Source: a plasmid. Taken from it: a DNA stretch of 18,967 bases. How positions within the stretch are numbered: the stretch's first letter is position 1; each line of letters opens with the position of its first letter. The notes under the pieces were generated by a model. That model was not told the DNA's origin. It made no database searches and was given only the letters and a program-made list of their open reading frames with translations. The stretch lies in the sequence record NZ_CP013937.1; one strand, written 5' to 3'. Of the stretch, positions 1 through 18,967 are shown piece by piece. A program made the translations under genes and the position numbers.

Positions 1-343
1 GCAATATTGCTTTTGGGGGAGCAACTCTCGAAAGTTGCTTATAGAAATCCTTCTTAATGTCGACATTTTCTGGAATGGCCTCAATTACTAGATCTGCGTC
101 CTGAACAGCATCAGCTAGATTAGAACTAAAGCGGATGTTTTCAATAACTTCATCCGCTTTTTGACCATCTTCATAGAAATTTTTATAAATATCAGGATAT
201 GATGTCATTAATTGCTCAGAGTGTTTTAGAGCAGAATCATTGACATCATAAACCGTAACATTGAATCCCATGAACTGACTTTGAAAGGCAATTTGCCCAC
301 CTAAAATGCCACCACCGGCCACAGTTACATTTTTTATAGACAT
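1..343 (-). CDS. 3-hydroxyacyl-CoA / 3-hydroxybutyryl-CoA dehydrogenase family protein, N-terminal part (gene continues beyond window start)
   Basis: Minus-strand ORF starts at ATG 341-343 with RBS AGGAGGA (351-358) 7 nt upstream. N-terminus MSIKNVTVAGGGILGGQIA has a GxGxxG Rossmann motif typical of the 3-hydroxyacyl-CoA dehydrogenase NAD-binding domain. The ORF runs off the window. Confidence 0.7.
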   Translation of the reverse strand, partial: MSIKNVTVAGGGILGGQIAFQSQFMGFNVTVYDVNDSALKHSEQLMTSYPDIYKNFYEDGQKADEVIENIRFSSNLADAVQDADLVIEAIPENVDIKKDFYKQLSRVAPPKAIL

Positions 344-403
344 GTTTTCTCCTCCTATTAATGATTTAACAGGTTAATCGTAGCACCAATAGAAAACGCT
401 TTC

Positions 404-474
404 AAAAAATAGCAACTAAAATGACTGTTTCACTTTAGTTGCTGCAATCACCGATGAATAATCGGTGTGGTTTT
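404..474 (-). terminator. Tandem hairpins (gcaactaaa/tttagttgc and caccgat/atcggtg) with flanking A/T runs; probable intrinsic terminator between arsC and the dehydrogenase gene
   Basis: Inverted repeats at 412-442 and 449-467. A6 lies upstream and TTTTG downstream on plus, giving a T-run on minus after the first hairpin. Confidence 0.45.
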
Positions 475-596
475 GAAAAATGGGAGTCTCTAATTAGCAG
501 GCAAATTTGTTGCATCGTATCATAATTCATATACAACAGTCTGATTATAAAGTTAGGAAAAATGTAGCGACATTAACGGGGTATTATTATTCATTA

Positions 597-647
597 AAAA
601 AAAACAGACCCCGTTATCTAACTAGTAGATAACGGGGTCTGTTTTAA
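597..647. terminator. Bidirectional rho-independent terminator
   Basis: A8 run, then perfect 14-bp stem cagaccccgttatc / gataacggggtctg (605-641), then TTTT. It lies 170 bp downstream of the arsC stop. Confidence 0.8.
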
Positions 648-812
648 TAGTCTTTTCGAGGGGTCATTATATAATAATAGCCCCTGAATGGAAGGGCATT
701 CTAGTGAGTGCCTAGTCACATATCTAGCTCATAACCAAAGCCCTGGTATTTTCCTTAGAAGTCAATAAATTAATTGGACTGTTTTACTGCGTCACTATAT
801 GGCATTTTTTTA

Positions 813-1229
813 TTAATGAACGTAGTTATTCAAACTTGTAACTAATTTTTTAATTTCGTCACGAACCTTACGGAATTCTTGTAGTTGTTCTTCTAAAGTT
901 CCTGTAGCTTGCGCTGGGTCAGATAAAGGCCAGTGTAAACTCTTGGTTTGAGGGGGAAGCATAGGACATTTATCCTTGGCATCACCACATAAAGTAATAA
1001 CTAAATCTGAAGTGTTCAAATAATTTAGATCAATTAATTTAGAGTAGTGGCTACTAATATCTACTCCATCTTCAGCCATAACTTTAACAGCATTTAGATT
1101 TAACCCATGAGTTTCAATCCCTGCACTCTCGATTTGAAACTCATTTGCCGGCAATATTTTTTTTGCATATCCTTCAGCCATTTGACTGCGACAAGAATTT
1201 CCTGTACATAAAAAATAAATTTTTTTCAT
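813..1229 (-). CDS. arsC: Arsenate reductase, thioredoxin-coupled LMW-PTP type (ArsC)
   Basis: 138 aa. CX5R P-loop C10-TGNSCRS near the N-terminus, plus the Cys82/Cys89 pair ([10 protein letters not shown]) characteristic of pI258-type ArsC. RBS AGGTGG lies 6 nt before ATG 1229. No arsR, arsB or arsA nearby. Confidence 0.88.
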
Positions 1230-1324
1230 TCTAAACCACCTATAATTTTAATTTGTATAACACCATAAACTTAAATGCAATGCTTCCATCAACATAGGTG
1301 TATAAGTATTAAGGTCTTCTATGT

Positions 1325-1340
1325 AATTATAGTCCCTAAA
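1325..1340. repeat. 16-bp direct repeat aattatagtccctaaa (copy 1)
   Basis: Exact second copy at 1812-1827. The pair brackets the XRE gene. Confidence 0.6.
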
Positions 1341-1402
1341 GGTTTCTTAACTAAAGACAGCGATAATCATTTTGGTGACTAAATAAATAATTGCAATTAC
1401 CA

Positions 1403-1684
1403 TCATCCAACCAGTACTGCGCATAAATTCCCAGACATTAGTTTGTGCCTTTGCGTTTTGGTAATAACTATGCTTTTTTTTAGTGAATCATCGCCCTTGA
1501 TCAAACTATCTAAGGTAATGCCGAATAAATTGCTGATTTGCACTAAACGATCAATATCGGGATAAGTACTTCCGACTTCCCACTTAGAAATGGTCTGACG
1601 AGAAACATTAAGTGTTTCTGCAAGATAATCTTGTGTCCACTGCCTTTTTTCTCGCTCTTCTTTTATCCTTTGCCCTAAAATCAT
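1403..1684 (-). CDS. XRE-family helix-turn-helix transcriptional regulator (possibly frameshifted at an A8 tract)
   Basis: N-terminus MILGQRIKEEREKRQWTQDYLAETLNVSRQTISKWE is a classic Cro/C1-type HTH. RBS GAGGT lies 7 nt before ATG 1684. After the A8 tract (plus T8 at 1474-1481) an alternative frame encodes a C-terminal TM helix (GWMMVIAIIYLVTKMIIAVF) ending at 1348. Confidence 0.75.
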   Translation of the reverse strand: MILGQRIKEEREKRQWTQDYLAETLNVSRQTISKWEVGSTYPDIDRLVQISNLFGITLDSLIKGDDSLKKSIVITKTQRHKLMSGNLCAVLVG

Positions 1685-1811
1685 AAACGTAACCTCACTT
1701 TCAATAGATTCATTATCATATTGAAGCGAGAAAAAAGCACGCTAATTATTAGCGCACTAAAAGCAACTACTGGTTGCGAAGAATATTCTGGTGTAAATAG
1801 AGGCTAAATAT

Positions 1812-1827
1812 AATTATAGTCCCTAAA
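1812..1827. repeat. 16-bp direct repeat aattatagtccctaaa (copy 2)
   Basis: Identical to 1325-1340. It sits immediately before the IS3-like copy 1 boundary. Confidence 0.6.
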
Positions 1828-1873
1828 TAAGTTCATATCTGAATAATCGATATTAAGTAAACCAGACATTGGT

Positions 1874-2488
1874 CTAGGCGGTCTGAAGCCAATCAGTCCG
1901 TGAGTTGATATGACTGTTGTTGTACCAGTTCACGTACCACTCGACAGACACCCGGACATCATCAATGGTCCTGTACTCTTCGTGATAAATCATTTCGCGC
2001 TTGATGAGCGAATGGAAGCTCTTGATACGCGCATTATCGTAAGGATGACCCTTACGGGAGTAAGAGTGATGTATTCCAGAGTTTTGTAATGTTCCTTCGA
2101 ACAGGCTAGAAGTGTATTGGCTTCCCATGTCGCTGTGAATCATATTTGGCTTACCGTTGGCTCTTAGAGCCTTAACTACGACGGATGTTGCGAATTCCTT
2201 GGTCATCTCTGGACTTAGTCCGTATGAGACTACGCGACGCTTTTCTGGGTCATAGACGGTTGCCAGATAAACCCACTCACGATTCATCAACTGGGTGTAC
2301 GTAATGTCAGTTGCCAGAACGCCACTCAAATCATCCAACTTCTTCATGAGGTTGGGCTTCTGAGGTGTGTCAGTGGTTGTTGTTGGCTTCTTGTATGACT
2401 TCTTGACCATGCGAGATTTGAGATTGAGCTCATTCATGGGTTCCCAAACCAAACGATCGCCAACATCAGTCTGCAAAATGAAGCGCAA
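1874..2488 (-). pseudogene. IS3-family transposase OrfB (rve/DDE integrase core), N-terminally deleted or fused
   Basis: HSDMGSQYTS...YDNARIKSFHSLIKREMIYHEEY...NNSHINSRTDWLQTA is the typical C-terminal half of IS3 OrfB. The N-terminal part is out of register with orfA, and most of orfA and the OrfB N-terminus are missing. Confidence 0.8.
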
Positions 2489-2554
2489 GAACGCCCTTGG
2501 TTGTGCATCTCGACAAGAGATTGCTTAAAGTCTGGTGCATATCGAATCATATAA

Positions 2555-2621
2555 AAAATGCTCCTCTGCTATTAGTTTATAGGGCAGAGAAAAATCTGTC
2601 CGTAAATCTAGCATAAGAGCA
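2555..2621 (-). repeat. 67-bp repeat family, copy A (IS3-like left end with promoter/RBS cassette)
   Basis: aaaatgctcctctgctattagtttatagggcagagaaaaatctgtccgtaaatctagcataagagca. About 90% identical to 5914-5980. The core recurs at 10220-10245 and degenerately at 7246-7272. Confidence 0.6.
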
Positions 2622-2760
2622 TCTCTAAATTGCTTATTTTTATTGACAACAACACAAGTTAGTTTGTCTTCTAAGATTTATAGGTTTCTGTGTTTAGAAA
2701 TAGTTATGTAATATTATTTTTATGATTATCCTTTTATAGGTGGCTAATGTTAATTAAGCA

Positions 2761-3378
2761 TTAAGCATAAACACCAACGATAGCATGGTTTTCAGGATTG
2801 AAGATTTGTTCTACAAATGCATCGGCATAATCTGAGTAGCTGATAAAGCTTTTACCATCGGCGTTAACGCCTAGCTTATTACCAGAGAATGAGTGCTTGC
2901 CAGTGTGAGGGGCGTCAAATTCCATCATTGCAGGAGGTGCCATATATGTCCAATCAAAATCCTGAACTTCGGCCAAAGCTTTAAATGCAGTTACTTCGGC
3001 TTCAGCGATTGGCTTAAATTCAGCTGGCACTTCAGGTGTATCAACTAACATTGTGTTTTCATCAACCAATAACACACCTGCACCACCAGCGAATACCAAA
3101 CGAGTATTAGTCCCTTGCAAGATTGAAATTAAGTGTTCAGTAGAAGTAATAAATTGTTCTGGATCTTCCATAGGTGCGTTAAAAGCATTGACTACTACAT
3201 CAAAATCTTTAATGTCTTCAGTCGTTAAATCAAAAATATCCTTTTCAATTGTTGGGATATTGGTCGTTAACTTTGATTTGTTGCGCACAATCGCAGTTGG
3301 CTTTTCGTTTCGGTTTGTTAGCTTTTCAACCAAGAGATTTCCTAATTTTCCAGTTGCACCAATGATACCAATATTCAT
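2761..3378 (-). CDS. NAD(P)H-binding oxidoreductase (atypical SDR / NmrA-like family)
   Basis: 205 aa. N-terminal MNIGIIGATGKLGNLLVEKL is a GxxGxxG Rossmann motif. RBS AGGAG lies 7 nt before ATG 3378. The gene is divergent from the hxlR-type regulator. Confidence 0.85.
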   Translation of the reverse strand: MNIGIIGATGKLGNLLVEKLTNRNEKPTAIVRNKSKLTTNIPTIEKDIFDLTTEDIKDFDVVVNAFNAPMEDPEQFITSTEHLISILQGTNTRLVFAGGAGVLLVDENTMLVDTPEVPAEFKPIAEAEVTAFKALAEVQDFDWTYMAPPAMMEFDAPHTGKHSFSGNKLGVNADGKSFISYSDYADAFVEQIFNPENHAIVGVYA

Positions 3379-3463
3379 AATTTTTCTCCTTTGAAATAAT
3401 TTATTCTTTGTCTAATCTATGTTAGAATGCAAAGTTACAAATGTAAATAAAGAAAGTTAAAAT

Positions 3464-3492
3464 CACATAGTTACTAATAGGTAACTATGTGA
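3464..3492. promoter_or_regulatory. Perfect 12-bp-arm palindrome tcacatagttac-N5-gtaactatgtga; candidate HxlR operator
   Basis: It sits in the 126-bp divergent intergenic region, ending 1 nt before the hxlR RBS GGAG at 3494-3497. Confidence 0.55.
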
Positions 3493-3504
3493 TGGAGCTG
3501 AATT

Positions 3505-3843
3505 ATGACAGAATTGAAATATCTAGAACTACCACCTTGCCCTGTTGCAACAACAGCACTTCTAATTGGTGATCATTGGAAAATCTTGATTATTCGTGAA
3601 CTATTGAATGGGACTAAGAGGTTTGGGGAGCTTACAAAGGGATTGGATGGTATTTCTAATAAGGTACTTTCGCAACATTTGAAAGTAATGGAGAGTCGCG
3701 GACTCATAGAAAGACGAGTGTATGCAGAAGTACCTGTCAAAGTAGAGTATTCTCTAACTGATATTGGTTGGAAATTAAAGCCGCTGATACACGAAATGTG
3801 GCAGTGGGGAGAACTTTATAAATCAATAGAAGCAAACAAATAA
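3505..3843 (+). CDS. HxlR-family winged-helix transcriptional regulator
   Basis: 112 aa. CPVATTALLIGDHWKILIIRELLNGTKRFGEL...YSLTDIGWKL matches the HxlR (DUF24) HTH signature. RBS GGAG lies 7 nt before ATG 3505. It is divergent from the oxidoreductase gene, as is typical. Confidence 0.9.
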   Translation: MTELKYLELPPCPVATTALLIGDHWKILIIRELLNGTKRFGELTKGLDGISNKVLSQHLKVMESRGLIERRVYAEVPVKVEYSLTDIGWKLKPLIHEMWQWGELYKSIEANK

Positions 3844-3965
3844 GTGTTTTCGCATCGGATGGGGAAGGAAAATTTAATATTTTTAACTTTGCTTATGCAG
3901 CTGATTTTGAATACTAAGCTTCCGAATTCAAAATCAGATCTATCACTCATATCCATTATCCCTCT

Positions 3966-3999
3966 AAAAAAGCCTACCAGGAAACTCGTAGGCTTTTAT
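3966..3999 (+). terminator. Rho-independent terminator downstream of hxlR
   Basis: aaaaaagcctac-caggaaactc-gtaggcttttat: 7-bp stem plus T-run. A second hairpin, cctggtta/taaccagg, lies at 4006-4040. Confidence 0.6.
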
Positions 4000-4182
4000 C
4001 ACTTGAACCTGGTTATTTATAAATCCATTAACCAGGAAGCGGACTACTTATCTAATATCATGATTAAGGTATTCAAACATTCGATACACTACATTTAGTT
4101 CCGAATACCATAAATGGTATAGATTGTGAAGTTAACGAGGTGAGCAATCAGCCGTCAGGCCTCGGTAATGCTGGGACTTGGG

Positions 4183-4796
4183 ATAATCGAGATTAAGTAA
4201 ACCAGACATTGGTCTAGGCGGTCTGAAGCCAATCAGTCCGTGAGTTGATGCGACTGTTGTTGTACCAGTTCACGTACCACTCGACAGACACCCGGACATC
4301 ATCAATGGTCCCGTACTCTTCGTGATAAATCATTTCGCGCTTGATGAGCGAATGGAAGCTCTCGATACGAGCATTATCGTAAGGATGACCCTTACGGGAG
4401 TAAGAGTGATGTATTCCAGAGTTTTGTAATGTTCCTTCGAACAGGCTAGAAGTGTATTGGCTTCCCATGTCGCTGTGAATCATCTTTGGCTTACCCTTGG
4501 CTCTTAGAGCCTTAACTACGACGGATGTTGCGAATTCCTTGGTCATCTCTGGGCTTAGTCCGTATGAGACTACGCGACGCTTTTCTGGGTCATAGACGGT
4601 TGCCAGATAAACCCACTCACGATTCATCAACTGGATGTACGTAATGTCAGTTGCCAGAACGCCACTCAAATCATCCAATCATCCAACTTCTTCATGAGGT
4701 TGGGCTTTTGAGGTGTGTCAGTGGTTGTTGTTGGCTTCTTGTATGACTTCTTGACCATGCGAGATTTGAGATTGAGCTCATTCATGAGTTCCCAAA
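4183..4796 (-). mobile_element. IS3-family insertion sequence, truncated copy 2 (about 0.61 kb, direct repeat of copy 1)
   Basis: Near-identical to 1843-2456 at an offset of 2340 bp. It carries an 8-bp tandem duplication (tcatccaa) at about 4672-4688 that shifts the frame. It lacks the orfA start and the 67-bp left end, and abuts the hsdR remnant. Confidence 0.75.
4214..4678 (-). pseudogene. IS3-family transposase OrfB fragment (rve core)
   Basis: The 154-aa translation is about 97% identical to the copy-1 ORF. It is truncated upstream by the 8-bp duplication. Confidence 0.8.
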
Positions 4797-5651
4797 TTCT
4801 TTTTCAATCAACCCGTTTTGATCCATTTCACACATACGATCTAAAATTTGACGCGTTGCTTGAACTTGATATGAGCGCATGACCGTTAAATTATCATTGG
4901 CTGCATCCGGGATCATATTCACTGTTACTAAGCGGTGTAAAGCTGGAATACCCATCATCTCATGGATAAAGGTCATGGTATTCGTGACATCTTTACCTAC
5001 ATCGTCACGCCAACCAAAGGCAAAATCACGGTTATAAGAGTCACTATTCTTTGGTCGTGCAAAATAGTGCGCTGAATTTTGCGACAAGACAAACTGCACT
5101 TGCACAAAAGAAAAGAGTCCCGTGTACATGCCGTCACCGTCATACTTTTGGAACTGTTCAAACGCATTCCACTGGTTTCGCAAGGACTCATCTTTTTCTT
5201 CAATGTGGGCCACAGGTAGCCCGTTAATCAGCAACATGATATCAATTCGACGCTTAGAGCTGAGACTCGTTGCTAAATCCGTAAACGTAATTTGGTTAAC
5301 GACTTCATAACGTGAATGTCCACCAGCCACTTCATCACCATAGAAGATTTCAAGTTCTAGCTGCGTCCCATCATCACGATTCAACGGTACGGTCCCAACA
5401 CCACCCGTACCCGCCAACATGAGTTGCGCATCATACGGCGTTTTATTCTTCGTTAGTTCCAACTTCACTTGTTCAAACTCATTATCAGATAACGGAGTGT
5501 CTTCTAGTCGTTTGCGATTGTTGGCATTCAGAATATCTCGCCAGTGATCATATAACCGATCAACTGTTACACCAGAATAATCTGTTAGATATTCCCAACC
5601 TTCACTCTTTAGCTTGTCAATTACAGCTTGTTCAAATTTATCTTCCGCCAT
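4782..5651 (-). pseudogene. hsdR: Type I restriction enzyme HsdR, N-terminal about 285 codons, truncated by the IS3 copy
   Basis: MAEDKFEQAVIDKLKSEGWEY...RRIDIMLLINGLPVAHIEEKDE...LFSFVQVQFVLSQNSAHYFARP matches the HsdR N-terminal nuclease-like domain (compare EcoR124I [40 protein letters not shown]). The reading frame runs into the IS-derived sequence at 4796 and stops at 4782. No helicase domains, hsdM or hsdS are present. Confidence 0.8.
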
Positions 5652-5683
5652 TTAACTAGTCTTCTTTTCTTTTTTAGTTGTAA

Positions 5684-5899
5684 CTATTTACCAAAACGCC
5701 ACCACTTTTTCGGTTTAGGTTGTGACTCCGGGGTGCTATTTTCAGGTTCCGGTTGTTTGTCTGACGTCACTTCTTTTTTACCATCATCATGCGGTGTCAT
5801 CGTTAAGGCTTTCAAGTCCTTAATTTCTGCCTTATATTCTTCGATCAGTTGTTTGTCCTGTAAGGCCAATCTTTGTTACTGATCTAATAAATTTTGCAT
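5684..5899 (-). CDS. Hypothetical 71-aa Lys/Glu/Pro-rich protein, possibly an IS3 OrfA-like leucine-zipper remnant
   Basis: ATG at 5897-5899 lies 12 nt downstream of copy B of the 67-bp promoter/RBS cassette, which supplies GGAG. Translation MQNLLDQVQRLALQDKQLIEEYKAEIKDLKAL...KPKKWWRFGK. It ends 33 bp before the hsdR start. Confidence 0.35.
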
Positions 5900-5913
5900 T
5901 TGGGATATTTGTG

Positions 5914-5980
5914 AAAATGCTCCTATGCTATTAGTTTACAGCGTAGAGGAAAATCTGTCCGTAAATCTAGCATAAGAGCA
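5914..5980 (-). repeat. 67-bp repeat family, copy B
   Basis: aaaatgctcctatgctattagtttacagcgtagaggaaaatctgtccgtaaatctagcataagagca. About 90% identical to copy A. Confidence 0.6.
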
Positions 5981-5992
5981 GGGTTAATATGA

Positions 5993-6027
5993 ATCGGTAC
6001 TATAATTGATGTAGTACCGATTTTTTT
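5993..6027 (+). terminator. Rho-independent terminator-like hairpin
   Basis: atcggtacta-taattgatg-tagtaccgat followed by T7. It lies between copy B and the UDG-family gene. Confidence 0.5.
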
Positions 6028-6034
6028 GGAGGTA

Positions 6035-6613
6035 ATGGTTGTGGATTTAAAACAGGAAATAATGGCTGATTCACGTAATGTGTCATTTACAGCGCGCGGA
6101 CTTGAGCCGATTTATATGATTGCACCAACAGTGAAAATATTGATTATTGGCCAAGCACCGGGCGCAGTTGTTGAGCAAACCGGGATTTTGTTCAATGATA
6201 AAAGTGGTGATCGATTACGCGAGTGGATGGGTATCGACCGGACAACCTTCTATGACTCTGGCTTAATTGGTGTGCTACCGATGGATTTCTATTTTCCAGG
6301 CAAGGGGAAGAGGGGTGATTTACCACCACGCAAATTTGTGGCGGGTGAATGGCACCAACGACTACTTGATACGATGCCGGATATCGAATTGATTTTGCTA
6401 GTCGGAAAATATGCGCAACAGCATTATTTGCCAATCAAAGCGAGTGAATCGTTAACCAGTGTGGTACATCGATTCGCGGATTTTGGGCCACGGTATTTGC
6501 CGTTGGCGCACCCATCACCACTCAACAACATCTGGCTTGCCAAGAATCCGTGGTTTGAAACGGACGTCGTGCCCGCACTACAAAAACGTGTCGCAGATAT
6601 CTTAAAGAAATAA
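6035..6613 (+). CDS. Uracil-DNA glycosylase superfamily protein (family 4/5-like)
   Basis: Motif A IIGQAPG and motif B LAHPSPLNN are both present. The start is uncertain: the frame opens at TTG 6026, with in-frame starts at ATG 6035, GTG 6041 and ATG 6062, and GGAGG at 6028-6032. Confidence 0.65.
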   Translation: MVVDLKQEIMADSRNVSFTARGLEPIYMIAPTVKILIIGQAPGAVVEQTGILFNDKSGDRLREWMGIDRTTFYDSGLIGVLPMDFYFPGKGKRGDLPPRKFVAGEWHQRLLDTMPDIELILLVGKYAQQHYLPIKASESLTSVVHRFADFGPRYLPLAHPSPLNNIWLAKNPWFETDVVPALQKRVADILKK

Positions 6614-6645
6614 AACAGGCCGACCTGAGTTATAACCAGGTGAAC

Positions 6646-7129
6646 TGAACCCCAAAAATTGGAGTGAAGTTTAAGCGGCTAACTGGTTGGAAAGATTTCG
6701 GTATTGAACCGGAGTTTTTCCGGCCAGTTTTGTTTCTATCCGCTTGTTGTTGTAGTAATAGACATAGTTAGTTATGGAGGATTTTAATTCGTCATAACTT
6801 TGATAGTGGTTGTTATGCACCGTTCCTACCTTCAAGATGTGGAAGATACTTTCAGCCATTGCGTTATCTAGGCATGTCGCTTTGCGACTCATGCTTTGGA
6901 ACACACGGTTAGTCTTCAACAGTGATATATACTCATAATTTTGATATTGGAAACCTTGGTCAGAGTGAATTGTCATTCGATAACTCGATTCTGGCCTATT
7001 TTGTAGAAGCTCATCTAATGGCTTTGTGACGAACTCGACAGTTGGATGAAGATCGATATTCCAAGTGAGAACCTCACCACTATATACATCAATATAGGCA
7101 GTGAAATAAGCACGTTCTGCCATCGTGCC
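6646..7129 (-). mobile_element. IS3-family IS fragment (right end plus transposase C-terminus); a second degenerate end-copy lies at 7130-7175
   Basis: It begins tgaaccccaaaaattggagtg (TG...). The same tgaaccccaaaattg recurs in direct orientation at 7130. It encloses the rve C-terminal ORF. Confidence 0.65.
6671..7123 (-). pseudogene. IS3-family transposase OrfB C-terminal fragment (a different IS from the 1874/4214 copies)
   Basis: HSDQGFQYQ...MSRKATCLDNAMAESIFHILK...YYNNKRIETKLAGKTPVQYR is the integrase core with the D and E regions. It is 5'-truncated and has no orfA. Confidence 0.8.
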
Positions 7130-7185
7130 TGAACCCCAAAATTGACCAGGAACCAGTTTGGTTGCAAGCTAGTTTTGCAGAATAA

Positions 7186-7243
7186 ATAAAAAGACCCTAT
7201 GGCGGGATGGAAATAATCCGGTTAACCATAGGGTCTTTTTTTT
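7186..7243. terminator. Strong bidirectional rho-independent terminator
   Basis: aaaaagaccctatgg ... ccatagggtcttttttttg: 12-bp stem with A5 before and T8 after. Confidence 0.8.
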
Positions 7244-7246
7244 GTG

Positions 7247-8720
7247 CTATTACGGCGTCATATAAGCGCCTTCTGCGATGGATTACCCACTAAGCGGTGC
7301 AACTTTGACCTCTCAGTGCGTTTCAGAGCAATAAAAAAGCCAGTTATCGTCTTTGGAGGACACATAACCGACTTCAATATATGTTCAGCGTTACTATGGA
7401 GTAGTAAATACTGTTTATTGTCCCAAACCTTGATAGCACGAGGCAATCTTGACTTGAAACCGCTTAATTGATATGATTAACACATCAATTAAATATCAGA
7501 AAGGCGAGTAATAGGAATTGGCGTTCCAATTACAAGCTGTGCCAGATGACCGTAACTCATTTGACACGTTTTTTAACTTCCTAATTCGTATACTCAGTAT
7601 ACCATATTCAGAAGTTGAATCAAGTAGGTAAGCTCCAAACAGGACATAAAAAGTCAGGACTTACCAAGAGGATTCCGTACAAGCGTGTTGATTGAAAGGC
7701 ACGTAACGTATGGAATCCTTTTTTGTACTTATGGAATCATCTGGCAACGGTGCAGACTATCGTTATCAGGTTATCCAGAAATGGCGGGGAACACTGACCC
7801 CGATGATTCAAAAAGGTGCCCAAGCGTGGTGTAATCTCCATCACTAAGGGGTGTGGGGCGTGAAGCGGTCTTTGATACGTCCAAGCCAAATGGCAAAGCC
7901 TAAGTCCGACAAGGATATGGTGAAAACAGAAGTTACTTACCGGTAACAGACAGGGTGGCTAAAAGGCTGTCAGAGGCTCTATACGGGCATTTGACGGCAG
8001 AGGCATGTAAGGCAGTACAACCAGTCGGAAACGGCAACACAGAGGAATGTCAGAGCTGTGGTAGTAAGGTACTGAATCAACGAGATGAGTTTCGATGGTC
8101 GTGGCTTCGTGAGAAGTGGCTATTCAAACAGTTGTCCTAACAGAAGTAAGTTATTTTTTAACTTATTTCTCAATCACAGGGGACAACTGTATCTCCGGAA
8201 CATGACAAGCGCTCAAAGTGGCTGATTTGGTTTGGTTTTTCAATGTTTTTATTGATGAAATCAATTGATTAAGGCCTGCCGGCTGAGGCTTACCAAGTGC
8301 CGGTTGCTACCCTAACGCACGTGATACCAATTGAATCGGCTTCACATCATGTTCAATTGACCAGCGTGCGTTAGGGTAGCGTTTACCCAGTCTCAGCAGA
8401 TCCATTGTTGCGATAGCCAATCCAAGACAGCCCTTAGGAGTTTACCGTAGTGATATCAGACACATGAGGGTACAATAACATTGCGTAGCCAGTATTTTCC
8501 TTGAGAAGGCATTCTAGATTACACATCTGGGGTGTCTTTTTTTGTGGAATCATAACAGGACCTCTGTTCAGTTATGACAATACAACGGAACAGGGGAGAT
8601 ACTGTGAGATGAGACTTTTGCATTGTTTAAATGAATGGTTATTCTTTTTTGTATCGTCTCACGTTTTGTTTAAGTCGTGTCAGTATACCCTTGTTTGATA
8701 CTGATAATGTGGTATCTTAT
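7247..8720 (+). other. About 1.4-kb ORF-poor, GC-richer, hairpin-dense region; candidate large structured RNA and/or plasmid origin (ori or oriT)
   Basis: No ORF longer than 75 aa, and none with an RBS. Visibly higher GC than the flanks. Structural elements include an internal terminator at 7680-7735, a 9-bp IR at 7464-7492, the palindrome aattggcgttccaatt at 7516-7531, nested hairpins cagttgtcc/ggacaactg at 8129-8189, and a roughly 100-nt imperfect hairpin at 8290-8391 with a 16-bp core gctaccctaacgcacg/cgtgcgttagggtagc. Sigma70-like TTGATA-17-TATGGT lies at 8695-8723 in front of the downstream gene. Confidence 0.4.
7680..7735 (+). terminator. Rho-independent terminator inside the noncoding region
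   Basis: ggattccgtac ... gtatggaatcc gives an 11-bp stem with one G-U pair, followed by T6. Confidence 0.55.
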
Positions 8721-8752
8721 GGTTGACGATTCTGATACATGGAGGAAAGATT

Positions 8753-9253
8753 ATGAATAAGTTTGATAATGTCGATGAACTTCTCAAGGAACTTGGTATA
8801 AGTCGTGCCACAGCTTACCGTAGAGCACGCAAATATGATATTTCGTTATCTGATTTGTCTTCGGGTCTCTCAGACGATGAGATTGAGAAATTAAAGAAAC
8901 CACTGCAAAATTCTGGGAAACAAAAGGTTTCAGAAGATGTTGAGAAGTATCGTATCAAAGTTTCGGAGATGTCAGATATTATCGCTAGTCTCGAGACTGA
9001 GATTTCGTCTCAAAAAGAACGATACGACATGGAACGGAAACGAAACGATGAGCGTGAGACTGTTTTGCTTGATAAGTTAGGGGAGGCACAGAATCTGGTT
9101 AGCCAGTCACAGCAACTCCAGCTGATGACAGAGAATAAATTAGCTAAAGTTGAGGAAGAATTGGCCAGTATCAAGATGATTGAGACAGAGACGGAGTCAC
9201 AGACAACCGCTAATGATCCTAAAAGGGGCTGGCTTGCACGATTGTTCGGGTAA
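8753..9253 (+). CDS. N-terminal HTH plus long coiled-coil protein; possibly DUF536-like plasmid replication-associated protein (RepX/OrfX type)
   Basis: RBS GGAGGA lies 6 nt before ATG 8753; the upstream in-frame ATG at 8723 has no RBS. Translation MNKFDNVDELLKELGISRATAYRRARKYDISLS has an HTH, then heptad-rich Glu/Lys sequence, and ends ...KRGWLARLFG. Functional assignment is from memory of the DUF536 C-terminus and is tentative. Confidence 0.6.
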   Translation: MNKFDNVDELLKELGISRATAYRRARKYDISLSDLSSGLSDDEIEKLKKPLQNSGKQKVSEDVEKYRIKVSEMSDIIASLETEISSQKERYDMERKRNDERETVLLDKLGEAQNLVSQSQQLQLMTENKLAKVEEELASIKMIETETESQTTANDPKRGWLARLFG

Positions 9254-9297
9254 GAAACTATTTTCTAATAAATAGACAATACAACAAGGATAATATA

Positions 9298-9477
9298 ATG
9301 AAATTTCTAGCATATACCGTAGCGTGGGCGCTTGTCATCAGTCAGTGGAACGACTTAAACGCATATTATTGGAGTACAGATGTACCAGCACCAATCGGGG
9401 CTATTATTATTACGGTAGTAGCTACCGTGATATTATCTATCGTAACATTTAAGGAATTAACAAAAGGAAAAAAGTAA
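9298..9477 (+). CDS. Hypothetical 59-aa two-TM small membrane protein
   Basis: RBS AAGGA lies 8 nt before ATG 9298. Translation MKFLAYTVAWALVISQWNDLNAYYWSTDVPAPIGAIIITVVATVILSIVTFKELTKGKK. It falls below the ORF-track length cutoff. Confidence 0.45.
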   Translation: MKFLAYTVAWALVISQWNDLNAYYWSTDVPAPIGAIIITVVATVILSIVTFKELTKGKK

Positions 9478-9523
9478 ATGGCACAGAGCACTGTGAGCTG
9501 CTCGAGGACTGAAGTGGTCTACA

Positions 9524-9594
9524 TTGTGAATTTGTCCTTCTATGGCGCTTGTGAAGTGTCCCAGAGGGGCTGAGATGACTTTGTGAATTTGTCC
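9524..9594 (+). repeat. Iteron-like direct repeats TTGTGAA(T/G)T(T/G)GTCC, three copies
   Basis: ttgtgaatttgtcc at 9524-9537, ttgtgaagtgtccc at 9546-9559, ttgtgaatttgtcc at 9581-9594. Spacings are 22 and 35 bp. An adjacent hairpin aggggctga/tcagccctt lies at 9561-9625. Confidence 0.5.
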
Positions 9595-9690
9595 GATTGA
9601 GCAATCCACCGTCAGCCCTTGGTAATTGGGTCACTCAGGATAATGGACATTATGTAAACAACGATTGGTATAGGTGAAGGGGGAGTACCC

Positions 9691-9825
9691 ATGAATGATG
9701 ACGATAAGAAGCTGGACGAACTTGAAACACAACTTGTACCAACACCCGACATTGACCTAAGTGTGCCCGCAGATGAGCCTGAGCCTGATGTTGCTGAATC
9801 AGTAGCTAAGTCGATGGATAAGTGA
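9691..9825 (+). CDS. Hypothetical 44-aa highly acidic peptide
   Basis: Very strong RBS GAAGGGGGAG (9676-9685) lies 5 nt before ATG 9691. Translation MNDDDKKLDELETQLVPTPDIDLSVPADEPEPDVAESVAKSMDK. The antisense 158-aa ORF here is Ser-rich low complexity. Confidence 0.35.
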   Translation: MNDDDKKLDELETQLVPTPDIDLSVPADEPEPDVAESVAKSMDK

Positions 9826-10023
9826 TAGCCATAGAGGCACACCACAGCACCACCAGAGTGTCCAATGACGGATAATCGTATCACCACAGCGTGCCCATAA
9901 TCGGGTGACATAGCATTACCAGTGTCGACACGGAGGTCGATGATAGGCTGATACACGCACCTACCAGAGGGGACACTGTTGACGTGGGTGTCAATGACAT
10001 CTGACATATAATGGTACACAAAT

Positions 10024-10067
10024 AGCCCCGTAGCACTCCTCAGGAACATGCTACGGGGCTTATTTTG
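10024..10067 (+). terminator. Rho-independent terminator
   Basis: agccccgtagc-loop-gctacggggct followed by tattttgg. Confidence 0.7.
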
Positions 10068-10219
10068 GCATTGTGTGTGGTTTGACATATGTATCTGGGA
10101 GTACCGTGGTCAAAAAGTTGATTTGGCATTTTTACAATAAGGAGGACTTCGGGAGTTACTTAGGTAATAAAGGAAGAGATAAGGTAATTCTGAAGTGGTT
10201 GAGTAATAAAAGAAGAAAG

Positions 10220-10245
10220 AATGCTCTTCTGCTATTAGTTTACAG
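10220..10245 (-). repeat. Repeat family core, copy C (aatgctcttctgctattagtttacag)
   Basis: It matches the first 26 bp of copies A and B, then continues gccgtataagcgc. A degenerate relative (tgctatta..cgtcatataagcgcc) lies at 7246-7272 just after the 7186-7243 terminator. Confidence 0.45.
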
Positions 10246-10298
10246 GCCGTATAAGCGCTTTTGAGCGCAATTAATCATCATCCATATAAAATATCGTC

Positions 10299-10371
10299 TA
10301 TAACGAATAAAACGCCATAAAAGGCTTACAAAGAGCTTTTTATGGCGTTTTATTCGTTATAGGTGTTTTTT
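10299..10371. terminator. Exceptionally long, near-perfect 25-bp hairpin followed by a T7 run
   Basis: tataacgaataaaacgccataaaag - 12-nt loop - cttttatggcgttttattcgttata (one bulged T), then ggtgttttttt. Confidence 0.65.
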
Positions 10372-10646
10372 TGCGCATATTAAAGTTAATTCCTTACTAA
10401 CCAAGAACATTTTATCTACATACGAGTTTAACGTATCAATTAACAATCAAATCACTAGTCTATTCTGAATAATCATATGACTCAAAACAGTAATGACTAA
10501 TCATTTTATTAAATGACCATCGGATCACAAAATAATGGCATTAAATCTTAAAAGCTTGAATTTACAAGCAATTATTTGCCAGCATCATAACCGAATGAAA
10601 TGAGGACAATGCGCACTTACACTCTTGACACCTGTCAATAGTAGTT

Positions 10647-10673
10647 TGCCAAGGATTTCATCCTTGGTTTTTC
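10647..10673 (+). terminator. Small rho-independent terminator-like hairpin; preceded by palindrome TTGACACCTGTCAA at 10625-10638
   Basis: ccaaggat-ttc-atccttgg then ttttt. The 14-bp palindrome contains a -35-like TTGACA. Confidence 0.45.
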
Positions 10674-10700
10674 CTTGTATCAGAAGGCTAACGCCAACTA

Positions 10701-11060
10701 TTAATTAATCACATTATGCAGGATCCAATGGCTATAAGATAACCGGGCACTCATCGTAATTAACCACGGATGATTGACTTCGAAAATTTGTATTTCCGTT
10801 TCTAAGTACAGGAGTGTTTTACCATGATTAAAAGTTAAAATCGGTGCTGGAAAATCAGGTCTGGTCGCAACCTGATGTACGCTTTGCCGTGAGTTCATCT
10901 CCCAACGTTCTTTTAGATCTTCTCGTGATAAAAGTTTTGGTAACTGCTCTTTCTCAACTAACACTTGTTTTGTGAGTTGTGCCGTTAATTCTTCCTTAGC
11001 CGCATTGGGATGCCAATCATTTAAAATATCATATGCGTTATTACCTAAATCTAATTCCAT
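10701..11060 (-). CDS. Hypothetical 119-aa protein with C-terminal excisionase/HTH_17-like (AlpA/Xis-type) region
   Basis: Strong RBS AGGAGGA lies 6 nt before ATG 11058-11060 (internal to track ORF 10701-11105). LLSREDLKERWEMNSRQSVHQVATRPDFPAPILTFNHGKTLLYLETEI resembles the Xis/AlpA HTH pattern. The assignment is tentative. Confidence 0.5.
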   Translation of the reverse strand: MELDLGNNAYDILNDWHPNAAKEELTAQLTKQVLVEKEQLPKLLSREDLKERWEMNSRQSVHQVATRPDFPAPILTFNHGKTLLYLETEIQIFEVNHPWLITMSARLSYSHWILHNVIN

Positions 11061-11101
11061 GAATAGTCCTCCTAATGTGTCATGGTTACAAGATAAAATA
11101 T

Positions 11102-11392
11102 TCACCGCGGATAGTAAACTTTACTATCATCACCATGAAATACTTCAATGCTCAAATGGTAATAATTATCATAGATACCAGCTTGATACATCGATTCCGT
11201 GATGTTGTGTAGCATGGGCGGTTCTAAGATACGTTCACGTAGCAACCAGAAATGTTCATTATCATTTTGAATAAACACACAGCACCGTTTATCTCTCACA
11301 TTAAACACGCGGATTTCACGGCCGTCATCATAGCGAATAATAGCTTGTAAGGATAAATTATCATTGGTCATGTACTCATCAAAATTAGTCAT
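11102..11392 (-). CDS. Hypothetical 96-aa protein, translationally coupled to the upstream 59-aa gene
   Basis: Its start ATG overlaps the upstream stop in an ATGA overlap at 11389-11392. I recognise no family. Confidence 0.55.
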   Translation of the reverse strand: MTNFDEYMTNDNLSLQAIIRYDDGREIRVFNVRDKRCCVFIQNDNEHFWLLRERILEPPMLHNITESMYQAGIYDNYYHLSIEVFHGDDSKVYYPR

Positions 11393-11568
11393 GATTTATC
11401 ACCAAAATAATGATCCAGTAATAGATAACCCAGTAGGTCAGTATCACCAGTATTATCCATGGTTGCATCAAAGGCATCTGCAAAATAAGTCTGGCTAGCT
11501 GTATCAGGGCCTTGTTTATCTGACACTGTAATGATGTTGTCTAATTGTGCCTTAGTAATCCTAGTCAT
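11389..11568 (-). CDS. Hypothetical 59-aa acidic protein
   Basis: RBS GGAGGT (rc of 11576-11581) lies 7 nt before ATG 11566-11568 (MTRITKAQLDNII...). The track ORF starts 5 codons upstream without an RBS. It is Asp-rich. Confidence 0.5.
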   Translation of the reverse strand: MTRITKAQLDNIITVSDKQGPDTASQTYFADAFDATMDNTGDTDLLGYLLLDHYFGDKS

Positions 11569-11757
11569 TAAAAATACCTCCATGGTGGTGCCAAAATGAA
11601 CAAATACGGTCTAATTTAGGAAGATTAGTTGGCGTTATTACCCAAAATCAATTTGATCTAACATTGTTTCACGACTTGCTTGATCTAACCCAAGATAAGT
11701 CAGTGTCATAGCCTCACTCGAATGATTCAATAAGTGCATGACTAAGCCAATATTATA
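11527..11757. repeat. 231-bp direct repeat, copy 1 (about 94% identical to 17213-17443); contains the last roughly 40 codons of an int gene (remnant)
   Basis: Aligned by eye, with about 14 mismatches. The minus strand of 11637-11757 encodes ...LVMHLLNHSSEAMTLTYLGLDQASRETMLDQIDFG*, identical to the integrase C-terminus at 17315-17440. Confidence 0.85.
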
Positions 11758-11786
11758 ATATTTTTACTTATTTAGAACTATTTCAT

Positions 11787-11808
11787 AAACTTGATGGACG
11801 TCAAGTTT
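11787..11808. promoter_or_regulatory. Palindrome AAACTTGA-N6-TCAAGTTT; candidate Crp/Fnr(Flp)-box at class-II position of the ATPase operon promoter
   Basis: Its centre lies about 41 bp upstream of the predicted TSS, given a -10-like TAATAC at 11824-11829. RBS AGGGAG at 11851-11856 and ATG at 11864. The cognate Crp/Fnr regulator is encoded last in the operon. Confidence 0.5.
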
Positions 11809-11863
11809 ATATCTCCCAAAAGTTAATACACTTTAGTTGAACTAAAATTAAGGGAGAAATCAT

Positions 11864-13714
11864 ATGAAACATAATATTCTTAAACATAAAAATAAAATTA
11901 CTAGTATCAGTGGCTTACTCATTGCTTTAGCACTAATCGCACACTTTATTTTTGCCAATACAACAATTTCTAATAGTGCTTTTATTATAGCTTCTATATT
12001 AGGCGTTACCCCCATTTCTTTACAGGCTTATCAGGCTATGAAAGTAAAAGTAGTAAGTATTGATGTTTTAGTAACGATAGCGGTCATTGGTGCTCTCTTT
12101 ATTCAAAATTATGAAGAATCAGCAATTGTTACTTTTTTATTTTTGTTTGGATCATATTTAGAACAACGAACACTTAACCAAACACGATCAGCTATTAAAG
12201 AGTTGACGGAAATGGCTCCAGAAACTGCTTTTAAGCAATTGACAGGGGGACAATTTGCAGAAGTAGATATTGATGAAGTAGAAGAAGGGGATATTCTCCT
12301 AGTAAAGACTGGTGCCAAGATTCCCGTAGATGGTAGGGTAACTACTGGAAAAGGATATGTAAATGAGGCTAATATCACAGGTGAATCTTTACCTTTAAAG
12401 AAAGAAAAAGACGATGAAGTATTTGCCGGTACTATTATGGACAACGGTACTATTCAAATAGTGGCTGATAGAGTAGGGGAAGATTCTACATTTGGAAAAA
12501 TTATTGACTTGGTAGAAGAAGCGCAGGATTCTAAATCAGAAGCAGAACGATTCATTGACCAGTTTTCTCGCTGGTATACACCTGCAGTACTTACAATTGG
12601 GCTGTTGGTTTGGGTATTAACCAAAGATACAGAACTTGCGATTACTGTATTAGTACTTGGTTGCCCAGGAGCCTTGGTAATTGGTGTACCTGTTTCAAAT
12701 GTTACAGGGATAGGAAATGGCGCAAAAAATGGTGTTTTATTTAAAGGTTCTGAAGTGATTAGTCATTTTGCCAATGCAGATACAGTGTTATTCGATAAAA
12801 CAGGTACCTTAACTGAAGGAAAGCCTGAAGTGAGCGATATTATTTATTATGGAAGTAATCAGGAGGAGGATTTATCTCTATTGCTTTCAGTTGAAAGTGA
12901 GTCTGATCACCCATTAGCTGTCGCTATTGTAAATAAATTAGCACAATATAAAGTAAGGCCTATAGAAAATACACAGGTTGTAAAAGGTGGGGGCGTAATT
13001 GCTCACGTAGATGGGCACGTTGTTTCAGTAGGAAATAAAACCTTAATGCAACAAGAAAGTATACCGCTATCTGATGATGTTCTTAAAAAATTGAATAAAT
13101 TAGAAAGAACCGGTAATTCAATTGTATTAACGGCAGTTGATCATAAGTTAATCATGTTAATGGGTATCCGCGACAAGGTTCGACCAGGTGTTAAGCAGGA
13201 CTTACAAAAATTAAAATCACTTGGTATTAAAAATCTCATTGTATTATCAGGTGATAACCAAGGTACAGTTAATTTAGTTAAAAAGGAACTAGGTTTAACG
13301 GAAGCCCATGGTGATATGCTACCAGAGGACAAACAAGCATTTCTAAAAAGACGACAGCACTCGGGTGAAATAGTTGTTTTTATCGGTGACGGCGTTAATG
13401 ACAGTCCCTCTCTGGCTACTGCAGAGGTAGGTATAGCTATGGGGAATGGAACAGATGTCGCAATTGAAAGTTCAGATATTGTTTTAATGAATTCTAACTT
13501 TAACCGCCTTCCTCATGCTTTAGGCCTAGCAAAAGTAACATATGCGAATATGCGACAAAATATTCTAATTGCTGTTGGCGTCGTGATAATACTATTGGTT
13601 AGTTTAATATTTAGTGAATGGATGTCTATGTCAATTGGGATGTTGGTTCATGAGGCCAGTATTTTAGTAGTTATTTTAAATGCAATGAGATTAAGAGGTT
13701 ATCAATTAAGATAA
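11864..13714 (+). CDS. Heavy-metal (Cd/Zn/Mn-type) P1B-type ATPase, CadA/MntA-like; no N-terminal HMA domain; atypical CPG in place of CPC
   Basis: 616 aa starting directly in TM helices. It has DKTGTLT and GDGVNDSPSL. The TM6 motif reads VLGCPGALVIGVPVS where CadA has GCPCALVISTPIS. Confidence 0.88.
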   Translation: MKHNILKHKNKITSISGLLIALALIAHFIFANTTISNSAFIIASILGVTPISLQAYQAMKVKVVSIDVLVTIAVIGALFIQNYEESAIVTFLFLFGSYLEQRTLNQTRSAIKELTEMAPETAFKQLTGGQFAEVDIDEVEEGDILLVKTGAKIPVDGRVTTGKGYVNEANITGESLPLKKEKDDEVFAGTIMDNGTIQIVADRVGEDSTFGKIIDLVEEAQDSKSEAERFIDQFSRWYTPAVLTIGLLVWVLTKDTELAITVLVLGCPGALVIGVPVSNVTGIGNGAKNGVLFKGSEVISHFANADTVLFDKTGTLTEGKPEVSDIIYYGSNQEEDLSLLLSVESESDHPLAVAIVNKLAQYKVRPIENTQVVKGGGVIAHVDGHVVSVGNKTLMQQESIPLSDDVLKKLNKLERTGNSIVLTAVDHKLIMLMGIRDKVRPGVKQDLQKLKSLGIKNLIVLSGDNQGTVNLVKKELGLTEAHGDMLPEDKQAFLKRRQHSGEIVVFIGDGVNDSPSLATAEVGIAMGNGTDVAIESSDIVLMNSNFNRLPHALGLAKVTYANMRQNILIAVGVVIILLVSLIFSEWMSMSIGMLVHEASILVVILNAMRLRGYQLR

Positions 13715-13777
13715 TTGATCTATATCAAGTATCTTAAAAAGAATGGCCTATATAATTTATTTAAAGGAGTGATAGAT

Positions 13778-14014
13778 ATGACTAAAGCAATATTAAAATT
13801 AGAAACATTAACTTGTCCATCATGTTTACAAAAAATCGAACGTGGCTTAAAACAGACTGCTGGTGTAAAAAAAGATTCTGTAAAAGTACTTTTCAATGCG
13901 AGTAAGGTAAAAGTGGATTTTGATGAAAATCAGGTCAATTTGAATACAATTGAAAAAGCAATTGAAGACTTAGGATACCCAGTAATTAGTTCAAAAGTAA
14001 AGGAAGGTGCATAA
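13778..14014 (+). CDS. Heavy-metal-associated (HMA) domain protein, CopZ/MerP-like metallochaperone
   Basis: RBS AAGGAG lies 8 nt before ATG 13778. Translation MTKAILKLETLTCPSCLQKIERGL carries a CxxC metal-binding motif in a ferredoxin-like HMA fold. The track ORF starts 21 codons earlier without an RBS. Confidence 0.85.
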   Translation: MTKAILKLETLTCPSCLQKIERGLKQTAGVKKDSVKVLFNASKVKVDFDENQVNLNTIEKAIEDLGYPVISSKVKEGA

Positions 14015-14015
14015 A

Positions 14016-14567
14016 ATGACGACGGTAAATGAAAGGCAAGAAAAATTAGCCGCCGAACAAGCATATAAAGAACACATTCATCATACTAAGATTAATTCTG
14101 CAGCTGTTACAGATCATATACTTGCTAATATTCATACATTACATGTAAAGTTGCATCAATATCATTGGTATGTAAAAGGCAAAAACTTCTATGCATTGCA
14201 TAATGTTTTTGAAAATTTATATAACGAGAATGAGGCATGGTTTGATAAAATTGCAGAACGCTTACTAGCTTCAGGATTTAAGCCAGCATCAACAACTACT
14301 GAATTTCAAGAATTTACAACGATTTCTGAAGATTCTTCGGAAAAATATTACACTGCTGATGAGATGGTCCTACAGATAGTAGAAGATTTTAGATCTAATC
14401 GTGAATTTACTATTCGTGCAATTCGCTTAGCACAAGAAGAAGGAAATGATGCTTTGGAAGATTCACTAATTAGTTATAAAGCTTATTTAGACGTAAATAT
14501 TTGGCAACTTCAAGCATTTATTAATAAGGATGCCTTAGAAGACGATGACTATATAGATAACGATTAA
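14016..14567 (+). CDS. dps: Dps-family (DNA protection during starvation / miniferritin) protein
   Basis: RBS AGGAAGG lies 8 nt before ATG 14016. LHVKLHQYHWYVKGKNFYALHNVFENLYNE is the Dps ferroxidase-centre signature (H..HW..G..F...H). It has an acidic C-terminal tail. Confidence 0.85.
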   Translation: MTTVNERQEKLAAEQAYKEHIHHTKINSAAVTDHILANIHTLHVKLHQYHWYVKGKNFYALHNVFENLYNENEAWFDKIAERLLASGFKPASTTTEFQEFTTISEDSSEKYYTADEMVLQIVEDFRSNREFTIRAIRLAQEEGNDALEDSLISYKAYLDVNIWQLQAFINKDALEDDDYIDND

Positions 14568-14583
14568 TTAGGAGAAAAACGGT

Positions 14584-15276
14584 ATGGCATACCATAATCA
14601 TCATAGTCATGTAGATTGTATACGTTTAGTGCCGATTTTCAATCATCTCAATGATGAACAAATGCATCTAATTGCTCAATCAGCGAATGAAGTACAATAC
14701 GTAAAGAATGAGCTATTATTTAGGTTTGGTGATAAAGATGACACATTATATATCATAAACAATGGACGTGTACGTATTTATAGCCTAAGTGAGTCTGGTC
14801 GTGAGCAAACCATACGTATCCTACATCCGGGTGATTTTATGGGGGAAGTTGCTGTTTTACAGACTGAAGGTTATCATTCGAATTATGCTGAAGCAATATC
14901 GGAAACAAGTATTTGTAAGATTCATAAAAAGGATTTAGATCAATATTTAGATCGCTATCCAGAAATCATGCGACGAATATTATCGGATATTACAAAACGG
15001 CTACAGTTATCAGAAAAACAAACTGTGCAAGTCAGTATTGAACCTGTTGAAGCTCGAATTATTGATTTTTTATCAGAAAATGTTGAAGATGAAAAAAACC
15101 ATACTTATGTGACTTTACCCATGTCAAAAAAAGATTTGGCTACTTACCTGGGGACAACTCCAGAAACAATAAGCCGTAAGTTCTCATCATTGGAAGAGAG
15201 AGGTCTAATTAAACGGCATACCCAAAAATGTGTTGAGATATTTGATTTAGATGAATTATTATTTGTATCAAGTTAA
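14584..15276 (+). CDS. Crp/Fnr-family transcriptional regulator, FLP-type (cNMP-binding domain plus C-terminal HTH)
   Basis: RBS AGGAG lies 9 nt before ATG 14584. The cNMP-binding beta-roll is followed by HTH_Crp (TYVTLPMSKKDLATYLGTTPETISRKFSSLEERGLI). Cys at positions 12 and 111 is consistent with FLP-like disulfide redox switches. Confidence 0.85.
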   Translation: MAYHNHHSHVDCIRLVPIFNHLNDEQMHLIAQSANEVQYVKNELLFRFGDKDDTLYIINNGRVRIYSLSESGREQTIRILHPGDFMGEVAVLQTEGYHSNYAEAISETSICKIHKKDLDQYLDRYPEIMRRILSDITKRLQLSEKQTVQVSIEPVEARIIDFLSENVEDEKNHTYVTLPMSKKDLATYLGTTPETISRKFSSLEERGLIKRHTQKCVEIFDLDELLFVSS

Positions 15277-15309
15277 GTCGATTTATACTTAAAAATAAGG
15301 ATATCGTTT

Positions 15310-15721
15310 TAAATGATGAACATGGCGGTACACAGTTCATCGTCACTAACCTAAGTCTTCCACAAAAAGACATCGTCCGTGTTTACCGCAAGCGTGCGGC
15401 GATTGAAGATATTATTCGCGAGCTTAAAGGGGGATTTTCCTTTGGCAAAACTGATAGCAGTTCATTTTTCGCCAACAAAGCGCGCATGTGGATCTCAGTA
15501 ATTGCATCAAACTTGATGCGGTTGATGAAGAGTATTGCATTGGACGACCAGCAACAATCGTGGACAATCAATACCTTTCGAGACCGTTTGTTAAAAATCG
15601 GTGGACGTGTGTCACTAAGCACGCCCGCAAGGTGATTTTGACGTTAGATAGCCGCATCCAAGAACAATTTGATGGTCTGTTCTGGCGAGCTTGGGAACGA
15701 CTAAATGCTTTGTGGCAATAA
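15310..15721 (+). pseudogene. IS1380/IS4-type DDE transposase, C-terminal roughly 135 aa only, with internal frameshift
   Basis: Frame 1 reads ...VYRKRAAIEDIIRELKGGFSFGKTDSSSFFANKARMWISVIASNLMRLMK...STPAR*. It continues in +1 as KVILTLDSRIQEQFDGLFWRAWERLNALWQ*. The pattern YRKR..IE..I.ELK....(S/A)N..R..I...A.NL is typical of IS1380/IS4 C-termini. It begins immediately after the flp stop. Confidence 0.6.
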
Positions 15722-15802
15722 AACAACGAAGTAGATTTTCAAAAAAATAGCAAAATCTGGCTGGTTTTAGTGTTCCTATTTTTCTCAAAAAACGCTCAAT
15801 CT

Positions 15803-15855
15803 AAAAAACACCCTGAAACTGTGCCAAGGTACTGGCAGTTTCAAGGTGTTTTATC
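15803..15855. terminator. Rho-independent terminator hairpin
   Basis: aaaaaacaccctgaaactg ... cagtttcaaggtgttttat: 15-bp stem with one mismatch. Confidence 0.6.
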
Positions 15856-15893
15856 ATATTTTACTGATTTAGCTGTGGTTAAAAATTTAGTGC

Positions 15894-15908
15894 ATGAATA
15901 ATCCGGGT
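15894..15908 (+). repeat. atgaataatccgggt, left copy of a 15-bp inverted repeat pair
   Basis: The reverse complement is at 16952-16966. A third direct partial copy aataatccgggt lies at 16681-16692, and a related gaaataatccggtt at 7216-7229. Confidence 0.5.
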
Positions 15909-16021
15909 TTTATTTGTTTCGTTTTTTAAACATTTTTAATCCGATGTGGAATTACCGATAATTGGTCACTTTTTTCTTATATATTGGTTTTATCACCACT
16001 GAGAGAAACTGGAGAAAATAA

Positions 16022-16507
16022 ATGAAAAAATACGTTTCAGCCATCGTCTACGGTGGCTTAGATGGCATTATCACGACGTTCGCAGTCGTTGCTGGATCGG
16101 TCGGTGGTAACGTTTCAAACATCGTTATCATCATTTTGGGATTCTCAAACTTATTAGCCGATGGCTTTTCAATGGGAGCCGGTGCCTACCTGTCAGCAAC
16201 ATCGGATAACAATCAATCAAAAAGTAAAGCATTGGCAGCTGGTATCGCGACATTCATTTCGTTTAACGTCTTCGGTTTAATTCCACTAGGTGCCTACTTA
16301 ATTACAAATGCGTTCATTCACGACAAATCCATCGCCTTTCCAATCGCCTTTGTCATCGTCGGTGTCTCTTTGGCGTTGCTAGGCTGGGTGAAGGCCAACC
16401 TGTCAGAGCAGAAAGTAAGAACAGAAATTCTACGCACACTTTCTGTCGGGTACGTCGCTGCAATTGTTGCTTATGGCGTTGGTATCTTACTGAATTATTA
16501 TTTGTAG
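16022..16507 (+). CDS. VIT1/CCC1-family (DUF125) membrane protein, putative Fe/Mn transporter
   Basis: RBS GGAG lies 7 nt before ATG. YGGLDGIITTFAVVAG is the VIT-family signature. It has about 5 TM segments and is short (161 aa) relative to typical members. Confidence 0.7.
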   Translation: MKKYVSAIVYGGLDGIITTFAVVAGSVGGNVSNIVIIILGFSNLLADGFSMGAGAYLSATSDNNQSKSKALAAGIATFISFNVFGLIPLGAYLITNAFIHDKSIAFPIAFVIVGVSLALLGWVKANLSEQKVRTEILRTLSVGYVAAIVAYGVGILLNYYL

Positions 16508-16510
16508 ACA

Positions 16511-16545
16511 AAAAACCTTGAATATTCAAGACGTTTTTCTTTTTA
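16511..16545 (+). terminator. Rho-independent terminator after the VIT-family gene
   Basis: aaaaaaccttgaatattcaagacg then tttttcttttt. Confidence 0.55.
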
Positions 16546-16951
16546 GATATTTAGTTATATGGTAATCAGTTATAGATTATTTAAGTCAAACAATCCTCGA
16601 CGCTTAGCTTCTTCTTTAGCTGCGTTCATTAAATCAGCAGAGTATAGCGCATCAGGGTGCTTGCCTGTCGATTCGTTAGAAATAATCCGGGTAAAATTTT
16701 AAATCATATTTTTAGAACACCTTTAATTGAGTCGACCTGTAATAGCTAACCATGTATACAAAGAAACGATATGTTATATTACGTCATCGAAAATGGTGTC
16801 CTGAGGGAGTTACTTTTAGTGGTTACCAACACGCCTGCTGACAAAAAACACTTTTTTGTAAAGAAAACCCCAAACAGGTGAGTAAATCTGTTCGGGGATA
16901 TCTAGAAAGACGCTCTATGGTCGAGAAAAGTGAGATGGTGTAGAACTTAAT

Positions 16952-16966
16952 ACCCGGATTATTCAT
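16952..16966 (-). repeat. acccggattattcat, right inverted copy of the 15-bp IR
   Basis: Reverse complement of 15894-15908. Confidence 0.5.
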
Positions 16967-16975
16967 CAAGACAAA

Positions 16976-17028
16976 CAAAAACCCGCTGAAACAGCAAGTT
17001 AATACCGTTTCAGCGGGTTTTGCGTTTT
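16976..17028 (+). terminator. Rho-independent terminator
   Basis: acccgctgaaac ... gtttcagcgggt gives a 12-bp stem, then tttgcgtttt. Confidence 0.65.
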
Positions 17029-17212
17029 CACCCGTTGGGTGAAAACCATAGGAGCTCTTTGTTATGATATTTTGTTAGTGAAAAACAAACCAAATACTCA
17101 AAAATTGGAGCGTCTAAAATTATGACTCAAAAGGTATTACCTAGCAACCCTTTAGTTGCAGTTTCAGACAATGGGGCACCAATTACCTCGGATGGTGGCA
17201 ACGTGTAATGAT

Positions 17213-17443
17213 GTTGTCTAATTGTGCCTTAGTAATCCTAGTCATTAAAAATACCTCCATAGTGGCGTCAAAATGAACAAATACGGGCTAATTCAGGGAG
17301 ATTAGTTGGCGTTATTACCCAAAATCAATTTGATCTAACATTGTTTCTCGACTGGCTTGATCTAACCCGAGATAAGTAAGCGTCATAGCCTCACTCGAAT
17401 GATTCAATAAGTGCATGACTAAACCAATATTATAGTTTGATTG
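17213..17443. repeat. 231-bp direct repeat, copy 2 (3' end of the intact integrase gene plus about 100 bp downstream)
   Basis: See copy 1. Confidence 0.85.
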
Positions 17444-17950
17444 CGTATAAACGCGATAGGCACCTGTTTTACGCATGGTGTGTGTGCCCAGATAGTTAAT
17501 TCCTAATAGGTCACCAACACGTGCCATCACCTTATAAAACTGCTTCTTTGTGATATGTCGATCTGGATGGGACGTTGAGGGAAATAACCAATCCGAATTG
17601 ATATTCTGTTGGACTAGCCAATCATGATATTGCAGCAAGTCTTGTTGCACTGGCTTTAAATATAACGTGTTCGCTTTGCCTGTCTTTTTATCATGAATAA
17701 AGGCCGTGTTTTTAACAGACCCATCGGGATTATAGACATCAGATTTCTTTAACGTCATCACATCACTCACCCGCAGTAGAGTGGCTTTGCCAACTTGAAA
17801 GATAGTGTAGTTGCGGCGACCCGCCCGAAAACTATCTAATAAGGTGTCTTGCACCATTTTTAAGACGTTAGAGTCTTTGATTGGGAGTACGATTTGCTGC
17901 ACCATAATATTTTTACCTTTCTGGTTCCCATTATTATTTGATTTAATCAT
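17315..17950 (-). CDS. int: Tyrosine-type site-specific recombinase / small phage-integrase-family protein
   Basis: 211 aa. The catalytic R...HxxR...Y set is plausible: RVSDVMTLK, HTMRKTGAY, HSSEAMTLTYL. The likely true start is internal, at ATG about 17906 (MVQQIVLPIK), which has an AAAGG RBS. Confidence 0.85.
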   Translation of the reverse strand: MIKSNNNGNQKGKNIMVQQIVLPIKDSNVLKMVQDTLLDSFRAGRRNYTIFQVGKATLLRVSDVMTLKKSDVYNPDGSVKNTAFIHDKKTGKANTLYLKPVQQDLLQYHDWLVQQNINSDWLFPSTSHPDRHITKKQFYKVMARVGDLLGINYLGTHTMRKTGAYRVYTQSNYNIGLVMHLLNHSSEAMTLTYLGLDQASRETMLDQIDFG

Positions 17951-18077
17951 AGCTTAGCATTCATAATAAGAATTCATACATTTGATTATCTCGGATTATG
18001 ATTCAGAAATAAAGCAGTCCGGACTTCCCATATACATTTTCCCGTAATCAGGTTATTTCTTAAAAATACGTAGCTAT

Positions 18078-18116
18078 AAAAAAGACTTGATGAAATATAA
18101 TCATCAAGTCTTTTTC
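18078..18116. terminator. Bidirectional rho-independent terminator
   Basis: aaaaaagacttgatga-aatataa-tcatcaagtcttttt. Confidence 0.65.
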
Positions 18117-18211
18117 AAAAACGAAAAGCTTATTACATATCGAAATATGTCGCATTATAATAATTTGCAACAGTTTTTGATAATTCAGAGAGTTTTAACA
18201 GCTACCATGTT

Positions 18212-18967
18212 TTATAGTAATTTACTCTCGGTAAGTAGCTCTTCGATAAACGTTCCCTTTATCTTCTTTTTTAGAGCTGCTTTAGCTAATTTAGGAATTC
18301 CTAAATTAGCCTCATCAATGGTTTTTTTTATCTCCCATATAGTAGATGGCTTTAAGTAGTTCTCGAATATCATAAATAGAGCCATAAACTTCAGGAACAG
18401 CGCGTTCGACTTCAAGTAAAGTATAGACAGATTCCATGGCTGTCCTAATTGAATATTCGGTAGTAAACACGGTGTCATTACTAGGTGACTCTGCGAAATT
18501 ACCAATAAAGGCTAAATTAACAGACCCTTTAGGAACAATATCTGGCCTATCACCCGCAACGCGGGGCATAAAGTATGATGTAATAAACGGCATAAATACT
18601 GGAACGGTATTTATATTGTTTTGGTTAGACAATTGTTTGATCTTGGACTCAGGGACACCAAGGTGATAAAGGAGTTCTTGCGTAATTTCTTCCCCAGAAC
18701 TTTCTACGATGGTCTTATTAACAAAATTTCCTTTGGTATCTGAATATAGTCCATATATCCATACAGTTGTTTCATTTTCTTTTTGCTCTTTGAAATGTGG
18801 CTGCCTGTGAACAGCAAAACTCATCAACCAGTTCGAATCGGTTATGGTAATGATTCCACCAGTATTAATTTTGTGATCATGCAAATCACGATTGGTTAGA
18901 CGTTCAATGTAGGGTTCAATTTCTGGTGATTTTATAGTGGCTGTCGCTGACACAAACCAACTTTTTT
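18212..18967 (-). pseudogene. Oleate hydratase / myosin-cross-reactive-antigen (MCRA) family, C-terminal roughly 250 codons, with +1 frameshift in an A8 tract; 5' part beyond window
   Basis: Frame A (18315-18953+) reads ...TTEYSIRTAMESVYTLLEVERAVPEVYGSIYDIRELLKAIYYMGDKKNH*. Frame B (to 18212) continues ...IDEANLGIPKLAKAALKKKIKGTFIEELLTESKLL*, matching the conserved MCRA C-terminus. The switch is at the A8 tract (plus T8 at 18333-18340). There is no stop upstream, so the ORF continues past 18967. Confidence 0.7.

Follow-up and report, generated by a model that had tools for sequence, protein, structure and literature searches.

The segment studied here, positions 7247-8720, belongs to a plasmid sequence of 18,967 nucleotides (NZ_CP013937.1; this whole stretch is referred to as the window) and lies between a hairpin on its left and the gene of an HTH/coiled-coil protein on its right (Table 1). 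The hairpin, with 18-nt arms (7185-7202 and 7226-7243) that are 94% complementary and followed by a T-run, is the left-edge terminator proposed in the first-pass annotation. Conserved in window-type copies, it forms the left boundary of the conserved block. The conserved functional unit itself spans ~7331-8545, with 7247-7330 and 8546-8720 as its flanks.

Table 1. Predicted features in and next to the segment, in window positions
Feature	Position	Strand	Basis
Hairpin with A-run before and T-run after, terminator-like on both strands	7185-7243		Inverted repeat
Predicted intrinsic terminator, hairpin then UUUUUUAUUG	7331-7375	-	Inspection
Sense promoter, TTGACT-17-TG-n-TATGAT	7449-7477	+	Consensus match; predicted start near A7484
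Palindrome TTAATTGATATG/CACATCAATTAA over -10 and transcript start	7464-7494		Sequence
Large structured ncRNA (predicted)	7484-8543	+	Constant length, covariation, fold z
Predicted antisense RNA, ~95 nt	7493-7589	-	Promoter and sequence
SL1 (7503-7538, loop UUGGCG) and SL2 (7539-7567)	7503-7567	+	Covarying stems, helices 2-3
Antisense promoter, TTGATT-16-TGgTATACT	7596-7623	-	Consensus match
Attenuator, long hairpin then U6	7666-7724	+	Covarying stems, helices 8 and 9
3' domain, ending with invariant TGCGATAGCCA	8263-8427	+	Shared with type B RNA
G-U-rich hairpin and U7, predicted to terminate the large RNA of this subtype	8503-8543	+	MFE fold
HTH/coiled-coil protein, 166 aa	8753-9253	+	Family alignment; own promoter 8695-8723
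Second conserved noncoding block, three TTGTGAA-core direct repeats (9521, 9547, 9578)	9487-9687		

Consistent with the earlier view that the segment holds no credible ORF, no frame in 7247-8720 contained an ORF of more than 75 aa. A decayed rep pseudogene, which had been considered as a counter-explanation, finds no support: the six-frame translation gave no Pfam match at E ≤ 0.1, the variable columns of the alignment showed no 3-nt periodicity (p = 0.6), and frame-breaking indels occur throughout the segment between copies. The segment had also been described as clearly richer in GC than its surroundings. This is only partly true, because its GC content of 0.40 to 0.47 exceeds that of the whole window (∼0.38) but the left flank at 6000-6800 is equally rich (0.44 to 0.485).

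Signatures of a conventional origin were scarce. We found no tandem repeats, iterons, or direct-repeat families within 7247-8720, the iteron-like repeats that might mark an iteron-type theta origin lying only outside, at 9521-9594. DnaA boxes were not enriched (3 matches versus 6.5 expected in the window), and GC skew gave no clear origin signal. None of the ORFs in the window contained Rep_1, Rep_2, Rep_trans, or a relaxase, and neither annotation nor Pfam assigned a Rep domain to any of them. Searching the whole window with cmscan against Rfam 15 yielded 0 matches at gathering score. Lowering the threshold to E ≤ 5 for 7100-8800 returned five chance-level matches (13.8 to 23.4 bits versus gathering scores of 40 to 114), three of which fell on the hairpin at 7185-7243. 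Even at this threshold the covariance models of GOLLD, ROOL, and ctRNAs, the known classes suggested at first, remained without a match.

A conserved structured RNA on the + strand

Our comparison set comprised 25 homologous copies of 72 to 99% identity. Two invariant anchors, CAATTAAATATYAG (5') and TGCGATAGCCART (3'), lay 923 to 942 nt apart in the 15 full-length copies measured, including one copy whose center is <70% identical. Covariation analysis, proposed at the outset as a check, was clearly positive: among 175 predicted pairs, 50 were changed on both sides, compared to 18 ± 3 in shuffles (0 of 500 reached 50) and 7 to 16 in slid controls. Paired cells amounted to 97.3% on the + strand versus 83.9% when read as the - strand, and the predicted pairs contained 385 G-U cells versus 17 A-C cells. 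This asymmetry and the compensatory changes indicate that it is an RNA (or one specific single strand) that acts, and we regard a conserved structured RNA on the + strand as near-certain.

Folding energies differed between the strands in the same direction. The + strand of 7731-8548 folded at -280 kcal/mol, versus -237 ± 7 kcal/mol for shuffles (z = -6.1), whereas the - strand reached only -224 kcal/mol (z = -2.6); the 5' part, 7484-7730, had a fold z of -5.9. The conserved body of the predicted RNA runs from 7484 to ∼8425 and extends in this subtype to the terminator at 8503-8543. We thus infer from the sequence a tightly folded transcript of ∼0.94 to 1.06 kb that probably has its own antisense regulator.

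Several of the individual hairpins noted previously were recovered. The nested hairpins are present at 8131-8189, with helices 33 and 34 kept in 14 to 15 of 16 homologues, and the 16-bp perfect core of the large 3' hairpin was confirmed at 8306-8321/8365-8380; this helix, which has a competitor at 8297-8301/8336-8340, tolerates G-U in other copies. Although this copy has the apical caattgaa/ttcaattg stem, homologues such as N17 p2 do not conserve it. The 3' domain also occurs in a "type B" RNA, carried by Weissella confusa N17 p3, by W. cibaria KACC 11862, and as the second copy on pCBA3612-01 (nhmmer E values of 7e-14 to 3e-9); RNAalifold of types A and B together recovered only 12 pairs and was uninformative, and conservation of helices across the types was judged by inspection. 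The terminator at 8503-8543 is kept in N17 p2, CYLB30, N17 p1, and M2, and JW15 has a different perfect hairpin and T-run in its place.

Relatives outside this set were few. In the plasmid collection, distant blastn matches were confined to Weissella. Short conserved patterns searched against IMG/VR gave nearly exclusively chance matches, one pattern giving none, and true homologues were sifted by blastn; two metagenome matches were rejected as homologues, being chance matches inside a gene. In genome contigs, a first pattern had no match and a second led to one divergent locus.

Convergent promoters, attenuator, and variable loops

The regulatory anatomy of the 5' region, consisting of the sense promoter, the antisense promoter, and an attenuator with alternative pairings, had been missed in the first-pass annotation. 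The sense promoter is the best match in the region (10/12, extended -10), and every copy, that of W. hellenica included, retains its TTGAC and -10. The symmetry of the palindrome that overlies its -10 is maintained by paired changes in N17 p1 and M2 (TTAATTGGTAC/GTACCAATTAA). We considered this palindrome as an operator covarying with the HTH protein and rejected it, because the CYLB30 and N17 p1 proteins are near-identical but their palindromes differ.

In the opposite direction, the TTGATT -35 and the extended -10 of the antisense promoter are kept in 11/11 distinct variants, with variation in the spacer and a -10 changed to TACAAT or TATAAT in some of them. The predicted antisense RNA would start ∼7 nt past the - strand -10, span the first ∼100 nt of the sense RNA, and end with the complement of SL1 followed by UUUCUGAUAUUU; its prediction as an ∼100-nt complement of the sense 5' end comes from the conserved convergent promoters and the terminator-like end. 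Further to the left, at 7331-7375, the + strand reads CAATAAAAAAG followed by a hairpin. CAATAAAAAAG is invariant in A1, the stems of the W. hellenica and L193 types differ but remain complementary, and the element forms the left limit of conservation among divergent copies. It may serve as a back-stop for leftward (antisense) transcription.

SL1 and SL2 are the predicted targets of the antisense RNA and candidate incompatibility determinants. The SL2 loop had an entropy of 1.19, more than the 0.50 of the RNA as a whole, and took 8 forms among 16 copies; four copies carry the SL1 loop in inverted form (CGCCAA). In W. confusa N17, a type-B plasmid coexists with two type-A plasmids, p1 and p2, whose SL1 and SL2 loops both differ. 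With SL2 as the most variable part of the RNA and SL1 inverted in some copies, the loops appear to behave like incompatibility determinants.

The internal terminator reported previously corresponds to a terminator-like hairpin followed by T6 (7719-7724), but its position was slightly off (7680-7735), the arms lying at 7666-7680 and 7708-7722 and enclosing an inner stem. Hairpin and U-run were present in every copy. Two pairings could compete with this structure or with SL2. One is an anti-terminator pairing of 7557-7571 with 7681-7695; the other is a long-range helix (helix 4) of 7541-7549 with 7737-7745, in which 4 pairs are changed on both sides. The anti-terminator duplex, scored by per-sequence duplex folding since MAFFT columns put variants out of register, had energies of -13 to -17 kcal/mol, with a modest shuffle z of -0.5 to -3.5. 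The W. hellenica and L169 types preserve the duplex with sequences of their own.

This arrangement resembles the copy control systems of pIP501, pAMβ1, and pT181, which are likewise Gram positive and have a countertranscript over the leader and, ∼200 nt in, a terminator hairpin with a U-run and mutually exclusive pairings. At the sequence level, a predicted countertranscript, a leader terminator, and alternative pairings are all found here. Unlike those leaders, however, which precede a rep ORF that the attenuator controls, this one is followed by ∼700 nt of conserved noncoding structure that has no ORF, periodicity, or Pfam match, and no Rep gene is present.

Rep-less carriers and a possible RNA-dependent replicon

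The RNA module is shared by seven plasmids or phage-plasmids, none with an annotated Rep. All 6/6 complete carriers lack one, a count that is partly annotation based, as PLSDB gene tables omit pseudogenes and genes crossing the record start. The module is also the only DNA of the 10.3-kb pCYLB30-6 that is common to all six other elements. Of eight carrier plasmids, seven are typed as nonmobilizable. Phage-plasmid carriers have phage replication genes (a DUF5906 protein and AAA ATPases), and the RNA is located there after the lysis genes. Tiny plasmids of 2.7 to 5.2 kb encode a homologous HTH protein next to a 0.9- to 1.6-kb ORF-free region and have no Rep. Since the RNA was found only in Weissella elements without an initiator gene, it is probably an undescribed RNA-based replication and copy control unit. 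The general idea of a large structured ncRNA and/or plasmid origin is supported by strong covariation and by the position of the region as the only one common to the Rep-less plasmid set.

The HTH protein gene always adjoins the RNA. The protein combines an N-terminal HTH with a single helix of ∼97 residues (coiled coil), ends in a conserved tail, KKGFWARLF, shows weak full-length matches to NCBIfam NF038291, and was modeled by AlphaFold with a pLDDT of 84. A fold search with this model found no significant match (best E, 0.68), the top matches being the DNA-binding domains of pSK1 Par and RacA. We consider it more likely to be an accessory protein, acting in partition or regulation, than an initiator. 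The repeat block downstream, whose TTGTGAA repeats are conserved in five elements, is a candidate binding site for it and could be a centromere, an operator, or a rival origin.

The same protein points to replicons that have been tested in Leuconostoc. A profile search retrieved Leuconostoc proteins with E values of 2e-12 and 4e-12. While tblastn with the window protein found one plasmid only, due to the low-complexity filter acting on the coiled coil, the reciprocal search with a Leuconostoc homologue as the query led back to the Weissella carriers. The pTXL1 HTH gene appeared truncated, an assignment that we set aside, as the gene more likely crosses the record start and is omitted by PLSDB. 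Like the Weissella carriers, these replicons (MOB-suite rep_cluster_1977 and 1953) combine a homologous HTH/coiled-coil protein with the lack of a canonical Rep and with an ∼0.9-kb ORF-free region containing convergent promoters, an ∼100-nt antisense unit, and a hairpin with a U-run ∼200 nt in. Read by eye, pCC3 and pCB42 have the same layout of convergent promoters, terminator, and attenuator, and in pCC3 the antisense layout includes a called terminator. Their structured unit differs in being shorter (∼650 nt) and directed away from the HTH gene, and a type-A profile run in nhmmer at E ≤ 10 had no match in pTXL1, pCC3, or pFMBL1. The link is accordingly suggested by the homologous protein and the layout. 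In pCB42, a 1,587-bp region with a noncoding stretch is responsible for replication, and one C→T change in a noncoding inverted repeat raises the copy number ∼30-fold (PMC4714500). As far as we could find, no RNA has been described for the pTXL1, pCB42, pCC3, and pFMBL1 replicons.

Taken together, we lean, with modest confidence, toward reading the segment as the core of a replicon that depends on RNA, not on Rep, and whose copy number is controlled by antisense RNA and attenuation. The promoter at 7449-7477 would strongly transcribe the + strand into a structured ncRNA of ∼0.94 to 1.06 kb, and the convergent promoter at 7623-7596 would yield an ∼95-nt antisense RNA against its first ∼100 nt, covering SL1 and SL2. 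Three pairings are open to SL2: it could fold on itself, bind the inner strand of the 7666-7724 terminator hairpin, or bind the sequence just past the terminator. Antisense RNA bound to SL1/SL2 would leave the terminator free to form, so that most transcripts would end at ∼240 nt, while escaping transcripts would continue into the ∼700-nt body and the 3' domain. The RNA body might then act as a preprimer or an origin-opening RNA with which host enzymes alone start theta replication, by analogy with ColE1 RNA II, the marine RNA-based Vibrio plasmids, and the non-RepA mycobacterial prophages, and copy number and incompatibility would depend on the antisense loops. In this scheme, the synthesis of both RNAs, the attenuation, and the role of the RNA in driving replication are inferred. 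A broader proposition, toward which we are nearly evenly disposed but slightly skeptical, is that plasmids and phage-plasmids of Lactobacillaceae (Weissella, Leuconostoc, possibly Levilactobacillus) replicate without an initiator protein by means of an ornate RNA initiator or preprimer of ∼0.65 to 1.0 kb that is gated by antisense RNA and attenuator and whose loops define incompatibility.

If this is true, an elaborate, covariation-supported RNA lies at the heart of Rep-less plasmids of food-grade lactic acid bacteria and represents an independently evolved class of RNA-based replicons in Gram-positive bacteria as well as a large RNA class absent from Rfam. It would explain "Rep-less" vectors such as pTXL1 and pCB42 and provide a mechanism for these and pFMBL1, replicons that already serve as cloning vectors, including the copy-up mutation in noncoding DNA. 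It would further account for Weissella plasmids left untyped by replicon-typing tools, and loop inversion and hypervariability would show how near-identical replicons coexist in one cell.

Alternative readings and comparison with known systems

The most serious alternative, although in our view an unlikely one, is that the ornate RNA is real but has a job other than replication, as a ROOL/GOLLD-like scaffold or nanocage or as a regulator of the phage-plasmid lifestyle, while the HTH protein initiates replication at the TTGTGAA repeats at 9521-9594. An initiator of this kind, a small protein acting at an origin of its own, is conceivable because some records label the protein a "replication initiation protein" and iteron-like repeats, conserved in five elements, lie downstream of its gene. 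The size and complexity of the RNA and its position after phage-plasmid lysis genes also resemble the occurrence of ROOL and GOLLD, which are large, intricate ncRNAs of Lactobacillales mobile elements and prophages. However, their models do not match, and neither antisense/attenuator control nor a link to Rep-less plasmids is known for them, whereas such control, combined with loops that differ between coresident plasmids, is a hallmark of copy and incompatibility control. The repeat block was moreover not detectable in the W. hellenica carrier, while the RNA is universal, and the protein (150 to 170 aa) resembles, nonsignificantly, segregation proteins of the pSK1 Par or RacA type and no known initiator. 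In Lactococcus garvieae pGL1, a canonical repB is followed by a gene resembling that of one of the pTXL1 proteins, to which a part in replication control is putatively assigned (PMC3387028), and this may also speak against an initiator role.

Less probable still is that the transcript is a long structured 5' leader of the downstream operon (the HTH gene and small ORFs), attenuated as in pIP501, pT181, and pAMβ1. The antisense and attenuator layout would fit, and other subtypes seem to lend themselves to it: the W. hellenica type has an RBS and a 115-aa ORF directly past the 3' anchor, and type B has an RBS and a small acidic protein, followed by the HTH gene without a terminator between. In the window subtype, however, RNA and gene are kept apart by a terminator that is conserved (8503-8543) and by a promoter of the gene's own (8695-8723), and the RNA-like unit of Leuconostoc (pCC3, pCB42) and W. 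koreensis is oriented away from the HTH gene. The ∼700 nt of covarying, constant-length structure past the attenuator would also be superfluous for attenuation.

We consider it highly improbable that the segment is DNA-level debris or a DNA site (decayed rep, sso, or oriT): it does occupy the place, upstream of an HTH accessory gene, where theta replicons of lactic acid bacteria usually carry repA or repB, and is rich in inverted repeats, but its preservation over all 25 copies with compensatory changes and strand-specific structure, its lack of coding traces, the lack of an RCR Rep or relaxase, the mostly nonmobilizable carriers, and a length of 940 nt, far beyond the 200 to 300 nt of an sso or oriT, all argue against this, including the sso/oriT class suggested earlier. 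Equally improbable is a type I toxin-antitoxin locus in which toxin mRNA and antisense RNA mediate postsegregational killing, since, although its promoters converge and overlap and its 5' region is structured, as in hok/sok and pAD1 par, there is no conserved small ORF (the leader has 1- and 2-nt indels, and the 20- to 40-aa ORFs of the window are lost in homologues) and the covarying ∼940-nt RNA would be left unexplained.

To our knowledge, RNA-initiated plasmid replication is textbook matter for ColE1 only, to which marine Vibrio plasmids and mycobacterial plasmid-prophages have since been added. The RNA-dependent replicon that we favor would share with ColE1 (RNA II/RNA I) the absence of a plasmid initiator, a long structured sense RNA from a strong promoter with a predicted ∼100-nt antisense RNA at its 5' end, and antisense stem-loops whose loops would set incompatibility. 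It differs in having no sequence or Rfam (RNAI) similarity, a host among the Gram-positive Lactobacillaceae, a sense RNA about twice as long, and an intrinsic-terminator attenuator, which ColE1 lacks; no Rom-like gene is present here. In ColE1-type replication, the sense RNA enters an R-loop at the origin, where RNase H cleaves it and Pol I extends it.

Minimal Rep-less theta replicons of 1.1 to 1.3 kb that are rich in dyad symmetries have been described for pLS20 (class E) and pTE15 (PMC4490491, PMC9743546). Our distant blastn search of plasmids revealed no sequence similarity to them, and the AT-rich iteron and DnaA-box region of pTE15 is absent here. The MRB plasmids of Vibrionaceae (pB1067) have RNA-based, Rep-free origins in which an antisense RNA I of 68 nt is the incompatibility determinant (PMC3035462), and extrachromosomal mycobacteriophage prophages have non-RepA transcribed RNA origins after the virion structural genes (PMC7157519). 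These origins are unrelated in sequence and host, their sense RNAs are shorter (at least 465 nt in MRB plasmids, with an ori of 400 to 500 bp in the phages), and neither an attenuator nor an ornate covarying structure is known from them. They are nevertheless alike in being ORF-free and transcribed without need of a Rep, and the placement of the mycobacteriophage RNA origin after the virion genes of a plasmid-prophage recurs in N17 p1 and M2.

A conserved structured RNA on the + strand

The segment at 7247-8720 has a hairpin and T-run on its left (arms at 7185-7202 and 7226-7243) and a gene starting at 8753 on its right. It had been called ORF-free in the first-pass annotation, and we indeed found no ORF of more than 75 aa in any frame, no Pfam match to its six-frame translation, and no three-base periodicity in the variable alignment columns (p = 0.6). 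The hairpins described there were all present (7666-7722 plus T6; 8131-8189; the 16-bp core at 8306-8321/8365-8380). Its GC content is higher than that around it only in part, since the left flank is just as GC-rich. On the - strand are three truncated fragments of IS3-type transposases in which only rve domains remain (1874-2488, 4214-4678, and 6671-7123); the last stops immediately to the left of the RNA module, the conserved part of the segment, and the left flank is therefore a recombination scar.

Folding of the segment is strand-asymmetric and far above chance: positions 7731-8548 fold to -280 kcal/mol as the + strand (z -6.1) versus -224 kcal/mol as the - strand (z -2.6), and the first 247 nt reach a z of -5.9. 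In a 16-sequence alignment, RNAalifold predicted 175 pairs. Fifty of these were changed on both sides, compared to 18±3 in shuffled controls (0 of 500 reached 50) and 7 to 16 in slid controls. The covariation score was 0.19 (0.035 to 0.048 in slid controls), and 97.3% of cells were paired, versus 92.1% after shuffling and 83.9% when the alignment was read as the - strand. Since G-U cells outnumbered A-C cells (385 versus 17), the structure exists on the + strand only. Deriving the structure from the alignment on which it was then scored inflates these figures somewhat. Even so, both kinds of control (shuffled and slid) and the G-U bias speak unambiguously, and paired changes of this kind mark a functional RNA, not a pseudogene or a site acting as DNA. 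We are nearly certain that the segment encodes a functional structured RNA, bearing out its initial listing as a candidate large structured ncRNA.

The suggested membership in the GOLLD or ROOL class did not survive comparison with the Rfam 15 covariance models. Nothing in the window matched at gathering thresholds, and E ≤ 5 over 7100-8800 yielded five noise-level matches only, three of them on the boundary hairpin; GOLLD, ROOL, known ctRNAs, group II introns, and the other curated Rfam families are therefore excluded. The segment contains no tandem or direct-repeat families and no DnaA-box enrichment, and neither an RCR Rep nor a relaxase is encoded in the window.

Predicted antisense control and hypervariable loops

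Two conserved convergent promoters precede and oppose the 5' part of the RNA (see the table). The sense RNA is predicted to start near 7484. The opposing promoter, whose variants change the spacer or turn the -10 box into TACAAT or TATAAT, would produce an antisense RNA of ∼95 nt that starts near 7589, is complementary to the stem-loops SL1 and SL2, and ends with the SL1 complement followed by UUUCUGAUAUUU.

Coordinates of the RNA module, its neighboring repeat block, and the related type C promoters
Feature	Position	Strand	Description
Sense promoter	7449-7477	+	TTGACT-17-TGnTATGAT; best promoter match of the region, kept in all copies
SL1 (predicted antisense target)	7503-7538	+	5' stem-loop
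SL2 (predicted antisense target)	7539-7567	+	5' stem-loop
Antisense promoter	7623-7596	-	TTGATT-16-TGgTATACT; kept in 11/11 distinct variants
Attenuator hairpin and U-run	7666-7724	+	In every copy, with covarying stems
RNA 3' end, this subtype	8503-8543	+	G-U-rich hairpin plus U7
Conserved non-coding block after HTH gene	9487-9687		Three TTGTGAA-core direct repeats (9521, 9547, 9578)
Type C sense promoter (pCC3/pCB42)		Opposite to HTH gene	TTGTCA-17-TGcTATACT
Type C antisense promoter	∼120 nt downstream of type C sense promoter		TTTACT-17-TATAAT

The strands of SL2 are contested by three pairings, the first being SL2 itself. In the second, the SL2 3' arm (7557-7571) pairs with the inner terminator strand at 7681-7695 (ΔG of -13 to -17 kcal/mol), a duplex kept in the W. 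hellenica and L169 types despite quite different sequences. In the third, the 5' arm (7541-7549) pairs with 7737-7745, immediately beyond the terminator; this duplex corresponds to helix 4 of the pair count, in which both sides changed in four pairs. Judged from sequence, these competing pairings would follow the logic of antisense-driven transcriptional attenuation, with antisense binding presumably favoring termination. The attenuator 3' arm, ACGTATGGAATC (7706-7717), is duplicated right after the U-run as ACTTATGGAATC (7727-7738), so that in read-through transcripts the 5' arm has a second potential partner; the W. hellenica type lacks this duplication. At the RNA 3' end, pCBA3612-01 carries another perfect hairpin in place of the terminator.

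Variability is concentrated in the loops. Column entropy was 1.19 in the SL2 loop, compared to 0.43 in its stem and 0.50 over the whole RNA, and eight different SL2 loops occur among 16 copies. Most copies have UUGGCG as the SL1 loop, and four have its exact inversion, CGCCAA; this change (window 7517-7524, TTGGCG versus CGCCAA; loci L001 and L006) separates otherwise near-identical copies and looks like a hairpin-loop inversion that would switch antisense specificity. W. confusa N17 harbors two elements with the window's RNA type (type A) in one cell, p1 (SL1 UUGGCG, SL2 AAGCAG) and p2 (SL1 CGCCAA, SL2 CACGAC), plus a third plasmid of another RNA type. Such a pattern is what antisense-RNA copy control predicts, the loops apparently behaving like incompatibility determinants.

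Carriers and related RNA types

Megablast and blastn matched the segment to only eight Weissella plasmids (79 to 99% identity) and to no deposited phage. Two of the eight are in fact complete phage-plasmids of siphovirus-like type, W. confusa N17 p1 and W. cibaria M2 unnamed1; in each, the segment comes after the lysin gene. Pattern scans of IMG/VR and metagenomes added further copies, and nhmmer brought the total to 25. Homology spans ∼7139 to ∼8576, beyond which downstream sequences differ among copies. The RNA unit is bracketed by the invariant motifs CAATTAAATATYAG at 7486 and TGCGATAGCCART ending at 8421; in the 15 full-length copies that were measured, their distance is 923 to 942 nt. 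This holds even for M2, in which divergence puts the central 490 nt beyond the reach of blastn.

None of six complete carriers (10.3, 17.4, 30.9, 31.0, 31.4, and 31.6 kb) has an annotated Rep, and no window ORF contains a Rep domain. Within 10.3-kb pCYLB30-6, the RNA module contains the only DNA that also occurs in all six other elements. Besides this module and the repeat block, the sole widely common DNA is a piece of ∼80 bp (pCYLB30-6 9628-9706) located past the GIY-YIG nuclease gene; five of the six elements compared with pCYLB30-6 have it, and it may serve as a recombination (res/dif-like) site. A gene of the uracil-DNA glycosylase family precedes the RNA module in the window (6026-6613), in N17 p2, and in pCBA3612-01, occurs elsewhere on N17 p1, and may be a recurrent companion of the plasmid backbone.

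The RNA 3' domain (8263-8427) recurs, by nhmmer, in a second RNA type (type B) of W. confusa N17 p3 (3,741 bp), W. cibaria KACC 11862, and pCBA3612-01, which has a type A copy plus a 5'-truncated type B copy (27114-27807). Type B (∼950 nt; loci L216 and L212) has this domain alone in common with the window RNA and repeats its order of parts: promoter, A-rich 5' end, SL1, and a terminator-like hairpin ∼200 nt in, then a purine-rich body and the 3' domain ending TTGCGATAGC. W. koreensis pWKW_2, with the 5' motif and an SL1 of identical UUGGCG loop, is a candidate type D.

The gene always following the RNA module (8753-9253) encodes a family of 150- to 185-aa HTH proteins. Using a Leuconostoc member as the query, tblastn detected it in 35 plasmids of Weissella, Leuconostoc, and a few lactobacilli, among them very small ones without a canonical Rep: pTXL1 (2,665 bp), pCC3, pCB42, pFMBL1, pWconfE392-2, and L. 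brevis pA156_3. In pCC3 and pCB42 (type C), an ORF-free region beside the gene shows the same convergent layout on the opposite strand, with a terminator called for a ∼100-nt antisense RNA, a hairpin plus U-run ∼200 nt into the sense transcript, and better folding of the sense strand (z -7.4 versus -4.9). No nucleotide similarity between types A and C was found by nhmmer; their apparent link is the protein family and the layout. In pCB42, a 1,587-bp region containing the ORF-free stretch was reported to be responsible for replication, and a single C-to-T change in a non-coding inverted repeat raised the copy number ∼30-fold (PMC4714500).

A candidate replicon and its alternatives

We consider the module to be probably the replication and copy-control unit. 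The best-supported reading, toward which we lean, is a Rep-independent, RNA-dependent replicon with antisense and attenuation copy control. The long structured RNA would act as initiator or pre-primer, the antisense RNA and attenuator would set the copy number, the loops would determine incompatibility, and the HTH protein with the TTGTGAA repeats would serve segregation or regulation. Its fuller version, in which Lactobacillaceae plasmids and phage-plasmids without an initiator protein use an ornate RNA, gated by antisense and attenuator, as initiator or pre-primer, is offered more tentatively. ColE1 is a precedent for an RNA-based replicon. Marine RNA-based Vibrio plasmids likewise encode RNA I (68 nt) and RNA II (at least 465 nt) and no Rep (PMC3035462), while the Rep-less theta replicons of Firmicutes pLS20 and pTE15 have an unexplained mechanism (PMC4490491, PMC9743546). 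Extrachromosomal mycobacteriophage prophages have non-RepA origins that, like the module here, are placed after virion genes (PMC7157519). RNA-based replicons are a known kind, and Leuconostoc replicons already serve as vector backbones; a description of the window's RNA was found neither in Rfam nor in the searched literature. Should the replication role fail, the RNA would instead represent an unclassified class of large RNAs carried by mobile elements.

It is less likely, though a serious alternative, that the ornate RNA has another function and that the HTH protein initiates replication at the TTGTGAA repeats. The repeats (spacing of 27 to 30 bp, span 9521-9594), found conserved in five elements, are the likely binding site of the protein. 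After them come a -10-like box and then the RBS and ATG of an ORF of 44 aa (9691-9825); the block appears iteron- or centromere-like. The family gives weak full-length matches to the NCBIfam "plasmid replication DNA-binding protein" (E of about 1e-3). Its top fold matches, non-significant and spanning DNA-binding domains only, are the pSK1 Par partition protein and RacA. At full length, these two proteins consist of an HTH, a long coiled coil, and a tail, an architecture that the family resembles with its N-terminal HTH, one ∼97-residue helix, and conserved KKGFWARLF tail. We read the HTH protein as an accessory factor for segregation or regulation. The nearly invariant C-terminal end, KKGFWARLF(G/K), is modeled as a short amphipathic helix that follows a linker predicted with low confidence, and it could be a membrane or host-factor tether.

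It is improbable that the RNA is a giant attenuated leader of the downstream operon: in the window subtype, a terminator and a separate promoter stand before the gene, and in Leuconostoc and W. koreensis the RNA unit and the gene are divergently oriented. A pseudogene, sso, or oriT is hardly compatible with the + strand pairing signature, and a type I toxin-antitoxin locus is rated equally low because there is no conserved small ORF.

Farther downstream of the candidate replicon, the ORF-poor interval 9253-10700 contains an inverted repeat at 10288-10372 (39-nt arms, 87% complementary, 7-nt loop) with T-runs on both sides, a bidirectional terminator-like element kept in N17 p2 and pCYLB30-6.

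Follow-up and report, generated by a model that had tools for sequence, protein, structure and literature searches.

The mosaic theta-type plasmids of lactic acid bacteria (LAB) owe the shuffling of their accessory modules to IS elements and shared genes. In plasmids of the pMN1/pLEUM1 type, IS remnants and a small, repeatedly occurring "site-specific integrase" gene delimit the cargo modules, which are common to many genera at 97-99% identity, and the locus described here shares these traits. The pMN1 paper speculates about module exchange by this integrase (PMC5702455). The cargo of the locus resembles the flpA/flpB operons of Lactococcus lactis and the flp-dpsB neighbourhood of Lacticaseibacillus casei, in which an FNR-like regulator is linked with Dps and metal-handling genes, the role is in peroxide and metal stress, and an FNR-type box lies upstream (in our locus this box was read from the sequence). 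The L. lactis flpA flpB double mutant is summarised as H2O2-hypersensitive in PMC7162690. Islands and prophages bounded by attL and attR are the third point of comparison: like them, the locus pairs an intact gene with a dead 3' fragment at the opposite end, has both in direct orientation and adjoins an integrase.

The window, meaning the whole 18,967-nt stretch of plasmid DNA analysed (NZ_CP013937.1), contains a plasmid-borne cargo of predicted metal-efflux and peroxide-protection genes between two direct repeats. The arrangement is ordinary plasmid mosaicism and not a discrete mobile island, and the repeats are by-products, not integrase attachment sites. We found no earlier description in the literature of the 232-bp repeat, its two illegitimate edges or its internal crossover.

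Composition of the repeat and its cargo

The features of the region are as follows (coordinates, strand where assigned, description).

10609-10642: distal int-module boundary, CAATGCGCACTTAC and then a 9-4-9 palindrome, ACTCTTGAC-ACCT-GTCAATAGT
10701-11105, minus: orf134, final gene of the int module; annotated start 11060, giving 119 aa (ORF list)
11102-11392, minus: orf96, module gene (ORF list)
11389-11583, minus: orf64, module gene, 59-64 aa, first 19 codons within DR1
11527-11758: DR1, 111 nt lying 3' of int plus a 121-nt int 3' remnant; mosaic, crossover at 11720-11745
11638-11758, minus: int' remnant, last 39 codons and stop, aligning to int at 17315-17435
11756-15303, plus: core operon unit (promoter, ATPase, HMA, Dps, Flp), 3.55 kb, recurring in other contexts
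11787-11808: palindrome AAACTTGA-N6-TCAAGTTT upstream of the ATPase gene, read from the sequence
11864-13714, plus: P1B-type heavy-metal ATPase, 616 aa (PF00122, PF00702, TIGR01525, TIGR01512)
13778-14014, plus: HMA-domain metallochaperone, 78 aa (PF00403, 51.3 bits; RefSeq annotation in H1)
14016-14567, plus: Dps/ferritin-like protein, 183 aa (PF00210; annotated in RefSeq as a Dps-type protection protein)
14584-15276, plus: Crp/Fnr-family (Flp-type) regulator, 230 aa (PF00027, PF13545, PF00325)
15302-15749, plus: IS1380-family 3' remnant, matching pEM3 reference segment 1196-1641
15750-16951, plus: VIT segment between two outward-facing IS1380 ends
16022-16507, plus: VIT1 gene (PF01988, 119 bits)
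16692-16951: "Block B" in the VIT segment, also adjoining orf134 in three other loci (L001, L049, L101)
16952-17205, plus: IS1380-family 5' remnant, cut off at DR2, matching pEM3 reference segment 160-413
17204-17435: DR2, first 19 codons of orf64, spacer and last 121 nt of the intact int
17315-17905, minus: intact int, tyrosine recombinase, 196 aa (PF00589, 65.7 bits; phrog_216, 1.8e-34)

DR1 and DR2 align without gaps over 232 bp with 13 mismatches (94.4% identity), far beyond chance (binomial probability about 1e-96), and contain identical runs of 57, 49 and 41 bp, the first being the longest. They are in direct orientation and enclose 5445 bp (11759-17203), with the integrase gene at one end, overlapping DR2. 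The first-pass annotation had reported two directly repeated copies, about 94% identical, around a 5.45-kb segment, which agrees with these measurements. Its position for copy 1 stands, while copy 2, placed at 17213-17443, had been set about 9 nt too far to the right. It had called the repeat the 3' end of an integrase gene; this is true of 121 nt, but the remaining 111 nt comprise the int-orf64 spacer, the RBS and codons 1-19 of orf64. It was right that copy 1 is a dead int remnant, which retains the catalytic-Tyr motif and is without a start codon and the rest of the active site, that copy 2 is part of an intact int, and that target-site duplication does not account for the repeat. Two int modules are indeed involved, with copy 1 running into orf64-orf96-orf134 and copy 2 into the int of another module.

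Profile matches bear out the gene content given in the same annotation (P1B-ATPase, HMA, Dps, Flp, VIT and intact int). The ATPase falls in the P1B family, with 547.8 bits against TIGR01525 (cut-off 346.25) and 461.2 bits against TIGR01512 (cut-off 313.5), and it has a CPG motif and no fused HMA domain. The Dps-like protein scores 85.2 bits against PF00210 (cut-off 24.5), and 49 bits against Dps equivalogs whose cut-offs are 114-170. Cys12 and Cys111 in the translated Flp-type regulator are candidate switch cysteines. Inside the palindrome upstream of the ATPase gene is a putative FNR/Flp-type box, TTGAT-GGAC-GTCAA (11791-11804), and the palindrome is kept in every variant of the operon, including one whose homology starts only at 11782 (L010). 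The operon probably regulates itself through this candidate promoter box. Its ends are constant next to at least 4 different left neighbours, among them an IS3 end (L008), another sequence (L009) and an IS30 3' fragment (L019), and next to several right neighbours; in a Staphylococcus succinus plasmid the unit is 86% identical.

The two IS1380 remnants flank VIT in permuted order, with their termini turned towards the VIT segment. The 3' remnant, whose gene calls carry PF01609 and PF13701, comprises the transposase 3' end and the right terminus and is 96.9% identical to the intact element of pEM3 (L012), and the 5' remnant comprises the left terminus and the first 28 transposase codons (17123-17203) and is 98.0% identical to it. 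Since both are fragments, neither is a functional IS. The first-pass annotation had noticed the former and missed the latter, which forms the right end of the supposed island. A composite transposon was considered and rejected, as there are only two internal IS1380 fragments, the termini face VIT and the flanks differ.

A collapsed or chimeric contig could in principle produce such a layout, and short-read assemblers do break in the repeat, where one contig (L101) ends, but nothing was found that speaks for an artefact. Three complete circular plasmids (NZ_CP012874.1, CP158360.1 and CP090956.1) share this layout at 98-99.99% identity, and over 10 independently assembled contigs, draft or metagenomic, have it too, with two different backbones right of int. 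This recurrence in many independent assemblies refutes an artefact, to which we give practically no chance.

Repeat edges and the mosaic copy

The two informative edges of the repeat both join it illegitimately to unrelated DNA. At the outer edge of DR2, codon 19 of orf64 is joined to codon 28 of the truncated IS1380 transposase, with IS1380 sequence up to GGCAACGTG, module sequence from TGTAATG and a 2-bp TG microhomology. At the inner edge of DR1, int is joined at about codon 157 to the ATPase promoter region, int homology ending at 11757 and operon homology beginning at 11756, and no IS sequence is left at this join in the window.

The int'-operon join is widespread and older than the repeat. 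A tblastn search found the same int' remnant (Int residues 158-196) beside the ATPase gene in L022, L023, L026, L029, L040 and L049. In Leuconostoc the join occurs without the 111-nt part, and in most carriers without the spacer and orf64-96-134. Plasmids of the pLEUM1 type carry the block 11638-17901 at 97% identity; their homology ends at the int' stop codon, and their repeat measures only 120 nt (86%). Weissella cibaria SP7 (L049) has orf134-96-64 and int' on the left and a different int, without spacer, on the right.

Against the pLEUM1-type int', that of the window differs at 13 of 82 distal nt and at none of 147 proximal nt (Fisher p ~1e-6). The distal part of copy 1 is closest to int genes followed by the spacer (3-5 mismatches), and the 39 nt beside the int'/operon join have 1 mismatch to hairpin-class int genes versus 3-5 to the spacer class. 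Copy 1 is thus an internal recombinant, with its crossover at 11720-11745. The two copies are not products of one event.

We consider it likely that the 232-bp copies are the overlap of two independently truncated copies of a widespread LAB plasmid module, int-orf64-orf96-orf134, flanking a patchwork built in several steps. The left module copy lacks int upstream of codon ~157 and retains the int tail, spacer and orf64-orf96-orf134, while the right copy retains int and orf64 codons 1-19 and lacks the remainder. The patchwork between them comprises the self-contained 3.55-kb operon unit, the IS1380 3' fragment, the VIT-transporter segment and the IS1380 5' fragment. The first step would have been an illegitimate join of the int tail to the operon promoter region, shown to be old by its occurrence in many genera. 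The second would have connected orf64 codon 19, next to another int, with the 5' end of the transposase; this join is present in the window, and an IS1380-associated deletion is its presumed cause. In the third, in the Weissella cibaria/confusa lineage, homologous recombination within the old int tail, at the crossover given above, would have brought in the distal portion from an intact module. The mosaic pattern is observed, and the direction of the exchange is our proposal. This last step would have set the 111-nt spacer and orf64-96-134 beside the operon, producing the long repeat at 94% identity. Few diagnostic sites, such as the 39 nt beside the join, underlie the order and direction of the proposed steps.

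Occurrence in other replicons

The left end varies among carriers (on the 11527 side or at 11638, 11756, 11763 or 11782), and the content on the right varies too. The 3.55-kb operon and a 6.27-kb block (11638-17901) are what recurs as units in other replicons; the 5.45-kb segment that the first-pass annotation called an island does not act as one.

That annotation also suggested that the repeats let the segment loop out or amplify by homologous recombination, and proposed a comparison with relatives lacking it. An "empty-site" construct (10600-11526 plus 17204-17950) is contiguous at 94-95% identity in 5 PLSDB plasmids, and the module is also intact in L017, L041 and L042; none of these intact modules has matching alleles. 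The best contiguous empty modules are 91-96% identical to each of the two module halves in the window, too divergent to be excision products. The exact orf96 allele, where its upstream neighbour is readable, and the exact Int allele, in 10/10 of the places listed, are in occupied or differently occupied sites. Scans for the exact circle, tandem and empty junctions gave 0 matches in GTDB genomes and JGI metagenomes, and across PLSDB and those two collections no empty site with matching alleles and no circle or tandem junction turned up. Loop-out and amplification are thus unsupported, although rare RecA-dependent deletion or duplication across the repeats could occur.

These results bear on a one-step origin, in which a circle carrying the cargo and one 232-bp module fragment crossed into an intact module, the reverse being the loop-out, so that it is essentially the model of the first-pass annotation. 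The order of left flank, repeat, cargo, repeat and rest of int is exactly the topology of such a single Campbell-type integration, potential target modules exist intact and the repeat contains the identical runs given above. However, most carriers have the int'-operon join without the 111-nt spacer or orf64-96-134, copy 1 is internally mosaic, and L049 pairs the left structure with a different right int. The divergence of the intact modules in the databases and the empty junction scans also count against it, and the data point to DR1 and DR2 lineages that parted before either was linked to the operon. We regard integration in one step as unlikely, and favor stepwise assembly from two truncated modules.

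The integrase module and described systems

The int protein, which an alternative upstream ATG at 17950 would extend to 211 aa, consists essentially of the catalytic domain. The Phage_integrase profile PF00589 covers residues 43-197 of the 211-aa ORF (cut-off 27.1 bits), and the R..HxxR..H..Y motifs are readable as LLRVSD, HTMRKTG, LNHSS and LTYLG. Its relatives number 479 at 81-99% amino acid identity across Lactobacillales. The orf96 product has no above-threshold family match in profile searches, and orf96 is conserved in the intact modules of L004, L005, L017 and L041. The product of orf134, a gene that directly follows int in about 10 other loci, weakly matches phrog_4745, "DNA binding protein" (E = 6e-4). 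At the distal boundary of the module, at least 4 different sequences abut the point in other replicons. The boundary palindrome (10621-10642) is found in 18/18 orf134-carrying loci with co-varying arms; it is the only conserved palindrome of the module, and in the window it is single copy and outside the repeat.

The complete module is intact and island-free in at least 8 other replicons. Eighty full-length int copies have many upstream and downstream flank classes, which assort independently, and the flanks reassort exactly at the ends of the int ORF. Elsewhere int remnants break at many different positions, and a seeming second remnant at the same codon (L089) actually breaks about 14 nt away. 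This spread of breakpoints indicates that there is no site-specific hot spot.

Could the repeats be attL and attR sites of a cassette that the adjacent Int moves in and out site-specifically, as in islands where the 3' end of the target gene is duplicated? DR2 lies partly within the gene of an intact tyrosine recombinase, other cargo is repeatedly flanked by int or its remnants (L007, L011, L022 and L089), and the exact flank reassortment and the speculation in the pMN1 paper (PMC5702455) point the same way. Yet the informative edges are illegitimate joins, at IS1380 transposase codon 28 and at the ATPase promoter, the island ends differ among replicons and the int remnants have many breakpoints. 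The sole conserved palindrome lies outside the repeat, and no matching-allele empty site or circle was found in the collections searched. We therefore think this reading very unlikely.

The repeated flanking of cargo by int may nevertheless reflect some Int-dependent process. Int, orf134 and the co-varying boundary palindrome might form an uncharacterised recombination system, either a dimer-resolution site with its recombinase or a cassette-exchange device, that drives the reshuffling of LAB plasmid modules. In that case int tails next to cargo, such as the one here, would be footprints of this system and more than mere relics of homologous recombination. We consider this unlikely but worth stating, and retain the two truncated modules as the source of the repeat.

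On this reading, a transferable metal-efflux/Dps/VIT stress package rides on food-fermentation plasmids of Weissella, Leuconostoc and Liquorilactobacillus, and the repeated small integrase gene is at least portable homology where LAB plasmids recombine. For annotation, an "island flanked by direct repeats" should here not be read as a mobile element. The practical effect is modest, in that the cargo could disappear by rare repeat-mediated deletion, and the integrase module itself is a more interesting question than the repeat.

The locus departs from attL/attR islands in that the edges of its repeat adjoin an IS1380 fragment and a promoter region in place of core or arm sites, its ends are inconstant across replicons with no matching empty site, and the duplicated gene is the integrase itself. 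With small tyrosine recombinases whose target is a single plasmid or switch site (Xer/XerA, FimB/FimE-size invertases and Cre-type dimer resolvases) the 196-aa Int shares its size and near restriction to the catalytic domain. Its matches to the XerA, XerC/D and FimB/E-type subfamilies are weak and all far below the NCBIfam cut-offs (XerA, 51.9 bits versus 220; XerC, 28.1 versus 335; FimB/E-type PRK09870, 23.2 versus 221), and its candidate palindrome is 9-4-9, in contrast to the usual geometry with a 6-8-bp spacer. Unlike the chromosomal flp operons, the copy in the window is plasmid-borne and horizontally spread, and its partners are a P1B ATPase with a CPG motif and a separate HMA protein.

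Two truncated copies of an integrase module

The direct repeat runs without gaps over 11527-11758 (DR1, copy 1) and 17204-17435 (DR2, copy 2), with 13 mismatches in 232 bp (94.4% identity), longest identical runs of 57, 49, and 41 bp, and 5445 bp (11759-17203) between the copies. The first-pass annotation had placed copy 1 correctly and copy 2 about 9 nt too far to the right. Its description of the repeat as an integrase 3' end holds for the inner 121 nt, which are the last 39 codons and stop codon of int, but not for the outer 111 nt, which lie downstream of int and hold a spacer, including a ribosome-binding site, followed by the start of orf64 (its first 19 codons). Left of copy 1 the sequence runs on as orf64-orf96-orf134. 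We therefore read the window as carrying two truncated copies of an int-orf64-orf96-orf134 module in direct orientation, the repeat being the part kept by both. The genes previously listed were all found, namely a P1B ATPase, an HMA protein, a ferritin-like Dps, a Crp/Fnr (Flp-type) regulator, a VIT1 protein, and the intact int:

17315-17905, minus strand, intact tyrosine recombinase of 196 aa (gene content confirmed)

The earlier structural reading, with a dead copy 1, a live copy 2, two modules, and no target duplication, was largely right. The repeat is also genuine and not an assembly artefact, as the same layout occurs in independent complete plasmids (NZ_CP012874.1, CP158360.1, and CP090956.1) and in many draft and metagenome contigs. 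To the right of int these carriers show two backbones, with either an oleate hydratase or a RelE/XRE pair. The window is 99.99% identical over the 8.3 kb compared to Weissella contig BJEF01000013.1 (GCA_005405525.1) and 98.7% identical to the W. cibaria plasmid pMKC01.

A hypothetical empty site, built by joining 10600-11526 to 17204-17950 and used as a query, was found contiguous at 94-95% identity in 5 plasmids of W. confusa, W. cibaria, and Lactiplantibacillus paraplantarum, where it is annotated as an integrase and three hypothetical proteins. The module is also intact in 3 more loci from species-representative genomes, and together these occurrences identify int-orf64-orf96-orf134 as a conserved module. 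Since the contiguous modules in PLSDB are only 91-96% identical to the window's halves, they are relatives rather than excision products.

Edges of the repeat and separate histories of its copies

The outer edge of copy 2 is at 17203/17204, and the DNA on its left is 98% identical to an IS1380-family element of plasmid pEM3, covering its left terminus and first 28 transposase codons; IS sequence extends to ...GGCAACGTG and module sequence starts from TGTAATG, with a 2-bp overlap. Another piece of this IS, comprising the final 446 bp with the right terminus, occupies 15302-15749; the two fragments stand in permuted order, with their termini facing the 1.2-kb VIT segment between them. Derivation of both from one insertion was rejected after comparing flanks and target duplication: the flanks differ, and from 15750 on the DNA has no relationship to the 'X' spacer. 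Copy 1 has its inner edge at 11756-11758, where int homology gives way to the ATPase operon's promoter region. This same left operon end adjoins an IS3-family end in locus L008 and a different sequence in L009; in L019 it adjoins an IS30 3' fragment, beyond which lies a different int remnant. The right operon end is constant at about 15303 in L007-L011. Because the repeat joins an IS1380 transposase on one side and the operon promoter region on the other, we interpret both informative edges as illegitimate joins in IS-rich surroundings and not as recombination cores. An apparent recurrent breakpoint at 11527 in Leuconostoc matches was discarded, as local BLAST had matched DR1 to their DR2 and merged the two; the true left end is 11763.

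The copies do not share one history. About 25 plasmids of Leuconostoc, Weissella hellenica, and Liquorilactobacillus (pLEUM1-type) share the block 11638-17901 at 97-98% identity to the window, but their homology ends at the int-tail stop codon beside an unrelated hairpin, and their repeat is just 120 nt at 86%. In W. cibaria SP7 the left side has orf134-96-64, spacer, int tail, and operon as in the window, and the right side has a different int (83% identity) and no spacer. Compared with the pLEUM1-type tail, the window's int tail has 13 mismatches in its distal 82 nt (11638-11719), whereas the following 147 nt (11720-11866) match without exception (Fisher p about 1e-6). The distal part is nearest to ints followed by a spacer (3-5 mismatches), while the proximal 39 nt are slightly nearer to ints followed by the hairpin (1 mismatch versus 3-5). 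On this pattern, the int tail of the window is mosaic in its own right. Most simply, an old join between int tail and operon would have come first, and homologous recombination with an intact module would later have lengthened it, making the long repeat in the W. cibaria/confusa lineage only; the direction of exchange is deduced from few sites. A crossover inside the operon (SP7-like to the left and pLEUM1-like to the right) is weakly suggested and is not claimed here; past 14927, mismatches to SP7 increase to 7 and 5 per 200 nt.

Between the VIT gene and the IS1380 5' remnant lies a 260-bp non-coding block (block B, 16692-16951), present once in the window. Second copies lie just past orf134 in pMKC01 (L001, 3001-3228) and W. 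cibaria SP7 (L049, 11677-11937), and in pMKC01 the two copies flank the operon region as a further set of direct repeats (96.5%). A metagenome contig (L101; ENA ERZ772849, NODE_6427) carries VIT, block B, a 271-nt spacer, and then orf134-orf96-orf64, and lacks the IS1380 5' fragment. In L001 and L049 too, this block B and spacer adjoin orf134, and all three loci support the view that an IS1380-associated deletion in a once-complete module gave rise to the copy-2 edge.

Distribution of int, its module boundary, and excision

We surveyed 79 loci encoding Int relatives, drawn from 479 matches in species-representative genomes that span many Lactobacillales genera at 81-99% amino acid identity. 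Remnants of int repeatedly occur beside cargo, with many and varied breakpoints. A hot spot at about int codon 157, proposed from the near-coincident tail of L089, was dismissed, as the L089 break is about 14 nt off and others fall at reference positions 298, 403, 461, 475, and 619. Full-length int copies have upstream flanks of at least 8 classes and downstream flanks of at least 8, assorting independently of each other; nucleotide homology among int loci ends at the start and stop codons, and in about 10 loci orf134 directly follows int without orf64 or orf96. Such reassortment of flanks fits a role for int as portable homology for recombination, and neither proves nor excludes catalysis by Int. 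Literature found on the role of this integrase offers speculation only (PMC5702455).

At its other end, the module has a sharp recurrent boundary (CAATGCGCACTTAC) followed by a 9-4-9 palindrome (10609-10642 in the window, with the palindrome at 10621-10642). The palindrome arms co-vary between loci (ACTCTTGAC/GTCAAGAGT versus ACCCTTGAC/GTCAAGGGT) and the 4-nt spacer varies freely; it lies about 100 nt beyond orf134 in 18 of the 18 loci with orf134, and the sequences adjoining the boundary are of at least 4 kinds. No other conserved palindrome is associated with the module, and neither this one nor a TCTTGA-N6-TCAAGA-like site occurs at the repeat edges, the single copy in the window being outside the repeat. 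We consider 10609-10642 a candidate protein-binding or recombination site.

The proposal that the segment between the repeats loops out or amplifies found no support in junction scans, exact-allele contexts, or contiguous modules. Exact scans, run without a positive control, gave no match to the deletion-product junction in GTDB genomes and JGI metagenomes, nor to the circle or tandem junction in JGI metagenomes. The exact orf96 allele has the ATPase operon upstream in every place with a readable upstream neighbor. Of 10 occurrences of the exact Int allele, 7 have the VIT/Flp region after int and 3 have other cargo there; none has orf64-96-134 directly after int. A 232-bp repeat at 94% identity could still permit rare RecA-dependent events. 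The L101 contig (6687 bp) also carries the operon and the IS1380 3' remnant, and the calculated positions of its two ends, about 11594 and about 11529, are both within the 232-bp repeat. An assembly break induced by the repeat would explain this as well as a loop or tandem unit of 6.6 kb, closed in the case of the loop.

The operon and the surrounding mosaic

Family membership suggests that the 3.55-kb operon (11756-15303) encodes a Zn/Cd-type P1B ATPase, a separate HMA chaperone, a Dps-like ferritin, and an FNR-like regulator, and VIT1 probably acts as an Fe/Mn exporter. The ATPase (11864-13714) has a CPG motif (VLGCPGALV) and no fused N-terminal metal-binding domain; Cu- and Zn/Cd-type pumps usually have CPC at that motif. 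Upstream of the ATPase gene, an FNR/Flp-type box, TTGAT-GGAC-GTCAA (11791-11804), lies within a perfect palindrome with 8-bp arms (11787-11808). This palindrome is kept in every operon variant, including one whose homology starts at 11782, which suggests that the operon is autoregulated by its own Flp. Flp proteins of L. lactis and L. casei are redox-switched regulators tied to peroxide and metal stress, and in L. casei flp adjoins dpsB (PMC7162690). No RNA families were found in the window with Rfam, and a promoter and terminator scan gave 34 sites versus 30.7 expected.

The remainder of the window is equally mosaic. Three fragments of IS3-family transposases (rve domain) lie at 1843-2488, 4183-4796, and 6671-7123; two of these form 98% identical direct repeats around genes for an NAD(P)H-binding protein and an HxlR regulator, and a truncated type I restriction R subunit (4782-5651) adjoins the IS3-family fragments. 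An 86-nt sequence ending in ...CTAGCATAAGAGCA is present in two to three copies at 84-90% identity (2536-2621, 5895-5980, and 10216-10246) and may be an IS terminus; in L009 a similar ending (GTATAAGAGCACCC) lies directly beside the left operon end. Left of the int module, a 39-nt inverted repeat (10288-10372, 87% complementary, 7-nt loop), with a related copy near the RepB region in L002 and L004, may be an origin-associated or terminator structure.

The idea of the 'island' as one unit was not borne out: the repeats are leftovers of a mosaic assembled step by step and not a mobility device. The small integrase module is under-studied and is the part worth following, while the arrangement as a whole is a new, well-resolved example of an already known kind of plasmid mosaicism.
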